Source: Shigella phage Sf23. Taken from it: a stretch of DNA of 64,000 nt. Within the stretch, counting starts at the first letter, position 1, and the number at the start of each line of letters is the position of its first letter. The stretch lies in sequence record MF158046; one strand, 5' to 3'. A model generated the notes under the pieces. The model made no database searches. It saw only the letters and a program-made list of their open reading frames with translations, and was not told the DNA's origin. The position numbers and the translations under genes were made by a program. This document shows positions 1 to 64,000 of this stretch, piece by piece.

Positions 1-144
1 TTAAGCGCTGAGCGCTCTAATTTCTTTTCTTGCTCAGCTTTAATCATAGATTTCATCCACTCTTCTGATTCATTCTGCATTTCTTTATTTGCTTGTTCAA
101 CCCAGCCATCATCAATATACATTGAGTTTGGTCGATTAAACCAT

Positions 145-642
145 TCAAATATTTTCTTTAGGACTTTCATTCATTTTACCTAAAACAATAGTAGGAGCAT
201 CGTCAAATTTATGAATTTTTAGCAAATTTGGAGTTAATTTATTCCATAAAGAAGTAATAAAATATGATAGCGCAATTTCTTCCGCAATTATGAATTTATT
301 TCCCTTATCTATTTTCCAGTCATGTACTGAATCATATGAATAGAAGGACAGCGGTTTATTGTTATAAAATGCTTCACCAACATCAATATAGTTAGATTTA
401 GTAAATGCTTGAATTGACGTAAATGGAGAATTTTGTACAGTTTCAATAATTCCGATCTTTTTAAGTTTTATTTCAACATCTTCTGGAACTGGCATTGAAA
501 TAAAATCTTCTACTAGATACATGCTATTGTCATATCTTTTGTCAATCATTACTGCTACAGTAATTGGAACATCCTTGACAAACGCCATACTAATACTATT
601 AATAAACATTTCAAACAAAATTGCTTCCATAATTTTCCTCAA
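145..642 (-). CDS. hypothetical protein (165 aa)
   Basis: Minus-strand ORF; start overlaps stop of upstream ORF 639..971 (ATGA-type coupling). No recognised motif. Confidence 0.5.
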
Positions 643-971
643 TCACAAGATGTAGATGAACAACTAGAATCACAAGAACTTCCGCATGAATCACTTGCCC
701 ATACGTGAACAGGAACATTTGTATCATATGAAGAATTAGAACTTTTAACTTCGTTAGAAGATGTAGGTACTGACCATCGCCAAGGATTTTTATAATATTC
801 TTGGGCTTCTTCATAAGTCATAGTAACTGCTTCTACTGTTCCATCTCCCATATAAACATACTCAACTACAGTTAAAGGAAGGTAGTCATTTGAAATAGGA
901 ACTACACCTTCCCCAGGAGTCGTAGAGAAAAAATCCGTAAAGAAACTTTTAAACCAATTAAAGATAAACAC
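639..971 (-). CDS. hypothetical protein with Cys/Ser-rich C-terminal tail
   Basis: 110-aa ORF coupled to both neighbours; C-terminus [18 protein letters not shown]. The overlapping 611..814 ORF is in another frame and is rejected. Confidence 0.5.
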
Positions 972-1177
972 TACAAAAAACCTCTCTTGAATTCAACTTG
1001 CTTCTCGCCATAATCATATCGAATCTCTGCATTAAATTCGACAGAACCATCTGCGTACATCATAAATGAATGCACAACAACTTCTGTGGACCATGGCTGC
1101 AGTTCATATTTCTTCATTACATGTCGTGAAATGATAATATCTAAATCTTCATTTGGTTTAATCCAACGATTTAACAT
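971..1177 (-). CDS. hypothetical early protein (68 aa)
   Basis: ORF directly downstream of an early-type promoter (1203..1240) and a terminator hairpin. Confidence 0.5.
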   Translation of the reverse strand: MLNRWIKPNEDLDIIISRHVMKKYELQPWSTEVVVHSFMMYADGSVEFNAEIRYDYGEKQVEFKRGFL

Positions 1178-1202
1178 AGTGCTCTCCTCTATAAGATAAT
1201 TT

Positions 1203-1240
1203 TATTATACCATACTCATTTTGGAAAGTAAACCGGTAAA
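1203..1240 (-). promoter_or_regulatory. T4 early-type promoter (sigma70-like)
   Basis: Minus strand reads GTTTAC-18nt-TATAAT (rc of 1228..1233 and 1204..1209); follows a terminator hairpin. Confidence 0.6.
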
Positions 1241-1243
1241 ATG

Positions 1244-1267
1244 AAAAAAGGACTCCCTAGGGAGTCC
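1244..1267 (-). terminator. rho-independent terminator after soc
   Basis: Palindrome GGACTCCCTAGGGAGTCC followed by T6 on the minus strand. Confidence 0.7.
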
Positions 1268-1275
1268 TTGAATTA

Positions 1276-1512
1276 TTAACCACCTATTTCTGTAGGCGTA
1301 AACATTGCAGCATTCTTAGTTTTCCAAGTTGCTGCATCGGAAACTACATCAGAATAAGCTGCTTTTTCTGACGGAAAGATTTGATAATGAGAATCTGCAA
1401 TACGGTGTTCATTTGAATATACATCAAATGCTACAGAAACTTCCATACCTTTAACTTCTTTGCCTTCACCTGCTGGATGAGTAAAGGTCTTGATGTTAAC
1501 GAAACCACCCAT
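1276..1512 (-). CDS. soc: small outer capsid protein Soc
   Basis: 78-aa product; similarity to recalled T-even Soc (VNIKTF...HYQ.FPSEKAAYS); late promoter TATAAATA just upstream; terminator downstream. Confidence 0.85.
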   Translation of the reverse strand: MGGFVNIKTFTHPAGEGKEVKGMEVSVAFDVYSNEHRIADSHYQIFPSEKAAYSDVVSDAATWKTKNAAMFTPTEIGG

Positions 1513-1543
1513 AATAAACTCCTTTATTGTTTAATTACAGGTG

Positions 1544-1551
1544 TATTTATA
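1544..1551 (-). promoter_or_regulatory. late promoter (gp55-dependent) for soc
   Basis: rc is TATAAATA, about 30 nt upstream of soc ATG. Confidence 0.65.
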
Positions 1552-1693
1552 ACTTACAATTTAGCGGCTTTCCAGAGTTGTTCAATAATCTCTTGGTCTA
1601 TTTCTTTAGTTATTTCATTACGTAATAAAGCAGTAAGGGCTTTCGCCCTTTTCTTATTCAACTTTTTGAGTTGACGTTTATTTAAACGAGACA

Positions 1694-2212
1694 TTAATAA
1701 CCTCGGTCCTGACGTGCGAAATTTTCAGCATTTTTCAGGTAATAAAGTTTAAAGATTTCTTCAGCTGTAAGACCAAGACCCTGGAACATATTCAGAACGA
1801 AATGAAGAATATCAATCATTTCAAATTTAATTTCTAACTGGTCTTGCGGAGACAAATCAGTAATCAGAGTTTCACGACGCTCACCATGCTGCGACTTCCA
1901 AGGTTTCCATACAGCAGATGCGTCTTTTTCACCATTACTCATACCACCAAGAGAAGTCAGAAGTTCACGGAATTCATCGTCAATATAATCTTTCTGATTA
2001 CGCAACCAATCAACAACTTCACCGGCAGTAGCCAAGTCATCAGGATGACGATTATATTCAGGTTTATCTTTAGCTAAACGAATTTGCAGAGATTTCTGCA
2101 TGTCAAGCATTACCTGCAGCGGGTCTTTTTCATCACCGAGAATATCCCAATATTCATTTTGAGCTTTATCAGCGCCTTCGATCAGTTGACTACATTCGTT
2201 GAAATGTGGCAT
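1694..2212 (-). CDS. 56: dCTP pyrophosphatase (dCTPase/dUTPase) gp56
   Basis: 172 aa, matches T4 gp56 size and position between soc and 61; MazG-like acidic motifs (EFRELL, EEIFKLY). Confidence 0.9.
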   Translation of the reverse strand: MPHFNECSQLIEGADKAQNEYWDILGDEKDPLQVMLDMQKSLQIRLAKDKPEYNRHPDDLATAGEVVDWLRNQKDYIDDEFRELLTSLGGMSNGEKDASAVWKPWKSQHGERRETLITDLSPQDQLEIKFEMIDILHFVLNMFQGLGLTAEEIFKLYYLKNAENFARQDRGY

Positions 2213-2244
2213 GTTATTTTTCCTTTCAATTCATGGGTTAGTAG

Positions 2245-2272
2245 ATTAATTATACAATAAATATATAAAGCA
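2245..2272 (-). promoter_or_regulatory. middle-promoter-like element upstream of gene 56
   Basis: Minus strand reads ATTGCTTTA-12nt-TATAAT with the same spacing as the 17652 element. Confidence 0.4.
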
Positions 2273-2285
2273 ATAAGGAGGACAT

Positions 2286-2486
2286 ATGGTACAAAAATTA
2301 ATGGCACTTGTTAATGCCATAAAAGGTAATAAAAAACGTATAGCTTTTACTATTTCTGCTATGGTAGGAATTTTACTCTGGAACTTTATTCTATCACCTG
2401 TTGCAATTGCGCATGGTATTAATATTCCAGTAGTTACTCTTGATACATTTGTAGATTTAGCATTTGCTTTAGTTGGGTTAATTTAA
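2286..2486 (+). CDS. candidate small hydrophobic protein encoded antisense to the gene array (66 aa)
   Basis: Plus-strand ORF exactly filling the 56-61 intergenic gap; AAGGAGG 6 nt before ATG; predicted TM segments. Overlaps a minus-strand middle-promoter-like element, so could be spurious. Confidence 0.3.
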   Translation: MVQKLMALVNAIKGNKKRIAFTISAMVGILLWNFILSPVAIAHGINIPVVTLDTFVDLAFALVGLI

Positions 2487-3511
2487 ATCTTAGCATATTT
2501 AGATAGCCGCATTTTAGCCATCAACCCCTGGGCAATATTATTTTTCATATATTCCATAATTTGTTCAGGGGTTGCACCTTCCTTTCTAATCATATCATTA
2601 ACATCTTTTGATTTCCAGGGAGATTTATCCCAAAACATAACCCTTTCTCCTGCATCAACTAATTTAGTCATTCGCTTAATAGTGTCAGGATGACGAGGTT
2701 CATTATCTAAGACCCACACACGCCTATCTTTAAATGGAACAACTTCTAGGTCTAATTGACCACCCGTAATAGCTATACCATTTTCAATAAAAAGCGAATC
2801 TATAGGTCCTTCTAGAACATATACATCACCATCTTTGACTCGTTCGACTCCATAGATTTTTGTTGCCTCAGGATAAGCTTTGATGGTGATATATTTTTGA
2901 GGAGCATCTTTCTTTAATGCACGTCCTTGAAAAGACTCAGCTTTTCCGTTAGCATTATAAATTGGAATAACAAGACGAGGCTCAGGTGTTTCCTTTTTAT
3001 ATGTTCCTGGAGCTATACTATTAACTAATTTAGGCCATTCAGTTGTAAACCAAAGATATTTCCATTTATCCTTTGGAATACAACGAGCTTTTACATATTT
3101 TATAATTGGATGGTCTTCCGCCAGTTTATCTAATCTAACACACGACGGAAGAGATTTAATTATTTTCTTCTCAGGTTGTTTAGGAAGTTCTTTAGGTTTT
3201 TCTACTGGACGACTTTTACCTTTTTCTTTTCTTATTTCAAAGATATACTCACGATATAAATCGGGTTCAAACTCCTTTAAATATATTCCGATTGGTGCAT
3301 GATAGTTACAGTTATAACAATGAATATTTCCTTCATTATTATCACCATAATACCATCCACGAGCTTTATTATGATCGGTTTTTGAATCTCCACAAACAGG
3401 GCATCTAAACCGCAATTTAAAAGTTGAACTATTGTTTACTTGTGTGAATTTAGGTAAATGAGCTAATGCACGATACGCAAACTCATTATCAATCCAAGGT
3501 ATTGATGACAT
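2483..3511 (-). CDS. 61: DNA primase gp61
   Basis: 342 aa as in T4 gp61; N-terminal zinc ribbon CPVCGDS...CYNCNYH; TOPRIM-like core; synteny with 41. Confidence 0.92.
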   Translation of the reverse strand: MSSIPWIDNEFAYRALAHLPKFTQVNNSSTFKLRFRCPVCGDSKTDHNKARGWYYGDNNEGNIHCYNCNYHAPIGIYLKEFEPDLYREYIFEIRKEKGKSRPVEKPKELPKQPEKKIIKSLPSCVRLDKLAEDHPIIKYVKARCIPKDKWKYLWFTTEWPKLVNSIAPGTYKKETPEPRLVIPIYNANGKAESFQGRALKKDAPQKYITIKAYPEATKIYGVERVKDGDVYVLEGPIDSLFIENGIAITGGQLDLEVVPFKDRRVWVLDNEPRHPDTIKRMTKLVDAGERVMFWDKSPWKSKDVNDMIRKEGATPEQIMEYMKNNIAQGLMAKMRLSKYAKI

Positions 3512-3513
3512 TT

Positions 3514-3678
3514 TTACTCTTCTTTTTCTTTAGATTCCTCTTTCTTCTTTTTAGGAATCTGTTCAGGACCTTTATTTACTACAGCGCCTGACGTTGTTCC
3601 AGTAGAGATATTTTCAGGATTACCACCTGAATCTCCAGCTACCATATCTTCTTTAATAAATTCTTTATATGTTTTCAT
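3514..3678 (-). CDS. small protein with internal-protein-like capsid targeting N-terminus (54 aa)
   Basis: Hand-translated ORF below the track cut-off: MKTYKEFIKEDMVAGDSGGNPENIST...KEESKEKEE; ATG 1 nt after the stop of ORF 3680..4036; N-terminus matches T4 IP capsid-targeting consensus MKTYQEFIAE. Confidence 0.45.
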   Translation of the reverse strand: MKTYKEFIKEDMVAGDSGGNPENISTGTTSGAVVNKGPEQIPKKKKEESKEKEE

Positions 3679-3724
3679 ATTAACCTCTATTCATAAAAGC
3701 ATTAAAAATTTGGTCATCAATAGA
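3676..3724 (-). repeat. 49-bp direct repeat copy A (gene 3' end + stop + next start)
   Basis: CATATTAACCTCTATTCATAAAAGCATTAAAAATTTGGTCATCAATAGA; 46/49 identical to copy B at 4034..4082. Confidence 0.9.
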
Positions 3725-4036
3725 TGGCACAGTAATATTTTCTGCATCATTTAGCAAATCATTAATTTCATCAGATAGCATAACACATGTGCCTTTATTT
3801 CCTGTAATTGTTACTGCACAATTACGAACGTTTTCTTTATCAAATTTTAGGTTAATATTTTCGTAGTGAAAATCCTTTAATGCCGAATATATCTTTAAAA
3901 TGAAATTGTCTTTTACTACAATAAACCCAACCTCACTATTAAAACGTGGTTCATGGAAACTGTAATAAACCTTTTCATCTATAAAATCGTATGAAATTTT
4001 TTCCATTTTTAAATATGAAAATTCAGAACTATACAT
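3680..4036 (-). CDS. hypothetical protein (118 aa), shares C-terminal tail with next gene
   Basis: ORF in the 61-41 accessory cluster; C-terminus SIDDQIFNAFMNRG encoded by a 49-bp repeat also found at the end of ORF 4038..4679. Confidence 0.55.
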   Translation of the reverse strand: MYSSEFSYLKMEKISYDFIDEKVYYSFHEPRFNSEVGFIVVKDNFILKIYSALKDFHYENINLKFDKENVRNCAVTITGNKGTCVMLSDEINDLLNDAENITVPSIDDQIFNAFMNRG

Positions 4037-4082
4037 ATTAACCTTTATTCATAAAAGCATTAAAAATTTGATCGTCAATAGA
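4034..4082 (-). repeat. 49-bp direct repeat copy B
   Basis: CATATTAACCTTTATTCATAAAAGCATTAAAAATTTGATCGTCAATAGA; encodes shared tail SIDDQIFNAFMN[KR]G. Confidence 0.9.
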
Positions 4083-4679
4083 AACATTTACTTTAGACTG
4101 TTTTTCTGATGGTAATTCATATCCACATATTACAATTTTGTGATCAATATCAAAATACACAGAAGCAATATGATTAATGATGTTTTCAGTAAAGTCTAAA
4201 TCAACATCAATATCTTTTTGACCACAGCCCAAAGGATAAATAATGCGAGTAATTCGATTATCTTTAACAAATATTCCACCGACATACTCTGTGCTGCGTT
4301 TAAAGTTTACACGTTTCCTAAATGAAAAATATTCAGGTTCTTTATGAGCCCGACTCATAGGACACAATGAGTAGCTAGAATAAGAGATGTCAAATCCTAC
4401 ACCTTCAATATGAGCCAACGCGTCATGATTAAACCAATTATAATCATATGCCAAATCCATTATATTGTAATATGTGAAAGGCACAGGATTAACATCATAT
4501 GTTGTACCTTTAAAATCTGCCCAGGCAACGATTTCGTTATCTTTAACAATTACAAAAATTACACCAATATGATATCCGTTATTATTTTCATTCGGCGTTA
4601 TATTATAACATTGTGCATCAGGAAATTTACCGTATTTAAACGGTGGATTTTTGTGCATATAATAAATCATATTATTCAC
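4038..4679 (-). CDS. hypothetical protein (213 aa), 61.2-position
   Basis: ORF in 61-41 cluster; C-terminus SIDDQIFNAFMNKG (repeat-encoded). Positional equivalent of T4 61.2; product identity not verified. Confidence 0.55.
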   Translation of the reverse strand: MNNMIYYMHKNPPFKYGKFPDAQCYNITPNENNNGYHIGVIFVIVKDNEIVAWADFKGTTYDVNPVPFTYYNIMDLAYDYNWFNHDALAHIEGVGFDISYSSYSLCPMSRAHKEPEYFSFRKRVNFKRSTEYVGGIFVKDNRITRIIYPLGCGQKDIDVDLDFTENIINHIASVYFDIDHKIVICGYELPSEKQSKVNVSIDDQIFNAFMNKG

Positions 4680-4965
4680 CTGTGATTTCGGTTACGATAT
4701 TTTTGTTATTAAAGTTTTTATCGCAATACAGAACATAATTATACTGCATTACACCACCAGACTTAAGTTGTTTTTGCACTTCAGCTTTCATTTTAGGACG
4801 ATCGCGCTCAACAATATTCATAATATCCGCTTCAATTTGAGTTTCAACTTCAGTCTGATCTGCAGTCATAGACCATTCACACAAGTCTTTATCATATCCT
4901 GCCATAGCAGGCTGAGCAGCACAAGAAGCCAAAGTAAAAATTGTAGCAAAAATAAATTTTTTCAT
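4672..4965 (-). CDS. sp: Spackle periplasmic protein (inhibitor of gp5 lysozyme, superinfection exclusion)
   Basis: 97 aa with signal peptide MKKFIFATIFTLASCAAQPAMA; size and position as T4 sp (61.3). Confidence 0.8.
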   Translation of the reverse strand: MKKFIFATIFTLASCAAQPAMAGYDKDLCEWSMTADQTEVETQIEADIMNIVERDRPKMKAEVQKQLKSGGVMQYNYVLYCDKNFNNKNIVTEITGE

Positions 4966-5025
4966 GATAATCTCCTCAGTAGTTTATGTTTATATAGTAT
5001 CTCAATTTCCAACAAAAGTAAACAG

Positions 5026-5325
5026 CTATTTTAAAACTTCTGCATAATCACATGTTACAAACTGTTTCTCTAGCTTAACGATCTTACGAAAGTATCTTTT
5101 GCATTGACGAATCTGCCGTTTCGTAGGACGTACAGCAAACTTAATAAATTCCACTCGACCAAATGGAGGGCTTTCTTCTGCCGGAATATCTAACACCAAT
5201 TCCCACGTATCCGCAATAAGTGCTTTGAATTGAGTATTTTTCCTGACGTTATACGGAGTAGGTTTAAATAAAACAATATGCATATTATCCTCGGCAATCC
5301 ACTTCGCACACTTTCTTGTCATCAA
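5026..5325 (-). CDS. hypothetical protein (61.4-like, 99 aa)
   Basis: ORF between sp and dmd; basic protein, no motif recognised. Confidence 0.5.
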   Translation of the reverse strand: MMTRKCAKWIAEDNMHIVLFKPTPYNVRKNTQFKALIADTWELVLDIPAEESPPFGRVEFIKFAVRPTKRQIRQCKRYFRKIVKLEKQFVTCDYAEVLK

Positions 5326-5467
5326 TGAAAGCTTTAACTAATGCTTTATTAACTTCAGCATATTGAGTAGTAGCCCATTGAACGTCATCTTTCATCATTG
5401 TGATTTCTTTAGTAAACATGCTTTCATTCTTAAACCACCCCATAAAAACTACCTTTACCAATTCCAT
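5285..5467 (-). CDS. dmd: Dmd, antitoxin against host RnlA/LsoA RNase toxins
   Basis: 60 aa, sequence matches recalled T4 Dmd (MELVKVVFMGWFKNESMFTKEI...); early promoter immediately upstream. Confidence 0.85.
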   Translation of the reverse strand: MELVKVVFMGWFKNESMFTKEITMMKDDVQWATTQYAEVNKALVKAFIDDKKVCEVDCRG

Positions 5468-5489
5468 AACAATCTCCTCATTTAACCAA

Positions 5490-5530
5490 CAAGACTACTA
5501 TACCATAGTCTTGTCAGTTTGTAAACTAAA
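5490..5530 (-). promoter_or_regulatory. early-type promoter upstream of dmd
   Basis: GTTTAC (rc 5521..5526) and -10-like TATAGT (rc ~5496..5504). Confidence 0.5.
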
Positions 5531-6953
5531 ATTTTAATTCATTTGCCAAAGCATCTAACTGAGCTCGAGTGGATTCATTTCTTTGATAGCGATTCTGTTC
5601 AGCCTGAATCTGTTGTGAACCTGCTACTTCACTCACTTCGGTTGGAGTAGAATCTTGTTCAATTTCTACCCATTTTTGATTTCCTTTTTGAACACCCATC
5701 AAAAACTTATTCCACTTATTCTTATCACCATATCGTGATTTGATTTGCTTAATAAGTTGTTGTTCAGCAGCTGCTAGCTCCTCGGTTTCAATGACCGCAA
5801 GCATAAAATCAGCTGTTGCTGGAAGACCAGCAGATTCTGCAATATCGCTCATGTTAACATCGGAAGAGTCCCAAGCTTGTTTACCGACCTGTGCTGCAGT
5901 CCAAAGAACAGTTTCGGTTTCAACAGCCAGAGCACGCAATTCCTCTGCGATAGCTTTAACAGTTGTGTAACTATTTTCTGAATAAACTCTAATGCGGCAA
6001 GATTTACAAATACCTAGATAGTCGACAATAATGATTGTTGGAACAAAATTCTTTTTGAGCTTTAATTCATTTAAAAGCGATCGAAATGTATTAGCGTCTG
6101 CCCCACCAGTAGGATACTGTTTAACGATTAAACGACCGAGAGTAGATTTCTCACGCCATTTTTCCATTTTTCCTTTATACTCAGCGTAAGAAATATGCCC
6201 ATCATCAATATCGTCAAGAGAAACATCGAGCATGTTAGCATCAATACGTTTAGCACAGACTTCTTCTGCCATTTCCATGGAGATATAAAGAACGTTATGA
6301 CCAAGCTGCAAATAATCTGCTGCTAATGAACAAAGTCCTAATGACTTACCAACGTTAACGCCAGCCATTAAAACGTTCAGTGTTCCTGTTTCAGCTCCGC
6401 CTTTAGTAATTTTGTTTAGAATTCTGAGTTTAAATGGAACTTTACGAGCTTTATTCATATAAGATAGCCAGCGTGCTTCGTAGTCATCCATCCAATCATG
6501 ACCAACGTAGCTATCAAATGAAATTGATAATGCTTGACGCATGATGTCAGGAATAGCACCAACATCCGGCATTTTCTTATTTCGTTTTTCCGGAGGAAGC
6601 TCAGCATTAGTTTGAATTTCGATTATTTTAGACGTAGCATTAAACATCGCCCTTTGCTGAACATATTTTTCTGTTTCTTTTACTAACCAACTGTGGTCTT
6701 CTGGAGAATCGGCTAGTTTTGAAATAAGTGTTTTTACACCAGAATATTCTGTTTCAGTAAATGAACTATTTTCTAATGCAACATTTAACGCATTAATAGA
6801 TGGAACGCTATGGTACTCATTAACGTGAGATTTAATTAATTTGAATGTATTTTTAGCTGGACCACTTTCAAAATATTCTGAATCCATATATGGCCAAACT
6901 TTTGAAAAATAAGCTTGATCAAATATGAGATGAGAAAGAATAATTTCTACCAC
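5526..6953 (-). CDS. 41: replicative DNA helicase gp41 (DnaB-like)
   Basis: 475 aa as in T4; Walker A GVNVGKS, DnaB-family motifs; synteny 61-41-40-uvsX. Confidence 0.95.
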   Translation of the reverse strand: MVEIILSHLIFDQAYFSKVWPYMDSEYFESGPAKNTFKLIKSHVNEYHSVPSINALNVALENSSFTETEYSGVKTLISKLADSPEDHSWLVKETEKYVQQRAMFNATSKIIEIQTNAELPPEKRNKKMPDVGAIPDIMRQALSISFDSYVGHDWMDDYEARWLSYMNKARKVPFKLRILNKITKGGAETGTLNVLMAGVNVGKSLGLCSLAADYLQLGHNVLYISMEMAEEVCAKRIDANMLDVSLDDIDDGHISYAEYKGKMEKWREKSTLGRLIVKQYPTGGADANTFRSLLNELKLKKNFVPTIIIVDYLGICKSCRIRVYSENSYTTVKAIAEELRALAVETETVLWTAAQVGKQAWDSSDVNMSDIAESAGLPATADFMLAVIETEELAAAEQQLIKQIKSRYGDKNKWNKFLMGVQKGNQKWVEIEQDSTPTEVSEVAGSQQIQAEQNRYQRNESTRAQLDALANELKF

Positions 6954-6962
6954 ACTTACTCC

Positions 6963-7307
6963 TTAAAAGAATTTAAATTTTTTCTTTGACCTTTTATTAA
7001 ATGCATCTTGTAGTTGCATTGTAATACATTTTTCTACATGAGGAGCTAACTCAGCTTTTCTTTCTTGGTCAAGAACAGCAAAGTCCATTACGACTTTTCC
7101 ATCAACCCAATCTAATTTTGTCACATACACAATGTGTGTAGAACCATCTTCTAGTTTAATGACAATCTCCTGGATAACATTTTCCATGGCAGATTTAATT
7201 ATCTTAAGAGATTCATTAAAAAGACGTTCTTTTCTTTCTTCTTCCCCCTCCGAAGAGGGGGATTCATCGATAATTTCTAGATCTAAATCTAAATCATCTT
7301 TATTCAT
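6963..7307 (-). CDS. 40: gp40 head vertex assembly chaperone
   Basis: Positional equivalent between 41 and uvsX; 114 aa from the internal ATG (track ORF extends to 7325); acidic N-terminus. Confidence 0.6.
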   Translation of the reverse strand: MNKDDLDLDLEIIDESPSSEGEEERKERLFNESLKIIKSAMENVIQEIVIKLEDGSTHIVYVTKLDWVDGKVVMDFAVLDQERKAELAPHVEKCITMQLQDAFNKRSKKKFKFF

Positions 7308-8481
7308 TAAATTCTTCCATATCACTTAACTGCTCGAGGTCAGTTTCTAAATCAGCAGCTGATTTACTTTTACTTTCTGGAGATTTAAATTTTTCAACCT
7401 TTGAGTTAATTAATTCATCAACTTCAGCTTCAACAATTTCATTACTATCAATAGCACCTAACTGATAAGCGCGTTTAATAGCATCTCGGAATGGTTGATG
7501 CTTAAATAAAGGACCCCAGAATGTAGTGCAATTGGTATCTTTTGCACGCCAAGATTTTTCTTCGCGAATCATCTCGCCGGTTTCTTCGTCAAGAAATTCA
7601 CGAGCATACCAACCATTCTTAGGTTTTACTACAAATCCTAATTCTAGAGCCATATCTAACAATCCAGAATAAGGATCGATACCACCGTCAAATTTAACAT
7701 CAATAAAGAATTTACTTTTTTCTTTAACGGTACGAGATTTTTCTACATTTAGAACAAATTGATACCCCTGAAGATCAGAACCATCTTTAATCTGACGCTT
7801 ACCGATAATGAATACGGTATCAGCCGAATACATTACGCCTGTACCACCTGTCATCACGGTTTTACTAAACATTTCAATTGTTTCAATTGTATGGTTAACC
7901 GCAACGCATGGAATATTTTTAATGCTAAAATAAGGAGTAACAATACGAAATAATGACTTCAGTGATTTAGCACGAGTCATATCTGCCACAGATTTTTCAT
8001 TCAAGGCGTCTTCCGTTTCTTTCTTAGAAGCCATATTACCGATTGAGTCGATGAATACAATAACCTTTTCACCACGCTCAATAGCTTCAAGCTGATTCAC
8101 CATATCAATTTTCAGCTGTTCAACTGACTGGATTGGCGTATGAATTACTCGTTCCGGGTCAACTCCCATGGATCGCAAATAAGCTGGAGTAATACCAAAT
8201 TCACTATCATAGAATAGACAAACCGCGTCAGGATATTTGTTCAAATATGCCGCAACCATAGTCAAAGACATATTTGATTTAAAGTGTTTAGAAGGCCCTG
8301 CGAAAATAGTTAAACCAGACTGCATACCGCCATCAATCGCACCAGAAATAGCAATATTCAGCATTGGAATTTTTGTACGGATTACATCCTTTTCATTAAA
8401 GAATTTAGATGTAGTCAGTTCAGCAGTCATTTTAGAAGTGGAAGCTTTAATCAAACGGGATTTTAAATCTGCAATAGACAT
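7300..8481 (-). CDS. uvsX: UvsX recombinase (RecA-like)
   Basis: 393 aa; Walker A GPSKHFKS, RecA-fold motifs; matches recalled T4 UvsX N-terminus. Confidence 0.95.
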   Translation of the reverse strand: MSIADLKSRLIKASTSKMTAELTTSKFFNEKDVIRTKIPMLNIAISGAIDGGMQSGLTIFAGPSKHFKSNMSLTMVAAYLNKYPDAVCLFYDSEFGITPAYLRSMGVDPERVIHTPIQSVEQLKIDMVNQLEAIERGEKVIVFIDSIGNMASKKETEDALNEKSVADMTRAKSLKSLFRIVTPYFSIKNIPCVAVNHTIETIEMFSKTVMTGGTGVMYSADTVFIIGKRQIKDGSDLQGYQFVLNVEKSRTVKEKSKFFIDVKFDGGIDPYSGLLDMALELGFVVKPKNGWYAREFLDEETGEMIREEKSWRAKDTNCTTFWGPLFKHQPFRDAIKRAYQLGAIDSNEIVEAEVDELINSKVEKFKSPESKSKSAADLETDLEQLSDMEEFNE

Positions 8482-8558
8482 TCATTTTTTCCATAGGCAT
8501 CATTATATTTTCCTCACTGGTTAAAGATAGAGTAATTATAACACAATAAATTTAGGCA

Positions 8559-9407
8559 TTAATCAACTGCTATTGGATGAATAGCATTAAACTTATGAAA
8601 TGCTTCTGATTTTTCTTTACGTGAAACGCACATGCGAAGAACCTTTAATGGCTCGTCTTCTTCACCCAACGATTTTCGTTTTTCAATATTCGACGTTTTC
8701 CAACGAGCTTGCTCTGGAAACTCTCTATTGATTTGCTCAAGCGCTCTATTATGTTTAGAATTACTACGAATTGAACTACACCCACCAGGAGCTTGCGCTT
8801 TTCCAGATACAACCAGATATTTGAACAAGGCCAAATGCGGATAACCTTGATTAATTAAATTGAGAAATGCATACATATCTTCGCACAAATCAATTTTTCC
8901 ATACCCAATTTGTTCTGTCGTAAGTTTTCCAAGGTCATACCATGTATTCGTGAATCCATATGAATTTTCACGATAATTACCCCAAGATGAAGTAATTTTA
9001 AAAATTGGTAGGCGAGCATGACCGTGATAATACCCGCAATCCATGGCATCTTCGACGTATTGAATCAATTCATAGAACTGTTCATGAGTCAATTGATTGA
9101 CTTTATCCACGCAACGACGGTCATCTCTTTTTCGCATTGAACTCATACGAATAGTAGTATCATCGTCAATCATCCAGATTCGTTGGCCTGCATACATATC
9201 AGTAATTGCTTTACGAGTACCGGCAATTCCATTTACGTCATCAGGAATAGTTATAATTTTAGCTCTAGACCCATAGGCATCATAATAAGCTTTTTCTTCA
9301 TGTTCACGCACTACAATATGGGGTTCATAATCAGTCGGAAACATATCAAGGGCAGAAACTGCCCCGACACGCTGATAACTTGGAATTACGAATTGAATCA
9401 TTTCCAC
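8559..9407 (-). CDS. DNA glycosyltransferase at the beta-gt locus (not T4 Bgt-like; T2/T6-type beta-glucosyl-HMC-alpha-glucosyltransferase is a candidate)
   Basis: 282 aa (T4 Bgt is 351 aa); DxD-type motif MIDDDTT; located between uvsX and 42 where T4 has beta-gt. Confidence 0.55.
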   Translation of the reverse strand: MEMIQFVIPSYQRVGAVSALDMFPTDYEPHIVVREHEEKAYYDAYGSRAKIITIPDDVNGIAGTRKAITDMYAGQRIWMIDDDTTIRMSSMRKRDDRRCVDKVNQLTHEQFYELIQYVEDAMDCGYYHGHARLPIFKITSSWGNYRENSYGFTNTWYDLGKLTTEQIGYGKIDLCEDMYAFLNLINQGYPHLALFKYLVVSGKAQAPGGCSSIRSNSKHNRALEQINREFPEQARWKTSNIEKRKSLGEEDEPLKVLRMCVSRKEKSEAFHKFNAIHPIAVD

Positions 9408-10138
9408 TCACCTTTATAGTCTTTTTTCACAATATGAGTTTCTCCAGTATTCCACCAATGATCAACCAAGTAAAAATGACGAGAATATACATGAAGACTT
9501 CCGACATTCCATATAATAGAACCTGCTTTATACTGACGAGTTGAATCGCCTGCATTCAAATCAGATACTAATTTATCTAATACGTATTTTTGCCATGCAT
9601 AATCATTACGGAATCCGAAGACCACGTCATTTGAGCGCATGCTTACTACTGCATTGACTTTCTTATCACGAATCAGGTACTGTACTGTATTAGTACACAT
9701 GAAATCTGACATACCATCTTTATTGTAATCAAATTGCATGGATGGACGAGTATAAATCATGATACCACGTCGAGAATCAGGATTTTGACCAAGTTCAGCT
9801 AAACACATATCATACTGGGCATAGTTATCTTCTGACCAAATAGCCCAACCATAATTCGAGTTAATTTCGCCTTTAGAAGATGCTACCTGCTGCCAAATCT
9901 TTGGTGTTTCACCTGGAATATCTTTAACAAACAAACTCTTAGATTTATACCATTCAAGTTCGCGCTGAATGTATTCATCATTAAGAGCGCCAAAAATAAA
10001 CGGTTCATCTGCTACAAATGATGCGCCAATAATTTCAATAGTTTTAACACCGGTTTTATCAACTACGAAATCTTTTTCTTTTAATGCAAGCCCCAAATGA
10101 AGACGGATTTCTTCAACTGTCATAGAGTCACTAATCAT
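9398..10138 (-). CDS. 42: dCMP hydroxymethylase gp42
   Basis: 246 aa as in T4 gp42; thymidylate-synthase-like fold motifs; synteny. Confidence 0.95.
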   Translation of the reverse strand: MISDSMTVEEIRLHLGLALKEKDFVVDKTGVKTIEIIGASFVADEPFIFGALNDEYIQRELEWYKSKSLFVKDIPGETPKIWQQVASSKGEINSNYGWAIWSEDNYAQYDMCLAELGQNPDSRRGIMIYTRPSMQFDYNKDGMSDFMCTNTVQYLIRDKKVNAVVSMRSNDVVFGFRNDYAWQKYVLDKLVSDLNAGDSTRQYKAGSIIWNVGSLHVYSRHFYLVDHWWNTGETHIVKKDYKGEWK

Positions 10139-10145
10139 TTAAACC

Positions 10146-10295
10146 TCAATTGATACATTCATATTTAACTTGTAACAGTAATAAGCTCCAACCTAAAATA
10201 ATAGTTGGAATCATAAGAGGAACCGTTACACTATAGTATATACTTATTATAATCATCAAGATTAAAAGCAACACTGTTATAATTTTGCTTTTCAT
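10146..10295 (-). CDS. small hydrophobic membrane protein (49 aa)
   Basis: Hand-translated ORF MKSKIITVLLLILMIIISIYY...; ATG overlaps imm stop (ATGA). Confidence 0.4.
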   Translation of the reverse strand: MKSKIITVLLLILMIIISIYYSVTVPLMIPTIILGWSLLLLQVKYECIN

Positions 10296-10543
10296 TCCTT
10301 CTCTCTGATGATAATTACCTGATTTGGTTGTGCAGACTTTTTAGTTTCACCCGCAATTGACCAAATAAATGTAATAAACCAACCAATAATTGACCAGTTA
10401 AACAGTAAAGATGTGAAAAAGATTCCTACTGTCGATTTTGACCCACGCATCAAGGCGATAAACCATGGAAGCATGTATATAATAATAGCCAACACACCTG
10501 AAACTAAAACCATAAAAATTGAACCTGCTACTAAAGTTTCCAT
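10292..10543 (-). CDS. imm: Imm, immunity to superinfection membrane protein
   Basis: 83 aa, two TM helices, position between 42 and 43 as T4 imm. Confidence 0.8.
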   Translation of the reverse strand: METLVAGSIFMVLVSGVLAIIIYMLPWFIALMRGSKSTVGIFFTSLLFNWSIIGWFITFIWSIAGETKKSAQPNQVIIIREKE

Positions 10544-10550
10544 GTTTTCC

Positions 10551-10931
10551 TCACTTAGTCAAATTTTTTACACATGAATTATAAGAATTCACTACATACT
10601 CCATCGGAGCATTTTTACCAGTACGCCATTGGTAATTATTAGCCCAATTAGCCCAAAGCTCGGCGCAGTAGTTTTCAATTTTTTCTTCGCGTGTAATTAC
10701 ATCCGAATTACGATATGCTTGAGCAGATTCATCTGGACGAATAGCTTCGTCAAAATTTGCCTGCATTTGTTCTACTGTTTGCTTTGGAGCTTCTTTATAA
10801 CACTTGACATTAGGATTATAAAACTTGCTTGAACAGTTTACAATTTTTCCTACATCAGACTGATTTACTACCGGTCCTTGAGCCACACAACCAGTAAGAC
10901 CTAATGCAATAACCAAAATAGCGATTTTCAT
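10551..10931 (-). CDS. predicted lipoprotein (126 aa)
   Basis: Signal peptide with lipobox LTGC; Cys-rich periplasmic domain. Confidence 0.55.
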   Translation of the reverse strand: MKIAILVIALGLTGCVAQGPVVNQSDVGKIVNCSSKFYNPNVKCYKEAPKQTVEQMQANFDEAIRPDESAQAYRNSDVITREEKIENYCAELWANWANNYQWRTGKNAPMEYVVNSYNSCVKNLTK

Positions 10932-10941
10932 AATAATTTCC

Positions 10942-11178
10942 TCAAATGCAAGTAGTAATTACTCCAGTAGTGCTTATGCAGGTATTACCCATTTGCACAC
11001 CTAAAGATCCATTTGTATTCACATGAAGATTATCATCAATTTTAACTGATATTTTACCATTAGTGTGAATAACGGTGCTAGATTCAATCACAGGTTGAGT
11101 ATCATTTTCAACACTAACAAATGGAACTGCTACTAATGCAACTAAACAAACTGCTAAACATCCCATAACAATTTTCAT
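10942..11178 (-). CDS. small secreted/membrane protein (78 aa from first ATG)
   Basis: Signal-peptide-like N-terminus MKIVMGCLAVCLVALVAVPFVS; early promoter upstream; track ORF start 11190 is a TTG. Confidence 0.5.
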   Translation of the reverse strand: MKIVMGCLAVCLVALVAVPFVSVENDTQPVIESSTVIHTNGKISVKIDDNLHVNTNGSLGVQMGNTCISTTGVITTCI

Positions 11179-11204
11179 TTTATTCTCCAAATCTGTATCA
11201 GTAG

Positions 11205-11250
11205 TTGATAGTTGTATAGTACCACAGAAGAACAGTCTTGTAAACAGTTT
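11205..11250 (-). promoter_or_regulatory. early-type promoter, conserved extended family
   Basis: GTTTAC...tggTACTATacaactatcaac; same ~50-bp consensus recurs at 36535, 37975, 53650 with flanking TTTTGTGAAAATTTT. Confidence 0.6.
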
Positions 11251-11327
11251 TGTGAAAATTTTTTAGGGAATTCTAAAGGTCCAGAATCATCTGTTTTTCA
11301 TAAGTATAGATTTATATTACTTGTATG

Positions 11328-11348
11328 AAAAAGGGACCCGGAGGTCCC
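11328..11348 (-). terminator. rho-independent terminator after gene 43
   Basis: GGGACCTCCGGGTCCC hairpin followed by TTTTT on the minus strand. Confidence 0.7.
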
Positions 11349-11361
11349 TAGATTTATTCTA

Positions 11362-14058
11362 TCAGCCAAACAGGAAGTCTAACGAAGCTTTTTCTTCATA
11401 GTCCATACCAGCCGATTCACACATGCCTGCAAGCGGTTTAACAAACGATTTTTGGAACAAAGTTGAGTAGTCAATCCAAGACAGTACGTCAGAACGAATT
11501 TCTTTTGGAAGTTCTGTACCCGACGGCCAAGCAATGCACTTATCACCAAATGGATTTCCTTCACGCAATGGAAGAACCATTACCTTATTTCCATCCAAAA
11601 TTGGAGCTACACCTAAACCGCTAACAGCTCGACGATAAGTTAACACACCACGAATATGGAACGGACATTTAAATCCTGGCCAACCTTTATCATCATATTT
11701 CGCTATATCGTTCGCAGTTTTTACTTCAGCAATAACTTTATAGTCGAGTTGACGATATTCTTTCTCGAAGTTCTTGTAATATTCTTGGACAGACTCTTCA
11801 CCTTCCTGAAGAATACGACGAATACTTTCTTCGAGAGCTTCTTGGACCGCTTTAGGCGTTGAACTCTGCTGAGTTTCCATACCCATGATTTTTAGATGCG
11901 GTTCAGCAAATCGCTTATCTTCCATATCATAAACGTTCAGAGCATAACGCTTTTTCGCTTTCCAAAATCCACCAACGCCCTTTGAACCAAGTGGAGGGCA
12001 AGAAATAGCTTCACGGTCCATATGCATCAGATGCTCGCGGTTATTCATATAATCACATAACTCACGATATGCAACATCAATCATAGGTTCCATCTTTTTC
12101 TTACCGAACTGATTCATGAATTCAACTAAATCGTTCTGCTCTTTGAATCGGTCAAGACCAACTTTTTCAATAACTTTATCTACACAAACATATACCGAAT
12201 CAGTATCACCTGCTGCGATGAAATCTTCGCCATTAGTTCCACATACTTTATTCAGATACTCATTAATTTTACGAGCAATCCACTGAATACCGACTTGACC
12301 AAAAATTGTAATAGCAGTAGCATTTCGCAAATCATAGTAGCGGAAATGAATATTACCAAGAGCACCGTAAAGGCTGTTAATAAGAATTTTACGGTTCAGC
12401 TGATTTGTATTAGCAAGTGTAGCCGCTTTTTCACATTCTTCAATCAAACTATTGAGAACAGATTCAGTATAATTCGATAGTTCATTTAAGAAATCATCAC
12501 TGAACTTAACATATCGTTCAACTTCAGGTTTAGTTGAACAAGACCCTGCGCCTTTCATAATAATCTTTTTAATAGCTTCGGCATTCATTTCTTCAGCGAA
12601 CATTTTCTTTTTCCAATCTTTACGCTGGAAAAATACTTTAGCGATTTCCTTTGGAATGATACCTTCTTGATGCTTATCATACATCCATCCATTCGGAGAA
12701 CAAGAATATTCATCACTCGGTTTAGGAGCTGTTCCTGCGATATATTCATGAATTGGATGAACTTTAAACTGACCACGAATAGTCTCAGGACTAATGTTAA
12801 CCTGACGAATAATGCTAGGATACAGAGACGTCAAGTCAAAACTCATAATATATCGACGAGCAATTGGTTTAGGTTCAAACACAAATGCACCCGGAAAACT
12901 TTGTTTAACGTGCGAACCTTGTTGAGGAATAACCTTATGTTCACCTTTCAATGAGTTAAAAATAATAGCATCCCAAGTTTTAATAGGACTCATTACACCA
13001 GAAAAAGGCATTTTAGCATAATAAGACATACTTAAAACTAGATCGATAAACCCGCGAATTTTATCAATTGCTTGAACTGATTCTACGTCAATGATGTTAT
13101 AACTAATGTATCGTTGATGATTAGTCTCACGAAGTTTATTAATAGGACCATCGTACGGTAATTTACCTTTTTTGGTTTCATGCTGAGCAACTGATTCCAA
13201 AGAGAATGACGGCAAATTAGTAAATGCGAATTTCTTATACAAATCTAAATAATCAAGAATAGATACGCCATCAATAGAATAAATTTCTTTGCTACCGTAC
13301 ATATTTTGAATTAGTTTAGATTTTACTCGACCGATTGGAGAGAAACGTTTCATACTGCGTTCACCGAGAACCATTTTAACGCGATTCATGATATACGGAA
13401 CGTCAAATCCCTCAATATTCCAACCAGTAAAAATAGCAGGTCGTTTCTGTTCCCAAAGATTGATATATTCCATGAGCATATCGCGCTCATTATCAAATGG
13501 CATATAAATTACTCGGTCAAGAATTTCTTGAGGAACTTCATCACCACCTTCACAGTCAAGCTTAGCAGCTAACTTTGCATCCCATTTTGATACTGAACCG
13601 TACATTGAATTCAACAAATCAAAGACGTAAAAACGATCGTCAATTGAATCATAATGAGTGATAGCATCAATTTCATATTCAGCTTTCATTGGGTCAGGAA
13701 ATTTATCACCAGTAACCTCAATGTCACAGTTAGCTACACGAACAAATTTTCGGTCATAAACAATTTCTGAACCGTATGTATCACTGATATAAGCGAGTTT
13801 AAAATCGTTCATACCGAGAGCTTCGAGACCGATGTCTTCCATTCGTTTCATCCAATCTCGAGCATCTTTCATTGATGGAAATTTTTGAGGAGCGCAGTTT
13901 TTACCATAAATGTCTTTGTACTTTGACTCTTCCTTACAATGCCTAAACATAGTTGGAAGATATTCTACTTCACGAGTACGTTCCTTTCCGTTTTCATCAA
14001 TATAACGTTCAACAATGTTATTTCCGACTGTTTCAATAGAGATATAAAATTCTTTCAT
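11362..14058 (-). CDS. 43: DNA polymerase gp43 (family B)
   Basis: 898 aa, identical in length to T4 gp43; exonuclease and polymerase motifs (DIE, SLYPS, DTDS); matches recalled T4 sequence. Confidence 0.97.
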   Translation of the reverse strand: MKEFYISIETVGNNIVERYIDENGKERTREVEYLPTMFRHCKEESKYKDIYGKNCAPQKFPSMKDARDWMKRMEDIGLEALGMNDFKLAYISDTYGSEIVYDRKFVRVANCDIEVTGDKFPDPMKAEYEIDAITHYDSIDDRFYVFDLLNSMYGSVSKWDAKLAAKLDCEGGDEVPQEILDRVIYMPFDNERDMLMEYINLWEQKRPAIFTGWNIEGFDVPYIMNRVKMVLGERSMKRFSPIGRVKSKLIQNMYGSKEIYSIDGVSILDYLDLYKKFAFTNLPSFSLESVAQHETKKGKLPYDGPINKLRETNHQRYISYNIIDVESVQAIDKIRGFIDLVLSMSYYAKMPFSGVMSPIKTWDAIIFNSLKGEHKVIPQQGSHVKQSFPGAFVFEPKPIARRYIMSFDLTSLYPSIIRQVNISPETIRGQFKVHPIHEYIAGTAPKPSDEYSCSPNGWMYDKHQEGIIPKEIAKVFFQRKDWKKKMFAEEMNAEAIKKIIMKGAGSCSTKPEVERYVKFSDDFLNELSNYTESVLNSLIEECEKAATLANTNQLNRKILINSLYGALGNIHFRYYDLRNATAITIFGQVGIQWIARKINEYLNKVCGTNGEDFIAAGDTDSVYVCVDKVIEKVGLDRFKEQNDLVEFMNQFGKKKMEPMIDVAYRELCDYMNNREHLMHMDREAISCPPLGSKGVGGFWKAKKRYALNVYDMEDKRFAEPHLKIMGMETQQSSTPKAVQEALEESIRRILQEGEESVQEYYKNFEKEYRQLDYKVIAEVKTANDIAKYDDKGWPGFKCPFHIRGVLTYRRAVSGLGVAPILDGNKVMVLPLREGNPFGDKCIAWPSGTELPKEIRSDVLSWIDYSTLFQKSFVKPLAGMCESAGMDYEEKASLDFLFG

Positions 14059-14110
14059 AGATATTCCTTAGTTTATAGCCCGAGTTATTAGGCTCTTGAT
14101 ATATTATACT

Positions 14111-14132
14111 CCAAATAAGGGGCCGAAGCCCC
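14111..14132 (-). terminator. hairpin terminator (UUCG tetraloop) upstream of gene 43
   Basis: GGGGCTTCGGCCCC then TTATTT on the minus strand. Confidence 0.55.
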
Positions 14133-14136
14133 TTGC

Positions 14137-14358
14137 TTAAATTAGTACTATTTGCCGGGTGAAAATTGTCAATCCATCTGCATTAATTGACTTAACGACT
14201 GCGGTAAAGTGTTTTTGTTCTGGATGAATTAATTTTTGAAATTCTACCTGAAATTTTAGTTGGAGGTTTTCTGGTAAATCAAAAAGTGTTTCTGTTGCAG
14301 AAAGATTATATTTTTCTTTAAGAGACGCCATGTATTCTTGTGGAGTTATAGCAGTCAT
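14137..14358 (-). CDS. hypothetical protein between regA and 43 (73 aa from internal ATG)
   Basis: ORF with ATG adjacent to regA stop; no motif. Confidence 0.4.
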   Translation of the reverse strand: MTAITPQEYMASLKEKYNLSATETLFDLPENLQLKFQVEFQKLIHPEQKHFTAVVKSINADGLTIFTRQIVLI

Positions 14359-14359
14359 A

Positions 14360-14728
14360 TTAATTACCAATCGTATATTTAGGAACGAGTTTCCATTCAT
14401 GTTTTTGTTTAAAAGAAATAACTCGGAAGTTATTAGTTAAATCTTTCATAAAAGTTCTTTGACCAGGAACGATTTCAATCAGTCCCCAATCTTCTAACAG
14501 CCATGCAATCGAATCACGACGAACTTCATCTTCTTCTGTCATTTCAACTTGACGGCCATCCATACGAAGCATTTCTTTAAAATGAACGATATAGTATAGT
14601 CCTTTTTTCTGAAGAATATGACAGGACTGATACAGAACTTTATCTTTATTATTAGCAATTCCCATACGAGTCAAAGTTTCTTTTACTTTCAGAAAATCTT
14701 CAGGTTTTTTAAGAGTAATTTCAATCAT
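14360..14728 (-). CDS. regA: RegA translational repressor of early genes
   Basis: 122 aa as in T4; matches recalled RegA sequence; synteny with 62. Confidence 0.9.
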   Translation of the reverse strand: MIEITLKKPEDFLKVKETLTRMGIANNKDKVLYQSCHILQKKGLYYIVHFKEMLRMDGRQVEMTEEDEVRRDSIAWLLEDWGLIEIVPGQRTFMKDLTNNFRVISFKQKHEWKLVPKYTIGN

Positions 14729-14729
14729 T

Positions 14730-15293
14730 TTACCATTCCAATGCTAGTTTTTTGAGTTGTTTCTGTTCTTTTACGTTCTTAGTCACTTCTTTCAAAAAAT
14801 CATCCGTGACTAATCCTTTAAGTTCTTTTAATACTAAAGGTAGTTTTCCATTTTTAGTAAGAATTGATTTATAGTTAATTGCATCATTTGTATTAACTTG
14901 ATAACGCTTAGCAAGTAACTTAATAATCAATACTTCGGTGGAATCTTCAACTAGTTTTGCCCATTTACCATATCTTTTACCACGAGGAACTGCAGCCATT
15001 AGATAATTAAAATGGGCTTCATCACTTAAGCCTGATCCAATTAAATTCATAGCATATACAGCTGGCATGCACTCTGGAAATTGTGATAATGCATTTTCAA
15101 CCATGAATTTTGAATAATCTTTTTGAGCAATAGAGCATTTAGTTTTATTATTAATAGCTCCAATTATTTCAAAAAACTCATTTTCAGCTTTTTCTTTAAA
15201 AGAATCAGCAGCGGATTGGACAGCCGTCCAATCTTTTGAATACCAAGCAACTTGATGCTCGTTTAATTGAATATCATCTTCAAATAAGCTCAT
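14730..15293 (-). CDS. 62: clamp loader small subunit gp62
   Basis: 187 aa from internal ATG (T4 gp62 is 187 aa); positioned between regA and 44. Confidence 0.85.
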
Positions 15294-15294
15294 A

Positions 15295-16254
15295 TCACTT
15301 CCACTGCATTTCACATGCTAACTGAATGAAAAGATAAGCTAAATGCAATTCAGTATTAGCTGCAATACCATGATACTGATTATTTTCGCCGACAATTTCG
15401 TACATACGAATAATACTCTGTGGAGTTACACGTGAATAGATTTCTTCGGCAAGTTTACCCACGAACCACGAATAATCGGCTGCATATTTTGGTGCTAAAG
15501 CTCTGAGTTGTTTAACATCTTTATTTTTGAGAGACTCAAGAACATCATCAATAGCACCACGATCGTTAGTAACCAGTGATAAAATACCAGCATCCAAAAC
15601 ACCTTTAGATGAATAACTATCGAGCTCGCCAATAGTTTTACGAAAATCAGGAAAATTCTTTTTAACCAAAGCTGCTACAACTTTCATATCAGCTATAGCA
15701 ATTCCTTCATGCTTACAGATTTCAGTCAATCGACGAATCATCTGCTTCATCATTTCAATTTTATCTTCATCGGTCGGTTGACCGAATGTAATAACTCGAC
15801 AGCGTGACTGAAGTGGTTTAATAATACCATCAATATTGTTAGCAGTAATAATAATACTACAGTTTGAACTATAAGCTTCCATAAAGGAACGAAGATGTCG
15901 CTGAGACTCTGCTAGCCCTGAACGGTCAAATTCATCAATAACGATTACTTTTTGACGACCATCAAATGAAGCGGCGCTGGCAAAATTAGTCAAAGGACCA
16001 CGAACGAAATCAATTTTACAATCTGACCCATTCACAAACATCATATCAGCATTTACATCATGACACAATGCTTTTGCTACAGTTGTTTTACCTGTTCCTG
16101 GAGAAGGAGAATGAAGAATAATATGTGGAATCTTACCTTTACTTGTAATAGATTTAAAGGTTTCTTTATCAAAGGCGGGAAGAATACACTCATCGATAGT
16201 AGATGGACGATATTTCTGTTCAAGAATGTGTTCTTTTTCATTTACGGTAATCAT
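15295..16254 (-). CDS. 44: clamp loader ATPase subunit gp44 (AAA+)
   Basis: 319 aa from first ATG; Walker [11 protein letters not shown], Walker B VIVIDEFD. Confidence 0.92.
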
Positions 16255-16280
16255 AATTTCCTCATTCAAGTTTTAGTGTA

Positions 16281-16302
16281 AATTATAAAGGGCCGAAGCC
16301 CT
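16281..16302 (-). terminator. hairpin terminator after gene 45
   Basis: AGGGCTTCGGCCCT then TTTATAATTT on the minus strand. Confidence 0.55.
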
Positions 16303-16305
16303 CTA

Positions 16306-16992
16306 TTAAAAATCGTGGGTAGAATCAGCTTCAAGAGCTACTACATAATTCGCGTGTTCACCTTCAAATTTAGCAGCACCTTGTTTACCTTTTGCCCAGA
16401 GCAGAAGTTTATAATTTCCTGGTTGCATTTTCATATTTGCCATATTGATAATAAAATTAAATGTATTTTCACCATCATAATCACCAAGAGTCAAAGAATA
16501 TTTAACACGGGTCAGAGCAGAATCTTCTACTTTATTAAAACCGTTAATTACGATTTTACCTTCTTTTACCGTGATAGCAATTGTATCAATTTGCAGACCA
16601 CGAGATACACGCAACAGTTGTTGAAGGTCTTCAGCTTTAATTTCAGTAACAACAGATGCTACCGGGAATGGAATTGGTTTATTAGGAGCAACTACTGTAC
16701 TCGGATCGGCTGCTGGCCAAAAAATTGTTGAACGAGCATCAGCAATTTTAATATTACCATCTTCTGACTGGGAAATTTCTGCATCATCATTAACTAGAGA
16801 CAGAATACCGAGAAAACCGTTCAAATCGTAAATTGCTACATCAAAATCAATAACGTCAGAAATATTCGCTTCTGCATAAGTTGTACCATTAACCGCACGA
16901 GTCATAATAAATTGACCGGATTTAAGCATAATACCAGAGTTAATAGTAGCGAAATTTTTCAGCAGAGCAGTAGTATCTTTAGACAGTTTCAT
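16306..16992 (-). CDS. 45: sliding clamp gp45
   Basis: 228 aa as in T4 gp45; synteny 45-44-62. Confidence 0.92.
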   Translation of the reverse strand: MKLSKDTTALLKNFATINSGIMLKSGQFIMTRAVNGTTYAEANISDVIDFDVAIYDLNGFLGILSLVNDDAEISQSEDGNIKIADARSTIFWPAADPSTVVAPNKPIPFPVASVVTEIKAEDLQQLLRVSRGLQIDTIAITVKEGKIVINGFNKVEDSALTRVKYSLTLGDYDGENTFNFIINMANMKMQPGNYKLLLWAKGKQGAAKFEGEHANYVVALEADSTHDF

Positions 16993-17047
16993 GTAATTTC
17001 CTTCAATTCAAATGAGATTTAATTTTATAACTAATTTAATAAAGCAA

Positions 17048-17437
17048 TTAACGATTAAAATCAGCCGCAATTGTTTCCGCAACAATTTGAGCAGCAACAA
17101 TTAGACGTTCATCTGCATTACCGCAATAATCATCTTCTAAACGTTCACCACATGAAGTCATAATAAATTTAGCACCGGCGTTTAGGGATTCTGTAGTATG
17201 TTTGCGCATTAGTTCAATCCATTTATTACTTACTTCACGATCGATAGCTTCATAATACGCATGACGAGCAGGTGCAGATTTAATTTTGTTCTGAATAACT
17301 TCCATTGCGTTATCAGAAAGAGACAAAACCCATGCGCGACGAATTTTATTTTGGTTTTGTGGATTTGAGTCAGAACGCACGTGTTTTGGCTGAATATCTT
17401 TTACATCAACAGTATAATTCACAGTAATTTTAGTCAT
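17048..17437 (-). CDS. rpbA: RNA polymerase binding protein RpbA
   Basis: 129 aa as in T4; located between 46 and 45. Confidence 0.75.
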
Positions 17438-17446
17438 AATACACCT

Positions 17447-17635
17447 TTAGTCATAATAATCAGTAACAGTCCAAGCTTCATTTCTATTGGACATTATTTT
17501 TGTATATTCTGCTTTAAATGCATTCCTAAGCATAGATTCAGTAACTATATGCTCTTCATTAGAAAAATTATTTCTCAGAATATATCGTTTTATTTCAGGA
17601 ATAGTTAATAGATGCTGTCCAGTTGAATATTCCAT
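17447..17635 (-). CDS. hypothetical protein (45.2-position, 62 aa)
   Basis: Small ORF with MotA-box middle-promoter-like element upstream. Confidence 0.5.
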   Translation of the reverse strand: MEYSTGQHLLTIPEIKRYILRNNFSNEEHIVTESMLRNAFKAEYTKIMSNRNEAWTVTDYYD

Positions 17636-17651
17636 GTTTTTCCTCCATAGA

Positions 17652-17677
17652 GATTATACTCTAATAAATTAAAGCAT
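17652..17677 (-). promoter_or_regulatory. middle-promoter-like element (MotA box + -10)
   Basis: Minus strand reads TTATGCTTTA-12nt-TATAAT, fitting the MotA box consensus (a/t)(a/t)TGCTT(t/c)A at about -30. Confidence 0.5.
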
Positions 17678-17690
17678 AATCTCTTATAAA

Positions 17691-19373
17691 TTAAACCATT
17701 ACAGTAAATCGACCAACTTTCTTCATTTGAAGATGCTGACCATATTCTTGCGGGTCATGGTCTTTATGCGAAATTATAAAGACATTAGTGTTTTTCATTG
17801 AATTTATAATATTAGCTACACCTTTAATACCTTCGGCATCAAATGACCCATCAAACACTTCATCGAGTATTAACGTACTAATACTAACACCAGATACAAT
17901 AGAAGCAATATCACGCCAAGTAAATAAAAGAGCAATATCAATTCGTGCTTTTTCACCTTCACTAAATGAAGCATAACTAAAATCTTCACGACCACGGGAT
18001 TTAATTGTCTCATTAAATTCTTCATCTAATGTAAACACATAATCCGCTTCCATTATTTTAAGATAATGGTTAATCTGCTTATTAAATAATGGAATGTACT
18101 TTTTAATAATAGCACCTTTAATACCAGAATCTTTGAGCATATCAGTCAAAATTCCTCGGTGGTATTTTTCCATTACTAAATTAGTTTTTGTCTTAACAAT
18201 TTTATCAAGTTCTTCTTGAAGCAGTGCTATTTCATCAGCATGGTCAATAAACTCAGAAGATGCTTTTTCTATAGCTGCTTTAACTTTTTTAGCTTTATCT
18301 ACCGTCGTGATTAGAGATTGCTTTTTATTGCGAATATCATTTGCCAACGACTGTTGGGTTTTAATATTATCTCGGTATTCATCAACAAGAACTTTTAAAT
18401 TATCACGATGTGTTGAAAGCTGTTCAAACGAATGCGTACATTCAGAAACTTTATCTTTAATTTTAGAAACAACTTTATCACCGGAACTTAATTGTGACAA
18501 ACAGGTTGGACATAATCCACCTTCGTGATACATATTAATGACTTTATTATACGAGTCAATTTTTGATTTAATTAAAACTGCTTCTTGACCGATTTTATTA
18601 AATGCATCAGTCGGGTCTTCGTCTAAAACAATATTAACTAATCTTTCATTAGCTTCTTCTATTTCCGATTTTAGCGTTCTAGCTTCTTTTGCCAAATCAT
18701 CATACATATTTTGCAGACGAGTAAGGTTGTCACCCGTTAATTTTTTCTGGCGTTCAACGTTATCATTATATATTTTAATTTGTTGGATAATACTATCTTT
18801 TTTAACGTCAAGCACTTGGTTTTGTGAATTTAATTCACGTATTAGTGCTTTATTAAGCTTATCCATTTCAGCTAATGTTCCTACCTCGAGCAGGTCTTCC
18901 ACAAGCTTTCTTCGCGCGGGGGTCGACAAACCCATGAAAGGGGTATACCCTGCTGTACCAAGGACAACAATCTGCTTGAAACTGGCATATGACATTCCGA
19001 TAAGCTGTTCAAATTCTGCTTGGAAATCTTTACTGCTGGCAGATTCATTAAGACGTGTACCGTTAACGGTGATTTCGAAAACGTTTGGTTTTTGTCCTCT
19101 TTTGATATAGTACTTTTTCTCATCATATTCCATCCACAGTTCAACTAAAAGTTCTTTCTTATTTGTGCTGTTTATTAATTGACCTTTCTTTACATCACGA
19201 AATGGCTTGCCAAAAAGCCCAAATGTGATGGCTTCTAACATAGTAGACTTACCACCGCCATTTCGGCCAGTAATAAGAGTTTTTTGAACCTTATCTAATT
19301 GAATGTCAATAGGATTTCCACCTACTGACATTATATTTTGATACCTAACTCGGTTTAGTTTAAAATTCTTCAC
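17691..19373 (-). CDS. 46: recombination endonuclease subunit gp46 (Rad50/SbcC-like ATPase)
   Basis: 560 aa as in T4; Walker A GRNGGGKST, zinc hook CPTC, signature FSEGE, Walker B LILDEVFD. Confidence 0.93.
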   Translation of the reverse strand: MKNFKLNRVRYQNIMSVGGNPIDIQLDKVQKTLITGRNGGGKSTMLEAITFGLFGKPFRDVKKGQLINSTNKKELLVELWMEYDEKKYYIKRGQKPNVFEITVNGTRLNESASSKDFQAEFEQLIGMSYASFKQIVVLGTAGYTPFMGLSTPARRKLVEDLLEVGTLAEMDKLNKALIRELNSQNQVLDVKKDSIIQQIKIYNDNVERQKKLTGDNLTRLQNMYDDLAKEARTLKSEIEEANERLVNIVLDEDPTDAFNKIGQEAVLIKSKIDSYNKVINMYHEGGLCPTCLSQLSSGDKVVSKIKDKVSECTHSFEQLSTHRDNLKVLVDEYRDNIKTQQSLANDIRNKKQSLITTVDKAKKVKAAIEKASSEFIDHADEIALLQEELDKIVKTKTNLVMEKYHRGILTDMLKDSGIKGAIIKKYIPLFNKQINHYLKIMEADYVFTLDEEFNETIKSRGREDFSYASFSEGEKARIDIALLFTWRDIASIVSGVSISTLILDEVFDGSFDAEGIKGVANIINSMKNTNVFIISHKDHDPQEYGQHLQMKKVGRFTVMV

Positions 19374-19585
19374 AAAAGATTCCTTTTAATGTATCTTTTA
19401 GACCATTCTATCATATCATCATAATCTAAAAAGTATTCATCAAATTCAGCCATGCAAACAACACCTTGTGCTGCTTTTGATGTGATATAAATTATTCCAA
19501 CATATCTAGAATCTTCTTCGGTATAATCAATATTTGCTATGAATTCATCATTAATGTCAAATGTCGAAAACTTCACAGTATGCAT
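19370..19585 (-). CDS. hypothetical protein (46.1-position)
   Basis: ORF coupled to gp46 start (ATGA); start chosen at internal ATG with AAGG upstream. Confidence 0.45.
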   Translation of the reverse strand: MHTVKFSTFDINDEFIANIDYTEEDSRYVGIIYITSKAAQGVVCMAEFDEYFLDYDDMIEWSKRYIKRNLL

Positions 19586-19820
19586 CCTTAATACAAGATA
19601 CAGCCATATCTCGTAATGATTTAGGTGTGTCATTATCTAAAATGTTGAAGTTAAAAGATACAGCCCAGTCAGTGCAGACTGTAACCTTTTTAATACAATT
19701 ATCTTCAACCTCTAGCGGTTCAAACCAATATTCAATAATTTCTTTATGACCAATATCATCTTTTACTTCGCATTCAAAATGCTGACTCATCATAACATTT
19801 TTAAATTCATCAAAAGTCAT
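19557..19820 (-). CDS. hypothetical protein (46.2-position, 87 aa)
   Basis: ORF coupled to gp47 stop. Confidence 0.5.
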   Translation of the reverse strand: MTFDEFKNVMMSQHFECEVKDDIGHKEIIEYWFEPLEVEDNCIKKVTVCTDWAVSFNFNILDNDTPKSLRDMAVSCIKDAYCEVFDI

Positions 19821-20836
19821 TGTGTTGCCTCTACATATAGCTGATTCGCATATTGAATAAGTGCTTCACGGTCAGAATCAGTGATGTCTGGAATTGCATT
19901 AATGTATTCTTCCATCAACGTCTGAAGAGATTGAACTTCAACTTCTTCACTTTCATCTGACTCGACAGAGTTATCAATTTTTGACACAACTCGTAATGAA
20001 TGCACAACTTTCTCTAGTTCAGATTCGAACTTCGTCAGATTTTTGTCTACTTCAGTTACTATAACACGTACTGATAGATTTGTAAAATCTTTATAGTCAA
20101 TTTTTCCTTTAAATGGATAATGAATTCTACGATGCCAGGTAGTATTGTTTGGAATAAATTCCATTCGTTCTGTTTCTGTATCAAACATCCAGAACCCACG
20201 AGGGTCATTCTCGTCACCTGCAGTTAGTGTCCATGGTGTCCCAATATATCTAACGTTAGCAGCCTCAGAGATAGTATGGAAGTGACCAGACCACACTTCT
20301 TTATAAGTCTTAAGGAAATCAGGTTCAAGACCATGAGATTTCATTCCTTTATAAAAATAAAATCCATTCAGTTCCCAGTGACCAACACAAAAAGAAGCAG
20401 ATGAAGTTTTGATGTGTTCAAGAATTTCACCAGTATTTTCTTCACACATCCAAGGAATTAAATCAATTAAACATCCGTCAAAATCTACTGTAGTAGGCTT
20501 ATCATATACTTTAACATTAGGATATTTAGCCAAAAGCTCAGTAGAAGCATTTGGATGCATTACATTTTTGTAGTGAAGATCGTGATTTCCTACAATAGTA
20601 TGTAGGGTAATACCAGCATCATCAAGCATTTGAACTATTTCACGAGCAAACTCCATAGTTTTATGCGTGATCGCTTTTCGCACATCAAAAATATCACCGT
20701 ATTGAATCCATACCGTAATTCCATTTTTCTTAGAATATTCTATCGCTTGCTTAATTCCATCAATTTGAATACCGCGAATCCACTCATCATCAGCTTTAAC
20801 GCCTAAATGCCAATCACCTAAATTTAAAATTTTCAT
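19817..20836 (-). CDS. 47: recombination nuclease subunit gp47 (Mre11/SbcD-like phosphoesterase)
   Basis: 339 aa as in T4; calcineurin-like motifs (DWH, GDIFD, GNHD, GHFH). Confidence 0.93.
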   Translation of the reverse strand: MKILNLGDWHLGVKADDEWIRGIQIDGIKQAIEYSKKNGITVWIQYGDIFDVRKAITHKTMEFAREIVQMLDDAGITLHTIVGNHDLHYKNVMHPNASTELLAKYPNVKVYDKPTTVDFDGCLIDLIPWMCEENTGEILEHIKTSSASFCVGHWELNGFYFYKGMKSHGLEPDFLKTYKEVWSGHFHTISEAANVRYIGTPWTLTAGDENDPRGFWMFDTETERMEFIPNNTTWHRRIHYPFKGKIDYKDFTNLSVRVIVTEVDKNLTKFESELEKVVHSLRVVSKIDNSVESDESEEVEVQSLQTLMEEYINAIPDITDSDREALIQYANQLYVEATQ

Positions 20837-20993
20837 ATATCAAGAACCGTCATTGAAATGCAAAATAAAATTATTGAAATAAACCCATCTGGTGTGCTAA
20901 AGAACCCAATCCAACATGCTCTAGTGAATAGATAAAATGCGAGAAAAAGTATCACATATCCAAGAAATATCATTATATCAAACTCCGTATAAA

Positions 20994-21016
20994 GCTAAAG
21001 GGCCGAAGCCCTTTAT
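20994..21016 (-). terminator. hairpin terminator after a-gt
   Basis: AAAGGGCTTCGGCCCTTT overlapping the a-gt stop. Confidence 0.55.
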
Positions 21017-22215
21017 TTTGTAATAATGTCAAACTGTTCTTTAAAGCAGAAGCTTGAATCTTGGTGCTGATACAAAAATTCATATGCTTTTTCTCGCTCA
21101 CGGTCATAAAGAGTTCGGTCAGATGACAGTTCTTTAATACGTTCAAATGTTGATTCCATGTCATTTTCATCAAACCAAATGATACCGCTATCATGCGAGG
21201 TCAAAGGAGTATTATCAACACGGAATTTTAAATTTTCGCCAGTAGATTTCCAAAATACTGGAATTGTTCCACATGCACCAAGCTCGAGATGAGTATATTC
21301 TAAAGAACGTTGTAGATATTTTTTATCCAACTTACTCAACTGATAACCAAAACCGGATTTACTCATACGTTCAAGCATTTCGCTATTTACATAACGGTCA
21401 AGAATTTGCGTTGGCAAATTAGGAGCAATTTTAATTTGGTCTACTTGATGAAGACGATAATACTCGTATGGAATTCCTTTTTCTTTAATAGGAATGAACG
21501 CTGGAGAACGTTCCAGACCTTCCATAATAGTACTTAGTCCTGCAGGTTTAAGATGTTTTTCGTGAAAATCAAACATCTGATAAAAACCTTTCCATGTAGT
21601 CGTACGACCAATCCAACGGTTGATATTCATGTTAATTTCAGAAACATCTTTCCAGTAAGTTGACCGAACCTTCGCAATATCCATAGGAGGCTGAAAGTTA
21701 TATACGGTCGGTGCTTCTTCAATATCATCAAACAGAGAAACAGTTTCTGGATACCACTCTTTCATCAGAACTTTATTAAAATCACCATTATCAGAATGGC
21801 TAAAAATAACATCAGCTCGACGAACAGTTTCTTCTAATCCCAAATTTCGACGCAAAGAAAGAGAAGAATGGTCATGTTGATAAACTACAACACGAACAGA
21901 AGGTTTAATGTTATCAATAATTTTTTTATAGTTATTAATAGTGTCTTCTTCAACCGAAGTAGCAGGAACTGAATTGATAATTAGAATATCACAATCATTT
22001 ACCAGCTTAAATGTTTTATCATATTCTTTTGCCAATAAAACCGGAATTGAAAATGATTTATAATCATGCGCGCAATTACGAGTAAATGATTTATCTTTAG
22101 CATAAACCAAAGTTACTTCATGACCATTTTTAATAAACCAATCACGTTGCTCGAGTGAGAATTTTGTTACACCACAACCTTCAAGACCTCGAGCCATAAA
22201 AATACATACTTTCAT
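21013..22215 (-). CDS. agt: DNA alpha-glucosyltransferase
   Basis: 400 aa as in T4 a-gt; N-terminus matches recalled T4 AGT (CIFMARGLEGCGVTKFSLEQRDWFIKNGH). Confidence 0.9.
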   Translation of the reverse strand: MKVCIFMARGLEGCGVTKFSLEQRDWFIKNGHEVTLVYAKDKSFTRNCAHDYKSFSIPVLLAKEYDKTFKLVNDCDILIINSVPATSVEEDTINNYKKIIDNIKPSVRVVVYQHDHSSLSLRRNLGLEETVRRADVIFSHSDNGDFNKVLMKEWYPETVSLFDDIEEAPTVYNFQPPMDIAKVRSTYWKDVSEINMNINRWIGRTTTWKGFYQMFDFHEKHLKPAGLSTIMEGLERSPAFIPIKEKGIPYEYYRLHQVDQIKIAPNLPTQILDRYVNSEMLERMSKSGFGYQLSKLDKKYLQRSLEYTHLELGACGTIPVFWKSTGENLKFRVDNTPLTSHDSGIIWFDENDMESTFERIKELSSDRTLYDREREKAYEFLYQHQDSSFCFKEQFDIITK

Positions 22216-22268
22216 TTAATATCCTCTTTGTTTTGGTTTATTTTACCAAAAATTTATAAAGCAATATA

Positions 22269-22282
22269 GGAGCCGAAGCTCC
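22269..22282 (-). terminator. hairpin (UUCG loop), possible terminator/RNA stability element
   Basis: GGAGCTTCGGCTCC; weak T tract. Confidence 0.4.
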
Positions 22283-22458
22283 TATCCACATAATACGCCA
22301 TACAGAGGCTCATTAGAACTTTTAAATTTTATGCGCTTATATGTTATAGTTCCTTCTGCTTTAGCTTTATCATGAGACTCTTTAAAGCGTCTCATCATTT
22401 CCTCTTTAGAGGAACGAATTTTATTATAATCTATTTCAGAAGTCTGGGTGTTCATCTT

Positions 22459-22665
22459 TCATAATTGCCACCATTTTTTGACTTGATAAGAATCAACCCA
22501 CACTTTCATATTAGGGTCTGCTCTTACAATAGGAGGATTAACTTCTTTAATTGAACTATCATGGTATTCTTTTTCAGAAATTTTCACACAAAGATGACCA
22601 TTCAAAGATTCAGTAAATCCTGCATTAATTTTAAGACGCTTGAATTTTACGTGTGTAAGCATCAA
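22459..22665 (-). CDS. hypothetical protein (68 aa)
   Basis: ORF in a-gt/55 interval. Confidence 0.4.
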   Translation of the reverse strand: MMLTHVKFKRLKINAGFTESLNGHLCVKISEKEYHDSSIKEVNPPIVRADPNMKVWVDSYQVKKWWQL

Positions 22666-22948
22666 TCATATCCTCAATCTGCGATCTAGTAGTCTTCCAA
22701 AGAATACTGATGAGTTCATCGTTATATGGCTGTTTTAGAATATCCCGACTTTTCTTGATAGCATATTCGTATTGAGCAAAATTATTATTTTCAGCTGCGA
22801 TCTGAGCGTGCTTATAAAGACGATTCAGTTCGCGTTTGTTTTTAGACAATAACTTATTTGCTTTTCTTTCTGCTTCAAGACGGTTCTTTTCTTCAATAGA
22901 AGAAATAAGCTTTTCCACTTCATCATTAATTTCGGGTTTATCAGTCAT
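22631..22948 (-). CDS. hypothetical protein (105 aa)
   Basis: ORF in a-gt/55 interval, predicted helical. Confidence 0.5.
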   Translation of the reverse strand: MTDKPEINDEVEKLISSIEEKNRLEAERKANKLLSKNKRELNRLYKHAQIAAENNNFAQYEYAIKKSRDILKQPYNDELISILWKTTRSQIEDMIDAYTRKIQAS

Positions 22949-22949
22949 A

Positions 22950-23168
22950 TTATTTCTCTAATATAAAATAAAAATCATCATCTGTTAAATGATACCGATA
23001 GTTTAATTCTACACCATTAGATTTAAAAGCGGTATCATACGGATTTTCTGGATCAATATCAATGTCAAGAGCTAAAACTTCCCTGAGATACATTTTAAGT
23101 AAATAGGGAATAGCTTCAACTTCAGGTATTTCTTCCAAGAATCCGGAGAGGTTAATCGTTAGCCTCAT
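22950..23168 (-). CDS. hypothetical protein (72 aa)
   Basis: ORF immediately downstream of 55. Confidence 0.5.
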
Positions 23169-23709
23169 ATAAAAAATCCAAACTAGGAGAATCGTCTACA
23201 ACACTTTTCTTTTCAGCCCCCGGTGTTCTATAGGTTGATTCTTCGTAATGCGTCATTTTATCGTAGATGTCTTGAATAAAAGTTTCATCTACTAACGCAA
23301 CCATATCGTCGTCACGGCTGTCATAGACATTGTGAACGAAGTAACTATATTTCTTTGCAACTTCCTTACGTTCTTTTTTAATACGCTGGACGAATGCATT
23401 AAAACAAGCTTGAGTTATATATGCATGTGGGTTTTTATATTTCGTTTCATCAAAATTGTGAAGCCCCTTAATAGAAGCTTCTATACCATCTGCAATCATT
23501 TCTTGTTTCCAAGACTGGGTGTATCCTGAAAAGTTGAAACGCTTAGATAAGCCTTCTGCAATAAGCATAATGGCTAATCCGATAGTATCATTCTGACGAA
23601 CTACTTTATTTGGATCTTTATTATTTGCTAATTCTGTTTTCCAATCAATAATAGCTTGTAAAAGCTCTTTATTGTTTACGTAATTATATTTAGGCTTAGT
23701 TTCTGACAT
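23152..23709 (-). CDS. 55: late sigma factor gp55
   Basis: 185 aa from ATG MSETKPK (T4 gp55 is 185 aa); sigma region-2-like segment. Confidence 0.9.
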
Positions 23710-23787
23710 TTTCACCTCTTAGCTCAATTCATAGATCTATTATATCATAATATTTGAAGATCTATCTTAAAGCATAGAGGATATCAG

Positions 23788-24057
23788 TTATCTAAGTAAA
23801 CAGTATGCTTGGAATACTTTTTCCATCATCTTTTTAAATTCATGAATATCTATATAATGACTAGTTAGATCAGCATGATATAAAAAGTCTAAAAACTTTT
23901 CATGTGTACTAACATATTCGCTTTCATTTAATTCAGAAACATGGCTTTCCCAATATCCAACACCAGTCTTATTTGGGAAAAATGAAATTTTCATGTATTG
24001 GTCAACATAGAAAATGCCATAATTTTCAATAGTAATAGAAATATTAATAAATTTCAT
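23788..24057 (-). CDS. hypothetical protein (89 aa)
   Basis: ORF in 55-nrdH accessory block. Confidence 0.45.
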   Translation of the reverse strand: MKFINISITIENYGIFYVDQYMKISFFPNKTGVGYWESHVSELNESEYVSTHEKFLDFLYHADLTSHYIDIHEFKKMMEKVFQAYCLLR

Positions 24058-24269
24058 ACATTCATCAACTTAGCCGCTTCAAGAGCTGCATCTAGTGAAT
24101 CAAATTGGTCAACATATTCAATCAATTCGCCATAATTGGCATATAACCACCATTGGCTAAATTCATACTCAAGGATGAATCCATTTCCTTCAATTTGAGT
24201 TAAACCATTGCCGTTTGTATTTACTTCATATCCGGCAAGACGCAAATCGTTAATAAGAGCTTCGTTCAT
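24054..24269 (-). CDS. hypothetical protein (71 aa)
   Basis: ORF coupled to neighbours. Confidence 0.5.
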   Translation of the reverse strand: MNEALINDLRLAGYEVNTNGNGLTQIEGNGFILEYEFSQWWLYANYGELIEYVDQFDSLDAALEAAKLMNV

Positions 24270-24271
24270 AA

Positions 24272-24598
24272 TTATACCTTAGTAATTTTCAGGTCTGCAA
24301 ATTTTTTCTTGCGTTGATTTTTCATGCGACGAATAGTTTTATCGGAAATTTCATGCTTTTGATAAGCTTTAGATTCTACACCAAAAGCTTTAACATCAAA
24401 TTCTGACAAGATATATTGAACCAACAATTCACGGACAGTATTGCGTCCAATCTTCTGATCATTCTGTTTCATCGTCTGATGAAGCTCTTTTTCCCATTTA
24501 TCCAAAATTTGAGGAGTTACAATATCGCCTTTTTCTAGCAAAGAAATTACTTTATCATATGCGTAAGAATTAATGACGTTTTTAATTTGAATAGTCAT
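24272..24598 (-). CDS. hypothetical protein (108 aa)
   Basis: ORF with terminator hairpin (24634..24650) upstream. Confidence 0.5.
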   Translation of the reverse strand: MTIQIKNVINSYAYDKVISLLEKGDIVTPQILDKWEKELHQTMKQNDQKIGRNTVRELLVQYILSEFDVKAFGVESKAYQKHEISDKTIRRMKNQRKKKFADLKITKV

Positions 24599-24633
24599 AC
24601 ATTATCCTCAATTACGTTAAAATTTTATTATCC

Positions 24634-24650
24634 AAAAAGGGCCGAAGCCC
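24634..24650 (-). terminator. rho-independent terminator
   Basis: GGGCTTCGGCCC followed by TTTTT on the minus strand. Confidence 0.65.
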
Positions 24651-24851
24651 TTAGCTAAACTTTTTGGCACCCTTCCAGCCTTCATACATCATTGCGGCTG
24701 ATATTAATATTGCTCCTGAGCAACTTGAATATTTGTGATTCCAAAACCAGTTTAGAAAAACTTCATCATCAATACCTTGGGCTATCATATTTTCAAAGAA
24801 CTGACGACGAGATTCGGCAATTCGTTGTGATAATTTAGATTCAGGATTCAT
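24651..24851 (-). CDS. hypothetical protein (66 aa)
   Basis: ORF ending just before the GGGCCGAAGCCC terminator. Confidence 0.45.
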   Translation of the reverse strand: MNPESKLSQRIAESRRQFFENMIAQGIDDEVFLNWFWNHKYSSCSGAILISAAMMYEGWKGAKKFS

Positions 24852-24990
24852 TTAAATTTTCCAGTTACCATTTTCATCAATAAATTTAATCCAGTCATTT
24901 ACTGACCACTTAGTTGTATCGCCTTTTGGAGTAACATTTAAAGTATATAGCCCTTGCTTAAAAAGCATTCGTTTGATATTCATATTTTCC

Positions 24991-25323
24991 TCAGCTGTAA
25001 CGATAACACTCGTTTGATTTACGTTTAGCAACTCGTTGAGAAGTATTATAATCAAAATCATCGTCAATGTAAACTGATTTTTTCAACTTTCTTACTTCAC
25101 CACGTAATTGGCGATTTAGCTCATCTTTAACTTCTGAATCAATGCCTTTCATTCTACGCCATTTATCTGAGCGAAAAATGTTTTCAACCATATCTTTATG
25201 ACTTACCCCATCAGGAGCTTTACGCTTTCCGAAATAGTCATAATCACGCACTTTTAAGTCTTTACGACGATACGTTTTACCCATGGAGTTTAATTTCCTT
25301 AGCAACTGAACTAAATGCAGCAC
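24991..25323 (-). CDS. hypothetical basic protein (110 aa)
   Basis: ORF; Lys/Arg-rich. Confidence 0.45.
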   Translation of the reverse strand: MLHLVQLLRKLNSMGKTYRRKDLKVRDYDYFGKRKAPDGVSHKDMVENIFRSDKWRRMKGIDSEVKDELNRQLRGEVRKLKKSVYIDDDFDYNTSQRVAKRKSNECYRYS

Positions 25324-25459
25324 GATCGCAAATCATGCGTTTATGTAACTTGAGTATAATATAGCAAACTTCAAAACTATTTACATGAGTAACACGAACA
25401 GCATTACTATTAATGAGATAATACTGTCCCTTTTTAATTTCTTTATCAACCACAACCAT
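25277..25459 (-). CDS. hypothetical protein (60 aa)
   Basis: Small ORF overlapping the start of the next ORF. Confidence 0.35.
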   Translation of the reverse strand: MVVVDKEIKKGQYYLINSNAVRVTHVNSFEVCYIILKLHKRMICDRAAFSSVAKEIKLHG

Positions 25460-25600
25460 ATCAAATCCTCAAAGGTAATTCATATGTTAATAATACCACG
25501 GTTTGAACTTGTTGTAAACAACTTTGTGAAAAATATTTCAGGGAATGATAAGAAAGGAACGATAGCTTAGAATGGTAATATACAGAATGTAAGAAAGAAA

Positions 25601-25614
25601 GGCCCAGAGGGCCC
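25601..25614 (-). terminator. hairpin after nrdH
   Basis: GGGCCCTCTGGGCC followed by a T-rich stretch. Confidence 0.45.
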
Positions 25615-25617
25615 ATC

Positions 25618-25929
25618 TTAGTCTTCTATGATATCTCTATCATATCCAAGTGAAATGAGAGTTTCTTTGAAGTGTTTAATGTTCTTTTGTCTGGAATCAT
25701 TAATGAAAATGACTGGATAACGAATGTTAAGAGATGCGAATCCAGCGCGTTTAGCAAGAGATACAATCAGTTGACGATCATACTCAATCTTACCATTATT
25801 TGTAAGAACTTTATAGAAAGTAAAAGGAGCATTGAGCTCCTTTAGAAGTTTTGTAACTGATTGACATCCAGGACAACGACCAACTTCATCTGGAATTCCG
25901 TAGACTTCAATCTTATTCTTTAAGTTCAA
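25618..25929 (-). CDS. nrdH: glutaredoxin-like protein NrdH
   Basis: Redox motif CPGCQS; located upstream of nrdG-nrdD as in T4. True start probably a TTG near 25929; track ORF extends to 26070 through a non-ATG start. Confidence 0.7.
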   Translation of the reverse strand: MNLKNKIEVYGIPDEVGRCPGCQSVTKLLKELNAPFTFYKVLTNNGKIEYDRQLIVSLAKRAGFASLNIRYPVIFINDSRQKNIKHFKETLISLGYDRDIIED

Positions 25930-26224
25930 GTTTTGTTCCACGAGAAATAATTCCTTGGTAAGCCCAATAAGGAGGATTAACAGAATCCTCACCAGAGTTT
26001 TCTTCAGGAAAATAAACCTGGATAACGAAGCCGGATTCATCAAAGGTAAAATAAACCGTAGGCAGTTCACCTAACAAATCGGCACGAGCGTTGATTTCTT
26101 CGAGGTCTTGTTCACGTCCAGCCCAGAAGCTTGGGTTCAGACTACATTCATAGAAATAATAGTCATTACCGAACATATCAAAACCATTCCAACTCTCTAC
26201 TACATACCGCTCAAAACTAATCAT
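25913..26224 (-). CDS. hypothetical protein (103 aa)
   Basis: ORF between nrdG and nrdH. Confidence 0.5.
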   Translation of the reverse strand: MISFERYVVESWNGFDMFGNDYYFYECSLNPSFWAGREQDLEEINARADLLGELPTVYFTFDESGFVIQVYFPEENSGEDSVNPPYWAYQGIISRGTKLELKE

Positions 26225-26226
26225 AA

Positions 26227-26442
26227 TTAATCCTTTTTATCAAGAACCGCATTCAGCTTGTTAGTAATTTTATCCAGACGCTCATTGAACTCACTAGAAG
26301 ATAAGCCCTTTTCTGGAGAAATTAAACTAATCACGAAAAATACAACAATAAAAGGAATAAGAAAAATAGCTCCAACTGCCATAAACAGAAAGAGCGTTAC
26401 AGTTGTAAGAAAATCAGCTAAACCTTTACGAAATTTATACAT
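26227..26442 (-). CDS. small membrane protein (71 aa)
   Basis: Predicted TM helix FLFMAVGAIFLIPFIVVFFVISLI. Confidence 0.5.
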   Translation of the reverse strand: MYKFRKGLADFLTTVTLFLFMAVGAIFLIPFIVVFFVISLISPEKGLSSSEFNERLDKITNKLNAVLDKKD

Positions 26443-26557
26443 ATTTTACCCTTAATTGATTAACCAAGCATTGATAAGCACTAAACTATATTGCGAATAA
26501 AATTCTGGACCAAAATGAAAAATCATATCATTTATAGTGTCCATAATATAATTCAAT

Positions 26558-27028
26558 TTAATCATGTTTCCACACCCCATCGGTATTTGACCAAAGTCGC
26601 TGATTATCTGATCCTCGCCACAGCTTTTTAGTCGGAAGATTTTTCTCATACTTCCCATCAATAATAACATCAACATATTTAAGCATTTCTAGTTGTTTAA
26701 TATCTTCAAACTTATATCCTGTCCACAACCAAATGCTTTTATTGGGATAAAGATTTTTTACTGTTTGAACCACAGAGTGAATCACGTCTCTGTTATCAGG
26801 ATAAAGAGGGTCACCTCCGGTTATAGTTAATCCTTCTATATAATCATTATTCAAACATTCAATTAATTGTTCTAGTGTTTCACCAGTGAATGGAATACCA
26901 TTTCTAGCATTCCATGTTGATTTATTATAACACCCTTCGCATTTATGCAAACAACCTGTAACGAAAAGAACGACCCTGCATCCAGGGCCATTCACAAAAT
27001 CGCAAGGATAAAATCTATCATAATTCAT
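26558..27028 (-). CDS. nrdG: anaerobic ribonucleotide reductase activating protein NrdG (radical SAM)
   Basis: 156 aa as in T4; Cys cluster CLHKCEGC. Confidence 0.9.
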   Translation of the reverse strand: MNYDRFYPCDFVNGPGCRVVLFVTGCLHKCEGCYNKSTWNARNGIPFTGETLEQLIECLNNDYIEGLTITGGDPLYPDNRDVIHSVVQTVKNLYPNKSIWLWTGYKFEDIKQLEMLKYVDVIIDGKYEKNLPTKKLWRGSDNQRLWSNTDGVWKHD

Positions 27029-28842
27029 TGGTGTTTAACCCTATGCATGATTTCTTTATTTTTACCGAGATTAAATCCGCGTTCGTTCGGATTTCCCAAA
27101 TAACCACATGTTCTTCTTATTGTGTTCATCTTTTTAGGATCAGTTTCTCCACAAATAGAACAAACAAATCCGTTTTCAGTAGGAGTCATTTCATGGGTAC
27201 TTCCACACGTAAAACATTTATCTACTGGCATATTAACACCAAAATAATCTAAATGTTGTGCAGCATAATCCCATACGGCCTCAAGACCCTTTAAGTTATT
27301 TTTCATATCAGGAAGTTCAACATAAGAAATGTGACCACCTGTCGCAATGAAATGATATGGCGCTTCACGAGAAATCTTTTCAAACGGAGTAATATTTTCT
27401 TCTACTGAAACATGGAAACTGTTAGTGTACCAGCCTTTATCGGTAACATCTTTTACGCTTCCATATTTTTCTGTATCGAGTTTACAGAAGCGATAGCAGA
27501 GGTTTTCAGCAGGAGTCGAATATAAACTAAAAGCAAATCCGGTTCTTTCAGTCCACTGTTTAAGATGAGCATTCATTTTAGTTAAAATTTCTTGTCCAAT
27601 ATCACGACCGACAAGAATATTTAATTCGTGAATACCAATGTATCCTAGGGACACTGAACTTCTACCGTTTTTAAATAACTCAATTATGTCATCGTCAGGT
27701 TTAAGACGAACCCCGAATGCACCTTCTTGGTAAAGAATAGGAGCAACAGTTGCTTTAACTCCTTTTAAGGAACTAATTCTACACATCAAAGCTTCAAAAC
27801 ATAAATCCATTCGTTCATTGAACAATTCAACAAATTTCTGTTCATTGAATTGTGTTCCAATATAAGAATCTAATGCAATACGAGGAAGATTCAGTGTTAC
27901 AACGCCAAGATTATTACGTCCATCAAGAATTTCATTACCAGTCGAATCTTTCCATACGCTCAAGAAACTGCGGCAACCCATTGGAGAAACAGGAATAGAT
28001 GAACCTGTGATAGCTTTATTGTTCTTAGCTGAAATAATATCAGGATACATTCTTTTGCTTGCACACTCTAGAGCAAGCTGCTTAATATCATAGTTCGGAT
28101 CGTCTTTATAAAGATTAACACCTTCTTCAACGAACATAACAAGCTTAGGGAAAATAGGAGTTATCCCATCGCGACCAAGGCCTTTAATACGATTTTTCAG
28201 AATTGCTTTCTGAATCATTCGTTCAGTCCAGTCAGTTCCCGTGCCAAATGTAATTGTTACAAAAGGCGTTTGTCCATTTGAACTAAAGAGAGTATTTACT
28301 TCATATTCATAAGCTTGGAACGCATCGTATACGTCTTTTTCTGTTTTAGATTGGGCATAATTCAACGCATCAGCGATTTGCCATTTTTCTGCATCCTCAA
28401 TATGTTTTGCATAGGTGCGTTTAACATAAGGAGAAAGTACTTTATCTACATTAGCAAAAGTCGTTCCGCCATATTGATGGGAAGCAACTTGCGCAGTAAT
28501 TTGTGCCATAATTGCAGTAGCAACGCCAATTGATTTAGGAGTTTCAATCTGTGCATTACCAAGCTTAAATCCGTTCTCAAGCATTCCTTTTAAATCTACT
28601 AAACAGCAATTAGTAAATGGAAGAGCAGGGGAATAATCAATATCATGGAAATGAATAATTCCGCTTTCATGCGCTTTCATAATAAAAGACGGGACCATAT
28701 TTTTGGCAATGTGTTTAGACACAATACCAGCCATAAGGTCCCGTTGAGTTGGAAAAACACGAGAATCTTTATTAGCATTCTCGTTTAAAAGGTCTTTATT
28801 AGTTTTATGAATCAATCCTTCAATTTCTTTTTCAATTGTCAT
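27025..28842 (-). CDS. nrdD: anaerobic ribonucleoside-triphosphate reductase NrdD, uninterrupted
   Basis: 605 aa continuous ORF; C-terminal zinc ribbon CFTCGS...CSICG and glycyl-radical motif RTCGYLG. Confidence 0.95.
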   Translation of the reverse strand: MTIEKEIEGLIHKTNKDLLNENANKDSRVFPTQRDLMAGIVSKHIAKNMVPSFIMKAHESGIIHFHDIDYSPALPFTNCCLVDLKGMLENGFKLGNAQIETPKSIGVATAIMAQITAQVASHQYGGTTFANVDKVLSPYVKRTYAKHIEDAEKWQIADALNYAQSKTEKDVYDAFQAYEYEVNTLFSSNGQTPFVTITFGTGTDWTERMIQKAILKNRIKGLGRDGITPIFPKLVMFVEEGVNLYKDDPNYDIKQLALECASKRMYPDIISAKNNKAITGSSIPVSPMGCRSFLSVWKDSTGNEILDGRNNLGVVTLNLPRIALDSYIGTQFNEQKFVELFNERMDLCFEALMCRISSLKGVKATVAPILYQEGAFGVRLKPDDDIIELFKNGRSSVSLGYIGIHELNILVGRDIGQEILTKMNAHLKQWTERTGFAFSLYSTPAENLCYRFCKLDTEKYGSVKDVTDKGWYTNSFHVSVEENITPFEKISREAPYHFIATGGHISYVELPDMKNNLKGLEAVWDYAAQHLDYFGVNMPVDKCFTCGSTHEMTPTENGFVCSICGETDPKKMNTIRRTCGYLGNPNERGFNLGKNKEIMHRVKHQ

Positions 28843-29312
28843 TTTAAACTCTTTCTAAGCTGCTTCTTAAATGAAGCTATTAATTGTGTTTTAGTGTCAG
28901 ATTCATTATATTCAAATCCTCTTTGAAGCATCTCAGCCATCATTTCCTCTTTTCCTAAACGAGAAAATTCCTTTGATTTATCTCCAACAAAGTTAGGATG
29001 AATATTATTTTGGGTGTAATCGGATTTTAAATAAGTAAGTAAATTTTCTAACCATTCAAGATAATCAACACCTTGCCCCTTTAAGCCAGAACGATTAAAT
29101 TTATGTTTCATTTGACCTTCTGCGGCATTGCAGAGATTACAAAGCAATCCACGCACCTTTCCTGCTTTTGGTCCATTTAATTCATGGTCATGATCAAGAT
29201 GATTAGCTTGAACATCAGGATTTAGTTCTCGTTGGCAAATTAAGCATTTACCGTTTTGTGCATCATAAAATTTCTGTTTTTCTTCTTTGTATAATTTGCC
29301 AGTCAATAACAT
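28839..29312 (-). CDS. 49: endonuclease VII (Holliday junction resolvase) gp49
   Basis: 157 aa as in T4; zinc and His-Me motifs (CLICQ...HLDHDHE...CNLCN). Confidence 0.92.
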   Translation of the reverse strand: MLLTGKLYKEEKQKFYDAQNGKCLICQRELNPDVQANHLDHDHELNGPKAGKVRGLLCNLCNAAEGQMKHKFNRSGLKGQGVDYLEWLENLLTYLKSDYTQNNIHPNFVGDKSKEFSRLGKEEMMAEMLQRGFEYNESDTKTQLIASFKKQLRKSLK

Positions 29313-29353
29313 AATAAACCCTTACCTTAAATAGATAAGGGTATTTATTATTT

Positions 29354-29839
29354 TCAAGTATTGTAAAACATTTGATTCAATCGCTTATATTGCCGAATCT
29401 TTTGGTCAGAAAAAGAAATTTGGGTTTCAAGCCATTCAATATATTCTGCCGCAGCTTGCATCAAATTTCCTTCATAGCCATCGTTATTTTCTTGTGCAGC
29501 TAATTTAGCTAATGCGTATGAAATACGTTCACCTTGAAAATCAGCTTTAGGCTTCTGAACAACTTGATTAGTTCTATCTACAACTTCTTCAATTTCGCCA
29601 TTTTCTACTGATTCAGTATTCCACAAGCACCAATACGTAATTGGCTTATCGTAGATGTTAATAATCTTTCCATCAGAAAGTTCAATTTCAATAATTCCAG
29701 TATCAGGCTCTATATCATCTTCACATTCTTTTGCAAGTTCACGAACTTTAAAGACAGTACCTGCACTAAGTTCCGGCCAGTAATTACACAGCCCTGTATC
29801 AGCACGATTAATTCTAAACCACTTATCTACTGTAATCAT
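29354..29839 (-). CDS. pin: Pin, inhibitor of host Lon protease
   Basis: 161 aa from internal ATG (T4 Pin is 161 aa); position between 49 and nrdC. Confidence 0.65.
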   Translation of the reverse strand: MITVDKWFRINRADTGLCNYWPELSAGTVFKVRELAKECEDDIEPDTGIIEIELSDGKIINIYDKPITYWCLWNTESVENGEIEEVVDRTNQVVQKPKADFQGERISYALAKLAAQENNDGYEGNLMQAAAEYIEWLETQISFSDQKIRQYKRLNQMFYNT

Positions 29840-29962
29840 GTCCCATCTCCATATCAATTAAGTCATTTATCGTTGGTTCATTATATATTGTTTCTTCATC
29901 AGTGTAAACCGGTTCTTCCGGCTCTGGCTCTACAGTTTCCCATCTAGCCGCCCACCAAGGTT

Positions 29963-30283
29963 TTATAGCGTAATCCATTCTCGTACTGTCTGAGTTACTA
30001 CACGTTCATGGGGCTCGACTAGTTCAACAGTCGGAACTGCATAATACCAGTCAGAATGATAAGAACCTGACCGAGATTCATTTACAGCCACATGTACATT
30101 ATGTTTTGGACTAAAGTAAACACACTGACGATATTGACATTTACCATCTTGCACCCAGTCTTCTATTTCGACAGGTTTAAGATAATCGGAAAAATCGAAA
30201 TCATAGTTTTCCGAAAATGCATCATGGTCTTCAATGATTTCGCTCAGAACTGCATCAACATCTAATTTATTTTCAATAGTCAT
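29963..30283 (-). CDS. hypothetical protein (106 aa)
   Basis: ORF in pin-nrdC interval. Confidence 0.5.
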   Translation of the reverse strand: MTIENKLDVDAVLSEIIEDHDAFSENYDFDFSDYLKPVEIEDWVQDGKCQYRQCVYFSPKHNVHVAVNESRSGSYHSDWYYAVPTVELVEPHERVVTQTVREWITL

Positions 30284-30293
30284 TTTTCACCAA

Positions 30294-30503
30294 TTAATTT
30301 CGCAATTTATTAAGTTCTTCATAATCAATCCAGGATTCTAGTCCTGATGGCAAATCAGATTCAATTTCCCAAAGAAGTTCTTCAATTTTCTGAAGACGAT
30401 CTAATTCTTCAGCTGGAATAGTAACCATTGACGGAGTTCTTGATACGCTAATATCGTAAATCATATTTACCCCAGTTTGACCATGCAATCGCCATATTTC
30501 CAT
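30294..30503 (-). CDS. hypothetical protein (69 aa)
   Basis: ORF in pin-nrdC interval. Confidence 0.45.
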   Translation of the reverse strand: MEIWRLHGQTGVNMIYDISVSRTPSMVTIPAEELDRLQKIEELLWEIESDLPSGLESWIDYEELNKLRN

Positions 30504-30682
30504 TTAGAAATAGACTTTTCACCGTTAGAATAATAAACTTCGAGTTTAGCACGATTATTTTTAATTTGAATAACCTTTGCTGTCATCAAAGTTCCATACC
30601 CATAATAAACTGCAACCTCATCACCTACATATACCGCGCTTCCGCGGTAATCATGGATATAATCAGTTCCTTCGAGCATCAT
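30467..30682 (-). CDS. hypothetical protein (71 aa)
   Basis: ORF immediately upstream of nrdC. Confidence 0.45.
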   Translation of the reverse strand: MMLEGTDYIHDYRGSAVYVGDEVAVYYGYGTLMTAKVIQIKNNRAKLEVYYSNGEKSISKWKYGDCMVKLG

Positions 30683-30942
30683 TTAAAGTATTCCCGCAAT
30701 TGGTCAAATCCACCAATATGACTTCCATCAGGAGCAAATACTTGTGGCATTGTCAAACCAATTTGAGTATCACGACCTAGTTTCGTCAGAAGCTCAGCGA
30801 TTTTCTCATCATCAAAAACACCTTTTTCCGGCATAATGTTGATAAATTCAAACGGCTGTTTCTTCACGGTCAAAAGACGTTTTGCATTATCGCAATACAC
30901 ACATTTATGAATGTTGCTATCATAACCATATACTTTAAACAT
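30679..30942 (-). CDS. nrdC: thioredoxin/glutaredoxin NrdC
   Basis: 87 aa; redox motif CVYC; matches recalled T4 NrdC sequence. Confidence 0.92.
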   Translation of the reverse strand: MFKVYGYDSNIHKCVYCDNAKRLLTVKKQPFEFINIMPEKGVFDDEKIAELLTKLGRDTQIGLTMPQVFAPDGSHIGGFDQLREYFK

Positions 30943-30943
30943 A

Positions 30944-31186
30944 TTATTCCTTAATTCCTAATACTTGTTTAAAAGTCTCGTCGTAATCAAGACTTTGGCC
31001 CGTTTGTTCTTTATGTTTGTATATAATATCACTTACTTCTGATAGCATATTTTTATATGAACGAGTTAAAGCAGATTTAAGCACGCTGTATCTATCAGGA
31101 AATTTACCATGTTCATTATAATAAGCTATTGCTAATTCACGGACTGCCTTTTCAGCAGCCTCCATATATTCTTTACGCTTGGTCAT
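30944..31186 (-). CDS. hypothetical protein (nrdC.1-position, 80 aa)
   Basis: ORF coupled to nrdC. Confidence 0.5.
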
Positions 31187-31188
31187 TT

Positions 31189-31578
31189 TTAATCCAAAAT
31201 ATTATTAGGCATTGGTTGAACACTCACAAGTTCTTTAAAGAACTCAGTAGAGTCAGGCAATTTAACCATTTCCGGAGCATGCTTACTGAATTTATGTTTA
31301 CATTGACGGCATTTATATTCAAGCTCTGGTTTACGCCAGTTAATCAATTGAACTTGTTCAGTACCGCATTCAGGGCAATTAGGAACGTTTTTAGAAGCTC
31401 TTTCACGTCGTTCAACCATAGCCATAATAGCATCCCATGCTGGAGGTTTAAAATCTAAATCGTCGCAGCCGTGAATCTTTCCACGCATTTCCATATCATC
31501 TTCCTCACCAGCCATAATAATTTTAATTAAACTAGAATTACTTGAAGCTGCAATGTCTTCTAATAAACGCTTTTTCAT
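31189..31578 (-). CDS. zinc-ribbon protein (129 aa)
   Basis: Cys pairs CPECG...CRQCKHKF. Confidence 0.5.
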
Positions 31579-32504
31579 TTCAATACCTCAATAGCATTAC
31601 GTAAACCATTTGCTTTTGCATTAAGAGCTTTTAACAATTTAGTGTGTTCGGCAATCTGAGCTTCAACTTCAACTAGTCGAGATTTGAGGTATTCACGTTC
31701 TTCGCTCAAGTTATCAATCTTTTCTACTTTAGGCTCTTTTACAACTGTCTTATATGTATTAGGGTTCTTCAGTTTAATTAAAATGCGTGAACTGTATAAC
31801 ATTGAACCATTATCTTCGGTTTCGTCATACATTTCAACTACGTCCATCATCTCCACCATCGTGCAGAGTTTATAAGACAACGAACGAATAATTTTGTTGT
31901 GCTTATTAATTTCTCTAGCTGTCATGGTGCCGAGATTACGTGAGTAATAATAAGGAACCTGGATATTAATTAATACTGATGAACCACCTGGCTTGTGTGT
32001 TACTTCATCAGCAATAACCCAATCCTTAACATGAACTGTATTTGTACGGTCATCGCCCGCGGTAAATAGTTTGCGAGCATGCTTAAAAAGCATATTCACT
32101 TGGTCATTGAATTGACAAGCAAATTTATCAGCAAATTTAGTTTCAGGAATGGTAGAAAACCAATCAGCCAAATGAGTCTTTTTAACATCATTAACAATAG
32201 TAAATTCAACCAAATCGGTTATAGATGTCTCAGATTTAATGAAGCTCGGCTTCATAAAGTTTTTAATGTTCTCATGAGCTACAGTAGAAGATAACATACG
32301 AGAACGTTTAAACCATTCAAGCAAATTGCCTAACGAATGAGAATAAGCGTTTTGAGTATCTTTACAGATATGATTTTCCTGACCAACATATTGAAGGAAA
32401 TCACGAAGAATATTATTGATTACTGCTCTGTGTCCTATCTGATAATTACGATGTTTAGTAATAAGACTGTCAAAATAATCAATATAATGTTTACGAGTTT
32501 TCAT
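31575..32504 (-). CDS. member A of tandem paralog family with C-terminal coiled coil (309 aa)
   Basis: First of four adjacent 300-340 aa ORFs with Pro-containing linker followed by ~40-aa heptad-like C-terminus. Confidence 0.55.
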   Translation of the reverse strand: MKTRKHYIDYFDSLITKHRNYQIGHRAVINNILRDFLQYVGQENHICKDTQNAYSHSLGNLLEWFKRSRMLSSTVAHENIKNFMKPSFIKSETSITDLVEFTIVNDVKKTHLADWFSTIPETKFADKFACQFNDQVNMLFKHARKLFTAGDDRTNTVHVKDWVIADEVTHKPGGSSVLINIQVPYYYSRNLGTMTAREINKHNKIIRSLSYKLCTMVEMMDVVEMYDETEDNGSMLYSSRILIKLKNPNTYKTVVKEPKVEKIDNLSEEREYLKSRLVEVEAQIAEHTKLLKALNAKANGLRNAIEVLK

Positions 32505-32556
32505 ATTCTTCTCACTTGGTTAATGGTTTATACTCCGAGCCATCCTTGGCTTTAAA

Positions 32557-33588
32557 TTACTTAATTAACTGTAAAGCTTGTTCAAGACGATCAAGACGAT
32601 TAACGGATTCTTCCCAAATCTTTTTAGCCTGCTCATATTCTTTCTGCGCTTTATTAGAAATTTCTAGAACTTCTTTATAAGCTTTTTCTAATGCAATAAC
32701 TTCTGGACGAATTTCTACCGGTTCAGGTGAATCATCAAGACATTCCATTAGTTCCTCAAGGGTAGTTTCTTCTTTAGGAGTATTCACAATTTCCTCACAT
32801 TTTTGTTGATAAATTTCTTTATCAGTAGGTGAATAAGCACATTTCACTTCACGAAGACTAATTACAATTTTATATCCTTCCCATCCGCATATATTCTTAA
32901 AAGGATATGTATGAATATTTTCTACTGTTTCCATACAAAGTAATGCAGTCTCTAACTGACGAGTTATAGTGCTAGCAATTGAGAAAAATTTATTAATATT
33001 CTTTTGGTTAGCGTTTGGTGTAAAAAATCCATAATTCACAAAAATAGCTACTTTATTTTCATCAAGCTCATATTCTTTTACGATAATCATATCAGAAGCC
33101 AAAGGATGAATTTGACGATAATCGCCATAACATAATTTAGAAGCTGATTTTAGAATTTGTCCTTTGAAAAGTCTGAAATTACTAATCCAACGACGAGTAA
33201 AAATATTCTCAGGGTCTTCTTTATTATTAAGATGATAAGAATTAACATCACCGAACCAATTATATCCTACTACATCTTTGGTTCGTTTAATTTCTTTCCC
33301 AAAATTACCAAGAATATCCCGATTAACCAAATATGAAAGAAGACGAGACTCTTTAAAAGTTTTTTTGATAACATCTTTATCTACACGGCTAGAAATTTTA
33401 CGAATTTCATGAATAAATTTAGTAGAAGAAACAATACTTGCATCAACACTATTGAGCCATTGATTGATAATAGAAAGAACGATATTTTGACCAAACATCG
33501 GTATAGCTTTATCATCAATAACGCTGTTGAACGATTTAATATATTCGTTGCGAGTCATATTAATCTCCTCAGTAGAAAGTAAGAACAT
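32557..33588 (-). CDS. member B of tandem paralog family with C-terminal coiled coil (343 aa)
   Basis: Same architecture; C-terminus ...PEPVEIRPEVIALEKAYKEVLEISNKAQKEYEQAKKIWEESVNRLDRLEQALQLIK. Confidence 0.55.
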   Translation of the reverse strand: MFLLSTEEINMTRNEYIKSFNSVIDDKAIPMFGQNIVLSIINQWLNSVDASIVSSTKFIHEIRKISSRVDKDVIKKTFKESRLLSYLVNRDILGNFGKEIKRTKDVVGYNWFGDVNSYHLNNKEDPENIFTRRWISNFRLFKGQILKSASKLCYGDYRQIHPLASDMIIVKEYELDENKVAIFVNYGFFTPNANQKNINKFFSIASTITRQLETALLCMETVENIHTYPFKNICGWEGYKIVISLREVKCAYSPTDKEIYQQKCEEIVNTPKEETTLEELMECLDDSPEPVEIRPEVIALEKAYKEVLEISNKAQKEYEQAKKIWEESVNRLDRLEQALQLIK

Positions 33589-33620
33589 TATACCACATCC
33601 TTGTGGCGAAGTAAACTAGT
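33585..33620 (-). promoter_or_regulatory. early-type promoter
   Basis: GTTTAC (rc 33611..33616) and TATAAT (rc 33588..33593). Confidence 0.5.
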
Positions 33621-34620
33621 TTAGTGCATTTAGTGCGTTGTTCAGTTTAGAACGTTGCTTCGTGAGATTTTTGACTTTTTCTTGTGCTTTTTCTAGCATC
33701 TTTTCAGCTTCTAACACTTCATTGGTCGCTTTAACGAGTTCATCATCTACTGCCTTAAGAGACTTCTCAATCGCATCCGCGTGCCATTTTTCAACAGGTT
33801 TAAGACTCGGATTTTCAATAGGAAGAAAATTCACTTTATTGAATTTCCATGCATCATTATTACCTGAACTATACATCCAAAATTTAGGATCGTTTGATGA
33901 GTAATTAGTTTGGGGTTCAGGTTTTTTCTCTTGTGTAACTTCGTCCTTTCTCAAAAAATCATATTTAAATGAAACGATCATATCAAGTTCATATGTTGTC
34001 GTATCTAATTTAAATCGTTCGAAATGCTGCGAAATCTTAGACTGAACAGCAGAAACAACATCCATATACTTAAATGCTTCTGTCAGCTGTGATTTAAGAC
34101 ATTCACAAATTGAAAGAGAATTTTTAGTACTAGGTTTAAAGCTAATTCGTGCAGTTCTATTATTTTCTTTTAATGGTCTTACTTCCATCTGAAGAGTATA
34201 ACCATCAAATTTCAGATTCTTTAAGTTAATATCAGAGCCCTTTAATCGACTAGCAGTAGACAAAATTTGCTTTAATTGTTTACGAAATAGAGCAATAAAT
34301 CTCCATTCAATACGATAATGATTTGGATTAAAAAATCCTGTTGATAAATCAACCTTACTCTGACCAACGCCTTGAACAAATAGAGGATTTTTATAATCAA
34401 TAGTTTTACAGAAATCGGTGAGCTGCTCACGAGCAGTCATTTGAGTAATATACCCTGCTTCATTAAAATGACGTAACCATTCACTGCTATTCATATATTT
34501 AAAGTGAATATCACGATTAACTTTATCAGGGTCTAAATTATTTTGGCACAAAAATGTCATAACATCACGAGTATAGCTGGCATTACGAACCATATCTTCA
34601 ATTTGAGAACGAGTTTTCAT
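33616..34620 (-). CDS. member C of tandem paralog family with C-terminal coiled coil (334 aa)
   Basis: Same architecture; early promoter-like element at 33585..33620 just downstream of its stop. Confidence 0.55.
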   Translation of the reverse strand: MKTRSQIEDMVRNASYTRDVMTFLCQNNLDPDKVNRDIHFKYMNSSEWLRHFNEAGYITQMTAREQLTDFCKTIDYKNPLFVQGVGQSKVDLSTGFFNPNHYRIEWRFIALFRKQLKQILSTASRLKGSDINLKNLKFDGYTLQMEVRPLKENNRTARISFKPSTKNSLSICECLKSQLTEAFKYMDVVSAVQSKISQHFERFKLDTTTYELDMIVSFKYDFLRKDEVTQEKKPEPQTNYSSNDPKFWMYSSGNNDAWKFNKVNFLPIENPSLKPVEKWHADAIEKSLKAVDDELVKATNEVLEAEKMLEKAQEKVKNLTKQRSKLNNALNALN

Positions 34621-34628
34621 AGTGTTCC

Positions 34629-35537
34629 TTAAGATTTAAGTAAATCAACAATTTTAATTAACTTTTCACGCTCAGATTTAGCTTTACTACTCAGTCCAGA
34701 TAGTCTGAAAATTTCATCGTCATACTGTTGAATAGAAATATTCAGCTCTTCAATTTGCTTATTAAAATAATCAATTTGCTCAGAATGTTTTTCATTACTG
34801 CGAACTGGTACAGGTTTTGTAGGCAATTTAGTTAAACTGGATTCATCCGGGCGATAAATTAAAATACAACTTGAACCAATCGGGCATTTAGCACCAGACA
34901 CATATTCTAATGTTCCGGCTTCTTTTAAAACTTCAAAAGCTAAACAGAGATGATGCCCCATATTAACATAATCTGTAGAGCGAGCTCTGACGTAATAATC
35001 ATCGCCGCGAATACTAAATTTAAAGCATTTAAGGTCTTCTGTATTATTGGTCTTAAAAATCATTTGTTTATCTAGACCTTTAGCTAATCGAGCGCCTAAT
35101 GCTAATAATCGTCGTTGATTTTCCCACAAATCTGCGATCATTTGGTCAAATGATAATTTCGGCATTAGTCGACCATAAAGGTCGTATCCTTTATTATAAT
35201 TGCGAAGGATTTCACTCGCATTAATACGAGACAATGCTCCAATTTTATTAAGGGCTTTCATAATGCGATTAGATAAATCCATTCCAGACTCGTGTGTTCG
35301 CTGCAAATGTTTTTCTAATCCAAATCCAATATCAACTTTAAATTTATCTAAAATTTCAGCATGAACATCTTTGTCAATAACATTCAAATTCAGAGTTAGA
35401 TTAAATCTATGAAAAAATTTATCTGGCTCTCCACGACGAAGTACAGTCCATTCATTCATTTTTTTATTAACTAAAGATTTAATTACTGCATTGACATTAT
35501 TAATTACTACTGACATATTTTCCTCACTCAATTTCAA
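34629..35537 (-). CDS. member D of tandem paralog family with C-terminal coiled coil (302 aa)
   Basis: Same architecture; C-terminus ...EQIDYFNKQIEELNISIQQYDDEIFRLSGLSSKAKSEREKLIKIVDLLKS. Confidence 0.55.
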   Translation of the reverse strand: MKLSEENMSVVINNVNAVIKSLVNKKMNEWTVLRRGEPDKFFHRFNLTLNLNVIDKDVHAEILDKFKVDIGFGLEKHLQRTHESGMDLSNRIMKALNKIGALSRINASEILRNYNKGYDLYGRLMPKLSFDQMIADLWENQRRLLALGARLAKGLDKQMIFKTNNTEDLKCFKFSIRGDDYYVRARSTDYVNMGHHLCLAFEVLKEAGTLEYVSGAKCPIGSSCILIYRPDESSLTKLPTKPVPVRSNEKHSEQIDYFNKQIEELNISIQQYDDEIFRLSGLSSKAKSEREKLIKIVDLLKS

Positions 35538-35931
35538 TTTTACTAAATACGCAGAATATGATGGAAAAGACTATATAAGCACCGCATACAGATTGAACTA
35601 ATACCATTCCAAAGAACCAAACAATATTATCAAACAATGTCTGTTTTACGTCGAAAGGACGTAAACTTACAGTAATATTATCACCTTTTTCTATTGACGA
35701 ATACATCTCTGGTGAAATATATTCGCTAAATCTATAACCGTCTTTGAGTTCATATACGGCAATAAACGATAAACTAGACCCCTTTCCTTGAGTTCCTGTA
35801 ATGGTATTAACTACAGTAACATCATAATCTTTATAATGCATATAATCATTAATAGCATAATAACCATATGCAATTACTATACATAAACAACATATCAATA
35901 AATTCAATCTTTTAATTATCAACTGTTTCAT
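35524..35931 (-). CDS. membrane protein (135 aa)
   Basis: N- and C-terminal hydrophobic helices flanking a beta-rich middle. Confidence 0.5.
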   Translation of the reverse strand: MKQLIIKRLNLLICCLCIVIAYGYYAINDYMHYKDYDVTVVNTITGTQGKGSSLSFIAVYELKDGYRFSEYISPEMYSSIEKGDNITVSLRPFDVKQTLFDNIVWFFGMVLVQSVCGAYIVFSIIFCVFSKIEIE

Positions 35932-35986
35932 AATAATCTCAATTAAAAGGGCTTAGAACCATTATACCATCCTTGGTATAAAGCGG

Positions 35987-36514
35987 TTATGCGAGTACCG
36001 TCTTTAACCGTTCTTCAAACTTCCGAAGAGTATTTTGGCGTTCAGCTCTTTGCTTTTTGTAAGTTTCAATACGCTCTGAAATGAGAGTGTATCGTTCATT
36101 TACTGATTCTTTCATAAAATCAGGAATTTCACGAGAAGCTTTAATCTCGTCAAATTTATCAATAACAGCTTGCTCTTCAGCAATTAAGTTATCATACATC
36201 AAAATATCTTTCTTGATGAACTCAATATCTTCTTGAGTTACACGAGATAATTTAGATGCTTTATCCTTTTTGTACTGTTCGTTAGTATCACGAGACCAGT
36301 GTAATGTACGATTTTTATTCGTATTCTTGTAAATTTCTACAATACCGATCTCGTCAATAATAACGATCCAATTCCAACGGGATTTGTAAATTTGTCCTCC
36401 ATCAACAGTGATTTCACCTCCAATTGAGATGTCATTAAAGAACTTGCTTTGTGCTTCTGATTTAAATTTACCATCGTTGTAATTTACCAGGTTGAAAATA
36501 TCTTTAGCGTTCAT
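35987..36514 (-). CDS. hypothetical protein (175 aa from first ATG)
   Basis: Track ORF extends to 36574 by reading through the early promoter (artefact MFTRPFLCGTIQLSTT); true start taken as MNAKDIF. Confidence 0.5.
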   Translation of the reverse strand: MNAKDIFNLVNYNDGKFKSEAQSKFFNDISIGGEITVDGGQIYKSRWNWIVIIDEIGIVEIYKNTNKNRTLHWSRDTNEQYKKDKASKLSRVTQEDIEFIKKDILMYDNLIAEEQAVIDKFDEIKASREIPDFMKESVNERYTLISERIETYKKQRAERQNTLRKFEERLKTVLA

Positions 36515-36534
36515 TTTGTGTTCCTCCGTAGTTG

Positions 36535-36575
36535 ATAGTTGTATAGTACCACAGAGGAACGGTCTTGTAAACAAC
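36535..36575 (-). promoter_or_regulatory. early-type promoter, conserved extended family
   Basis: rc of GTAAAC at 36567..36572 and TATAGTACC at 36542..36550. Confidence 0.55.
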
Positions 36576-36889
36576 TAAAAGAAACTTCTTTCACAATTTT
36601 TTCCACTGAACCACGCACTCACTGCTTTCTTAGTCTCAGGAGCAGTGTTATCCATAAACCATTCAAAGGCAGCCTTTTTATGATTCTGGAGGGCTTCTCG
36701 GGCTTTAATCTGCTCACGGTCTATTAACACTAACATATGAGCCTTTCTTGTCACCATGGGCTTCTTATGATTTTTTGAATACTCCCAATCATTTGTCCAT
36801 CGCATCGTTGTTGCGAACTGAAATACTGCTTCTTTAATTTTAGTTTCGTAAATTTCACGAGCCTTTGAGTATAACATCACTACCTCCAT
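36575..36889 (-). CDS. hypothetical protein (104 aa)
   Basis: ORF, no motif. Confidence 0.5.
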   Translation of the reverse strand: MEVVMLYSKAREIYETKIKEAVFQFATTMRWTNDWEYSKNHKKPMVTRKAHMLVLIDREQIKAREALQNHKKAAFEWFMDNTAPETKKAVSAWFSGKNCERSFF

Positions 36890-36978
36890 TTACCAGTTTA
36901 ATTCTAGTCATCTTTTTGATGGCAGTCCATATAATCTATTTCTGAACTGCCTTTTTGTCTTAGAAGTCCTCTTATGAA

Positions 36979-37947
36979 TTATTTCAGAAGAGTAACCTCA
37001 GCAATTTCTTCCCAACCATTTTTGTCGGTCATAATAAAGTCAGCAAGATAAAGAGCAGTACGCAGTGAAACATTGCGTAAACGATTAACATTGACTTTCA
37101 TCCATGATAATGCTCTATAAGTTTCTTCATCAGAAAGACCACGCTTTTGCATCATGTCGGTTGAAAGAATAACATCTTCAACCCTGACCATAATTTCTTC
37201 ATTAGTGTGAACACCCAAATCTAAATAAACTGAGCGGGAAACTAATGCTTGTAAATGTGGAGCAAGTTTAGTACCACGGTCTAATTCGCGGTCAATGTCA
37301 ACGTTTGTGATAAAAACAATCGTTCCTTTAAATTCAAACTCACGCTCAATGCCTTTTTCTTCTAAGTAAGAAGATGCAGTGCTCCAGCAGACTTTACGGG
37401 TCTCTCCAGTGTCCAGAGCAGCTTTCAGAAGATTAAGAATGTCCATATCAGAGAAAACATCCACATCATCAATCAAAAGGACAGAATTCTCTTCACGATT
37501 ATTCCAAAGCTGCTCATAAAGACCAATACCAGAGATTTTACCATTAATGCTTTTATACTCAATGTATCCAATATCATTTGCTTTATTTAAAGCTTTATCT
37601 AAAGAATACGTTTTACCAATACCTGCTGCTCCCGAGATAATTAATGAACGAATGTTTCCGTTAATAATACCATTCGTCATCATTCCCATAACATTAAATC
37701 TTTTATTAATGCGGGTTTTCATATCTTCATACGATTCTTTAACTTCTTCAACTTTTACACCATCATATGAAATGTCTGATTTGTAAACCCAAACACCGCG
37801 ACGCTTACCGTCAATTTCAACAAAAACTTTACCATCTCCTTGTGCATCTACCGGAGCATTATCTGGGAACCATTCACCTAAGAGCTCAAAAGTTCCAGAG
37901 ATTTCTTTACCGAAGTAGATACCCTTATTGATAGTTACAGTTTTCAT
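36979..37947 (-). CDS. AAA+/P-loop ATPase (322 aa from first ATG)
   Basis: Walker A GAAGIGKT, Walker B LLIDDVD; early promoter upstream; track start 37959 is a TTG. Confidence 0.6.
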   Translation of the reverse strand: MKTVTINKGIYFGKEISGTFELLGEWFPDNAPVDAQGDGKVFVEIDGKRRGVWVYKSDISYDGVKVEEVKESYEDMKTRINKRFNVMGMMTNGIINGNIRSLIISGAAGIGKTYSLDKALNKANDIGYIEYKSINGKISGIGLYEQLWNNREENSVLLIDDVDVFSDMDILNLLKAALDTGETRKVCWSTASSYLEEKGIEREFEFKGTIVFITNVDIDRELDRGTKLAPHLQALVSRSVYLDLGVHTNEEIMVRVEDVILSTDMMQKRGLSDEETYRALSWMKVNVNRLRNVSLRTALYLADFIMTDKNGWEEIAEVTLLK

Positions 37948-37974
37948 TTTATTCTCCAAATCCGTATCAGTTGA

Positions 37975-38015
37975 TAGTTGTATAGTACCATAAAGCTTTA
38001 TGCTTGTAAACCGTT
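37975..38015 (-). promoter_or_regulatory. early-type promoter, conserved extended family
   Basis: Same consensus (GTTGATAGTTGTATAGTACCA...GTAAACCGTTTTGTGAAAAATTTTT on plus); follows a terminator hairpin. Confidence 0.55.
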
Positions 38016-38025
38016 TTGTGAAAAA

Positions 38026-38050
38026 TTTTTGAAATAAAAAAGGGAGCCCG
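38026..38050 (-). terminator. rho-independent terminator
   Basis: GGGAGCCTTCGGGCTCCC followed by TTTTTT on the minus strand. Confidence 0.7.
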
Positions 38051-38061
38051 AAGGCTCCCTA

Positions 38062-39075
38062 TCATTTATAATAACTTCGGTGGTTTTCAAGATAGACCTT
38101 CTCAAGGAAGTCATCCCAGAAACCCATGTCTACTTTTTGCTGCATACCGTTCTTAGAAGCTTCAGTAGATGCTGCTTCTACTTGATCGACCACATCTTCC
38201 AAAAACTCTTGAACTGTTTTAAATGGATGTTTACCCAACTTCACGTCGAGAATAAATGGAGCATCTTGGAGTGGATAAACCAAGTCACCAGTTTTGTAAA
38301 TTTCCAATAGTTGGAGTCCACCACGACAAGCATGACTCAGAGCTTTCCAGTCAATGCCTTCATTAGCTTCGGCTTTACGAGCACGTTCACCATATTCAGC
38401 ATCTAATTTATTCAGTGACTGCTTAAGCTCAATAAGAGAAAGTGTTGTCTGATATTTACGACCCAACACAGTGTAGAACGTTTGCGGGCCTGTTTTCTCG
38501 TGATTATGGAACACCCATTCACAGAATTCGTTTTCTGGAAGACGATGCTTAATATCTTCAACTTTAGTACGACGTTGCTTAATGGAACCGTCTTCTTGAT
38601 AATCAACCCACTGATCGGGGATTTGATTAACTACTTTCAATACATCGCGTAATGCAGCCAAACGAGAACCTTTAACACCATATTTAGAGGCTTGTTTACG
38701 AACATATCCTAAATAGGATTTCATGTTAGTCGTATAAAAACGAGAACGGTTGTCTTGAATAAACTTCCACACATCAGGCAAATCAGATTTAACCACCAGT
38801 TCAGGCGGAGTGTGAAGCATATCCAATGCTACAGTTTCACCATCTGCTGCTAATTTAAAGAAATATTTAAGACTGTATAGTTCATGGTCAATATCATCTT
38901 TAGTGTTTTTAGATGATGTGTTGTTGGTGTTTTTACTCATGTGCTCTTTGACATTTCCGATAAGAATATCGCGAGCAGGAGGAACAAAGATTTCTTTAAA
39001 ATCTACATCAGATTCTGGAGTAGAAGTTCCATAAAGATGACTACCAAAATAACTTTTCATTACTGTTTTCATCAT
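38062..39075 (-). CDS. predicted nucleotidyltransferase-fold protein (337 aa)
   Basis: N-terminal GSHLYGTSTPESDVDF fits the pol-beta-like NTase signature G[SG]...D.D; remainder helical. Confidence 0.5.
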   Translation of the reverse strand: MMKTVMKSYFGSHLYGTSTPESDVDFKEIFVPPARDILIGNVKEHMSKNTNNTSSKNTKDDIDHELYSLKYFFKLAADGETVALDMLHTPPELVVKSDLPDVWKFIQDNRSRFYTTNMKSYLGYVRKQASKYGVKGSRLAALRDVLKVVNQIPDQWVDYQEDGSIKQRRTKVEDIKHRLPENEFCEWVFHNHEKTGPQTFYTVLGRKYQTTLSLIELKQSLNKLDAEYGERARKAEANEGIDWKALSHACRGGLQLLEIYKTGDLVYPLQDAPFILDVKLGKHPFKTVQEFLEDVVDQVEAASTEASKNGMQQKVDMGFWDDFLEKVYLENHRSYYK

Positions 39076-39533
39076 TCAGCCTTATATTCAATAACAGGAC
39101 ATACTTTAGCTTTACGAGCTTTTAAAAATTCAACGATAATCGATTTCTTGGGTTGAATAGGAGGTAAACCTTTATACGCCCTATCAATATTTTCTACGTG
39201 TAAAGCATAATCCTTTTTCCATTTATAATCTTTATATTTTTCACGCAAATGTGCAGGAATAACAAATGAACCGATAATAAGTAAAACAACCAAAAGCGCA
39301 AGTATAAATGATGATGGAAGCAAAGTCCATAAACTGCCAAAAATAAACCAACGCTGTAGGCTTTCTGCACAAATAATTGTTAGTCCTACGAGTATAGCAC
39401 ATCCAAAAATAGAAACGAAAAATGTAGGAATAACAATAGACCAAAAATACGCGCATAGTGTCTTAGGTCGTTGCCATTCATCGTTAAACAATTTGAATAA
39501 TTTATAGTGCCAAGAGTTTTCATTAATAATCAT
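39072..39533 (-). CDS. membrane protein (153 aa)
   Basis: Multiple TM helices; stop overlaps the NTase-fold ORF start. Confidence 0.5.
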   Translation of the reverse strand: MIINENSWHYKLFKLFNDEWQRPKTLCAYFWSIVIPTFFVSIFGCAILVGLTIICAESLQRWFIFGSLWTLLPSSFILALLVVLLIIGSFVIPAHLREKYKDYKWKKDYALHVENIDRAYKGLPPIQPKKSIIVEFLKARKAKVCPVIEYKAE

Positions 39534-39535
39534 AA

Positions 39536-40057
39536 TTATCCTTTCATTGAAGGCGTAACGGTTGTTAAATACTTAATCATAGCTTCAGCTTCTGATTTTG
39601 ATAATGAAATTTCTTCATTGTTTTGACGAATAGAAATAAAATCCGGATGACGGTCACCACCAGCTTTTAAAACACACATATAAGTATCAACTTCGCCTTC
39701 AATATTTGAAATGATTGAAGCAGTTCCGCATGAATGTGGTTTTTGATAAATCAATACAGCTTTTCTTCCACCGTTTGACTGTTCATAGGCTTTTAATACA
39801 TCAAGCAAATCAGTTCTTTTATCAATAGCTAAAATGTTATTTTCATCTTCAATGTTAAATCCTTCGGATACTTCATAAAGTGTTACCCATAAATCACCGA
39901 TGTCAATAACAGCATTTACTTTTCCACGACTTTCAAGAGTATGACAAATTTTCTTGATTTCGTCATAACTCATTTTAATAATATCATCTCCTTGACTAAG
40001 GAAGATGTCATTTTTAAATTCAACACGAATTAAACCGCTTCCACTTGAAATAAACAT
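39536..40057 (-). CDS. hypothetical protein, paralog pair member (173 aa)
   Basis: Shares SIRQ and C-terminal KYLTTVTPSM motifs with ORF 40064..40618. Confidence 0.5.
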   Translation of the reverse strand: MFISSGSGLIRVEFKNDIFLSQGDDIIKMSYDEIKKICHTLESRGKVNAVIDIGDLWVTLYEVSEGFNIEDENNILAIDKRTDLLDVLKAYEQSNGGRKAVLIYQKPHSCGTASIISNIEGEVDTYMCVLKAGGDRHPDFISIRQNNEEISLSKSEAEAMIKYLTTVTPSMKG

Positions 40058-40063
40058 ATTTCC

Positions 40064-40618
40064 TCACTTTGAAATCATAGTTGGAATAACAGAATCAAGA
40101 TAAGTCTTTAGTGCAATAGCTTCGTCTTTGGTAAATGTGACAATATGTGATCGAAAATCGGCAATTTGACGAATAGATACTATATCTCCCTCTTCATAGC
40201 ATTTTGAAACATTTAAAATAGTTTCATCATTCTGATTACAGGAGTTAGTAATAATAGCATTACATTTTTTAAACCATTTTAAATTATGTTTTCTTTTAGT
40301 AGAATCATAAAAATATTTAATGTTAGTTATAAAATTATCCCAATTATTAATTGATAAGCACATTGACTCGCTTTTAATATTAAATCCTGGACATGAAGAA
40401 TAAAAATGAATTTTATGCTCATCATTAATGCTTACAATTTTATCAGTGTAAGCATATTCAATTTGGGTTAAACGAACAATTTCACTAGGCGTAAAATATA
40501 ACATATCATCTTCTTGCGTCAAACGATACATGTTATTTACTTTTTCGATCGCTAATTCACCAAAAAGCACACTATCTTCTAATACTAATCGTTTCATATT
40601 AATCCTTTTTATTGGCAC
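40064..40618 (-). CDS. hypothetical protein, paralog pair member (184 aa)
   Basis: Shares motifs (SIRQ..., TYLDSVIPTM) with ORF 39536..40057. Confidence 0.5.
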   Translation of the reverse strand: MPIKRINMKRLVLEDSVLFGELAIEKVNNMYRLTQEDDMLYFTPSEIVRLTQIEYAYTDKIVSINDEHKIHFYSSCPGFNIKSESMCLSINNWDNFITNIKYFYDSTKRKHNLKWFKKCNAIITNSCNQNDETILNVSKCYEEGDIVSIRQIADFRSHIVTFTKDEAIALKTYLDSVIPTMISK

Positions 40619-40877
40619 GAATTTGTTCTAAAATTTTAGAGTATTCCTTTGTATCAGATTTACGTACAATCGATACACTATACGGCATACTATCGGTGTC
40701 TTTTATAAAGCGTTCCAAATGACACTCTAATAAAATTTCTGGATTATAAATCGTGTACATCAAATTACCTGTTGCTCCACGATATTGACAGATTTCTACT
40801 GATTGAACATCATTCCATAATTTTGTTAAGACCAAATCACCTACTTCTAATTTAGGAAAGCCCATGTTATTCACCAA
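40599..40877 (-). CDS. hypothetical protein (92 aa)
   Basis: ORF coupled to neighbours. Confidence 0.45.
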   Translation of the reverse strand: MVNNMGFPKLEVGDLVLTKLWNDVQSVEICQYRGATGNLMYTIYNPEILLECHLERFIKDTDSMPYSVSIVRKSDTKEYSKILEQIRANKKD

Positions 40878-41052
40878 TTAAAGTTTCAATATAAGAATCA
40901 AGATTTACTTTAGCTTCTTCCATAAGAGTTTTGTATTTAATCTTGTTGGCATGTCCGGAGAAAGCTGATTCATCAATAATTGTTGATGTATGAACAGCTT
41001 TACTATACGTCTCAATTAATTCTCTTAATTTAAAAGCCTGCTCACTTGTCAT
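40867..41052 (-). CDS. hypothetical protein (61 aa)
   Basis: Small ORF. Confidence 0.4.
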   Translation of the reverse strand: MTSEQAFKLRELIETYSKAVHTSTIIDESAFSGHANKIKYKTLMEEAKVNLDSYIETLIGE

Positions 41053-41216
41053 TACATACTCCTTTGAATAATATCAATAATGTTGTTCACCAAATTATAA
41101 GTAAACATTGGGTAATTATATTGAATCATCACATACACAACAAACAAAACTTTCATTCTCTTCTCCTTGACAGTTGGCAAGATTACTATACCATAACCTT
41201 GCCAACTTGTAAACCA

Positions 41217-41390
41217 TTAAATGACGTTTTCGATAAAATTCTGAAGCTTTGTATGAGCATCAACCATGATTTTCAATTCTTCTTTAGCGAAAACTGTGCC
41301 TCTTTCACGAGAAGAGCATTCATAGTCAGAAACTGCATTAGCATATTCTTCAATTAGTTTCATTAAAAACATCTGCTTTTCAGTTTTCAT
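41217..41390 (-). CDS. small hypothetical protein (57 aa)
   Basis: Hand-translated ORF MKTEKQMFLMKLIEEYANAV...; ATG overlaps stop of the upstream ORF; below track cut-off. Confidence 0.35.
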   Translation of the reverse strand: MKTEKQMFLMKLIEEYANAVSDYECSSRERGTVFAKEELKIMVDAHTKLQNFIENVI

Positions 41391-41574
41391 TATTCCACCT
41401 AATCATTTCAAGATATTGAACTAACTTAGCTTTAGATTTATCCAAATCCTTTTTAGCTGTTTCTATACCGTCGTATGAATATCCTTCACAATGCTCAACT
41501 GCTAATTGATATGAATCTATTTCAATATCACGTGCTAATTTAATGATTTTTTCAAACTGTTCATGTGTTAGCAT
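41380..41574 (-). CDS. hypothetical protein (64 aa)
   Basis: Small ORF. Confidence 0.4.
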   Translation of the reverse strand: MLTHEQFEKIIKLARDIEIDSYQLAVEHCEGYSYDGIETAKKDLDKSKAKLVQYLEMIRWNNEN

Positions 41575-41576
41575 AC

Positions 41577-41816
41577 TTAAACTCTCGTATTATGATCGAT
41601 AATTTCATCAAGAAACATATCTAACGCTTCTAAAGCATTATCAACTTTAGTTTCAAAGTCTTTAATGCCTTTATTCGAAATACCCGATGAATACCAAGCA
41701 AAGTCAATCAGCTCTTCATCTGCTTTACGAATTGAAGCCACTAATTCCTTGATTTTATCTGCTTGCTCTATACTAATCATTATTCCACCACATATGACAG
41801 AGAGAATATTGCACAC
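41577..41816 (-). CDS. hypothetical protein (79 aa)
   Basis: ORF. Confidence 0.45.
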
Positions 41817-41968
41817 GCCATGTGAGTTGCAACTTCATCACACATATTATAACGTTTCTTAAGAAATTCTACAAGTTCTTCACTAGTAACTTCATCCATG
41901 TCGACGAAAAAATCACCATTAATGATGACGTAGATATTTCCTTCTTGATTAAGTGCTTCAATTTTCAT
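41780..41968 (-). CDS. hypothetical protein (62 aa from first ATG)
   Basis: Track ORF start 42013 reads through the early promoter (TIQLS artefact); true start taken as [10 protein letters not shown]. Confidence 0.4.
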
Positions 41969-41984
41969 GATGTTCTCCTCTTTA

Positions 41985-42030
41985 TCCGATAGTTGTATAG
42001 TATCACAGCTCAAACGGAAAGTAAACCGGT
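41985..42030 (-). promoter_or_regulatory. early-type promoter
   Basis: Consensus variant GATAGTTGTATAGTATCAC...GTAAACC; follows terminator 42035..42058. Confidence 0.55.
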
Positions 42031-42034
42031 AAAA

Positions 42035-42058
42035 TGAAAAAAGTCTCCCGAAGGAGAC
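42035..42058 (-). terminator. rho-independent terminator
   Basis: GTCTCCTTCGGGAGAC followed by a T run on the minus strand. Confidence 0.65.
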
Positions 42059-42063
42059 TAATG

Positions 42064-42450
42064 TTATTCGAGGGAAAGAAGATACTTACTCTGGTAAAAC
42101 ATTCCAGTAATATCATCTATCGTGCTTTGAATGGCTGGAGGCATTTCTTTATAAATGCTGTTAGATTGGTCTAGTATGCGATCAATCATTTTAATTGTGT
42201 CGGTAGGAAGTTTACTGGCATCTGGAATTGAAGGCGTGTATTTTCTACCAGAATACCCCAAATATTGCTCACCAAATTTATCAATCAAATCTGGCAATTC
42301 GGAGAAAATAAAATCGTATGCTTTGTGTCTAGCATAACTTTTAGTTTCAAAATGCGCAGAATGAAAATAAGCTTGTGCAGCCATTAATAAACCTAAGTAT
42401 TCATCTGCCTTTGAAGGTTTTCCACTTTGTGAAAAGTCGCTGAATTTCAT
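42064..42450 (-). CDS. hypothetical protein (rI.-1 position, 128 aa)
   Basis: ORF immediately downstream of rI. Confidence 0.5.
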
Positions 42451-42740
42451 TCAGTCTCCAATTTAATGTTCATAATTCTAGCGTATGATTGTGCCATCTC
42501 CGCGCCTCGTTCTATACATTCAAAATCAGAAGAGCACGGGTCATTTTTATAGGTCGTTCTCATAAAACTATAGAACTGTTCAGATGATTCTACGCTTTTA
42601 TTTTCAAAAAGCATATAAACATGTCTAATACCAGATTCCATAAATTTATCAAAATGAGGATCGACATTCGCTTCAATTGGTGGAGATAAAGCAAATGACA
42701 ATCCTAGCATGGCAAATAGTGCCGTTGCTTTTAAGGCCAT
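42447..42740 (-). CDS. rI: lysis inhibition regulator RI (antiholin)
   Basis: 97 aa with N-terminal signal-anchor MALKATALFAMLGLSFALS; matches recalled T4 RI; position next to tk. Confidence 0.85.
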   Translation of the reverse strand: MALKATALFAMLGLSFALSPPIEANVDPHFDKFMESGIRHVYMLFENKSVESSEQFYSFMRTTYKNDPCSSDFECIERGAEMAQSYARIMNIKLETE

Positions 42741-42752
42741 AAAGGCCTCCTA

Positions 42753-42965
42753 TCATTTTTGTCCTGTATTTACTTTATGCCGATGCACGGCCTTAACTTT
42801 ATCAAGGTATTTTTCAAAATTTCGCAATCTAGTATAGTCTGCCGGAGATTGGTTGAGTGATACTTCTCGACGCAAAGCTGAAATGATATTTCCAACTTCC
42901 CTACGAATTTCATCTAATTGAAGCACAGTAAGATTGCGAAGTTGCTTTTCAGTTAATTGTAGCAT
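42753..42965 (-). CDS. hypothetical protein (rI.1 position, 70 aa)
   Basis: ORF between tk and rI. Confidence 0.45.
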
Positions 42966-43007
42966 ATATACCCCTTTAGTTAGATAAACCTATTTATAAC
43001 TTTTGCA

Positions 43008-43589
43008 CTAACCGAGCTTTTTAGTTAATTCGTTCCAGTGTTTTCTACACAAAGAAACATAAATTTCATCACCAATACAGATTTGATTACCTTCTTTAAC
43101 TGGTGTTCCATCTTCCATTAATCGAGCTGTCATAATCGCTTTTTTGCCGCAATGACAAACTGCCTTTAGTTCAATAAGTTTATCTGCAATCGCCAAAAGT
43201 TCTTTAGAACCTTCAAACAATTTTCCAGCGAAATCAGTCCTTAATCCATAAGCCATAACAGGAACATTATATGTATCAACAATTCGGCTTAATTGGTGCA
43301 CCTGTTCAGTTTTTAAAAACTGAGCTTCATCTACAAATACGCAATGAATATCTTTTTGTGCTTCAGCCCATTTATAGAACTCGAAAATATCCATATCATC
43401 TGTAATAATATTCGCTTCCTGTTTAATTCCAATGCGAGAAACAACTTCACAGACAGAATCGCGAGTATCAATAGCAGGCTTAAGAACTAATACACTCATT
43501 CCACGTTCTTTATAATTATGTGCAGCAGTCAAAAGAGAAGCAGATTTTCCAGCATTCATTGCTGCATAAGTAAAAATTAAACTCGCCAT
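43008..43589 (-). CDS. tk: thymidine kinase
   Basis: 193 aa as in T4 Tk; P-loop AAMNAGKS, zinc ribbon CHCG...C. Confidence 0.95.
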   Translation of the reverse strand: MASLIFTYAAMNAGKSASLLTAAHNYKERGMSVLVLKPAIDTRDSVCEVVSRIGIKQEANIITDDMDIFEFYKWAEAQKDIHCVFVDEAQFLKTEQVHQLSRIVDTYNVPVMAYGLRTDFAGKLFEGSKELLAIADKLIELKAVCHCGKKAIMTARLMEDGTPVKEGNQICIGDEIYVSLCRKHWNELTKKLG

Positions 43590-43598
43590 ATCACCTTC

Positions 43599-43784
43599 TT
43601 AAAGCGTATTCACATAAGCTATTAATTCATTTTCTTTCTTATCAAACCGATCAGCAAATTCTTCCTGCTGTTCGGGAGATAGCGGGCCGTATTCATCATA
43701 AAAGGTGTTTGCTTCTGTATGCTCATCTAGAAGTTCATGGATAAGCTCAAACAATTTATCTTTTTGTTCTTTACTCAGACTCAT
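43599..43784 (-). CDS. hypothetical acidic protein (tk.1 position, 61 aa)
   Basis: Small ORF upstream of tk. Confidence 0.45.
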   Translation of the reverse strand: MSLSKEQKDKLFELIHELLDEHTEANTFYDEYGPLSPEQQEEFADRFDKKENELIAYVNTL

Positions 43785-43955
43785 ATATTAATTTCCAGAA
43801 GTTTTAAAATAATTCGCTTTTGCTTAAATATTTCCATAGTTAAATGACCAGTATCTTTTTGACCGATTCCAATAGCAAAACCTTTATTAACAGCGAGTTC
43901 AATTAAATTATCAAGCTCACGTAACACTTCGTATTGTAACTCAAAACTATTCATT
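43781..43955 (-). CDS. small hypothetical protein (57 aa)
   Basis: Hand-translated ORF MNSFELQYEVLRELDNLIELAVNKGF...; stop overlaps tk.1 ATG (ATATGA). Confidence 0.35.
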
Positions 43956-44178
43956 TTGGTTTACCTTCTTTAACGAAATCTGGATAAGGATAAAATCCCG
44001 AATAAAATCCTTCACCTTTATGATTGATACATCCTTTATTAGAACAATAGCACCAATAATCGAAATCACAAGCCATTTCATCATTACATAAAGCAAAAAC
44101 AACCGGCCATTTACACTTTTCACAATGAGCATTTTTAAGAATACTAGTTTGGCTCATAACCATGTCACCTTTAAGCAA
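43951..44178 (-). CDS. Cys-rich small protein (75 aa), probable zinc binding
   Basis: Eleven Cys including CEKCKW, CNDEMACDFDYWCYCSNKGC. Confidence 0.45.
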   Translation of the reverse strand: MLKGDMVMSQTSILKNAHCEKCKWPVVFALCNDEMACDFDYWCYCSNKGCINHKGEGFYSGFYPYPDFVKEGKPK

Positions 44179-44366
44179 TATTCTTCTACGTGCTGTTTAC
44201 GACCTTTCTTATCAATAAAGGTATATTCAACGAATGTTCCAATGTAGTCTTTATCTACATCATGTGGACTATTAATTGGACATTTAGTACGGCAAATGCG
44301 TTCCCATTGACGAATAATTACTGCTTTGTTTTTAGGATCAAACGGATGCGGGTAATGTACTTTCAT
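44154..44366 (-). CDS. hypothetical protein (70 aa)
   Basis: ORF. Confidence 0.45.
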   Translation of the reverse strand: MKVHYPHPFDPKNKAVIIRQWERICRTKCPINSPHDVDKDYIGTFVEYTFIDKKGRKQHVEEYCLKVTWL

Positions 44367-44817
44367 AATCCACCACTATTAAATCAATATCAGGAGTAAA
44401 CATGTCGATTAATTTAGAAACCTTATCCCAATCACCGCCAGCAATACCACAACCTATGCGTGGAATGTAAATTACTGGTTTAAACAAAAGGGTTTCTGCC
44501 TGTAGATTTAATTCTATCATGCAGTTTACTAAAGCACCATAATCAAGATTAGGACCCGGTTCGTATTGCGTATACAGGTTATAGCATATACCAAATCCCG
44601 TAGGACTATGTTTAAAAACAATAGACATATCGCCTAATTTATCACGAGAACCGTACTCGGTAGTAGTTTTATCTATTTCTAAAATTTTGGGATAGGCTCT
44701 TGCTAATTGACCTGCTACGCCAGAGCCCATTGTATGAAAACAGTTGCACCCGTGTGCAATAATATTACCTTGAAGAAATAGGGCGACAATATCGCCCTTG
44801 ATATATTTTACAATCAT
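44338..44817 (-). CDS. macro domain protein (ADP-ribose binding/hydrolase fold)
   Basis: 159 aa; motif HGCNCFHTMGSGVAGQL and later GCGIAGG resemble macro-domain ADP-ribose pocket signatures. Confidence 0.6.
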   Translation of the reverse strand: MIVKYIKGDIVALFLQGNIIAHGCNCFHTMGSGVAGQLARAYPKILEIDKTTTEYGSRDKLGDMSIVFKHSPTGFGICYNLYTQYEPGPNLDYGALVNCMIELNLQAETLLFKPVIYIPRIGCGIAGGDWDKVSKLIDMFTPDIDLIVVDYESTLPASV

Positions 44818-45155
44818 CTAGTACTCAATCCTCGATTATAAGAATCTACCAAACGGTCAACCATTGAATGACAAGCGGCTTTATCTTTCTCCTCCGCAAC
44901 TGAACATTCTAAGGTATTCCACTTTTTAGCATATCGTTTTAACAATGTATCATTTTTATATCTGCTTGATTTATCTCTTTCTCCGTCTTTATATGCATAT
45001 ATTAATTTCTGCGCAAATTCAGCTTGGCATGCTTTATTTTTCCCACAATAATCCGCGGCAGTACGGTTTACATACTCTCTAATTTCAGTATATGATGTAT
45101 CTGCTAACGCAGAAAATGAAATTAATCCTATACATAAAACCAAAATTTTAGTCAT
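44814..45155 (-). CDS. secreted/periplasmic protein with signal peptide (113 aa)
   Basis: Signal peptide MTKILVLCIGLISFSALA; four Cys. Confidence 0.5.
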   Translation of the reverse strand: MTKILVLCIGLISFSALADTSYTEIREYVNRTAADYCGKNKACQAEFAQKLIYAYKDGERDKSSRYKNDTLLKRYAKKWNTLECSVAEEKDKAACHSMVDRLVDSYNRGLSTR

Positions 45156-45693
45156 TTACTATTTCCAAAAGTTTATTATTTTTAAGGTAATTAGCCTTTT
45201 CTAGGACTTCAGAAGCATATTTAGAACCTGCTTTAACATTCCATCCCGAATTATAAGAGGATATTGCTTTTCTTATATCGCCCTTATGTATATTTAACCA
45301 ATAAGAAAGTTCAATGTACGCCCAGGAAGCTGAATTGGACCGTTTATTCAACATTCTTTTTATTTCAGCATCGGTCATATTATAACCAAGTTCCTTAACT
45401 CTTGCTCGCATAGTAGGCAAATAATTTTGGAACATTCCGTAGGCGTGATGCTTTGGTTTAGATTTTAAATTAACTCCGCCAGAGCTTTCTTGCCATAAAA
45501 TAGCAGCCATTATATGACCTAATCCGCTCTTGTGGATATTTTTATGTGTTTTATATTTTCCATCCTTAGAAAATTGTTCCCCGAATTGATACGCGTAACG
45601 CATGTTATCGAGTTGGACATTACTGAAAGTATGCTCGGAGCTATGTGCCATCATAGAAATGGCCAATAGACCAGCGAGTAGTGCTTTTCTCAT
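45148..45693 (-). CDS. periplasmic lytic-transglycosylase-like protein (181 aa)
   Basis: Signal peptide MRKALLAGLLAISMMAHS; WQESSG and SYNSGW motifs resemble SLT-domain. Confidence 0.55.
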   Translation of the reverse strand: MRKALLAGLLAISMMAHSSEHTFSNVQLDNMRYAYQFGEQFSKDGKYKTHKNIHKSGLGHIMAAILWQESSGGVNLKSKPKHHAYGMFQNYLPTMRARVKELGYNMTDAEIKRMLNKRSNSASWAYIELSYWLNIHKGDIRKAISSYNSGWNVKAGSKYASEVLEKANYLKNNKLLEIVND

Positions 45694-45700
45694 GCTTACC

Positions 45701-46162
45701 TCATTGAGTTTTAATTACTGCTTTAGAAGCCTTTCCTGGTAAACGACGACTGTTGATAATTGCCATCCTGCACTGAAGTGACGGGTCTTTGAACTTCTCG
45801 TTAGGTTTACAAACTGTAAATCCAAGCCAAAGATTTCCATCTGTGATTTCTAAACGCCCAGGACGATATTCAACCCCATCAATAAAATCCTCATCAATAT
45901 CAGGGCGTGGAGGCATACTCAGGAATTCATTAACTTCTAAAACATGGTCTTTTATTTTATGGAATAATTCAAAAACATATGTCTCATCAATCTCCCGTTG
46001 AATTGCACGATCAAGAAGATGCTGAGAATATTTTAGATGAAACGATGAGACCCCTGCTGCTTTTGATGCCTCACGAATCTCATTGTTAATTTGACGAAAC
46101 TCCGACTCAAAGTGACGACGGAGCTTATTTCGACGGATAAAAACTTCTGTATTGATAGTCAT
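45701..46162 (-). CDS. regB: RegB site-specific endoribonuclease
   Basis: 153 aa as in T4; strong early promoter directly upstream. Confidence 0.88.
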   Translation of the reverse strand: MTINTEVFIRRNKLRRHFESEFRQINNEIREASKAAGVSSFHLKYSQHLLDRAIQREIDETYVFELFHKIKDHVLEVNEFLSMPPRPDIDEDFIDGVEYRPGRLEITDGNLWLGFTVCKPNEKFKDPSLQCRMAIINSRRLPGKASKAVIKTQ

Positions 46163-46184
46163 GTTATTCTCCTCTTAACTGATA

Positions 46185-46222
46185 GAAAAATTATACCACA
46201 GTCAAGAGGAAAAGTAAACAGT
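46185..46222 (-). promoter_or_regulatory. early promoter upstream of regB
   Basis: GTTTAC (rc 46214..46219) and TATAAT (rc 46190..46195). Confidence 0.6.
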
Positions 46223-46500
46223 TATTCTTTAAATCTAATCAATTTATTCATAGACTTTGAAACTTCTGCACGAACCTCATGTAGATTTTTGAGCTGTTCA
46301 AGACGCTGCGTATAGTAAGCAATTTCATCTTCTTCGAGACAGTCCTGTGAATCTTCTTTAAGATAACGCGCATAATCCTGGAAAGCTTTACGGACTACTT
46401 CCTGGAAGTCATCAAGACTTTGAATTTTCTTAGGAGCGGCAGATACACGACGAGGTGCAGTATAATACTCATAACCAAACCCTGCGCTTAATTGAGCCAT
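46222..46500 (-). CDS. hypothetical protein (vs.3 position)
   Basis: ORF; start trimmed to internal ATG abutting upstream stop. Confidence 0.45.
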
Positions 46501-46802
46501 TAGTATTTTTCCTCTGGTTGGAACACTGCGCGACAAGCCCACATACTAGCTTCTTTGAGTTTCGTTTTAGCAATAGTTAACTGATCGAGGCTTTCAGCAT
46601 AATTCTTCGCGAGTTCATCATCTTCACAGCTATCGAATGCTTCCCAGAATTCATCGTATAAAGCATCAAAGATAAGTCCTAAACGAACTTCAGCGTCTTT
46701 GATAGCATTCACTTTACCGATTTTCTCTTCAGTATGCGGCTTATAACCTTTAATGTCTTCAATCATATTTGACTTCCTCACCAGTACATAAATCATATTC
46801 AA
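46500..46802 (-). CDS. hypothetical small helical protein (vs.4 position; candidate Acb2-type cyclic-nucleotide sponge by synteny only)
   Basis: ORF at the position of T4 vs.4; true start may be the internal ATG (~88 aa). Confidence 0.45.
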
Positions 46803-46980
46803 CTAAACGAATAGGTTCATGAATGCCATATCCTTGAACAGAAATTTCTGTCGTAGGATAAATTCCATCAATATCACCCATATTCCAGGCTTCATTAAAT
46901 TGCTGTTCGCCTGAATTACTAAACCACTCGGCGAAAGCATTTAGCACATCTTTAGAACCTTCAATAATTATCTTTGCCAT
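46759..46980 (-). CDS. hypothetical protein (73 aa)
   Basis: ORF coupled to neighbours. Confidence 0.45.
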   Translation of the reverse strand: MAKIIIEGSKDVLNAFAEWFSNSGEQQFNEAWNMGDIDGIYPTTEISVQGYGIHEPIRLVEYDLCTGEEVKYD

Positions 46981-47342
46981 TACAAACTCTCAGTAAAGGT
47001 ACGAGCGATAACGTCGCGCTGCTGTTCCGGAGTCAGAGAGTTAAAGCGAACTGCATATCCGGATACACGGATGGTCAGCTGCGGATATTTTTCCGGATGC
47101 TTAACTGCATCTTCCAGAGTTTCGCGACGCAGAACGTTAACGTTCAGGTGTTGACCACCTTCAATTTTAACTGTAGGCTGTGGCTCAATTTCAATTTCAC
47201 GGGCATGCAAACCATAGAAAATTTCTGGGTCTACAAAAGAGTCCTCTTTAAAGGTTTTAGAAACGATAATTCGTGCTTGAATACCATCTTCAAAATAAAT
47301 AGTACCTTTATGTGTGCCTTCAAGAATTTGATATGCTTTCAT
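46980..47342 (-). CDS. autonomous glycyl radical cofactor (GrcA/YfiD-like)
   Basis: 120 aa; C-terminal half [60 protein letters not shown] carries the glycyl radical motif RVSGY and matches E. coli GrcA as recalled. Confidence 0.85.
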
Positions 47343-47349
47343 ATAAACC

Positions 47350-47679
47350 TCAATTAGAAAATAAATTTATCCAAGATTGTTCTTTAATTAAAAACGGCTC
47401 AGAATCATATGCCATTAAACTTTGGGTAATTAATCCTTTAAAAGGTCCATCAATAAATTCCATGGTAAAATATGGAATTTTATTCATTAACTGCGCGTTA
47501 GGAGCAGTGCACAAAACTCTGCATCCTTTGAATACGCCTTTTTGTAATTTGTATTGCTTGGGATAAAATTCGCTCAAAATGTTATTATTTGCCAAAATTT
47601 CAAAATGATTCACCAATTTATTTTTAATAGTTTTTGGCGAAAAATAAAGATATTCGAAAAGCTGTGTGTCTGTCATCAT
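47350..47679 (-). CDS. hypothetical protein (109 aa)
   Basis: ORF. Confidence 0.45.
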
Positions 47680-48266
47680 TGCATTCCAACCACAAAAAAT
47701 TGAGGACGAACTGTTTCACCTGTTTCAGCATTATAGCTTCGACAACAGTGTTGTACCGTTTTAATATGGATATTGTAAATCTTATCCATATCAGGAGCTT
47801 TAATAGGTTCGTCAATTATGTACAAGATACGAGAAAGCGATAACCCACGGAATTTATGACCTTCATTACCGATAAAACTACGGACAGAATCAGTAAATAA
47901 ACGGAATCGAATATCATCATTAGAATAACGCGAAAATTCCTTTTTAATGTTATTTGCAGAAATTTTAGCGTAAGCTGAAGTATTAGAAAGAACAATAACT
48001 GTTCCGCCATCATACAGCCAATTAGCAGCAAAGTTAGTCACAGCAATTGATTTACCGGATTGACGTCCACCATCTATACGAAGTGTGCAGTACTGTTTGA
48101 GCACATCTTCCATTGGTGGAAGATAATCATTCTTACAAATTTCTTCTACTCTAGCATCAGAATGGTGTGTAAAAGCATTCATCAGGGATAGATAAGGACC
48201 AGTTAAAAATGTTCTCATTTTATTCTCTCTAAGTTTGGGCCATTCCGTGGCGCATGAATTGTCCAT
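47676..48266 (-). CDS. P-loop NTPase-like protein (196 aa)
   Basis: Walker A-like GGRQSGKS and Walker B-like ILYIIDEP. Confidence 0.5.
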   Translation of the reverse strand: MDNSCATEWPKLRENKMRTFLTGPYLSLMNAFTHHSDARVEEICKNDYLPPMEDVLKQYCTLRIDGGRQSGKSIAVTNFAANWLYDGGTVIVLSNTSAYAKISANNIKKEFSRYSNDDIRFRLFTDSVRSFIGNEGHKFRGLSLSRILYIIDEPIKAPDMDKIYNIHIKTVQHCCRSYNAETGETVRPQFFVVGMQ

Positions 48267-48359
48267 TTCTGTATTTACCCATTACCGCACTTGGGCTCGA
48301 CCTTATCACAGGTTGGCGGGAATCCCTCACAGAATCATGAGGTCCAGGTTGTTCCCATA

Positions 48360-48833
48360 TTATTTGAACGATTTAACGTACTGAATAGAACCCTTACTAT
48401 TCACAAAGGCAATTTTACCATTTTTATTATACATGGTAGCAGTACGCTGATAACCATAGGTTTGTTTACCAGATTGATAACCAACTAATGCAAAATTATC
48501 TTCACCCATTTTATTCTGTTTAGCGCGAATGCGTTCATGACCATGTGCCATAAGAACCTTAGCATCACCAGTTGCAATGGATCGACGAGTTTTTTCATCT
48601 TCAACTGCATTAACAAAGTCGTCAAATGAATCAAATTTAGCATGAGATTTATTATACAATTTTCCATCTACTGCATAATTATATCCCTGTACATCCATTT
48701 CAACTTCTGTACCATCATCCAATACAGCAGTAATTTTTTGACCTTTTTTAAATTTCAAAAGATCAGTAAAAGATTCAGCAATAATTTGAGAATTAATAGC
48801 TGCTTCAGTGATAAATTCTTGATATGTTTTCAT
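48360..48833 (-). CDS. internal-protein-like capsid protein with capsid targeting sequence (157 aa)
   Basis: N-terminus MKTYQEFITE matches T4 IP capsid-targeting consensus with I-x-E prohead-protease site; basic body. Confidence 0.6.
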   Translation of the reverse strand: MKTYQEFITEAAINSQIIAESFTDLLKFKKGQKITAVLDDGTEVEMDVQGYNYAVDGKLYNKSHAKFDSFDDFVNAVEDEKTRRSIATGDAKVLMAHGHERIRAKQNKMGEDNFALVGYQSGKQTYGYQRTATMYNKNGKIAFVNSKGSIQYVKSFK

Positions 48834-48842
48834 GGGTTTCCT

Positions 48843-49259
48843 TTAAATGTAAATATTTTTACCGTAATACTTATACCAATGTGGTTTCATTAAAATTTTT
48901 TCATCAAGTCGTTGTTGACTCAATTTAATAGCTGATTTGCATGGATTATAATCATTTTTCCATTCTATTGGAATATCGCTGATGTCAGGAACTTCAGTAT
49001 CTTTTATACTGAACCCGCGTTTTAAGCATTCCGTTATAATGTCTAATTGACGCTTTCGCAAAAATTCTAACTTATCGTAAAAGAACGTAACATGACCAGA
49101 ACCTAAAATAAACTCGGAAGATATTTTAAAATCTTTAACGCGCTTACCGTTTGCCACATGCTTACGAACTATACCAAAAACACGCGGCAATTCACGGTAT
49201 TCTGCGATTAAATGTTGATCAGCAAGTTCAGATACTAAAGTCAAATTAATACGAGTCAT
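48843..49259 (-). CDS. denV: endonuclease V (pyrimidine dimer DNA glycosylase) DenV
   Basis: 138 aa; N-terminus [28 protein letters not shown] matches recalled T4 endoV. Confidence 0.92.
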
Positions 49260-49277
49260 TTTATCCCTCCAAGTAAC

Positions 49278-49318
49278 TGTGAATATACTATCACAATTCT
49301 AGGAGAAAGTAAACAACT
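49278..49318 (-). promoter_or_regulatory. early-type promoter upstream of denV
   Basis: GTTTAC (rc 49309..49314) with -10-like element near 49283..49291. Confidence 0.45.
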
Positions 49319-50287
<969 letters not shown>

Positions 50288-50306
<19 letters not shown>

Positions 50307-50776
50307 TCAGTGATAAAGTTATTTAAATTTTGAGTATATTTCTTTTCATCAAAAATCTTTTGTTGTCTGCGTAGCCGCCATGGCATTTCAATGAACGTGT
50401 ACCATATCCCAGATAATATTGCTGCAGTAAAAATATTAACAAGTATGGTTAAAAGAATCCAATCTCCTATTCTGTCCATTGGATTTTTTATAAAAAAGTA
50501 AAATACGAATGATGTCACAGGAAGACTAATAATATACCACAGAATCATAATTTTATCTGTGAACCAATCAGCGTTCGTTAACTTAGCGCGACCATTATGA
50601 ATACACACGAATTTATCATCTGTTATAATAGATGGCTTAGCTGCTTGATATCCCATTCTAAACTCCCTAATCAACAAATTTTTCATATCTTCGGAACAAC
50701 CATTCCAGTCAACTCTATCAACTGAAATGCCATCATCCCCATCATCTAAATCATACCAGCGAGTTTTTAAAATCAT
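50288..50776 (-). CDS. membrane protein, CRK[IL]K-tail paralog (162 aa)
   Basis: TM helices; C-terminus NFITECRKLK. Confidence 0.5.
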
Positions 50777-51147
50777 TTAATTTTCCTACAATCACTCACA
50801 AACTCTTCCATTGATTCTTTTTCAATATAAGACATGTAGCTATTATATTCCTTTAATTGTATTTTGTAATCCTTTTTTCTTTGCCAATTTATTTTAAAAT
50901 TATCATAATGAAAATATAACATTGTACCAAAGAATGAAAATAATGAAATCGCTATAGTATAATGAAGTTCACTCCAAACTTCTATTATATCTATTATACC
51001 GCTGACGTTACTACGGATGTTTAAAATAAGACAGTCAATTAACAATCCAAAAAGACTACCCGCAAGAGCTGCAGCCAACGCTACAGCAAAAATTAAAAAT
51101 GACTCAGGAAGAGAATATTTGACTTTATTTAGTTTTGGCTTTTGCAT
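50773..51147 (-). CDS. membrane protein, CRK[IL]K-tail paralog (124 aa)
   Basis: TM helices; C-terminus EEFVSDCRKIK. Confidence 0.5.
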   Translation of the reverse strand: MQKPKLNKVKYSLPESFLIFAVALAAALAGSLFGLLIDCLILNIRSNVSGIIDIIEVWSELHYTIAISLFSFFGTMLYFHYDNFKINWQRKKDYKIQLKEYNSYMSYIEKESMEEFVSDCRKIK

Positions 51148-51542
51148 CGTGATTCCTTAACAAATTTCATAATTTCATCAAATTCATGCGCAGCAAGTTT
51201 AAGCTGATGTTCCTTTTTAATCTTTTTACACTGAGCTTTCCAATCACGTACACGTTTACGATAGTGTCTTCCTTGATACCAATATCCTATCCAATTTATA
51301 GGTACTAATAAAAGCGGAACTACCAACGGAAGAATTAGTGTTGCTCCAAATATTGCACCAGATTCAATATCAGTCATAACGTCTATAACCATTCCAGCAA
51401 TCACCAGAATCACAAATGATACAACTACCACAGGACCTATTAACACATCAGTAGAAATTATCTGACGCTTTAATTCATACTTCAACGGTTTACTTGGAAG
51501 GTATAGTGATGGTTTTGACATATTCTCTACATTCCTTAACAA
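51129..51542 (-). CDS. membrane protein, related paralog (137 aa)
   Basis: TM helices; C-terminal region WKAQCKKIKKEH... Confidence 0.5.
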   Translation of the reverse strand: MLRNVENMSKPSLYLPSKPLKYELKRQIISTDVLIGPVVVVSFVILVIAGMVIDVMTDIESGAIFGATLILPLVVPLLLVPINWIGYWYQGRHYRKRVRDWKAQCKKIKKEHQLKLAAHEFDEIMKFVKESRCKSQN

Positions 51543-52095
51543 ATTTTTCTAATAATAAATCGCTTTCAAAATTGGGATTTTCTACGAATTTATCAAAAAG
51601 ATCATCGACAATAGTTAAGATATTCTTTTTACTAAGAATACGTTTATTTTCATGCTTCGTTTCAGAATCAACTATAAGAGTAAAGAAATATTTCTTGCCC
51701 TGAAATTTTACAGTAGTATCAATATAGAATAAATTTGACTTTTGTAAATTACGTTTAAACCATGCATCACTTAAACTATAAACGCCAAGATAATCATAAT
51801 CGTCGTTTAAATAACAGACCGTCCATTCAGGAGAAACAAAATCAGTAAATTCAACGTCAAAATCGCATGTTAATAAATGAATTGATTCAATACTGTTAAT
51901 AAGTATTCCAGGACGTATTAAAGACTTTTTACCTTTATAAAATCCAGAAAGACTTTCATCAGTTTCATATGAAGAACCCCAATAATAATTACGTCCTTCT
52001 GCCATACGTTTAAGAGCATTTAATAATTGGTCTGGAACATCAACCTGTCTTTGGAACTCTTCAAACATTGAATTGAAATCACTTTGCATTTTCAT
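51490..52095 (-). CDS. hypothetical protein (201 aa)
   Basis: ORF; C-terminus EKFVKECREYVK resembles tail motif of downstream membrane paralogs. Confidence 0.5.
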   Translation of the reverse strand: MKMQSDFNSMFEEFQRQVDVPDQLLNALKRMAEGRNYYWGSSYETDESLSGFYKGKKSLIRPGILINSIESIHLLTCDFDVEFTDFVSPEWTVCYLNDDYDYLGVYSLSDAWFKRNLQKSNLFYIDTTVKFQGKKYFFTLIVDSETKHENKRILSKKNILTIVDDLFDKFVENPNFESDLLLEKFVKECREYVKTITIPSK

Positions 52096-52116
52096 TCCTA
52101 CTTACTCCAAGTAATA

Positions 52117-52130
52117 GGGGCCGAAGCCCC
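52117..52130 (-). terminator. hairpin (UUCG loop) after ORF 52137..52730
   Basis: GGGGCTTCGGCCCC followed by TATTACTT. Confidence 0.5.
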
Positions 52131-52136
52131 TTATCA

Positions 52137-52730
52137 TTATTTCAGAGAATTAATATATTCCTGAACATCGGCAGAGGTAGTTTCAACCCCAGAAATATTA
52201 CCATTAAAGGTTTCAACTCGAGCAAGAGTATCTTCAATATCAACCTTAGTCAGTGCTGCAATTTCAACTACATCATCAGCAGTACTAATTCCAAGGGCAT
52301 TCGCGGCGCGAGTTTCACGGATATATTCCAATTTAACTGCAAGTTCTTGGCGAGCATCATCTAACTCAACTACTTTCTTGGCGATTTCAATTCGCATTTC
52401 AGCATAACCATCAGCTTTAGTAGTCAACTGCTCAGCTGTTCGACGATATAGTAAACCAAGTTTAGCATGCATTGTTACATCTTGACCTTCCGAAAGGAGC
52501 TTGCGAATTTCACGCTCTTTTGATTCGGCCTGCTTATTCTTTTCAACAATAAGTTCACGAATACGCTTTTCTTCATTAATAGATTTAACAGAAGCAGTTT
52601 TTAGATCTTTAATTTTATCAAGCAATTTTGCTGCTGCGGCAGTATACTGCTCTTCAACAGATAGATTTTTAGCCATAGCAGAACCAAGTTTAGTGCGAAT
52701 AAACTCAACAATTTTCTTCAGTGTGTTCAT
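52137..52730 (-). CDS. coiled-coil protein, weak PspA/IM30-like (197 aa)
   Basis: Long heptad-like helices; DTLARVE segment resembles PspA. Tentative. Confidence 0.45.
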
Positions 52731-52773
52731 AGTATTTCCTTAGGTTGATTAGAAATTAAAATCTGCAGAAGAA

Positions 52774-53307
52774 TTATATCATGCTACTTAAGAGATGTAA
52801 ACTATTTTTAATTTTACAAATTCGTTCAGCTTCTTCAACAGCGGCAGTGATAATGCTTTTAGCTATAGGAGTACTAATACTAGTAGCTTTTACACTTAAC
52901 ACGATTTCTTTATCTTTACCAGGCCAACCCCACGATTTTTCACCATGGGTGCCTTTAATTACAGCAGACACCTCAAGTGAGCATCCATTATCGCATGTTT
53001 TTACATTAACAACCCAAGTGTCACTTTTCTCAACCGGTTTATCCCAGTAAATATTAAGAATACGTGGAACATCAAATTTAGCAGGGCAAATCTTAACCGT
53101 AAGACCTTCGCTTTCTAGCCAATTAATAAGAGGGCGTTCATACATGCGGCGATGTGGGCTTTGAACTCGACAAGCTTTGTACCCATTGCTTGCGGCTTCA
53201 CTAAGCTCTTCTAATACCTGCTTTTGCATTATTGATAAGATACCATCAAAAGATTTTTCGGAAGTTTCATTCAGTTCGGTATAAAGAGACATAACAGTTT
53301 TCCTCAA
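52774..53307 (-). CDS. hypothetical protein (177 aa)
   Basis: ORF, no motif. Confidence 0.5.
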   Translation of the reverse strand: MRKTVMSLYTELNETSEKSFDGILSIMQKQVLEELSEAASNGYKACRVQSPHRRMYERPLINWLESEGLTVKICPAKFDVPRILNIYWDKPVEKSDTWVVNVKTCDNGCSLEVSAVIKGTHGEKSWGWPGKDKEIVLSVKATSISTPIAKSIITAAVEEAERICKIKNSLHLLSSMI

Positions 53308-53348
53308 ATTATAGGCTCATAATATCTCAATCATGAGCCTATGTAAAC

Positions 53349-53612
53349 TTATTTCATATTATTGAAATATTCTTCTGCGATTTCGTCGTTATCATGGTAA
53401 ACTTTAGAAGACAGTTTAACATAACCTTCAGCAGTGAACATGTTAATCACAACCTTTACAGTATACCACTGACCATCTTCATTACCCATTACTGCATAGG
53501 TTTCAAACATCGGATGATCAGGACCGATAACTTTAATATCATTCACCGTACGACCGAAATCTTCTGAAACACATTTCATAAAGAAGTTGAACAGTTCGCC
53601 GTAATTATCCAT
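53349..53612 (-). CDS. hypothetical protein (87 aa from first ATG)
   Basis: Track ORF reads through early promoter (TIQLSTT artefact); true start taken as MDNYGELF. Confidence 0.45.
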   Translation of the reverse strand: MDNYGELFNFFMKCVSEDFGRTVNDIKVIGPDHPMFETYAVMGNEDGQWYTVKVVINMFTAEGYVKLSSKVYHDNDEIAEEYFNNMK

Positions 53613-53649
53613 TTCATTCTCCAAGTTGTTTTCTGTATCAGTAGTTGAT

Positions 53650-53690
53650 AGTTGTATAGTACCATGGAAGGACAAGGATGTAAACCGTTT
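53650..53690 (-). promoter_or_regulatory. early-type promoter, conserved extended family
   Basis: GTAAACCGTTTTGTGAAAAAATTTTTT and GTTGATAGTTGTATAGTACCA on plus; near-identical to the 11205 copy. Confidence 0.55.
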
Positions 53691-53820
53691 TGTGAAAAAA
53701 TTTTTTAAAAAGTTTTAGGGAATTCTAGGGCAGGGAGGGGCAATTAAAAGATAGGATAATATATTATAAAGGGTAGAAACTAAATGATGCCTAGAGAGGC
53801 CTGGAAAGGCCTAGATACCA

Positions 53821-53847
53821 AAAAGCCCCAACCTTTCGGCTAGGGCT
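53821..53847 (-). terminator. rho-independent terminator after internal-protein-like gene
   Basis: AGCCCTAGCCGAAAGGTTGGGGC followed by TTTTT; near-duplicate of the 54375..54402 copy. Confidence 0.65.
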
Positions 53848-53854
53848 AAGAATG

Positions 53855-54328
53855 TTATTTGATTTGTTTAGCAGACCAAATGCGGTCTTTAATAATTTTT
53901 TGAATGTCTTCAACATACTCAAGAGAGTGAGCATGTGGGTTATCTTTGAAACTATAAGCACGAGCTAGTTTTTGGCCTTCAGTTTTGATTACTAAAAGCT
54001 CTTTAAGGATAGCTTCATATTTGGAGATAATTCCTTTAACGATATTTTTCTCTTGTGTGACTTTAGGATCTGCTTTAGGAGCAGGTTTACCCGAAGCCTT
54101 TGCAAAAGCAGCGCCAGTAGCAACTAAACTTTTCCAGGCCATACTAACTGCATTTCCCGTAAATCCTTCCGCTTTCATGTCACGTGCGAACTGGAATCGT
54201 GATTCATCAGAAGCATCTTTGTAAGAATATTTACCCGCTGCAATGGCTGCTTTTGCGACAGCTTGAATTTCGGTGCTAGACGCTTCATTTAACACCGCTT
54301 CATTTAAAAATTGAGTATATGATTTCAT
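53855..54328 (-). CDS. internal-protein-like capsid protein with capsid targeting sequence (157 aa)
   Basis: N-terminus MKSYTQFLNE (CTS-like, L-x-E site); own late promoter (54365..54372) and flanking twin terminators. Confidence 0.6.
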   Translation of the reverse strand: MKSYTQFLNEAVLNEASSTEIQAVAKAAIAAGKYSYKDASDESRFQFARDMKAEGFTGNAVSMAWKSLVATGAAFAKASGKPAPKADPKVTQEKNIVKGIISKYEAILKELLVIKTEGQKLARAYSFKDNPHAHSLEYVEDIQKIIKDRIWSAKQIK

Positions 54329-54364
54329 CTTATTTCCTGTTTTAATTTGTAGATTTAATATACT

Positions 54365-54372
54365 TATTTATA
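54365..54372 (-). promoter_or_regulatory. late promoter for internal-protein-like gene 53855..54328
   Basis: rc is TATAAATA, about 36 nt upstream of the ATG, just downstream of a terminator hairpin. Confidence 0.6.
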
Positions 54373-54374
54373 CT

Positions 54375-54402
54375 AAAAAGCCCCAACCTTTCGGCTGGGG
54401 CT
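54375..54402 (-). terminator. rho-independent terminator closing the tRNA/stable RNA operon
   Basis: AGCCCCAGCCGAAAGGTTGGGGC followed by TTTTT. Confidence 0.65.
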
Positions 54403-54718
54403 AAGCCTTGCGGCAACCTTGTCGGGGTTCCACCTGCTAAGGCAAGTGTTTGTACGAAACGCCGGGATTCGAACCCGGTTATCAAGCAGTTGACGCTACT
54501 CAATATTTTTAAAAGGCCATATCTCGACCATATCCGAACGTTCCGTCAAAAACGCTACTCGGCTTACGGCAAAGATATTTCCTCGAATCGATAATTCGGT
54601 GCGCCGTTTCTGCTGTGATGTAAGGGGGCATTAACCGATCGTAAAGATTTGTTAATGCCAGTCCTTACCCAGGGAACATCAGTCCGACGACTTACCGGTA
54701 GCGACCCGGCTTCTTGTT
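54403..54718 (-). ncRNA. candidate small stable RNA region (T4 species 1/2 rnaC/rnaD-like)
   Basis: ~316 nt non-coding stretch between tRNA-Arg and a terminator, GC-richer than surroundings, with a tRNA-like T-arm CCGGGTTCGAATCCCGG (rc of 54460..54476). Ends not determined. Confidence 0.35.
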
Positions 54719-54794
54719 TGGTCGAGGCAGTAGGGATCGAACCTACGACCTAGGACTTAGAAGGTCCTTGCTCTTCCTTCTGAGCTATGCCTCG
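54719..54794 (-). tRNA. tRNA-Arg (anticodon UCU)
   Basis: Hand-folded cloverleaf: acceptor CGAGGCA/TGCCTCG, anticodon loop CTTCTAA, T-loop GGTTCGATCC, CCA encoded. Confidence 0.8.
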
Positions 54795-54798
54795 TATT

Positions 54799-54873
54799 TG
54801 GCGGACGTGATAGGATTCGAACCTATAACCAATCGCTTAACAGGCGATCGCTCTGCCATTGAGCTACACATCC
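54799..54873 (-). tRNA. tRNA-Asn (anticodon GUU)
   Basis: Hand-folded: acceptor GGATGTG/CACGTCC, anticodon stem ATCGC/GCGAT with loop CTGTTAA, T-loop GGTTCGAATCC, CCA encoded. Confidence 0.75.
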
Positions 54874-54877
54874 AAAT

Positions 54878-54964
54878 TGGTGGGGAGTGATGGAGTCGAA
54901 CCACCCGAGTCGCAATGACAATGGATTTACAGTCCACACCGCTACCTCTACGGGATAACTCCCC
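54878..54964 (-). tRNA. tRNA-Tyr (anticodon GUA), class II with long variable arm
   Basis: Hand-folded: acceptor GGGGAGT/ACTCCCC, anticodon loop CTGTAAA, long variable arm GTCATTGCGACTCGG, T-loop TTCGACT, CCA encoded; resembles E. coli tRNA-Tyr. Confidence 0.75.
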
Positions 54965-54976
54965 TAATTCATAATT

Positions 54977-55051
54977 TGGTGGCCCTGGGTGGAATTGAAC
55001 CACCATCTGGCGATTATGAGTCGCTTGCTTGAACCTTCCAGCTACAGGGCC
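54977..55051 (-). tRNA. tRNA with CAU anticodon (Ile2/Met type; T4 tRNA-Ile position)
   Basis: Hand-folded: acceptor GGCCCTG/CAGGGCC, anticodon loop CTCATAA, T-loop GGTTCAATTCC, CCA encoded; 1 nt from tRNA-Thr. Confidence 0.75.
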
Positions 55052-55052
55052 T

Positions 55053-55128
55053 TGGTGCTGATTGACGGAATCGAACCGCCGACCTTCTCATTACAAGTGA
55101 GTTGCTCTACCTACTGAGCTAAATCAGC
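55053..55128 (-). tRNA. tRNA-Thr (anticodon UGU)
   Basis: Acceptor GCTGATT/AATCAGC, anticodon loop CTTGTAA, T-loop GGTTCGATTCC, CCA encoded. Confidence 0.8.
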
Positions 55129-55133
55129 AAAAC

Positions 55134-55223
55134 TGGCGGAGGCGATAGGATTTGAACCTATGAGTCGCCGGAGCGACTGCCGGTTTTCAAGACCGGTGCA
55201 TTAAACCACTCTGCCACGCCTCC
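55134..55223 (-). tRNA. tRNA-Ser (anticodon UGA), class II
   Basis: Acceptor GGAGGCG/CGCCTCC, anticodon loop CTTGAAA, long variable arm, T-loop GGTTCAAATCC, CCA encoded. Confidence 0.8.
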
Positions 55224-55225
55224 AG

Positions 55226-55299
55226 TCTCCATACAAGGATTTGAACCTTGGACCTCCTGATCCCAAATCAGGCGCTCTACCAAACTGAGCTACACGGAG
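55226..55299 (-). tRNA. tRNA-Pro (anticodon UGG)
   Basis: Acceptor CTCCGTG/TATGGAG, anticodon loop TTTGGGA, T-loop GGTTCAAATCC; no encoded CCA; 2 nt from tRNA-Ser. Confidence 0.8.
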
Positions 55300-55309
55300 T
55301 AAATTAAAT

Positions 55310-55383
<74 letters not shown>

Positions 55384-55388
55384 AAATT

Positions 55389-55475
55389 TGGTGCGAGAAG
55401 TGGGACTCGAACCCACAAGGAAATCATTCCGCAGCATTTTAAGTGCTGTGCCTTTACCAATTTGACCATTCTCGC
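55389..55475 (-). tRNA. tRNA-Leu (anticodon UAA), class II
   Basis: Acceptor GCGAGAA/TTCTCGC, anticodon loop CTTAAAA, long variable arm, T-loop GGTTCGAGTCC, CCA encoded. Confidence 0.8.
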
Positions 55476-55476
55476 G

Positions 55477-55549
55477 CTGGGAATAAAGGACTCGAACCTT
55501 TGCATCCTGGAATCAAAATCCAGTGCCTTACCAACTTGGCTAATTCCCA
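55477..55549 (-). tRNA. tRNA-Gln (anticodon UUG)
   Basis: Acceptor TGGGAAT/ATTCCCA, anticodon loop TTTTGAT, T-loop GGTTCGAGTCC; no encoded CCA; 1 nt from tRNA-Leu. Confidence 0.8.
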
Positions 55550-55635
55550 ATTATTAACAAAGGCTCTCAAGCAAGAACCCTTGATGATAGAGGGTATTAA
55601 TCAGTGCGGTATGAGTTAATAATAACAAATAATTC

Positions 55636-56160
55636 TTAAAGCAAATTAAACATTTTAACAGTCGGCAAAACAATTTCTTTTTCTATATAAGAGTATTTAA
55701 CACTCTCAACTACACGCAAAAAATCATAATCATAATACTCAGAAGCATTACCTAAAATATTAATAAGTCCTTCAAGCACTTTATTACCGTTCACAAAGAA
55801 TAAGTCAAATACACGTTCTTCATCTTCTTCGGATTTATTACCAAGGTCAACTTCTATATCAAAGACCTTTTTAATGAATTCTGGATAAAGTTGTTCTGAG
55901 AACAGTCCTTCAACCAAGTATTCATAAATAAAAAGCGATTGCTCGCTGAACAAGCCATTACCACAATAACGTTCAACTTTTGTGCTAGAATGTCTGCTTT
56001 TAAACTTCTTTAAAAGATATTGGAATTGTAAGATTTCATGCTCTTCTACACCAAACAGTGTTTTAGTTTTATAGTTGTCACCATCATTTTCCCAGGTAGT
56101 GACATCAATTACGTAACCCTGCGGAATTGTAGTACCTAAACAAATATTCATTTTCACCAC
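55636..56160 (-). CDS. hypothetical protein (174 aa)
   Basis: ORF upstream of tRNA cluster. Confidence 0.5.
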   Translation of the reverse strand: MVKMNICLGTTIPQGYVIDVTTWENDGDNYKTKTLFGVEEHEILQFQYLLKKFKSRHSSTKVERYCGNGLFSEQSLFIYEYLVEGLFSEQLYPEFIKKVFDIEVDLGNKSEEDEERVFDLFFVNGNKVLEGLINILGNASEYYDYDFLRVVESVKYSYIEKEIVLPTVKMFNLL

Positions 56161-56444
56161 GCTGCATTAATATAAGTATATTTAATACATTCAAGACTTA
56201 AAGGATTCTTGAAAATATCATATTCAAGAGGACCTTTTTCTGTTTCAATAAAGAAATCAAAATTTACTGTATTAAATTTACGGTCTTCCTTCACTAATTT
56301 AACCTGAGAAGATGAACGGTCAATGTAAACCTTTTCAACTTCAAAACATGTTAAAATGCCATAATCATCAATCAAGGCTTTAGCTGCTTCTTGATCATAT
56401 TTATATCCATTTTCAATGGACGATACTTTAGCATAAAGAATCAT
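56154..56444 (-). CDS. hypothetical protein (96 aa)
   Basis: ORF coupled to neighbour. Confidence 0.5.
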   Translation of the reverse strand: MILYAKVSSIENGYKYDQEAAKALIDDYGILTCFEVEKVYIDRSSSQVKLVKEDRKFNTVNFDFFIETEKGPLEYDIFKNPLSLECIKYTYINAAW

Positions 56445-56446
56445 TA

Positions 56447-56827
56447 TTACCCTTCATCAACAATAGTATGAGTGTGGGCATTTACAATTTGCCACCAATC
56501 AAAGCGATTAGAACCATACATTGGTTTGTTCTCATTTTCTTTGATAATGTCACGGAGTTCATCTTCGGTAGCGGCTTTCGCGATTAAATCAGCATATCCA
56601 CCGCGAGGATAATAATTATCACCTGCAAAAAGTAAAAAGTTTGGTTTAATGTTATTGAACTCTTCAAGAGTAATAACTGTTCCACCAGGTTGAACAATAT
56701 CTACATAACTATATCCTAATTTTTGAGCAGCATCTACTGCTTCAAGCAAGGTATCATGAGCCCATCCAATTTGGCAATCTGGCTTTTCAGATGGATTAGC
56801 CTGATAATCTGCATATACTTTATACAT
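56447..56827 (-). CDS. hypothetical protein (126 aa from first ATG)
   Basis: Start trimmed to MYKVYADYQ, which abuts the upstream stop. Confidence 0.5.
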   Translation of the reverse strand: MYKVYADYQANPSEKPDCQIGWAHDTLLEAVDAAQKLGYSYVDIVQPGGTVITLEEFNNIKPNFLLFAGDNYYPRGGYADLIAKAATEDELRDIIKENENKPMYGSNRFDWWQIVNAHTHTIVDEG

Positions 56828-56828
56828 T

Positions 56829-57014
56829 TTACTCACCTTTAGAAATTTTATCCATAACGATAGCAATTAAACCAATTAAAAATGCTACTACAAGTGAAAA
56901 TACATTTTCTGCTGTAGTTAATAATCCGCATATAAATCCAACAAACATTGAAAAACTAAAAGCGGAAGCAGAAATTGCAATAGCAACATTTCGAATTAAT
57001 TCACAGCGTTTCAT
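56829..57014 (-). CDS. small membrane protein (61 aa from first ATG)
   Basis: Two TM helices; track ORF extension to 57074 is promoter read-through (TITLSTT artefact). Confidence 0.45.
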   Translation of the reverse strand: MKRCELIRNVAIAISASAFSFSMFVGFICGLLTTAENVFSLVVAFLIGLIAIVMDKISKGE

Positions 57015-57019
57015 TTTAT

Positions 57020-57075
57020 TCTCCTCAGTAGTTGATAGGGTAATAGTATCACTACTAAAACCCCGTGTAAACAAC
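57020..57075 (-). promoter_or_regulatory. early-type promoter
   Basis: GTAAACAACTTTGTGAAATTATTTT and TAATAGTATCAC on plus; twin of the 57375 copy. Confidence 0.5.
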
Positions 57076-57084
57076 TTTGTGAAA

Positions 57085-57342
57085 TTATTTTAAATCTTCT
57101 AATCGTTTCTTCATCTTAGAACCATTTTTAGCGATTTCTCCTGCGTCAGAGCATAATGCTAAAAGTGCTTTAACTTTAGTTTGGTCTCCTTTAAAAGACG
57201 AAGGATCGACTGCAGCAGCAAGTTCTTTAATACGAGAGAAAAGACGCTCAGCTTCAGCTAAAGCCATTCCAAGCTTTACTTCCATACCATGAGAAGATTC
57301 AGTGATAATAGTTTCTGTAGCAAACTCTTTATAAGTTTTCAT
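57085..57342 (-). CDS. internal-protein-like capsid protein at the ipI locus (85 aa)
   Basis: N-terminus MKTYKEFATETIITE (CTS-like, I-x-E site); adjacent to 57B where T4 carries ipI. Confidence 0.6.
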   Translation of the reverse strand: MKTYKEFATETIITESSHGMEVKLGMALAEAERLFSRIKELAAAVDPSSFKGDQTKVKALLALCSDAGEIAKNGSKMKKRLEDLK

Positions 57343-57372
57343 TTTATTTTTCCTAATTAATTTTGATGAGGT

Positions 57373-58112
<740 letters not shown>

Positions 58113-58113
<1 letters not shown>

Positions 58114-58838
58114 TATAGTACCTTTAGTGTATTTTTAATTTTAGAAAAAAGTTCTTCAAGAGAACCATCGTTTGTAATTACTAAATCACCATCACGAATT
58201 GGCAATCCAGCTTCTGTAATATGTGTATCATTGGATTTTTGACCAGGACGAACTACATGAATTACTGTAGCACCCATCGCCCTAGCCGCATCCATTTCAT
58301 GATCTTGACGAGTATCAGGAACGATATAATAATCATAACCTGAGTTAAATTTATCAAGATAATCTAAAGCAAATAATTTTACCCAGTACATGCGGTCGAA
58401 GTTATTAACAATCAAATCCGTACCTAGGGCTTGCATCAGACGACGGACTGACCATTGATCTTCAATATTATTTATAACGTCAATAATCTTGTTAAATGCT
58501 ACGGAATTAACTGATTCTTCTCCTTCGTCATCAAAAACAAACACACCTTTAATTGGGCTTTTACCATTAAGATAGCAAAATGCTTGTTCCATAATCGCGA
58601 TTACTTCTGATTTAGTCAGATTTAAATTAGTCTCACGATCATAGTCAATTCCTTCAAACTCTTTACGAGTTAAGCAAGGATAGTCAGTGTTTGCTGCAAA
58701 TACTCCCCATGCATAAGCCAATGCATCCTTAATAGGACCAGCAAGTTGGTATTTAACTGCAGAATAATTGCTCATGATAAAATCAGCAGTAGTATCTTTT
58801 CCACTACGCTTTACACCGCTTAAAAAGATTAGTTTCAT
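58113..58838 (-). CDS. 1: deoxynucleoside monophosphate kinase gp1
   Basis: 241 aa from ATG MKLIFLSG (T4 gp1 is 241 aa); P-loop GVKRSGKDT; track ORF has an upstream non-ATG start. Confidence 0.9.
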
Positions 58839-58887
58839 GTGTTTCTCCTCAAATTTAATTAAGATTATAACACACAAAACTGAAGCA

Positions 58888-59418
58888 TTAAACTTCTGCT
58901 ATAATTTTTCCATCTTTTTCTACTTGAAAATAGGTGTAAGGAATCGTTGCAGTACATACTAACGCCGGGTCTGAATCTTCTGTGTAGCTAAATTCTACTT
59001 CAGATAGGTCAGAAACCCAAGGCTTATAAAAATTTATTGACATCACGATTTCAGTTTTGCTATTATCTAAGATGTAAAGCGTAATGTACTCAGGACCTGT
59101 TTTTTGGGCAGTATTTTCACCTGTAAGATAGTTGCTAGTTCCTAGCATCCATTCATACATTCCTATCCACGACTTAAGTTCTTCATCAACTATAAATCTC
59201 ACAATGAGTGGATCATACTCAAATGTAACACCTGGACGTTGTGCTCGGCCCAGTCCAAACGGCCCAGTCACGGTATCAGTAACAGGTATTCTAATTCCTG
59301 GAATAGGAACTGACTGAGCATTTAAAGTAAAAGCAGATGTAGTATTACTATGTGGTATTGATACTACAAAGTTAGTTGTATTTGCTTGGTTAAAAATTTG
59401 TTGCAGAGCTTGCGACAT
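58888..59418 (-). CDS. 3: gp3 tail completion/sheath stabilizer
   Basis: 176 aa from internal ATG MSQALQQ (T4 gp3 is 176 aa); synteny 1-3-2-4. Confidence 0.75.
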   Translation of the reverse strand: MSQALQQIFNQANTTNFVVSIPHSNTTSAFTLNAQSVPIPGIRIPVTDTVTGPFGLGRAQRPGVTFEYDPLIVRFIVDEELKSWIGMYEWMLGTSNYLTGENTAQKTGPEYITLYILDNSKTEIVMSINFYKPWVSDLSEVEFSYTEDSDPALVCTATIPYTYFQVEKDGKIIAEV

Positions 59419-59524
59419 ATATTCCTCATAATGCTTTATAACTGTTGGTGGTATAATGGGTCTAAGTCCCTTCCATTCAATTCCATTTAGAACAAACAAT
59501 AGAAAAGAATGGAAGATAATAGAA

Positions 59525-60349
59525 TTAGATATTTGACCAGACTTTGTTTGCAGAGAAACGTTTTCCTTTTGAAACGAACTGCTGAAGTGGCATTAATACA
59601 ACGTTCGCCCAGTCTTTCGGGGCGATTTCAACAAGGCTACCCATAATATTACCGGGTATATATGCCTTAATCATTTGGTCTGCACCCCTAAATCCTTTCA
59701 CTTGACTCCAATCAATTTTTAATTTCGTTTTATTAGTAATAGTAGGTGTATTTGCATATTGCTTTAAAAGCTCTTCTAGGAATTGCTGACGAGCTTTAGG
59801 TGGAATATAGTGCAAGTTCAATCCGTACATTAAGTTATGCTTACCTAAACCAAGGTAAATTATTAAAGGAAATTTATCCCAGTAAGGAAGAGTTTCCTTG
59901 TGTTTAGCATCATAAGCAAAAGCATATATTCGCCCCGGCTGCGGGCGAACAACTTTATGTCCTTTTACTTGCTTAATAGTTTCGGCAAACCATTTTCTGG
60001 TTTTATTATTAATTGCTGCACCTTCATTACGAATTTTATCGCGCAATGTTTGTCTGAATGAATTTATCATAAGCAGTTGTCTTTCTTGCTTATTGAGCTT
60101 ATTCATTGGTTTTGATTCAAGCTTTTGAATCTTTTCAGCCGTTTTAATTCCTGAAGCATATTTTGACATTGCCGAAGTAAACGTAGAGTATTTGATTCCT
60201 CTTTCTTCAGCAAATTGCTTTCCTGTCATTCCTTTTGCTTTGGCCTTTTTATATTCAAGACCTATTTGAATCCATTTCTTTTCGTTTAATGATTGCTTAA
60301 CCTTTGGAACTTGGGGAGTGCTTTCATTAATTATTTGAAAAATAGCCAT
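59525..60349 (-). CDS. 2: gp2 DNA end protector protein
   Basis: 274 aa as in T4 gp2; basic; synteny. Confidence 0.8.
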
Positions 60350-60801
60350 TATGCCCCCTTAAAGCCAAGAGCTCGTAATCCATCTTCTGTTAGAATTCTA
60401 AATTTTATTCCACGCTTTTCAGCTAAAGCTTGCGCTGCTTTCCATTTGTCGGTATTAACGGAATATGTATAAATTTCATTCATAAATCTTTTCTTCGCTG
60501 CAGTTGTTAGATGTGCTGGTTTAACTGGTGGTTGTGTTTCTTTTTTAGGTTTTATTTCAATAAAAAATTCTTGTCCAGAAGAATCTTTCATCCAAATATC
60601 CATGAAGTATCTACGTTTTTTCCCTTCTGCATTACAAAAATAAGGAATTACTGCTGTTTCACTACCCCATGCAATAATTTCTGGATTTTTATCTAACCAT
60701 TCAAAAAAGAATTTTTCCCAATTTGATCTATACGTAATTTTTTTAGGGTCACCTCTATACTTTGATATATTTTTAGGAACCCATTTTCCAGAATATGCCA
60801 T
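60349..60801 (-). CDS. 4: gp4 head completion protein
   Basis: 150 aa as in T4 gp4; late promoter upstream. Confidence 0.8.
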
Positions 60802-60812
60802 TGGATTCTCCT

Positions 60813-60820
60813 TATAAATA
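60813..60820 (+). promoter_or_regulatory. late promoter for gene 53 (plus strand)
   Basis: TATAAATA on plus, about 28 nt upstream of gp53 ATG. Confidence 0.65.
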
Positions 60821-60827
60821 GATAATA

Positions 60828-60835
60828 TATTTATA
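60828..60835 (-). promoter_or_regulatory. late promoter for gene 4 (minus strand), divergent from the gene 53 promoter
   Basis: rc is TATAAATA, about 27 nt upstream of gp4 ATG; the two late -10 boxes sit back-to-back within 25 bp. Confidence 0.6.
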
Positions 60836-60848
60836 AACAGGAGGGCCC

Positions 60849-61439
60849 ATGCTCTTTACATTTTTTGATCCGATTGAATATGCGGCCAAAACGGTGAATA
60901 AAAACGCGCCGACTATTCCTATGACAGATATTTTTAGAAACTATAAAGACTATTTTAAACGCGCTCTTGCGGGATACCGCTTACGTACTTATTATATCAA
61001 AGGTTCACCACGCCCGGAAGAATTAGCAAATACTATATATGGAAATCCACAGTTGTATTGGGTTTTATTGATGTGTAATGATAATTATGATCCATATTAT
61101 GGATGGATTACTTCGCAAGAAGCTGCTTATCAAGCATCTATACAAAAATACAAAAACGTAGGTGGAGACCAAATAGTATATCATGTGAATGAAAACGGTG
61201 AAAAATTTTACAATTTAATATCATACGATGATAATCCATATGTTTGGTATGATAAAGGCGATAAAGCTAAAAAATATCCTCAATATGAAGGAGCGCTTGC
61301 TGCTGTTAATACGTATGAAGCTGCTGTTCTTGAAAATGAAAAACTTCGTCAAATAAAAATAATAGCAAAATCAGACATCAATTCATTTATGAACGACCTT
61401 ATACGTATAATGGAGAAATCTTATGGAAATGATAAGTAA
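60849..61439 (+). CDS. 53: gp53 baseplate wedge protein
   Basis: 196 aa as in T4 gp53; late promoter TATAAATA 28 nt upstream; overlaps gene 5 start. Confidence 0.8.
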   Translation: MLFTFFDPIEYAAKTVNKNAPTIPMTDIFRNYKDYFKRALAGYRLRTYYIKGSPRPEELANTIYGNPQLYWVLLMCNDNYDPYYGWITSQEAAYQASIQKYKNVGGDQIVYHVNENGEKFYNLISYDDNPYVWYDKGDKAKKYPQYEGALAAVNTYEAAVLENEKLRQIKIIAKSDINSFMNDLIRIMEKSYGNDK

Positions 61440-63471
61440 TAACCTCAATTGGTTTGTTGGTGTTGTTGAAGATAGAATGGACCCATTGAAATTAGGTCGT
61501 GTTCGTGTTCGTGTTGTTGGTCTGCATCCACCTCAAAGAGCACAAGGTGATGTAATGGGTATTCCAACTGAAAAATTACCATGGATGTCAGTTATTCAAC
61601 CTATAACTTCTGCAGCAATGTCTGGAATTGGAGGCTCCGTTACTGGACCGGTAGAAGGAACTAGAGTTTATGGTCATTTTTTAGACAAATGGAAAACCAA
61701 CGGAATTGTTCTTGGCACGTATGGTGGAATAGTTCGCGAAAAACCGAATAGACTTGAAGGATTTTCTGATCCAACTGGACAATATCCTAGACGTTTAGGA
61801 AATGATACTAACGTACTAAACCAAGGCGGAGAAGTAGGATATGATTCGTCTTCTAACGTTATCCAAGATAGTAACTTAGACACCGCAATAAATCCCGATG
61901 ATAGACCACTATCAGAGATTCCAACTGATGATAATCCAAATATGTCAATGGCTGAAATGCTTCGCCGTGATGAAGGATTAAGACTAAAAGTTTATTGGGA
62001 TACTGAAGGATATCCGACAATTGGTATTGGTCATCTTATCATGAAACAGCCAGTTCGTGATATGGCTCAAATTAATAAAGTTTTATCAAAACAAGTTGGT
62101 CGTGAAATTACTGGAAATCCAGGTTCTATTACAATGGAAGAAGCGGTAACTTTATTTGAACGTGATTTAGCTGATATGCAACGTGACATTAAATCACATT
62201 CTAAAGTAGGACCAGTCTGGCAAGCTGTCAACCGTTCTCGTCAAATGGCATTAGAAAATATGGCATTTCAGATGGGTGTTGGCGGTGTAGCTAAATTTAA
62301 CACAATGTTAACTGCTATGTTAGCAGGAGATTGGGAAAAAGCATATAAAGCTGGTCGTGATTCGTTGTGGTATCAACAAACAAAAGGCCGTGCATCCCGT
62401 GTTACCATGATTATTCTTACCGGAAATTTGGAATCATATGGTATTGAAGTTAAAACACCAGCTAGGTCTTTGTCGGCAATGGCTGCTACTGTGGCGAAGT
62501 CTTCTGATCCAGCTGACCCTCCTATTCCAAATGACTCAAGAATTTTATTCAAAGAACCAGTTTCTTCATATAAAGGCGAATATCCGTATGTTCACACAAT
62601 GGAAACTGAAAGCGGTCATATTCAGGAATTTGATGATACCCCTGGGCAAGAACGATATAGATTAGTTCATCCAACTGGAACTTATGAAGAAGTATCACCG
62701 TCAGGAAGAAGAACAAGAAAAACTGTCGATAATTTGTATGATATAACCAACGCTGATGGTAATTTTTTGGTAGCCGGCGATAAAAAGACTAACGTCGGTG
62801 GATCAGAAATTTATTACAACATGGATAATCGTCTTCACCAAATAGATGGAAGCAATACGATATTTGTGCGTGGAGATGAAACTAAGACAGATAAAGGCGA
62901 ATATCCGTATGTTCACACAATGGAAACTGAAAGCGGTCATATTCAGGAATTTGATGATACCCCTGGGCAAGAACGATATAGATTAGTTCATCCAACTGGA
63001 ACTTATGAAGAAGTATCACCGTCAGGAAGAAGAACAAGAAAAACTGTCGATAATTTGTATGATATAACCAACGCTGATGGTAATTTTTTGGTAGCCGGCG
63101 ATAAAAAGACTAACGTCGGTGGATCAGAAATTTATTACAACATGGATAATCGTCTTCACCAAATAGATGGAAGCAATACGATATTTGTGCGTGGAGATGA
63201 AACTAAGACAGTTGAAGGTAATGGAACTATCCTAGTTAAAGGTAATGTTACTATTGTAGTTGAAGGTAATGCTGACATTACAGTTAAAGGAGATGCTACC
63301 ACTTTAGTTGAAGGAAATCAAACTAATACAGTAAATGGAAATCTTTCTTGGAAAGTTGCTGGGACAGTTGATTGGGACGTTGGTGGTGATTGGACAGAAA
63401 AAATGGCATCTATGAGTTCTATTTCATCTGGTCAATACACAATTGATGGATCGAGGATTGACATTGGCTAA
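61423..63471 (+). CDS. 5: gp5 baseplate hub/tail lysozyme with internal 107-aa tandem duplication
   Basis: 682 aa vs 575 aa in T4; OB domain, lysozyme domain similar to gpe (EGLRLKVYWDTEGYPTIGIGHL), C-terminal VxGxxxxx beta-helix repeats; exact 321-bp tandem repeat accounts for the extra length. Confidence 0.9.
   Translation: MEMISNNLNWFVGVVEDRMDPLKLGRVRVRVVGLHPPQRAQGDVMGIPTEKLPWMSVIQPITSAAMSGIGGSVTGPVEGTRVYGHFLDKWKTNGIVLGTYGGIVREKPNRLEGFSDPTGQYPRRLGNDTNVLNQGGEVGYDSSSNVIQDSNLDTAINPDDRPLSEIPTDDNPNMSMAEMLRRDEGLRLKVYWDTEGYPTIGIGHLIMKQPVRDMAQINKVLSKQVGREITGNPGSITMEEAVTLFERDLADMQRDIKSHSKVGPVWQAVNRSRQMALENMAFQMGVGGVAKFNTMLTAMLAGDWEKAYKAGRDSLWYQQTKGRASRVTMIILTGNLESYGIEVKTPARSLSAMAATVAKSSDPADPPIPNDSRILFKEPVSSYKGEYPYVHTMETESGHIQEFDDTPGQERYRLVHPTGTYEEVSPSGRRTRKTVDNLYDITNADGNFLVAGDKKTNVGGSEIYYNMDNRLHQIDGSNTIFVRGDETKTDKGEYPYVHTMETESGHIQEFDDTPGQERYRLVHPTGTYEEVSPSGRRTRKTVDNLYDITNADGNFLVAGDKKTNVGGSEIYYNMDNRLHQIDGSNTIFVRGDETKTVEGNGTILVKGNVTIVVEGNADITVKGDATTLVEGNQTNTVNGNLSWKVAGTVDWDVGGDWTEKMASMSSISSGQYTIDGSRIDIG
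62570..63211 (+). repeat. perfect tandem direct duplication, 2 x 321 bp, inside gene 5
   Basis: 62570..62890 is base-for-base identical to 62891..63211; in frame (107 codons); junction encodes ...RGDETKT-DKGEYPYV... Confidence 0.95.
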
Positions 63472-63481
63472 TATACTTCCA

Positions 63482-64000
63482 ATGAGCGCTGATTTAGGAG
63501 AATCCATGGAAGGTTCTTCTATCGACGTCACCTTTACCGCTCAATTAGAAACAGGTGAAACGTTAGTATCTATAAATATAACTAGTTACGAAGAAACTCC
63601 TGGGGTTTTAGTAGAAGAAAATCGCTTATACGGAACATATGAATCTGTGTTTGGTTTTGGAAATGACGCGTTGAAATATCGTTTAGGCGATGAATTTAAA
63701 ACTGCTGCTTCATGGGAAGAACTTCCAACTGATTCTAATACTCAGTTGTATTTGTGGAAAGCTCCCCAAAACCTCCAGAAGACATTCACTTACGAAGTAA
63801 CATTAATATATGACTATCAAGAACAAAGTGAATCTGGAGGTTCTGGCAGTAATTCTAGGTCATCTTCTGATACTACTGAACCGACAGATCCTCCTGCTCC
63901 AGTAAGAAAAACTCTCGTTAAAAATTATACTAAAACTATAGTTGGAAATTGGAGTCGTTGGGCTAATAAGCTGAGAAGCTATGTGTATGAGAGGCCATAA
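63482..64000 (+). CDS. hypothetical protein (5.1 position, 172 aa from first ATG after gene 5 stop)
   Basis: ORF downstream of gene 5, ending at the last base of the window; Ser/Gly-rich acidic segment. Confidence 0.5.
   Translation: MSADLGESMEGSSIDVTFTAQLETGETLVSINITSYEETPGVLVEENRLYGTYESVFGFGNDALKYRLGDEFKTAASWEELPTDSNTQLYLWKAPQNLQKTFTYEVTLIYDYQEQSESGGSGSNSRSSSDTTEPTDPPAPVRKTLVKNYTKTIVGNWSRWANKLRSYVYERP

Follow-up and report, generated by a model that had tools for sequence, protein, structure and literature searches.

Sequence conservation identifies the 66-aa ORF at 2286-2486 (plus strand), in the short interval between gene 56 and gene 61, as a real gene that is held under purifying selection and that has kept its position by the primase gene. 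We consider it probable that the interval is a compact junction with back-to-back transcription units, in which this real 66-aa gene is expressed late and encodes a membrane protein; the late timing and the membrane topology, like any role of the protein, are what we infer. An initial annotation of this DNA had described the interval as lacking the dam-sized gene expected there and as holding an antisense small ORF. The observation was real, and its interpretation is only partly right. The 56-61 locus is a common arrangement among T4-like phages that has already been catalogued and, since identical proteins are already deposited, the window (the whole 64,000-nucleotide stretch that was analysed) brings no novelty of its own.

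The stretch is T4-like and was assigned to the genus Tequatrovirus. Its bases 1200-3600, matched by a total of 808 phage records, correspond to phage EO1 at 98.5% and to phage wV7 at 96%. This segment carries, all on the minus strand, soc (1276-1512), gene 56 for the dCTPase/dUTPase (1694-2212; phrog_173, E 2e-46) and gene 61 for the DNA primase (2483-3511; phrog_47, E 3.9e-107), the last two also being annotated in relatives. The distances first reported hold: exactly 270 bp (2213-2482) separate genes 56 and 61, and the gap of about 180 bp between 56 and soc measures 181 bp.

The 66-aa gene and its family

The predicted product aligns to PHROG 2024 along the whole profile (E 1.4e-31), with residues 2-66 covering positions 1-65 of 65. 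Members of this family agree with it in length, position and orientation, and those of several deposited phages, Shfl2 and UTI-E2 among them, are 100% identical proteins. Its equivalents include RB32ORF030w, F412_gp242 of wV7 (YP_007004774.1), JEP6_140 and bas38_0145 of AugustSocin; the records of wV7 (where it is noted as similar to RB32ORF030w), JEP6 and AugustSocin list a hypothetical protein. T4 itself has a copy at 17738-17938, of equal length and with two amino-acid differences, inside the gap between dam and 61. This copy is not listed in NC_000866, AF158101 or the original record X01416, and omics studies built on the NC_000866/AF158101 annotation will miss the gene. A literature search, which covered T4 ribosome profiling, start-site maps and unannotated small ORFs as well as RB32ORF030w, found no published transcript, ribosome-footprint or peptide data for the ORF in any phage.

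The stop codon of the ORF overlaps that of gene 61 (TTAA at 2483-2486), so that the two genes converge. The ORF had been called antisense, which overstates an overlap limited to these 4 nt, stop on stop; the remainder of it lies opposite the untranslated stretch 3' of gene 61.

By tblastn, the ORF occurs in 691 phage records, about 500 of them at an identity of at least 90% and 190 at 44-57%. The more distant matches are Mosigvirus and Gaprivervirus, and in almost every record listed the ORF adjoins or overlaps the primase gene. It lies on the plus strand between 56 and 61, converging on 61, in wV7, JEP6, AugustSocin, T4, G2469 and UPEC01, and the B-type of the protein occupies the same position in WG01, Marfa, Q7622, PM2 and CGG4-1. 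Either the A-type or the paralogous B-type adjoins the primase gene in eight Tevenvirinae genera and in Marfavirus, with the B-type alone at this site in Dhakavirus, Marfavirus, Kanagawavirus, Mosugukvirus and Gelderlandvirus. Six residues (W32, N33, P38, G44, P48 and V50) are invariant over both types. Gaprivervirus has a tandem second copy, of the B-type, which shares 45% identity with the first across 42 residues. It lies between that one and gene 61. The second copy is intact in UPEC01 (L018 3201-3401, translated), is matched by near-identical sequence, read as DNA only, in two other Gaprivervirus sequences (L010 and L011), and is interrupted or deleted in three more (L014, L016 and L017).

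Pairwise Nei-Gojobori estimates of dN/dS are 0.10-0.15 within Tequatrovirus and 0.07-0.13 within Mosigvirus; within Gaprivervirus, where the second copy exists, they are relaxed, at 0.29-0.56. Between genera dS is saturated, and the proteins are still about 50% identical. Variable columns of the alignment number 45, 21 and 56 at codon positions 1, 2 and 3, respectively.

A profile built from A-type and B-type members and searched against 5.8 billion proteins returned 115 clusters, mostly of 56-74 aa and with no Pfam domain. These are small proteins, unnamed or misnamed, and their longest contigs are of T4-like genome size. Some deposits call members of the family 'DNA packaging ATPase', 'dCTP pyrophosphatase', 'thymidylate synthase' or 'Holin', the misnamed entries being found under MW233709, NC_031065, KY979109, MN850621 and UniProt A0A482MZV5.

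The dam and segF cassettes

In T4, dam had been placed near 56/61 and segF next to 56, with some doubt over the exact sites, and the reference records bear out this placement: their order is soc, segF, 56, dam, 309 unannotated bp and 61. Both genes are indeed absent from these positions here, as tblastn found no homolog of T4 Dam (best E 0.38) or of T4 SegF (best E 3.2) anywhere in the 64-kb window. The same holds for HEMP5, a complete genome that is colinear with the window at 93-99% identity, in which Dam has no match at E <= 1 and the best tblastn match to SegF has an E of 0.95.

SegF is a free-standing GIY-YIG homing endonuclease whose gene is an insertion at the soc/56 junction (PMC2988022). 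The window has at that place a basic ORF of 46 aa (1554-1694, minus strand; phrog_14392, E 5.4e-25), which is hypothetical in wV7 and JEP6. Thus the gap that was said to leave no room for segF does lack this gene, but it is not empty. The stop of gene 56 and the ATG of the 46-aa ORF share bases (TAATG), so the two may be translationally coupled. The ORF is rich in lysine and arginine, and a G+C-rich hairpin (1635-1650) lies inside it.

Aligning the region with T4, as had been proposed, confirms that dam maps between 56 and 61 there and locates the boundaries of its cassette. The blastn breakpoints against both T4 and JEP6 fall at 2254|2255 and 2274|2275 of the window, where a 20-bp segment (2255-2274) stands in place of the 899-bp dam cassette. 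Elsewhere the junction is occupied by different inserts. In fPS-90 it has a homing endonuclease immediately 5' of gene 56, in DK-13 one that separates the small ORF from gene 61, and in the IMG/VR contig L009 an insert of 1448 bp. This variety of cassettes marks the junction as an insertion hot spot. We conclude that dam and segF are accessory cassettes and that the window has the compact form of the 56-61 junction.

Two elements of the first interpretation fall away at this point. At an identity of at least 90%, T4-type Dam is found in 182 phage records, far fewer than hold the small ORF at the same threshold, so that a dam-sized gene is not what one should expect here. Nor is the ORF present instead of dam. 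T4 and JEP6 hold dam together with the same ORF, and we therefore rejected the small ORF as a replacement for dam. Without dam, this lineage should not methylate GATC sites in its own DNA, and this could alter its fate against host nucleases that are sensitive to methylation or dependent on it.

It is possible, if doubtful, that the short gap is the scar of a recent deletion, with dam (and segF) present in an ancestor and lost later. JEP6, whose flanks are about 91-97% identical, holds dam exactly here, and its breakpoints are those of T4. Moreover, the elements of the window run in the order -10, ATAAATA, MotA box, whereas those of T4, Mosigvirus and Gaprivervirus run -10, MotA box, ATAAATA; with an order unlike that of T4 and the outgroups, the junction of the window has been remodelled at least once. 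Against a deletion stand the genera in which 56, the small ORF and 61 follow each other without an intervening dam (Mosigvirus, Gaprivervirus, Dhakavirus, Mosugukvirus and Gelderlandvirus), which make the dam-less state the parsimonious ancestor, and the cassettes of fPS-90, DK-13 and L009, which point to repeated use of the same junction for insertion. The outgroups thus favour a dam-less ancestor, but the junction of the window is a remodelled one. Whether gained or lost, dam stays an accessory gene.

The neighbouring gene 56 lies at a mosaic boundary. Compared over 1694-2254, it is only 75% identical to T4 (L004 2271-2826) and about 91% identical to JEP6 and L009, and its flanks are 88-97% identical to T4. 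The result is a sharp boundary beside the segF site, as expected from marker exclusion by a homing endonuclease.

Transcription and translation signals

A Shine-Dalgarno sequence, AAGGAGG, precedes the 66-aa ORF at 2275-2281 (plus strand). The initial annotation had described a hydrophobic plus-strand ORF of 66 aa with AAGGAGG six nucleotides before the ATG; the ORF and the motif are both present, but the spacer is of 4 nt (ACAT), six being the spacing of T4. Every lineage examined has GGAG or GGAGG ahead of the ORF. Further upstream, ending 22 nt before the ATG, lies the late-promoter-like element AATAAATA (2256-2263, plus strand), a form of TATAAATA carrying A at -13. The plus strand showed no sigma-70-like promoter ahead of the ORF. 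At T4 late promoters, the transcription start depends on gp55, gp33 and gp45. From this motif and its position, we infer a gp55-dependent late start near 2269, which would give a leader of about 17 nt.

The 50 T4 late-promoter sites compiled by Geiduschek and Kassavetis comprise 32 perfect ones, 9 with A at -13, which is the commonest natural variant, and a remainder with single deviations; T4 late transcripts run in either polarity, and the in vivo strength of the variants is not established (PMC2988020). The element of the window has the features of such a site, namely TATAAATA at about -13 to -6, in which single deviations such as A(-13) are tolerated, no -35 element and a short distance to the start of the gene. 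Late genes that lie in early regions provide a comparison. Both soc, with TATAAATA at 1551->1544, and a 164-aa ORF, which we take to be the lysozyme gene e, with TATAAATA at 49847->49840, share with the 66-aa ORF an 8-bp motif 22-36 nt upstream, a ribosome-binding site with an ATG, and a short leader. In contrast to them, the 66-aa ORF has the A(-13) variant and lies on the plus strand, opposite its early neighbours.

The ATAAATA core has 15 copies in the window, where 39.5 +/- 7.3 would be expected; all 100 shuffled sequences had at least 15. This depletion, of about 2.6-fold, is consistent with selection against stray late promoters. More than half of the sites (8/15) are placed 22-36 nt 5' of an ORF that starts with ATG and has at least 66 aa, soc and the 164-aa ORF among them. 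The depletion and this placement at gene starts together make ATAAATA an informative motif in this genome. Two perfect copies of TATAAATA at 60813-60835 lie on opposite strands with a 1-bp overlap (60813-60820 plus, 60835->60828 minus) in a span of 23 bp; each is 26-28 nt before an ORF (196 aa on the plus strand, 150 aa on the minus strand), and the arrangement resembles a divergent pair of late promoters.

Nine of ten distinct lineage contexts retain ATAAATA 13-22 nt ahead of the ATG of the small ORF: that of the window, that of T4 and JEP6 (where it belongs to the end of the dam cassette), and those of Mosigvirus, Gaprivervirus, WG01, Marfa, Q7622, PM2 and PEi20. The leaders are otherwise unalignable, and the motif is present in dam-plus and dam-less ones alike. 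The lone exception is CGG4-1, which has ATTAAATA in place of ATAAATA. The first position of the promoter is never T in Tequatrovirus, Mosigvirus and Gaprivervirus. The record X01416 marks no late promoter beside the T4 copy of the ORF.

On the minus strand, the middle-promoter-like element that had been noted for gene 56 was found at 2249-2274. It consists of the MotA box ATTGCTTTA (2274->2266), a spacer of 11 nt and TATAAT (2254->2249), in agreement with the MotA/AsiA pattern of (a/t)(a/t)(a/t)TGCTT(t/c)A near -30, 11-13 bp and TAnnnT. The sequence upstream of gene 56 as far as the -10 (breakpoint 2254|2255) aligns with the T4 promoter P(M)16.53 in X01416, which annotates its mot-box and -10 just upstream of the T4 gene 56 start, and the fPS-90 record annotates the same element as a predicted middle promoter. 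The pattern TGCTTYA-N11-13-TANNNT is found 15 times in the window, where 2.3 +/- 1.5 are expected, with 13 of these sites on the minus strand; the MotA-type pattern is thus enriched about 6.6-fold, nearly always on the early/middle minus strand. The late element AATAAATA is located within the spacer of the middle promoter, and as a consequence two divergent promoters would share about 25 bp.

A terminator scan also found, on the minus strand at 2291-2320, a terminator-like hairpin, ATGGCATT-AACA-AGTGCCAT, followed by TAATTTTTGT. The hairpin (2320->2291) folds at -8.9 kcal/mol (z -2.3), lies some 165 nt past the stop of gene 61 and faces codons 2-12 of the ORF, its stem being opposite codons 6-12. 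With its U-tract it is a plausible terminator of gene 61 transcripts, and the fPS-90 record lists it as a terminator. We looked for it in Mosigvirus and Gaprivervirus and found it conserved in neither; hence it cannot explain the conservation of the ORF. For the plus strand, the scan found no terminator between 2486 and 3700, so the late transcript may run antisense into gene 61. An Rfam scan of 1200-3600 gave nothing credible, and a repeat scan gave short chance pairs only. In the 3' end of gene 61 there is an inverted repeat, CAACCCCTGGGCAA at 2522-2535 and TTGTTCAGGGGTTG at 2561-2574, with 25 nt between its arms. It lies 36-88 nt beyond the stop of the small ORF, is without a U-tract, and could pause or end a plus-strand transcript.

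We propose that these signals act as two back-to-back units. Transcripts of the primase gene would end at the minus-strand hairpin (2320->2291), and the MotA/AsiA-dependent promoter (2274->2249) would then start the message of gene 56. Late in infection, AATAAATA (2256-2263) would most likely let the gp55-RNA polymerase start an mRNA with a short leader, on which the strong ribosome-binding site would drive translation of the 66-residue protein. The protein would be inserted into the inner membrane, its N-terminus remaining cytoplasmic.

The predicted protein and competing readings

The 66-aa protein is strongly hydrophobic (GRAVY 1.25). All five of its lysine and arginine residues are in positions 4-18, and acidic residues occur at 53 and 57, where they are conserved among A-type proteins. 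AlphaFold2 predicts helices at 2-12, 16-42 and 52-63 (mean pLDDT 78.6). There is one clear transmembrane helix, at about residues 19-42, which contains the invariant W32-N33 and P38; the N-terminal helix is basic and amphipathic, and the C-terminal one is short and hydrophobic, has the two conserved acidic residues and leads to the end ...AFALVGLI. By the positive-inside rule, the N-terminus would be cytoplasmic and helix 16-42 would cross the inner membrane. We thus predict a small protein of the inner membrane, N-terminus inside, whose C-terminal helix may be either a second membrane segment or placed on the periplasmic face. Residues S37-P38-V-A40-I-A42/H-G44 look like a signal-peptidase or release boundary, and may or may not act as one.

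Searches gave no link to a protein of known function, Pfam (E <= 10) and NCBIfam (E <= 1) both being empty. A BFVD fold search with the AlphaFold model found family members only. An exhaustive HMMER search of 1.84 billion representatives returned three close clusters, fragments and long repeat proteins (P0032 and P0036), the last being compositional artefacts. The T4 proteins RI and Imm and the class II holins are like the 66-aa protein in size, in having one or two hydrophobic helices and in their predicted envelope location. It shows no sequence or profile similarity to any of them, and its gene is not in a lysis cluster. Our best guess, held weakly, is a dispensable late function in the envelope, for example in lysis timing or superinfection sensing.

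Other accounts of the ORF have to be weighed against a late gene for a membrane protein. That it is untranslated, and that the DNA is conserved as the 3' UTR and terminator of the primase gene and as promoter DNA of gene 56 with the open frame incidental, seems to us very improbable. The minus strand does have the terminator-like hairpin and the middle promoter within or beside the ORF, and the T4 reference lacks an annotation of it; but substitutions are concentrated at third codon positions with a dN/dS of about 0.1, the frame, length, ATG and ribosome-binding site persist where the DNA is only about 70% identical or unalignable, the hairpin is not conserved outside Tequatrovirus, and no Rfam family matches. 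It is quite unlikely that RNA is the main product, in the form of a late plus-strand transcript that is antisense to gene 61 and shuts down the primase mRNA late, with the ORF secondary. The convergence of the two genes with overlapping stops and the lack of a plus-strand terminator from 2486 to 3700 would suit such an RNA, and T4 transcribes both strands at several sites at different times (PMC2988020). However, selection acts on the ORF at the protein level, and the ORF persists without an overlap with gene 61 in DK-13, where the homing endonuclease lies between them, and in CGG4-1. The protein might also be a holin-type or lysis-timing factor, a late inner-membrane protein that modulates holin T or lysis inhibition, which we regard as rather unlikely. 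It is small, membrane-embedded and predicted to be late, a 91%-identical relative in phage OE5505 is named 'Holin' in one database, and residues 37-44 resemble a signal-peptidase or signal-anchor-release boundary of the kind seen in the T4 antiholin RI. Holins typically carry a hydrophilic, highly charged C-terminal tail. Here the distribution of charge is reversed, with lysine and arginine at the N-terminus and a hydrophobic C-terminus, and the holin families of Pfam give no match at E <= 10; the label of the OE5505 relative is thus unsupported. Nor is the gene beside the ORF with a lysozyme-like start (near 49.8 kb). The T4 set of lysis genes (t, e, rI, rIII and the spanins) is regarded as complete, and no r mutant is known to map at 56-61.

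We therefore return to the late gene for a membrane protein as our preferred reading. A more speculative version of it, to which we give a small chance, is that this late inner-membrane protein has an undiscovered role, whether as a regulator of lysis timing or lysis inhibition, or as a signal-anchor-release protein or cleaved periplasmic peptide, or else that the late transcript serves also as an antisense switch for the primase mRNA. If true, a gene by the primase in nearly every T-even-type enterobacterial phage would have been overlooked in the T4 reference annotation. As a single conserved, probably late, membrane protein, the family is in any case a clean and cheap knockout target in the best-studied phage.

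Beyond gene 61, at 3680-4036 and 4038-4679 (minus strand), are adjacent ORFs of 118 and 213 aa, both of which are labelled gp61.2 in wV7. T4 has one 61.2 only. The two ORFs share the ending ...IDDQIFNAFMN(R/K)G, and a DNA repeat of about 50 bp is found at 3675-3724 and 4034-4082.

Follow-up and report, generated by a model that had tools for sequence, protein, structure and literature searches.

The window analyzed here, the whole 64,000-nucleotide stretch of Shigella phage Sf23 DNA, is a segment of a Tequatrovirus (T4-like) genome, in which the genes uvsX, 40, 41, dmd, 61.4, sp, 61.2, a 118-codon ORF, a 54-codon ORF, 61, 56, and soc follow each other in this order on the minus strand. The initial annotation had reported an ORF of 54 amino acids at 3514..3678, and the ORF list and the sequence both confirmed it, on the minus strand, as an ATG-initiated frame of 54 codons followed by TAA; its product is MKTYKEFIKEDMVAGDSGGNPENISTGTTSGAVVNKGPEQIPKKKKEESKEKEE. 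The ATG occupies 3678-3676 and is separated from the TAA of the upstream ORF (3682-3680) by the single base 3679, exactly as had been described. At the other end, the TAA of the ORF (3516-3514) lies 2 bases from the ATG of gene 61 (3511-3509), so the distance of 3 nt given earlier was a trivial miscount. Sequence inspection also revealed a Shine-Dalgarno element, GAGG (3684..3687, minus strand), 5 nt 5' of the ATG.

The 801 bases around the ORF were 99.6% identical to the DNA of phages vB_EcoM-Sa45lw and AugustSocin, and the region was matched at ≥90% DNA identity by 508 phage records. The ORF had been called unannotated, which proved wrong, as it is gene 61.1 of T4 (T4 18966-19130, T4p034, NP_049649.1), listed under the UniProt accession P39228 in a T4 proteomics supplement. 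The T4 protein and the protein of the window differ at two positions (Y4F and T26I), and the latter matched the PHROG 1823 profile end to end (E 7e-34, 1-54 of 54). Every related record inspected carried a CDS annotation for 61.1 without a function, under the labels 'hypothetical protein', 'gp61.1', 'putative 5.9 kDa protein', or 'major capsid (domain-containing) protein'. The Pfam search gave no match, even at E 10, for this short form of the protein or for the long forms described below, and the literature search found no paper giving 61.1 a function.

The initial annotation had also placed the ORF among anti-defence genes. The gene does adjoin dmd, tifA (61.4), adfA (61.2), and sp, but it does so because it sits at the fixed edge of a variable island, and membership in that island is not implied. 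The AdfA neighbour matched PF23813 (E 2.5e-135), and no homology of 61.1 to characterised counter-defence proteins, Dmd, TifA, or AdfA was found in Pfam or PHROG. The head genes 40 and soc are also present in this gene cluster.

Relatives of 61.1 were found by tblastn in 1,492 phage records, with hosts including Escherichia, Klebsiella, Aeromonas, Shigella, Acinetobacter, Enterobacter, Vibrio, and others. A conserved reading frame and a translation signal had been proposed as checks on the ORF, and both were found. In the 34-codon core, dN was 0.09-0.24 between genera while synonymous sites were saturated, and dN/dS was therefore ≤0.15 wherever it could be computed; by this measure, the frame is under strong purifying selection. 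The ribosome-binding site was kept in relatives: the short forms of VR7, CLB_P2, and K65 each had a start codon and, at the equivalent position, a purine-rich Shine-Dalgarno element. Gene 61.1 is a genuine gene of T4-type phages, and an early one.

The promoters that could serve 61.1 were examined by pattern scan. A MotA-box-like middle-promoter match (TGCTTTTATGAATAGAGGTTAATAT) was found at 3677..3701 on the minus strand, with its -10 element overlapping the start codon of 61.1; it would serve as a promoter for gene 61 and not for 61.1. A second copy of the same match at 4035..4059 on the minus strand would be the nearest candidate promoter able to transcribe 61.1. In phage Lutter, promoters are annotated at the equivalents of both matches. 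The pattern scan for the late promoter TATAAATA between genes 41 and 61 gave only near-matches and no promoter, and a generic sigma-70 promoter scan performed no better than it did on shuffles.

In T4, the 61.1 transcript was classed as early, and the protein was undetected, with the class 'NA', in a time-resolved proteome (PMC9697503, Table S2). In the same dataset, ipII and ipIII had 'early' transcripts and 'late' protein (PMC9697503, Table S2), so an early transcript is compatible with packaging. Genome-wide dCas13d knock-down scored T4 61.1 as 'Not Fit', with no fitness effect (score -0.84, p 0.93; PMC11879866 supplement). These transcript, protein, and fitness entries were all that a search of the literature and supplements for 61.1 function, proteomics, and ribosome profiling returned. 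The protein was not among the head components in a high-resolution T4 capsid paper (PMC9546572) or in head reviews, and no report of gp61.1 in virions, proheads, or infected cells was found in the literature and supplements searched.

The body of the protein had been described as Gly/Ser-rich, then Lys/Glu-rich, and disordered in appearance, and the analysis agreed on each point. The middle of the protein has 6 Gly, 4 Ser, and 4 Thr, and the whole protein has 10 Lys and 9 Glu. AlphaFold predicted no fold (pTM 0.19), and pLDDT exceeded 70 only in a short helix at residues 4-11.

Most of this helix lies in the N-terminal decapeptide MKTYKEFIKE (codons 1-10; 3649..3678, minus strand), an amphipathic segment resembling a capsid-targeting sequence (CTS), at whose end the likeness to an internal-protein (IP) gene and the alignment with gp23 place a putative gp21 site, between I-K-E10 and D11. 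The internal proteins IPI, IPII, and IPIII carry a 10-residue CTS (Mullaney and Black, 1996, summarised in PMC9026906), and amber-suppressor work on the IPIII CTS assigned targeting mainly to residues 4 and 7 and processing to residues 8 and 10 (PMC9026906, review). The residues of 61.1 at these determinants are Tyr4 (Phe in T4), Phe7, Ile8, and Glu10, and all four positions match, which upholds the earlier description of this N-terminus as capsid-targeting in type. The decapeptide was 8/10 identical to MKTYQEFITE, the start of a 157-aa internal-protein-like gene in the same window (48833..48360). Across all six reading frames of the window (128,000 residues), a strict pattern, [KR][TS][YF]x[ED][FL][IL]xE, occurred twice, in each case directly after an initiator Met (in 61.1 and in the internal-protein gene at 48833), and the count expected from residue shuffles was 0.005. 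Judged against these shuffles, the CTS resemblance of the 61.1 N-terminus is far beyond chance. A looser pattern added a second IP-like gene at 54328 (MKSYTQFLNE). When 61.1 and the IP gene were compared for signs of recent recombination, their first 30 nt were identical at 26 positions and the upstream DNA was unrelated; in an AT-rich genome, such a likeness need not mean recombination.

The determinants were also followed through 16 short forms. The Glu10 position was invariant and a hydrophobic residue (I, L, M, or V) stood two positions before it in all 16, and position 4 was aromatic in 15. Phe7 was kept in most short forms, with Val in three Dhakavirus-type sequences. UvsW.1 of T4, CC31, and an RB49-like phage also opens with M-x-x-F-[KE]-x-[FV]-[LI]-x-E and then A. 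UvsW.1 has no known role as a head protein. Since it shares the CTS-like N-terminal pattern, this pattern alone is not diagnostic.

The segment that follows the decapeptide, codons 11-42 (DMVAGDSGGNPENISTGTTSGAVVNKGPEQIP; 3553..3648, minus strand), is the core motif of the family and is homologous to the mature N-terminal arm of gp23 (gp23 66-97). A single-sequence PDB search with 61.1 found gp23 at E 0.0085 (residues 4-39 against gp23 59-94), and a PDB search with a profile of 23 family members found gp23 at E 2.2e-6 and nothing else meaningful. Alignment by hhalign to the gp23 N-termini of four genera gave a probability of 96.7% and E 3.4e-10 (gp61.1 6-47 against gp23 61-102). Among nine T4 head-region proteins tested (seven head or prohead-core components, Hoc, and Inh), gp23 was the sole match. 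The gp23 register reads A-F-G-S-F-L-T-E65, then A-E-I-G-G-D-H-G-Y-N-A-T-N-I-A-A-G-Q-T-S-G-A-V-T-Q-I-G-P-A-V, and the gp61.1 register reads T-Y-K-E-F-I-K-E10, then D-M-V-A-G-D-S-G-G-N-P-E-N-I-S-T-G-T-T-S-G-A-V-V-N-K-G-P-E-Q, which sets Glu10 of gp61.1 on Glu65 of gp23. Seven positions, M12, A14, G15, I24, G27, G31, and G37, were invariant in short and long forms, and the family core motif, E-x-M-[VI]-A-G-D ... I-[AS]-x-G-x-[TS]-x-G ... N-x-G-P followed by a Lys/Arg run, was present in 61.1. In a comparison of co-variation between the 61.1 motif and the gp23 arm of the same phage, the gp23 arm was almost invariant between phages.

L/I-x-E is the gp21 cleavage motif. The gp21 prohead protease removes the 65-residue gp23 propeptide by cutting after Glu65 (PMC9546572). 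In the unexpanded head, gp23 66-105 is disordered, faces inward, and is thought to contact the gp22 scaffold; it carries the head-length mutations A66D, A94V, and G97S, and on expansion it becomes the external N-arm and 'N-fist' (PMC9546572). On the alignments above, gp61.1 is a free-standing, disordered copy of the gp23 cleavage junction and N-terminal arm, corresponding to gp23 about 61-102. This copy is the reason for the odd 'major capsid' names in the databases. The protein lacks the HK97-fold body and is therefore not a capsid protein, and the 'major capsid protein' labels on some gp61.1 entries are misnomers.

Such a copy could also work outside heads, as a cytoplasmic mimic of the gp23 N-terminus that is made early, never enters heads, and engages a factor that would otherwise recognise the first quarter of gp23. 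Candidates for this factor are host proteins such as EF-Tu, chaperones, defence proteins that sense capsids, and the phage's gp21 or gp22; the mimic would act as a decoy, primer, or inhibitor, like the anti-toxin neighbours. The early class of the 61.1 transcript in T4, the place of the gene at the end of the dmd-tifA-adfA 'anti-TA island', and the knock-down without phenotype in a laboratory strain all suit such a role. The first quarter of gp23 binds EF-Tu, and conservation within gp23 is reported to be highest in its Gol region (PMC3014915); both points suit mimicry as well. The isolated motif is predicted to be disordered, as a linear binding motif should be. However, counter-defence genes tend to be patchily distributed, whereas this family and its motif are conserved in phages of Escherichia, Klebsiella, Vibrio, Aeromonas, and Acinetobacter, and a mimic that meets no protease leaves the conserved L/I-x-E just before the motif unexplained. 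In addition, gp23 61-102, the stretch with which the T4 short form aligns, lies for the most part before the Gol core at about gp23 93-122. We regard cytoplasmic mimicry as rather unlikely; a capsid-protein mimic of this type would be a new kind of early decoy.

The 61.1 proteins fell into two size classes. Short forms of 53-58 aa were found in five sampled lineages (Tequatrovirus, Gaprivervirus, Dhakavirus, Klebsiella phage K65, and Krischvirus), and long forms of 149-162 aa in six (Mosigvirus, Karamvirus, Slopekvirus, and the Acinetobacter, Aeromonas, and Vibrio phages of Lasallevirus, Ceceduovirus, and Schizotequatrovirus, respectively). The long forms consist of a helical N-domain of ~105 aa (pLDDT 80-87), an L/I-x-E, the same motif, and a basic tail, and their own N-terminus is not CTS-like. 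The window protein matched the long-form profile, PHROG 2086, at E 2.6e-16 (residues 8-53 against profile 109-154 of 156). Of the short and long forms compared, which ranged from those of coliphages to those of Vibrio, Aeromonas, and Acinetobacter phages, most had a hydrophobic-x-Glu, mainly L/I-x-E, 0-1 residue before M[VI]AGD. A shift of one residue was needed to fit it in two Serratia-type sequences, and P0115 has an insertion there. The charged tail (codons 43-54, KKKKEESKEKEE; 3517..3552, minus strand) is labile and varies between forms. In long forms the tail is basic (KKRKRIKVNLNKL) and still aligns with gp23 MVRRAIPNLIAF, and in T6-type relatives a 1-nt deletion turns the tail EESKEKEE into RNLKKKKSKNVINTLD, overlapping the start of gene 61.

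The N-domain of the long forms had no counterpart in Pfam or the PDB, and the only Foldseek matches to a long-form model were uncharacterised members of the family in BFVD, with none in the PDB. Comparison of the N-domain with the gp23 propeptide, gp20, gp21, gp22, gp24, gp67, and gp68 was negative. The N-domain is absent from the 61.1 ORF and from the rest of the window. Small ORFs just 5' of the short forms in VR7, CLB_P2, and K65 were tested as remnants of a lost N-domain and were not such remnants. We propose that the Tequatrovirus short form arose, by loss of the N-domain, from a ~155-aa ancestor in which this helical domain stood ahead of the L/I-x-E site and the motif.

This loss would also fit a gene in decay, in which translation of the 54 codons yields no functional product, or has coupling into gene 61 as its sole use. 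The tail that tolerates a frameshift in T6-type phages, the lack of a knock-down phenotype, and the undetected protein in T4 would then have a common explanation. Decay is nonetheless very improbable in our view, as residues 1-46 are under strong purifying selection in all five short-form lineages, with synonymous change saturated, and the short forms keep the start codon and the ribosome-binding site.

The N-domain also occurs outside the 61.1 locus. The N-domain family comprised 1,836 representatives at E ≤1e-3 among clusters at 50% identity, and in marine myovirus contigs the domain heads proteins of 183-1276 aa. The marine genes adjoin a DUF7207 gene and lie near a gp5-like baseplate hub gene, with no adjoining primase. 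The DUF7207 gene, which precedes them in every case, was considered as gene 40, the head vertex chaperone, and was rejected, as gp40 is PF11113. After the N-domain, the marine proteins contain L-x-E motifs, with repeated E-x-V-E-L-D-E motifs in or next to them. From its sequence, this architecture is as would be expected of a delivery module joined to protease-cleavable, capsid-delivered cargo.

The synteny of short and long forms at the 61.1 locus bears on another role. The primase gene 61 was directly downstream of 61.1 in 11 of the 12 phage loci inspected, the exception being KP27 (Slopekvirus), in which two small ORFs separate the genes. As in the window, 61.1 lay directly upstream of 61 on the same strand in T4, NR1, teqhal, Lutter, VR7, CLB_P2, K65, O157tp6, CC31, Acj61, AS-szw, and XZ1. 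The gap of 2 nt in the window suggests translational coupling. This arrangement could mean that gp61.1 is a replication accessory that works with the primase-helicase gp61/gp41 and that its likeness to gp23 is the relic of a shuffled segment. Its early timing is that of replication genes, and the basic tail of the long forms could bind nucleic acid. However, position is weak evidence, because gene 40 and soc already sit in this cluster, and the marine relatives of the N-domain are found near the gp5-like baseplate hub gene and not beside a primase. Moreover, a relic would not keep the seven invariant motif positions and the L/I-x-E at dN/dS ≤0.15. A replication role thus appears distinctly unlikely.

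The reading we favour, tentatively and at somewhat less than even confidence, is that gp61.1 is a mini-protein recruited to the prohead core and clipped by gp21 after Glu10 to give a 44-residue peptide. Like the IP CTS and the gp23 N-terminus, the amphipathic decapeptide and the gp23-like motif would bind to the scaffolding core during prohead assembly, and activated gp21 would cut gp61.1 after Ile-Lys-Glu10. This cut would free a peptide of 44 residues (4.6 kDa) that begins at Asp11 with the predicted sequence DMVAGDSGGNPENIS[T/I]GTTSGAVVNK, and the peptide would then either remain inside as one of the minor internal peptides of the head or diffuse out with other core fragments. The entry into proheads, the cut, and what the peptide does and becomes afterwards are what we infer from these comparisons. 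The predicted mature peptide (residues 11-54) has a pI of 5.0 in this phage, and that of the CC31 type has 45 residues and a pI of 10.3.

The match at the CTS determinants, the gp23 homology with Glu10 on Glu65, the conserved hydrophobic-x-Glu, the inward-facing gp23 arm, and the marine architecture argue for a prohead-targeted gp61.1. A knock-down without phenotype fits an accessory protein like the IPs. The undetected protein, the absence of a late promoter, the acidic peptide, the conservation of the family beside the primase, the long forms without a CTS, and the pattern in UvsW.1 argue against it. The mini internal protein suggested by the initial annotation therefore stands in part. The CTS-like N-terminus favours it, and the gp23 homology gives it unexpected support, which together make an internal-protein interpretation plausible; a protein conserved beside the primase does not evolve as IPs do.

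Two extensions of the prohead reading are more speculative, and we would give them little weight. In the first, gp61.1 and its long relatives would form an unrecognised, widespread capsid-delivery module, in which either a helical N-domain or a CTS-like helix is followed by a prohead-protease site and, behind it, a linear motif like the capsid arm. Phages of the T4 superfamily would use it to load peptides into the head, and marine myoviruses to load very large multi-domain cargo. In the second, the released peptide would be a spare gp23 N-arm acting in trans. Either it would fill lattice sites without an arm, for instance hexamer faces bordering the portal or gp24 pentamers, or it would modulate head assembly by competing for the scaffold with gp23.

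The prohead proposal is a sequence-level hypothesis about a hypothetical gene that was already known. The connection of gp61.1 with the CTS and the gp23 junction appears to have been on record only in the implicit form of automated database names. Should gp61.1 indeed enter proheads and be cleaved by gp21, it would be a previously unnoticed component of the T4 head after sixty years of study. The IP CTS, the gp23 propeptide junction, and gp61.1 have in common an aromatic-x-x-Phe-(Ile/Leu)-x-Glu followed by cleavage (predicted in gp61.1). If the proposal is true, this would suggest that 'capsid targeting' was ancestrally the capsid protein's own signal for scaffold binding and cleavage and was later copied onto cargo. 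The N-domain family of the long forms is large (1,836 clusters at 50% identity) and entirely uncharacterised, and some of the proteins that it heads exceed 1,000 residues, so a role in head delivery, if true, would annotate a sizeable block of phage dark matter.

The protein was also compared with known systems. Like the IPs, gp61.1 has an MKTY-x-EFI-x-E decapeptide, a small size, an early-class transcript, and a predicted cut after Glu10. However, the IPs are basic, and the predicted mature peptide of gp61.1 is acidic in this phage. The IPs are also hypervariable, whereas the gp61.1 body is conserved from coliphages to Vibrio phages, across the T4 superfamily, and gp61.1 is therefore unlike the classical internal proteins. 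Moreover, 61.1 does not lie at the ip loci, its body is homologous to gp23 and to no IP, and its long-form orthologues lack the decapeptide at the N-terminus.

With gp23, gp61.1 shares homology over about 42 residues, including the cleavage site, and in both proteins the segment is disordered unless locked into the expanded lattice. In contrast to gp23, gp61.1 lacks the A and P domains of the HK97-fold body (about 450 residues), and it is early whereas gp23 is late. With the long gp61.1 proteins (PHROG 2086; CC31, Acj61, and KVP40-type, 159 aa; and the related PHROG 18642), the form in the window shares the motif, the L/I-x-E, and the place upstream of the primase, but not the ~105-aa helical N-domain or the strongly basic tail.

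The fate proposed for gp61.1 would be analogous to that of gp67 and gp68, the small gp21-processed proteins of the T4 prohead core. However, gp61.1 has no sequence similarity to them, and gp67 and gp68 are proven core components encoded in the late head-gene cluster. Like the genes for Dmd, TifA (61.4), and AdfA (61.2), 61.1 is a small early gene, adjacent to them and transcribed in the same direction; in contrast to these neighbours, which vary between phages, 61.1 is fixed beside gene 61.

The 61.1 gene was compared with that of T6-type relatives (proteins P0002 and P0004), in which one base is deleted from an A/G-rich tract (window 3517-3552, minus strand). The deletion converted the acidic tail of the protein into a basic tail and lengthened the protein to 62 aa, and the lengthened gene overlapped the start of gene 61. 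Given this switch from an acidic to a basic tail, the constraint on 61.1 is limited to residues 1-46.

A decapeptide resembling the capsid-targeting N-terminus of T4 internal proteins, followed by Ala, also opened UvsW.1 in T4 (MLLEFKQFLYE|A; L009:14211-14441), CC31 (MKTFEEVIYE|A; L011:15572-15802), and kaaroe (MISFKRFLVE|A; L013:2605-2841). Judged from these N-termini, either many small T4 proteins would begin with an amphipathic stretch of this kind, or UvsW.1 would be a packaging candidate as well.

In the marine myovirus contigs, the large proteins carrying or following the helical 61.1-type N-domain (L017:6546-8474, L014:2381-6211, and L018:6001-7998) contained the motif E-[SEG]-V-E-L-D-E several times over; the L017 protein, of 642 aa, has it four times. 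These repeats look like reiterated L-x-E sites for the prohead protease in a polyprotein-like cargo. The gene before the N-domain gene was always a DUF7207/PHROG 407 gene in these contigs. In another marine contig, L019, the long gene was present as two ORFs (5974-6477 and 6692-7036), the second of which starts MKSYKEIKEEIANIASSGEI...KKKKK. The second ORF appears to represent a T4-61.1-like N-terminus that arose independently, by truncation.

In Aeromonas phage AS-szw, the variable slot 5' of 61.1, between genes 41 and 61.1, was filled by a gene for a 313-aa protein (L007:766-1707) in which the CapR homology domain occurs three times (PF21817, E 1e-36). In the window, a 118-aa ORF (3680-4036, minus strand; Pfam PF23813, E 9e-8) lay just upstream of 61.1, next to the full-length gene of AdfA/gp61.2, the anti-DarT factor (4038-4679, minus strand; PF23813, E 2.5e-135). 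By sequence, the 118-aa ORF is a truncated paralogue of AdfA/gp61.2. Because both proteins end in ...SIDDQIFNAFMN[KR]G, and because the same MotA-box-like promoter match was found on the minus strand at the 3' ends of the AdfA/gp61.2 gene (4035-4059) and the 118-aa ORF (3677-3701), the pair suggests that part of the gene was duplicated in tandem. The extra ORF upstream of 61.1 is missing from T4.

The distance from gene 56 to gene 61 in the window was only about 270 bp (2213-2482). In T4 this position is occupied by the dam methyltransferase gene, and dam is therefore absent from the locus in the window, where it is replaced by a 66-aa ORF on the opposite strand (2286-2486, plus strand), annotated as a hypothetical protein in relatives. 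The minus strand also carried two genes resembling those of internal proteins, at 48360-48833 and 53855-54328; each encodes 157 aa and opens with a capsid-targeting sequence (MKTYQEFITE and MKSYTQFLNE, respectively). The former was placed downstream of denV, whereas T4 carries ipII and ipIII between e and denV; therefore, both the internal protein set and its location in the window differ from those of T4.

Follow-up and report, generated by a model that had tools for sequence, protein, structure and literature searches.

The closest described relative of the proteins considered here is AdfA, the anti-DarT factor A encoded by T4 gene 61.2 (gp61.2), which binds the DarT1 toxin and thereby neutralises it, residue 164 (Arg vs His) acting as a specificity switch, with His conferring activity (PMC11257639). 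AdfA is among the few characterised phage counter-defences against DarTG. Phage T2 has been described as naturally lacking adfA (PMC11257639). A different type of short repeated element found in T4-like genomes is the PeSL, which is presented as a mobile cassette combining a strong sigma-70-like early promoter with a stem-loop terminator (PMC2839356).

The 64,000-nucleotide stretch of DNA analysed here, hereafter the window, belongs to a Tequatrovirus (T4-like) genome, whose best DNA matches are AugustSocin and CAM-21 (99%), followed by RB51, RB68 and AR1 (~97%). The genes of interest lie on the minus strand in the order gp41, dmd, 61.4, sp (Spackle), a 210/213-aa gene, a 118-aa gene, 61.1 and the gp61 primase. 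Both the 210/213-aa and the 118-aa gene terminate in a 49-bp direct repeat. The most probable interpretation, to which a probability of about 0.75 is assigned, is that this repeat represents the 3' ends of adjacent, fast-evolving genes of an AdfA superfamily, preserved as a conserved C-terminal peptide together with a Shine-Dalgarno (SD)-stop-start junction, with the peptide (the tail) serving a function common to the family.

The first of the two genes follows sp (4672..4965, minus strand). The original prediction placed it at 4038..4679; this reading frame does end in the tail, but its start is most likely the ATG at 4670, which gives 210 aa as in the homologs P0006-P0017, rather than the GTG at 4679. 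Judged by its sequence, the gene (4038..4670, minus strand) is full-length adfA: the 210-aa protein matches the Pfam family PF23813 with E=2.5e-135 and 449 bits (cut-off 27) over profile positions 1-211, that is, over the full length. Its two domains are followed by a linker and the tail, and the site equivalent to RB69 R164H is occupied by His (..NIINHIAS..). The adjacent 118-aa gene (3680..4036, minus strand; RB32ORF033c family, phrog_4122) encodes a tail-bearing protein with a single domain, is present in 297 phage records and is probably a new, short member of the AdfA family. It is followed by gene 61.1 (3514..3678, minus strand; 54 aa), whose start codon is formed by the last 3 nt of the first repeat copy.

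The repeat search confirms the two predicted copies at 3676-3724 and 4034-4082, each of 49 nt, 46/49 (94%) identical and 358 nt apart, with 25 nt as the longest perfect stretch in common; between 2500 and 6000 the runner-up direct repeat reaches only 25 nt at 80%. Both repeat-bearing genes are on the minus strand, and in that sense each copy comprises 14 sense codons, TAA, one base and ATG (42+3+1+3 = 49), so that the predicted content of C-terminal codons, stop and next ATG is correct, with 14 codons in place of the 13 originally counted. In copy 1 (3676..3724, minus strand) the codons are the final 14 of the 118-aa gene (SIDDQIFNAFMNRG), and they are followed by TAA, one base and the 61.1 ATG; in coding sense they read TCT ATT GAT GAC CAA ATT TTT AAT GCT TTT ATG AAT AGA GGT. 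In copy 2 (4034..4082, minus strand) they are the final 14 of adfA (SIDDQIFNAFMNKG), after which come TAA, one base and the start ATG of the 118-aa gene; here the codons read TCT ATT GAC GAT CAA ATT TTT AAT GCT TTT ATG AAT AAA GGT. The tail peptide of the window copies is therefore SIDDQIFNAFMN[RK]G, 14 residues in length. Of the three mismatches between the copies, two exchange Asp codons synonymously and the third is AGA/AAA (Arg/Lys). When the tail core is back-translated into a degenerate pattern and up to 3 mismatches are tolerated, the two repeat sites are the sole matches in the 64-kb window, where shuffled sequences predict 0.01.

The tail is widespread beyond the window. The consensus S-I-D-D-Q-I-F-N-A-F-M-N-R-G stands at the end of every related protein found, corresponding to 66 cluster representatives; 13 distinct tails occur among them, with Q5, I6, F7, F10 and M11 invariant. 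A scan of viral contigs for codons specifying DQIFNAFMN yields 13 loci, all of them tail-ended, which belong to three body families: AdfA (T4-like and RB69-like), the 118/119-aa proteins and proteins of ~145 aa (phrog_8539, JS98-like Dhakavirus). A second, relaxed pattern applied to the viral contigs recovers the same 13 loci and no fourth unrelated family, and in a metagenome scan C-terminal tails occur on these families only, while the other matches are either chance QIFNAFMN strings inside large unrelated proteins or lie out of frame. Homology searches likewise found the C-terminal tail on AdfA, the 118-aa and the 145-aa family only. The peptide is also found on 119-148-aa proteins of Dhakavirus and other T4-like phages whose bodies show little or no recognisable similarity. 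Among the 145-aa proteins, distant members with bodies ~35% identical still end in ..YS[IV]DDQIF[NK][AS]FM[NEK]RG. Furthermore, when 1.84 billion representatives were searched exhaustively with HMMER, P0060, P0061 and P0064 were added, all ending in DDQIFNAFM[NK]RG, with bodies 43%, 32% and 19% identical, respectively, to the 118-aa body of the window. Apparently tail-less or truncated copies in ECO4 and L038 were discounted as exceptions, since they arise from 1-nt homopolymer frameshifts that are probably sequencing errors.

The genomic position of the tail-bearing genes is equally regular. In every T4-like genome examined, one such gene, or two in tandem, lies directly downstream of sp, usually overlapping its stop codon. 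This holds in the window, T4, T2, Sf21, wV7, the JS98-like loci and the loci L054, L057 and L058, and the more distant tail-bearing relatives (119-125 aa) are likewise encoded directly after spackle. In the searchable literature, no description of a family-wide invariant tail combined with a fixed slot after sp was found.

These results provide the comparison with other T-even phages that the original prediction had called for: the tail occurs both in orthologs and in other protein families, across at least three Tevenvirinae genera. The prediction had also allowed for a tail that is not conserved in orthologs, which would have pointed to chance or to a very recent local duplication without function. 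The high identity of the copies within this genome is all that speaks for such an origin, and it can practically be set aside given the 0.01 matches expected per window, the 66 cluster representatives from at least three genera that carry the tail, and a tandem arrangement shared even between phages with just 76% identity in the 118-aa protein.

A comparison of 11 representative tails from three genera reveals the level at which conservation operates. Synonymous variants are present at 7 sense codons (TCT/TCA, ATT/ATC/ATA, GAT/GAC, CAA/CAG, GCT/GCC/GCA, AAT/AAC and AGA/CGA) and the stop codon is either TAA or TGA, whereas only two replacements, Ile to Val and Arg to Lys, are seen in the same tails, each of them conservative. 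The tail peptide is under strong purifying selection. With synonymous change abundant across genera and replacements almost absent, the functional shared C-terminal tag suggested in the original prediction gains support at the level of selection. The locus L058 is particularly informative in this respect: it carries a 143-aa and a 118-aa tail-bearing gene in tandem after sp, and their tails agree in 12/14 residues, with the DNA only 37/49 identical and 7 synonymous differences. Tandem paralogs can thus keep the peptide even where their DNA does not form a repeat. Taken together with the synonymous variation, this indicates that the DNA repeat of the window is mainly a by-product of selection on the peptide, of codon bias and of the shared SD-stop-ATG junction. 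The codon usage of the window leads to a similar estimate, as 10/12 degenerate codons are identical between the two copies, compared with 6.55/12 predicted from the peptide and the codon usage (P=0.034). Most of the 46/49 identity consequently derives from peptide, AT-biased codon usage and junction, with at most a modest excess, to which recent shared ancestry or gene conversion may have made a modest contribution.

The remaining part of the repeat is accounted for by the junction with the next gene. The last 13 nt form the pattern [AC]GAGGT-TAA/TGA-N-ATG, that is, Shine-Dalgarno sequence, stop and start, which is kept before four downstream genes (61.1, the 118-aa gene, a 73-aa 61.4-like ORF and a 63-67-aa ORF). 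In copy 1 an SD-like GAGG lies inside the Arg-Gly codons at about 3684-3687, and in copy 2 a weaker SD-like AAGG lies inside the Lys-Gly codons at about 4042-4045. The 3' end of the gene has a dual use, its last two codons ([AC]GA GGT), the stop and the ATG also serving to initiate translation of the downstream gene. Codon 13 is AGA (Arg, GAGG) in 24/24 tails that precede 61.1 and AAA (Lys, AAGG) in 8/8 tails that precede the 118-aa gene, excluding the N-containing phiD1 assembly, and the pattern is the same with either N-terminal allele type of adfA. Since the Lys/Arg difference is fixed in all clean tandem genomes, the copies are not being homogenised.

Such regularities could be taken to mean that the repeat is a nucleotide-level regulatory cassette for the downstream gene, acting by translational coupling, by an RNA structure or as a PeSL-like promoter/terminator unit. 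The preservation of the SD-stop-start junction whichever gene comes next agrees with this idea, as does codon 13, whose AGA or AAA state tracks the downstream gene in a manner consistent with tuning of SD strength. However, the junction explains only ~13/49 nt, and the other 12 codons vary synonymously with the amino acids fixed. No RNA fold is common to the copies, whose folding z-scores are -1.5 and +1.9; promoter-like sites number 16 compared with 13.7 expected from shuffles, none of them in the repeat, and there are no terminator-like sites. A regulatory cassette as the reason for the whole repeat is therefore quite unlikely, and identification with a PeSL or a conserved RNA structure was rejected, as the repeat contains no promoter, terminator or stem-loop.

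The two copies form the precise borders of a stretch that some close relatives have and others lack, namely the 118-aa gene together with one copy of the repeat (358 bp). The locus is sp-adfA-61.1 in T4, sp-adfA-118-61.1 in the window and sp-118-61.1 in T2. T4 differs from the window by the absence of precisely 358 bp, and its single remaining repeat copy is base-identical to the 61.1-proximal copy of the window. Both genes occur in ~156 records, the 118-aa gene only in 141 (including T2) and adfA only in ~113 (including T4), as determined by junction-specific searches of 50,697 phage records; these counts are approximate and include RefSeq/GenBank duplicates. Queries of 240 nt across the junction were confounded by pieces joined across the insertion, and the counts were resolved by a 101-nt query combined with subtraction: the 141 records with the 118-aa gene only, from the 101-nt query, are the 297 with the gene minus the 156 tandem ones, and the ~113 with adfA only are 269 matches minus the 156 tandem records, which the search had joined across the insertion. 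Overall, ~45% of the sequenced T4-like coliphages matching the region carry this additional, shorter gene, which ends in the tail peptide. An apparent duplication of the 118-aa gene in phiD1, which would resemble unequal crossing-over, was discounted because the assembly has Ns at the site.

The original prediction proposed module shuffling by homologous recombination at gene boundaries as one cause of the repeat. In its strongest form, this means that the 49-bp repeat exists as a recombination joint for inserting, deleting and swapping bodies, and that the tail is conserved as the crossover site. T4 recombination can use homologies of about this length. The exact bounding of the 358-bp cassette by the repeat, the base-identical single copy in T4, the presence of the 118-aa gene only in T2 and the commonness of all three locus states speak for such a joint; the occurrence of the cassette beside both N-terminal allele types of adfA implies repeated exchange, and the synonymous identity of the copies lies somewhat above expectation (P=0.034). 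Against this, the peptide is kept across genera while synonymous sites vary freely, the tandem genes of L058 retain it at 37/49 DNA identity, and the Lys/Arg difference is present in every clean tandem genome, even where the bodies are ~76% identical, with no homogenisation seen. Furthermore, the longest perfect stretch shared by the copies is just 25 nt, and gain or loss of the cassette between co-infecting phages is possible by way of the long, near-identical flanking genes, with no need for the repeat. As the cause of the repeat, recombination is therefore unlikely, the excess in identity being modest. An incidental role is conceivable: the T4 state is the product expected from a precise repeat-mediated deletion of the 118-aa gene and may have arisen in this way, and occasional loss of the gene by this route is plausible.

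The original prediction described the bodies of the two proteins as unrelated, and this part requires a more differentiated statement. With the tails included, the 118-aa protein aligns to AdfA by BLASTP with 34% identity and E=3e-8, and it matches the Pfam AdfA model with 32.2 bits (cut-off 27) over profile positions 113-211. Neither value was accepted as proof of body homology, since the tail carries most of the score: the tail alone contributes ~16 bits, the tail-bearing 145-aa protein matches the AdfA model over its last 15 residues only (16 bits), and the 118-aa protein deprived of its 14-residue tail gives zero matches to Pfam AdfA. All body comparisons were redone with the tails trimmed, and the trimmed bodies are 15-40% identical. 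Under these conditions the 118-aa body shows a weak collinear similarity to the C-terminal half of AdfA, its local-alignment score being reached by 17/5000 shuffles (p=0.0034, z=4.1). With hhalign, comparison of profiles against the same half yields P=0.0019 for the 118-aa family (59 columns) and P=0.0017 for the 145-aa family (71 columns), collinear and in both cases with a probability <20%; in single-sequence tests the 145-aa family is not significant. The landmarks common to the trimmed bodies are YxSF, followed by hGxIxVKDNxIxxI and then LxFxxEN, and the two halves of AdfA weakly resemble each other (p=0.012).

The 118-aa protein thus has one domain compared with the two of AdfA (~208-216 aa) and aligns to the C-terminal half only, with Asn opposite the AdfA His/Arg 164 site, where the alignment is uncertain. 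The AF2 models of the two proteins, of low to moderate confidence (pLDDT values of 57 and 70), present the same order of elements, in which four beta-strands and a helix precede an unstructured stretch and a helix at the end. In a Foldseek search with the AdfA model, a 118-residue viral protein ranks third (E=1.5e-3), both models being of low confidence, and structure searches with AdfA returned no solved or predicted relatives outside its own family. Collectively, these findings suggest that the bodies probably represent one small beta-rich domain whose paralogs have diverged very far, although this assignment is not secure; capture of the tail by unrelated bodies is conceivable as an alternative to paralogy.

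In this architecture, a family member consists of one or two fast-diverging small beta-rich domains, a variable-length linker and the conserved C-terminal peptide S-[IV]-D-D-Q-I-F-N-A-F-M-x-R-G. Among family members the charged stretch preceding the tail does vary in length, and AF2 places the tail in a separate helix after an unstructured stretch, with tail pLDDT values <50 in the 118-aa model and ~60 in AdfA. The tail may accordingly be modelled as a binding helix on a flexible tether, on which the invariant residues I6, F7, F10 and M11 would share one face; compared with shuffled sequences, the hydrophobic moment of the tail shows no significant excess (p=0.11). Most likely, all family members would use the tail to contact the same invariant surface of a partner, which might belong to DarT-type toxins or to some other conserved protein of phage or host, and the variable body would set the target specificity, as residue 164 does for DarT1.

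It was also considered whether the tail is an already known C-terminal tag, either a peptide binding the gp45 sliding clamp, as in gp43 and gp55, or a degron recognised by a protease at the free C-terminus. The comparison with the clamp-binding peptides was suggested by a short hydrophobic-acidic peptide on a linker whose S-[IL]-D start superficially resembles the S-L-D-F-L-F/Y of the window gp43 and gp55. The clamp-binding identity was rejected, because gp43 of the window ends in ..SLDFLFG and the tail has no SLDFL[FY] motif, its invariant QIFxxFM being different. The two-hybrid fusion of AdfA also speaks against a known tag. In pUT18 fusions, T18 is located at the C-terminus of the protein of interest. 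AdfA was fused in this orientation, as seen from a primer (41) without stop codon and from the strain table entry pUT18-adfA, and the fusion still bound DarT1 (PMC11257639). A free C-terminus is consequently unnecessary for that interaction; the need for the tail itself is not addressed by the fusion. Overall, a known tag of either kind is very improbable.

A broader, tentative interpretation, on balance doubtful, would regard the slot after sp as a diversity-generating anti-defence locus, in which hypervariable recognition domain(s) and a linker are joined to an invariant QIFxxFM 'handle' that docks one conserved partner. The handle might in this case contact the catalytic cleft that DarT-type ADP-ribosyltransferases have in common, or else a factor, from phage or host, by which the target bound by the body is inactivated. 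If this were true, other toxin or defence variants would be inhibited by the 118-aa and 145-aa proteins and their relatives, and T2 would not be without such a system. The 118-aa gene of T2 in any case qualifies the statement that this phage has no adfA homolog. Related genera carry further body types with the tail peptide, always after sp, and these, with the 118-aa gene, constitute a set of candidate anti-defence genes. The DNA repeat itself, by comparison, is ordinary, being the footprint of a conserved peptide and of a shared translation-initiation junction.

Compared with the described systems, the 118-aa protein is closest to AdfA (PF23813), with which it shares the C-terminal peptide, the neighbourhood and the weak collinear similarity of the C-terminal half, the half that contains the DarT1 specificity residue. 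It differs in having one domain instead of two, a trimmed body below all Pfam thresholds and Asn at the His/Arg site; moreover, it is at most a candidate anti-defence protein, and it is present in T2, which is described as lacking adfA. The clamp peptides of T4 gp43, gp55 and gp33 provide a parallel of another kind, as these too are short conserved C-terminal peptides on otherwise unrelated proteins; they are tethered docking motifs for one partner, with the sequence SLDFL[FY] in contrast to QIFNAFM in the tail. The stop-start junctions of T4 early gene clusters have the same construction as the one described here, the SD sequence being embedded in the final codons of the preceding gene, whose stop lies 1 nt before the ATG, but here the junction is tied to a conserved peptide and recurs before four different genes. 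Finally, PeSLs and the 49-bp repeat are both short repeats flanking variable, non-essential genes in plastic T4-like regions, with repeat-bounded presence or absence; PeSLs, however, are non-coding promoter and terminator units, whereas the 49-bp repeat consists of coding sequence and an SD-stop-ATG junction.

The first approximately 60 residues of AdfA fall into two very different allelic types (compared loci L002, L017 and L045 versus the window, 4038-4670, minus strand, and loci L016 and L020). The T4-type begins MLYQMHKCKDTY and has 208 aa, whereas the RB69-type begins MIYYMHKNPPFKY and has 210 aa; the C-terminal approximately 150 residues of the two are about 95% identical. Because the 118-aa cassette is both present and absent alongside either N-terminal type, the adfA gene is itself a mosaic.

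In phage T2, which PMC11257639 describes as naturally devoid of an adfA homolog, the tail-bearing 118-aa gene nonetheless lies directly after sp (L001, PV958097, 2451-2807), and the place of adfA, upstream of the 118-aa gene, is taken by a remnant ribosome binding site, TTAGAGGTTAGT. Yersinia phage phiD1 carries the 118-aa gene twice, with a 33-aa C-terminal fragment in between (L019, HE956711, 1052-2010), and its tails end in RD (AGA GAT). Ns are present in the assembly at this locus, so the duplication may be either a genuine product of unequal crossover or a misassembly. Single-base homopolymer frameshifts affect the 118-aa gene at locus L038 (96-460), within a run of A residues, and the adfA tail of phage ECO4 (L053, 905-945), within its TTTTT run; both are probably sequencing errors rather than natural tail-less alleles.

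Downstream, gp61.1 (54 aa; window 3514-3678, minus strand) matches the module at the C-terminus of a 154-aa protein from the T4-like contig L057 (4613-5077), and it also corresponds to positions 109-154 of phrog_2086. It is a second instance, adjoining the first, of a short conserved C-terminal module placed on differing bodies. In JS98-like and related phages, additional small ORFs separate the tail gene from 61.1 (L010 3556-3943; L054 4365-4568; L057 4387-4581), namely a 73-aa 61.4/DUF7279-like ORF and a conserved ORF of 63-67 aa (MTTA.C.GSKI..VF), the latter being found in RB69 too. At the tail/next-gene junction of L057 (approximately 4365-4390), a 9-nt tandem duplication, AGAGGCTAA followed by AGAGGCTAATG, places a fresh Shine-Dalgarno copy apart from the stop codon.

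On the other side of the locus, the window 61.4 ORF with a TTG start (99 aa; 5026-5325, minus strand) overlaps the 3' end of dmd (5285-5467, minus strand) by approximately 40 nt. Since 61.4 is annotated as 85 aa in T4, an internal ATG probably serves as the actual start in the window. In an uncultured T4-like genome of approximately 173 kb, gp41 is separated from the dmd region by an inserted HNH endonuclease gene (L054, 1871-2491).

Within AdfA, the DarT1-specificity position (..NNIN[HR]IAS..) is His or Arg in RB69-like metagenome proteins (loci L007 and L051 versus loci L009, L037 and L047 and cluster representative P0018). The occurrence of each residue in these sequences indicates that both published alleles of this position, His and Arg, are in natural circulation.

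Follow-up and report, generated by a model that had tools for sequence, protein, structure and literature searches.

The gene between uvsX and gene 42 in the window, by which we mean the whole 64-kb stretch of phage DNA analyzed here, very probably encodes a beta-alpha-glucosyltransferase of the T2/T6 type (ba-gt, also called ggt). Acting together with the alpha-glucosyltransferase a-gt, it would build alpha-gentiobiosyl-hydroxymethylcytosine (hmC). The first-pass annotation had proposed T2/T6-like gentiobiosylation by a DxD-type glycosyltransferase distinct from the T4 beta-glucosyltransferase (Bgt) and working with a-gt. This proposal is borne out by a full-length match to the T2 and T6 enzymes (98.9% identity to each, 280/280 residues), by the absence of similarity to Bgt, and by LC-MS of near-identical phages. 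This gene has been described before, along with its product and distribution, and the finding is right but ordinary. Identity, fold, motifs, and gene set come from the present analysis; the chemistry and the phenotype are taken from published relatives.

Locus and identity of the ba-gt gene

The window comes from the genome of a Tequatrovirus, a T4-like coliphage. Its first 25 kb are 98.3% identical to phage Sa45lw, and its last 25 kb show 95-98.6% identity to other Tequatrovirus records over most of their length; none of the records found was identical to it. The ba-gt gene (8559..9401, minus strand) has uvsX as its downstream neighbor (7300..8481, minus strand; 90.5% identical to T4 UvsX by tblastn) and gene 42, encoding dCMP hydroxymethylase, as its upstream neighbor (9398..10138, minus strand; 97% identical to T4 gp42, PHROG 160). 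The order uvsX, ba-gt, 42 is the same in T2, T6, and AR1, and between uvsX and gene 43 the window holds only ba-gt, 42, imm, imm.1, and small ORFs. As the first-pass annotation stated and the T4 record confirms, T4 carries its 351-amino-acid Bgt at the syntenic place. The T4 gene segA, which lies between uvsX and b-gt in that phage, is absent from 8482..8558 of the window, and mobB, located beside a-gt in T4, is absent from 20800..22300.

The six-frame ORF list of the window contains a 282-amino-acid frame with a GTG start (8559..9407, minus strand), which had initially been taken as the protein. The ORF is real and its placement between uvsX and 42 was right, but its start most likely needs correction: the predicted coding sequence is 8559..9401 (minus strand), 280 amino acids long, and begins at ATG 9401 rather than GTG 9407. 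On the coding strand, the upstream sequence reads AAAGGTGAGTGGAAATGATTC. The translation initiation region (9402..9413, minus strand) includes the Shine-Dalgarno sequence AGGTGA at 9408..9413 as well as the GTG itself at 9405..9407; AGGTGA sits 6 nt ahead of ATG 9401 and has zero spacing to the GTG. In addition, ATG 9401 overlaps the stop codon TGA of gene 42 as ATGA, and the 280-amino-acid start is the one annotated for ba-gt in AR1, T2, QOTSP, BGP, EL, Geo, and Solly. The Shine-Dalgarno spacing and these annotated homologues lead us to prefer ATG 9401. Residues are numbered below on the 280-amino-acid protein, in which the motif MIDDDTT spans residues 77-83.

A scan of 8300..10400 for promoters and terminators returned sites no more often than shuffled sequence did. 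The sole terminator-like match in this interval, where about one is expected by chance, lies at 9349..9365 (minus strand), within ba-gt codons 13-21, and consists of a G+C-rich hairpin with a T-rich run after it (GGGGCAGTTTCTGCCCT TGATATGTTT). In the T6 records, for which the first 60 nt were compared, the sequence of this region is mostly kept.

The encoded protein is 100% identical to AR1 YP_009167855, annotated as "b-gt: beta-glucosyl-HMC-alpha-glucosyltransferase". Comparison with the T2 ggt product gives three substitutions (R11H, H106R, and P251S), and comparison with the T6 record MH550421 gives Y40N and D55G together with a stop at codon 10 in the T6 record. The protein matches PHROG 842 (beta-glucosyl-HMC-alpha-glucosyltransferase) with an E value of 2e-89 over profile positions 3-269 of 270. 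Its residues 5-209 also match the complete Pfam profile PF20691, TAGT (positions 2-205 of 205), with 39.1 bits against a gathering cutoff of 27.5. A scan of NCBIfam found no family for ba-gt or for a-gt, and a scan of IMG/VR for related loci returned five near-identical ones.

TAGT stands for TET-associated glycosyltransferase. The window protein has the family-invariant residues R11, D80, D175, and G207, but it differs from the general family description in two respects: it would act on alpha-glucosyl-hmC supplied through gp42 and a-gt instead of lying beside a TET/JBP-type dioxygenase, and it extends about 70 residues past the C-terminal end of the Pfam domain. With the T2 and T6 ba-gt it shares its length of 280 amino acids, the position between uvsX and 42, the ATGA overlap with gene 42, and the partner a-gt; from these it differs by allele only.

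Fold, predicted active site, and rival activities

To place the enzyme structurally, we scanned 1.84 billion representative sequences with HMMER and recovered 2143 family clusters (50% identity clusters) at E values up to 1e-3. Together with the window protein, 136 of the 2143 clusters were aligned (n = 137; 17-64% identity to the query), and this alignment yielded an AF2 model with a pLDDT of 94.5 and a pTM of 0.92. This model replaced an earlier one built from a 10-sequence alignment (pLDDT 69), which was already GT-A-like. In the model, the window protein has the GT-A fold with a conserved DxD motif, in keeping with membership of the TAGT family. Its closest matches are GT2-type enzymes, Foldseek yields the same set, and neither T4 a-GT nor b-GT is among the structural matches listed for it. 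Searching the PDB by sequence with the single protein gave chance matches only, and the family profile found one weak GT2 match (9jma_A, E 0.23), which we used for motif alignment only.

Four columns of the 137-sequence alignment are invariant: R11, D80, D175, and G207 (137/137 each). Nearly so are D79 (135/137), R212 (134/137), and D81 (130/137), followed by E174 (107/137); positions 106 and 251 are variable. The codons for D79, D80, and D81 (9159..9167, minus strand) encode the GT-A DxD motif, which is predicted to bind the metal and the diphosphate of UDP. It directly follows beta-strand 74-78 in the AF2 model and aligns with LDDDD of AvpGT (9jma_A). The MIDDDTT sequence singled out in the first reading of this DNA as a DxD-type motif is thus present, and the conservation of its three aspartates shows that it did not arise by chance. 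R11 (codon at 9369..9371, minus strand) belongs to an N-terminal I-P-S/T-Y-x-R motif that aligns with PTYNR of 9jma_A and is predicted to bind the nucleotide sugar. The E174-D175 pair (codons at 8877..8882, minus strand) forms an "ED" motif, which we consider a candidate for the catalytic base of an inverting GT-A enzyme.

For the TAGT family, neither a solved structure nor mutagenesis was found, and we propose the residue roles by analogy only. In the mechanism we propose, ba-gt would be a small GT-A enzyme of the DxD type, presumably metal-dependent and most likely inverting. D79-D81 would hold the metal and the diphosphate of UDP, R11 would lie in the nucleotide-sugar site, and D175 of the E-D pair may serve as the general base, a role consistent with a beta-linked product. 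The GT2-type inverting GT-A enzymes among its closest known counterparts (AvpGT, 9jma; TarP, 6h1j; TarS, 5tze; RmlT, 8bz4; BcsA, 4p00) are only 8-15% identical to the window enzyme, and its acceptor, a sugar on DNA, differs from theirs.

Could the protein instead be a functional counterpart of T4 Bgt that has diverged in sequence and places a single beta-glucose directly on hmC? It fills the genomic slot of T4 b-gt, several database records name the gene "b-gt" or "putative beta-glucosyltransferase", and both enzymes share a setting of hmC-containing phage DNA and form a beta-glucosidic bond. However, the protein shows no similarity to the 351-residue Bgt, let alone the full-length homology that the first-pass annotation had set against its own reading: the best blastp match has an E value of 2.5 over 10 residues, a family HMM scores -0.6 bits, and HHalign gives a probability of 0.1%. 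A tblastn search of the window with T4 Bgt likewise gave no match, whether at E values up to 1e-3 or up to 10. The fold class differs as well: T4 Bgt is a GT-B enzyme (PMC13216743), and the two Rossmann domains of that fold are not found in the window protein, which the AF2 model places in GT-A. Bgt acts on bare hmC, whereas enzymes of the window type extend an alpha-glucose, and beta-glucosyl-hmC was undetected in phages with ba-gt (PMC13390438). Because the protein is unrelated to the GT-B enzyme, we expect no beta-glucosyl-hmC in the phage DNA, and we regard a Bgt equivalent as extremely improbable.

The first-pass annotation had also allowed for another sugar, such as the arabinose of RB69-like Mosigvirus phages, which would make the modification a nonglucose one. 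The TAGT family is large and diverse, with 2143 clusters at 50% identity and donor specificities that are mostly untested, and the RB69 arabinosylation cluster fills the region from uvsX to gene 43, around a 42-like gene. Moreover, the RB69/Mosigvirus arabinosyltransferases (gp3 and gp46:47, the latter near the syntenic position) likewise build mono- and disaccharides on a modified cytosine. These enzymes, however, are GT-B-like (PMC6024577, PMC13326640) and attach a different sugar to a different base, 5-hydroxy-C (PMC13390438, PMC13326640, PMC6024577). The window enzyme shows no similarity to RB69 ORF003c, ORF046c, ORF047c, ORF050c, or ORF052c; in profile comparisons with the ba-gt family, ORF003c, ORF046c, and ORF047c scored -0.9 bits or below by hmmsearch, and HHalign gave a probability of 1.4% for ORF003c. 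RB69-type sugar-nucleotide genes are missing at the window locus. Whereas the RB69 gp42 homologue makes 5-hydroxy-dCMP (PMC13390438), the window gp42 is a T4-type hydroxymethylase and not a 5-hydroxy-dCMP synthase, being only 25% identical to the synthase homologue RB69 ORF048c against its 97% to T4 gp42. Finally, relatives with a 99% identical enzyme bear a glucose disaccharide (PMC13390438). With a T4-type gp42 and no resemblance to the RB69 candidates tested, arabinosylation or the transfer of any other sugar has a negligible chance of being correct.

Pathway partners and the predicted DNA sugars

The a-gt gene and the hmC synthesis genes (those for gp42, gp56, and gp1) co-occur with ba-gt in the window. 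The a-gt gene (21013..22215, minus strand) encodes a DNA alpha-glucosyltransferase of 400 amino acids (PHROG 2888, E 4.5e-222); tblastn matches it over its full length without stops, so the first-pass description of it as intact stands. It is the T2 allele: tblastn identity is 99.5% to the a-gt of T2, against 91% to that of T4/T6. Gene 56, for dCTPase, lies at 1697..2212 (minus strand; 98.8% to AR1 gp56), and gene 1, for dNMP kinase, at 58116..58838 (minus strand; 97.9% to T4 gp1), both by tblastn. The gp56 dCTPase keeps unmodified dCTP from phage DNA, gp42 makes hm-dCMP, and gp1 phosphorylates it. Across these 64 kb of a genome of about 167 kb, tblastn found one ba-gt, one a-gt, and no b-gt. 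On this count we rejected the idea of a further glycosyltransferase copy in the window.

In the proposed pathway, gp56 and gp42 would convert dC to hydroxymethyl-dC in the nucleotide pool, and after replication the a-gt product would add an alpha-linked glucose to hmC in DNA. By analogy with its relatives, ba-gt would then move a second glucose from UDP-glucose to the 6-OH of the first, in beta linkage, to yield alpha-gentiobiosyl-hmC.

Published measurements on close relatives allow a more quantitative prediction. Ten Tequatrovirus phages with a-GT and TAGT and without b-GT were analyzed by HPLC/MS, and all contained 5-hmdC, alpha-glucosyl-hmdC, and alpha-gentiobiosyl-hmdC, with no beta-glucosyl form (PMC13390438). 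Group iv (Solly, TB37, QOTSP, NR1, CP, Some, and EH2) had about one-third hmdC and two-thirds gentiobiosyl-hmdC, with mono-glucosyl at background only, and group iii (EL, BGP, and Geo) showed an intermediate pattern of about 1:2:2 (PMC13390438).

We compared the window alleles with those of five of these Durham genomes (Solly, QOTSP, EL, BGP, and Geo). Solly differs from the window in ba-gt by H106R and QOTSP by D24N and H106R, with two a-gt differences in each case. EL, BGP, and Geo carry eight ba-gt differences (I50V, M89I, R95K, C97R, V101I, H106R, A202S, and Q203H), and the a-gt of EL and Geo, with 34 and 35 differences respectively, is the T4/T6-type allele. The Dam-like methyltransferase gene that marks group iii has no homologue in the window, as in group iv. 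Since both transferases lie within one or two residues of those of Solly and QOTSP, we expect the group iv pattern. From this we infer that the phage DNA most likely contains about one-third bare hmC, about two-thirds gentiobiosyl-hmC, and little mono-alpha-glucosyl-hmC, which would make it T6-like rather than T2-like. The quantitative side of this prediction draws on two reference phages, and a few substitutions or differences in expression can change the ratio.

The main competitor to a T6-like pattern is that the enzyme is only weakly active in this phage, leaving DNA like that of T2, with mostly mono-alpha-glucosyl-hmC and a few per cent gentiobiosyl-hmC. The window a-gt is, after all, the T2 allele at 99.5% identity, its ba-gt is three residues off that of T2, and PMC11078745 quotes T2 itself at 70% alpha-glucosyl-hmC and 5% gentiobiosyl-hmC. 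Against this, Solly and QOTSP also have the T2-type a-gt (two differences) and a ba-gt one or two residues off, yet LC-MS finds about two-thirds gentiobiosyl-hmC in them. Of the T2-specific changes, R11H alone falls on a conserved site, a position invariant in 137/137 sequences, and the window has R11. Its H106 is the T6 state as well. We therefore consider weak activity unlikely and retain the T6-like prediction.

The difference between the T2 and T6 DNA sugar patterns was first described around 1960, and the alleles at this locus offer a possible reason for it. Both T2 records carry R11H in ba-gt (MH751506, positions 2286-3128 of the locus excerpt; AP018813, positions 2283-3125), and R11 is present in the ba-gt of the window, T6, AR1, Solly, and QOTSP. 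Between T2 and Solly, R11H and P251S are the sole differences in ba-gt, and a-gt differs by two residues. Nearly equal enzymes thus accompany 5% gentiobiosyl-hmC in T2 and about two-thirds in Solly, which makes R11H a plausible cause of the low T2 value. Extending this reasoning, we suggest with somewhat less than even confidence that the ba-gt allele largely determines the ratio of gentiobiosyl- to mono-glucosyl-hmC in T-even phages. On that proposal, the T2 enzyme would be hypomorphic via R11H, and the window phage, combining a T2-type a-gt with a consensus (R11) ba-gt, would be mostly gentiobiosylated, as T6 is. If true, this would account for the T2/T6 difference in simple molecular terms.

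Experiments with T6 mutants bear on the same step. According to its authors, a T6 delta-ba-gt mutant has alpha-glucosyl-hmC only, "presumably in 75% of the cytosines" (PMC11078745). DNA of a T6 delta-g-gt mutant frees glucose under the BapA glucosidase, whereas wild-type T6 DNA does not (bioRxiv 10.64898/2026.02.25.707755).

The two public T6 genomes each have a different lesion in ba-gt. In MH550421 (positions 2138-2980 of the locus excerpt), CAG is changed to TAG, creating an amber at codon 10, and the product is annotated as 261 amino acids from Met21. In AP018814 (positions 2135-2974 of the locus excerpt), an in-frame 3-nt deletion in GATGATGAT reduces DDD to DD. Stock mutations, sequencing errors, or tolerated variants could each account for these lesions.

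Distribution and encounters with host defense

A tblastn search of 50,697 phage records found ba-gt in 687, with 471 at 90% protein identity or above, mostly annotated with the same function. A second group, at 64-66% identity, comes from phages of Klebsiella, Enterobacter, and Citrobacter. T4-type Bgt at the same threshold of at least 90% identity occurs in 29 phage records. The first-pass annotation had called the enzyme at the b-gt locus "different". It does differ from T4 Bgt, but with 471 records against 29 it is not unusual. The vast majority of phages with such enzymes have either a-GT or b-GT plus TAGT, and a-GT is combined with b-GT in only 6 of 753 genomes, those of T4 and its close relatives (PMC13216743). 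The pair a-gt and ba-gt is the majority state in Tequatrovirus; T4 is the exception, and the window is typical.

In other genera, a TAGT homologue (47-66% identical to that of the window) adjoins a T4-type b-gt homologue (about 49-53%) instead of pairing with a-gt. Examples are Citrobacter phage Merlin (20815-21888 and 21894-22721) and Serratia phage Muldoon (21229-22263 and 22314-23159). This arrangement, the pairing of TAGT with b-GT also noted in PMC13216743, suggests that disaccharides are built on beta-glucosyl-hmC in these phages.

Database names for ba-gt are inconsistent and include "b-gt", "putative beta-glucosyltransferase", "glucosyl transferase", and "hypothetical protein". Conversely, the genuine T4-type b-gt of RB55 is labeled "beta-glucosyl-HMC-alpha-glucosyl-transferase", and gp42 is named "thymidylate synthase" in RefSeq.

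The predicted sugars of the phage, alpha-glucose and gentiobiose on hmC without beta-glucose, bear on how it would behave toward modification-dependent defenses. They are of use in annotation and in choosing phages for therapy or restriction studies. The first-pass annotation had stressed sensitivity to host type IV restriction. The sugar pattern does matter for host defense, but the clearest documented effects of the second glucose concern the glycosylase and glucosidase systems Brig1 and BapA rather than type IV enzymes. GmrSD targets alpha-glucosyl-, beta-glucosyl-, and gentiobiosyl-hmC alike (PMC13216743), and the gentiobiosylated Durham phages were all susceptible to BrxU (PMC13390438). 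Brig1 cuts out alpha-glucosyl-hmC, and T6 DNA withstands it in vitro; T6 is nevertheless sensitive to Brig1 in vivo, presumably before the second glucose goes on (PMC11078745). Compared with the wild type, the T6 delta-ba-gt mutant shows greater sensitivity to Brig1, which also degrades the mutant DNA in vitro (PMC11078745). BapA cannot strip glucose from gentiobiosyl-hmC (bioRxiv 10.64898/2026.02.25.707755).

The window also encodes internal head proteins. In the slot of T4 ipI, between trna.4 and 57B, there is an 85-amino-acid internal head protein (57085..57342, minus strand; PHROG 3499) that starts with the capsid-targeting sequence MKTYKEFATE and has no similarity to T4 IPI. This slot is relevant here because T4 IPI inhibits GmrSD (PMC13216743). 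For T4 ipIII, tblastn found no match in the 64-kb window. Adjoining denV, a 157-amino-acid internal virion protein (48360..48833, minus strand; PHROG 3155) begins with MKTYQEFITE and matches T4 ipII only weakly, mainly in its N-terminal part (33% identity, E 1.7e-4).

Follow-up and report, generated by a model that had tools for sequence, protein, structure and literature searches.

The nrdD gene of phage T4, also named sunY, is split by a group I intron that encodes the homing endonuclease I-TevII, and its counterpart in the 64,000-nt stretch of DNA analysed here (hereafter, the window) reads as a single open reading frame. This raises the question of whether the gene truly lacks the intron, and whether it is then a potential target for intron homing in mixed infection. 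We found an intact gene with an empty insertion site and a target sequence that differs from that of T4 at several silent positions, a pattern which appears to be the rule among related phages.

An uninterrupted nrdD gene

The gene for the large subunit of class III (anaerobic) ribonucleotide reductase, nrdD, occupies positions 27025-28842 on the minus strand. The open reading frame list gives it, exactly as originally predicted, as one continuous frame that starts with ATG and encodes 605 aa, and the Pfam matches and the colinearity with T4 agree with this assignment. Residues 21-604 match the NRDD family (PF13597, E=1.9e-171), and the C-terminus matches Gly_radical (PF01228, E=1.2e-25). Against the spliced T4 gene the alignment is gap-free, with 60 of 1818 nt differing (96.7% exon identity) and three of the 605 amino acids changed (V65F, V283I and R417Q). 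C79, C290, N311, G580 and the C-terminal Cys4 of T4 NrdD are identical and stand at the same positions. In T4 numbering, we take G580 to be the radical glycine, C79, C290 and N311 to be active-site residues, and the Cys4 to be a metal site.

Directly downstream lies nrdG (26558-27028, minus strand; Pfam Fer4_12, 7e-49, and Radical_SAM), which encodes the radical-SAM activase of NrdD. The nrdG start and the nrdD stop overlap by 4 nt, and the position that mobC holds in T4 is therefore empty in the window. Directly upstream is gene 49 (28839-29312, minus strand), the gene of endonuclease VII, a Holliday junction resolvase (Pfam Endonuclease_7, PF02945, 5.4e-22; Endonuc-dimeris, 1.5e-33), whose product matches T4 gp49 with E=1.6e-107 in phmmer; pin follows further upstream. 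A full-length NRDD domain, a glycyl-radical domain, the catalytic residues and an adjoining NrdG are all present, and the gene is a full member of the class III NrdD family, closest in kind to T2 nrdD.

A megablast search with nrdD matched 1002 phage records, with a best identity of 97.7% and T2 at 97.5%. With 691 of these records at 90-99% identity, the window is, judged by its sequence, part of a T-even-type phage (Tequatrovirus) that is distinct from T4 and identical to none of the records searched. For the 25-kb piece from 20001 to 45000, the best relatives reach 97.2-97.3% identity.

The intron and its empty insertion site

The T4 gene has 2851 nt in two pieces with I-TevII inside, and an Rfam scan recognizes the group I intron within it (Intron_gpI, RF00028, 105 bits). 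The window gene aligns without gaps to nt 1-536 and 1572-2851 of T4 nrdD. When the T4 splice junction is set by the group I rule, according to which exon 1 ends with T and the intron with G, it falls after nt 538; exon 1 then comprises nt 1-538 and exon 2 nt 539-1818 in spliced numbering, and the intron is 1033 nt long. By this alignment and junction reconstruction, the empty insertion site is located between 28304 and 28305 on the minus strand, homologous to the boundary between T4 nt 538 and 539 and within codon 180.

The same Rfam scan, applied at the gathering threshold to the 64-kb window, detected no group I intron, ten tRNAs being the only matches. Together with the gap-free T4 alignment, this rules out a hidden intron in nrdD. 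The original prediction of an intron-less gene thus holds, the 605-aa frame being colinear with spliced T4 NrdD throughout.

How unusual is this state? The T4 intron sequence occurs in 27 records, nearly whole in 25 of them, chiefly strains of T4 and phages very close to it. Carriers make up about 4% of the 691 T-even-level nrdD records (at least 90% identity). Intron-less nrdD is the default in T-even phages and T4 is the exception. The claim that the missing intron marks the phage as T4-distinct is therefore correct in that the phage is not T4, but the intron-less gene itself is unremarkable, with the intron in only 25 versus about 690 records. That T4-type introns are present in only some T-even phages has been noted before (PMC2988022). 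The nrdD sequences AY262139-AY262146 from earlier T-even comparative studies are among our matches. Earlier work between 1989 and 2004, by Quirk, by Bell-Pedersen, and by Sandegren and Sjoberg, reportedly described that the T4 introns are unevenly distributed, that exon differences cluster where introns insert, and that co-conversion occurs. The underlying biology is already known, and the present counts widen its basis to about 1000 sequenced phages.

Homing endonuclease genes

The window corresponds in gene order to T4 14047-80215, a stretch in which T4 carries the homing endonuclease genes segF, segA, mobB, mobC, I-TevII, mobD and segB. It ends where segC of T4 begins, and the comparison of these genes spans T4 14047-80215. 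All seven T4 genes in this syntenic stretch fall in gaps of the window alignment; for mobC, the T4 segment 42916-43518 is without a counterpart.

Protein searches gave the same result. When the T4 homing endonuclease proteins were compared by phmmer with six-frame window segments of at least 25 aa, the best match had E=0.57, which is noise, as against 1.6e-107 for the gp49 control; the I-TevII protein reached no better than E=1.6 in the six-frame translation. Across all six frames of the window, GIY-YIG and HNH profiles built from the T4 homing endonuclease domains gave only matches with E=1.8 or worse, the best for the GIY-YIG profile being E=2.9, compared with 3.8e-30 for I-TevII as the T4 control. 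The same profiles recovered nine of nine such genes in T4 14-80 kb, including a 37-aa mobA fragment (3e-13). In the segments without a T4 DNA match, no endonuclease was found by Pfam and/or PHROGs among 21 of the 27 main minus-strand ORFs.

Several candidates were considered and set aside. The weak phmmer and hmmsearch matches (E 0.57-10) were regarded as noise, given that controls score 1e-13 to 1e-56. A loose-motif match, HHILP, in a 49-aa plus-strand fragment (49884-50030) was dismissed as lacking HNH profile support. A different homing endonuclease gene in place of those of T4 at the mobD, segA, segB and segF sites was rejected from the identities of the occupants, as assigned for the mobD, segA and segB sites; the occupant of the segF site is a 46-aa ORF.

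The original prediction that no GIY-YIG or HNH ORFs occur in the window is consequently upheld for homing endonucleases by synteny, phmmer and profiles, but not in its literal form, since the gp49 endonuclease VII has an HNH-related catalytic motif. This enzyme is a junction resolvase with an HNH-related motif and not a homing endonuclease. A homing endonuclease built on the Endo VII motif has been described (PMC6083498). T4 is an outlier among T-even phages in its number of homing endonuclease genes (PMC2988022), and T2 has been named as a phage with few of them (PMC10448857). That the window phage, like most of its T-even relatives, has few or no such genes matters little on its own.

The I-TevII target site

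The 30-bp stretch homologous to the I-TevII recognition sequence (-10 to +20 relative to the insertion site) lies at 28285-28314 on the minus strand, and 23 of its 30 bp equal the T4 exon junction. In T4, the junction reads GCTTATGAGT before and ATGAAGTGAACACGTTATTC after the insertion site; in the window, the corresponding halves are GCTTATGAAT and ATGAAGTAAATACTCTCTTT. The 60-bp sequence of the window-type site is TCCAAGCTTATGAATATGAAGTAAATACTCTCTTTAGTTCAAATGGACAAACGCCTTTTG. The seven mismatches, at -2, +8, +11, +14, +15, +17 and +20, are all synonymous, and with 7 of 30 bp deviating from the T4 junction the recognition sequence is, in the strict sense, not intact. I-TevII reportedly cuts 13-15 nt downstream of the insertion site (+13/+15; Bell-Pedersen et al. 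in 1990), so that the mismatches at +14 and +15 would presumably fall at the cleavage position and two of the changes in the window would lie on the cut itself. The enzyme has a long recognition sequence, which it binds in the minor groove (PMC2988022).

The mismatches belong to the densest cluster of differences from T4 in the whole gene. Ten synonymous substitutions are packed into 40 nt at 28267-28306 on the minus strand (-2 to +38), namely at window positions 28306, 28297, 28294, 28291, 28290, 28288, 28285, 28276, 28270 and 28267, compared with a gene-wide difference of 3.3%. In permutations that kept codon-position classes, ten differences in any 40-nt segment were seen in 0 of 20,000 runs (p<5e-5), and in the -2 to +38 segment itself in 0 of 200,000. 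The T4 intron sequence upstream of the I-TevII ORF visibly resembles the homing site, a resemblance that says nothing on the cutting of the window variant.

Distribution of the two site types

To judge which of the two haplotypes is the odd one, we compared four intron carriers with about 30 intron-less genes at the level of single bases and assessed the other records by identity bands. The window 60-mer (-15 to +45) is matched at 95% or more in 559 records. The best full-length, and hence intron-less, matches of the T4 junction 60-mer are those of ESCO47 (95%), SG1 (93.3%) and Shinka (90%); the remaining full-length matches do not exceed 88.3% among the matches listed, and 855 records lie in the 80-90% band. 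An un-invaded exact T4 junction sequence was not found in the 50,697 phage records searched, and near-matches were few.

Intron-less T2, RB69 and 20 IMG/VR contigs agree with the window at -2 and +14 and depart from T4 at +8 and +17, and all but one of them also agree with the window at +11; ESCO47 is the exception among the intron-less nrdD genes aligned with this set. The intron-less genes with window-type bases extend to genera at only 78% protein identity. In T4, U5, EC128 and a G8-like contig, the T4 states occur together with the intron. Across all 1818 positions, the four intron carriers and 11 intron-less genes have no base in common at exactly -2, +8, +14, +15, +17 and +20. The by-product of this comparison is a haplotype of six synonymous sites, extending over the insertion and cleavage sites, to which the nrdD intron is tied.

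By these comparisons, the variant of T4 is the odd one and that of the window the common allele. Because distant genera share its states at -2, +11 and +14, the window-type site also appears to be ancestral.

Intron and haplotype are not strictly linked, because a T4-type tract, whole or in part, also occurs without the intron in three phages. The intron-less Salmonella phage SG1 carries all of the T4-type exon tract, with three private synonymous changes at -16, -10 and -7, and the intron-less phages ESCO47 (Mosigvirus) and Shinka carry part of it. Such tracts may have been left behind by intron loss, or they may be rare sites of the T4 type that were never invaded.

Origin of the exon cluster

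We infer that the cluster in T4 arose by exon co-conversion, and give a probability of roughly 0.85 to the reading in which the window nrdD is an ordinary, never-invaded allele that represents the recipient side of this process. I-TevII would cut a recipient nrdD, the cut ends would be resected and then repaired from an intron-bearing donor copy, and the intron would enter together with a short stretch of donor exon. The synonymous cluster of T4 would then be donor sequence that travelled with the intron, and the window would retain the original sequence. Homing is known to come with co-conversion of flanking exons (PMC2988022).

The other intron carriers fit this course of events. Their exons diverge from T4 by 2.9% (U5), 5% (EC128) and 7% (the G8-like contig), yet all three equal T4 from at least -67 to +31 despite the divergence elsewhere, and the introns of the carriers are 99.2-100% identical. 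The nearest intron-less relative of the G8-like exons, contig L027, has a window-type site. The same intron occurs in no fewer than three divergent nrdD backgrounds, the intron-less relatives of which have the window-type site. On this reading, alleles of the window type have repeatedly been invaded in nature, and the window nrdD could therefore be a recipient as well. T2, which has the same site, reportedly received introns from T4 in crosses (Quirk et al. in 1989; Sandegren and Sjoberg in 2004).

The same silent differences could have another cause. If the window-type site were a resistance allele, its synonymous changes would have been selected to block cleavage by I-TevII, and nrdD would be immune instead of a target. 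Such selection might produce just what the site displays, with 7 of 30 bp altered and all changes synonymous, including +14/+15 at the reported cleavage position; the sharing of the -2, +11 and +14 states by distant genera gives the site an ancestral look, however, and not that of a recent escape. The intron is rare although the window allele is abundant, and the 50,697 phage records hold almost no T4-sequence sites that lack the intron, as would be expected under resistance, but an intron of at least 99.2% identity, found with short T4-identical tracts in three exon backgrounds that diverge from one another, points to successful invasion, as do the crosses in which T2 with the same site was reportedly the recipient. 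We therefore consider a resistance allele unlikely. A common nrdD allele that is largely refractory to I-TevII, which would leave the T4 intron stranded with almost no cleavable targets, likewise has only a small chance of being correct; if true, it would explain why so few of the sequenced T-even nrdD genes, about 4%, contain the intron.

Precise loss of an intron formerly present in the lineage, which would make the intron-less state secondary, is very improbable: the T4-type tracts without intron in SG1 (full) and in ESCO47 and Shinka (partial) indicate that loss or recombinational removal may happen, but the window has no intron-linked base at any of -2, +8, +11, +14, +15, +17 and +20, its site equals the T2 and RB69 sites from -2 to +20, and Rfam finds no intron remnant in it.

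For the never-invaded recipient allele, which we thus prefer, it is plausible that the window nrdD is a putative target for intron homing, as the original prediction had proposed. In a mixed infection with T4, the window allele would be the recipient, and the efficiency would be set by how far I-TevII tolerates the 7 mismatches in 30 bp. The cleavability of the site is something we infer from the invasion of similar alleles, and the rarity of the intron among sequenced phages could mean that the window allele is a poor I-TevII substrate. In principle, the intron could also have spread by ordinary homologous recombination and not by cleavage-driven homing, which would leave a similar picture near the intron. 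The haplotype picture as a whole is one of textbook co-conversion, and it poses the question of how much target variation I-TevII tolerates.

Other differences from T4 in the window

Beyond nrdD, the window departs from T4 at several loci. The dam gene (T4 16846-17625) has no counterpart: about 20 bp at 2254-2275 stand between gene 56 and sequence that matches T4 upstream of gene 61, and the T4 Dam protein has no match in the six-frame translation of the window. Gene 56 (dCTPase; 1697-2230, minus strand) shows about 75% DNA identity to T4, compared with about 96% elsewhere, and the adjoining segF is absent. Gene 56 is the known SegF target in T2, and in a cross with T4 this locus would therefore probably undergo exclusion. 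A 118-aa ORF that is not in T4 (3680-4036, minus strand) aligns with Pfam AdfA (anti-DarT factor A, 9e-8) over the C-terminal half of the family and is a distant paralog of the adjoining gene 61.2.

The segA and beta-glucosyltransferase genes of T4 are replaced at 8559-9407 (minus strand) by a gene for a 282-aa beta-glucosyl-HMC-alpha-glucosyltransferase (phrog_842, 2e-89; Pfam TAGT), which presumably stands for DNA glucosylation of the T2/T6 type; at 21016-22215 the window retains the alpha-glucosyltransferase. At the mobD site (39072-40057, minus strand), the window encodes a 153-aa predicted membrane protein (phrog_944) and a 173-aa y05I-like protein (PF24449/PF24448), neither of them an endonuclease, the latter being a distant paralog of mobD.1. 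The tRNA cluster at 54719-55549 (minus strand) comprises ten genes (Arg, Asn, Tyr, Met/Ile-CAT, Thr, Ser, Pro, Gly, Leu and Gln), compared with eight in T4, and tRNA-Asn and tRNA-Tyr occupy the position of T4 segB.

For IpI, IpII and IpIII, the internal proteins of T4, the window encodes no homologs. Three minus-strand ORFs (48360-48833, 53855-54328 and 57085-57342) start with the motif MK(T/S)Y..F, which is typical of capsid-targeted internal proteins, and the first of them matches phrog_3155 (internal virion protein). In gene 5, two BLAST segments at window 62888-62897 cover the same stretch of about 330 nt in T4 (79103-79433), which suggests a deletion or register shift of about 330 nt relative to T4.

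Comparison with T2 and T4

The window shares with T4 the local gene order, with gene 49 upstream and nrdG downstream of nrdD, and an NrdD protein that is only 3 aa apart. Unlike the window, T4 has a 1033-nt intron with the GIY-YIG endonuclease I-TevII in nrdD, and mobC between nrdD and nrdG. T2 resembles the window more closely. Its nrdD (NC_054931, 40845-42662) likewise encodes 605 aa without an intron, at 97.5% nt identity to the window, is followed by nrdG without an intervening mobC and has gene 49 directly upstream. The two genes differ by about 2.5% of nucleotides, scattered along their length, and around the insertion site they are identical from -16 to +28, the nearest differences standing at -17 and +29.
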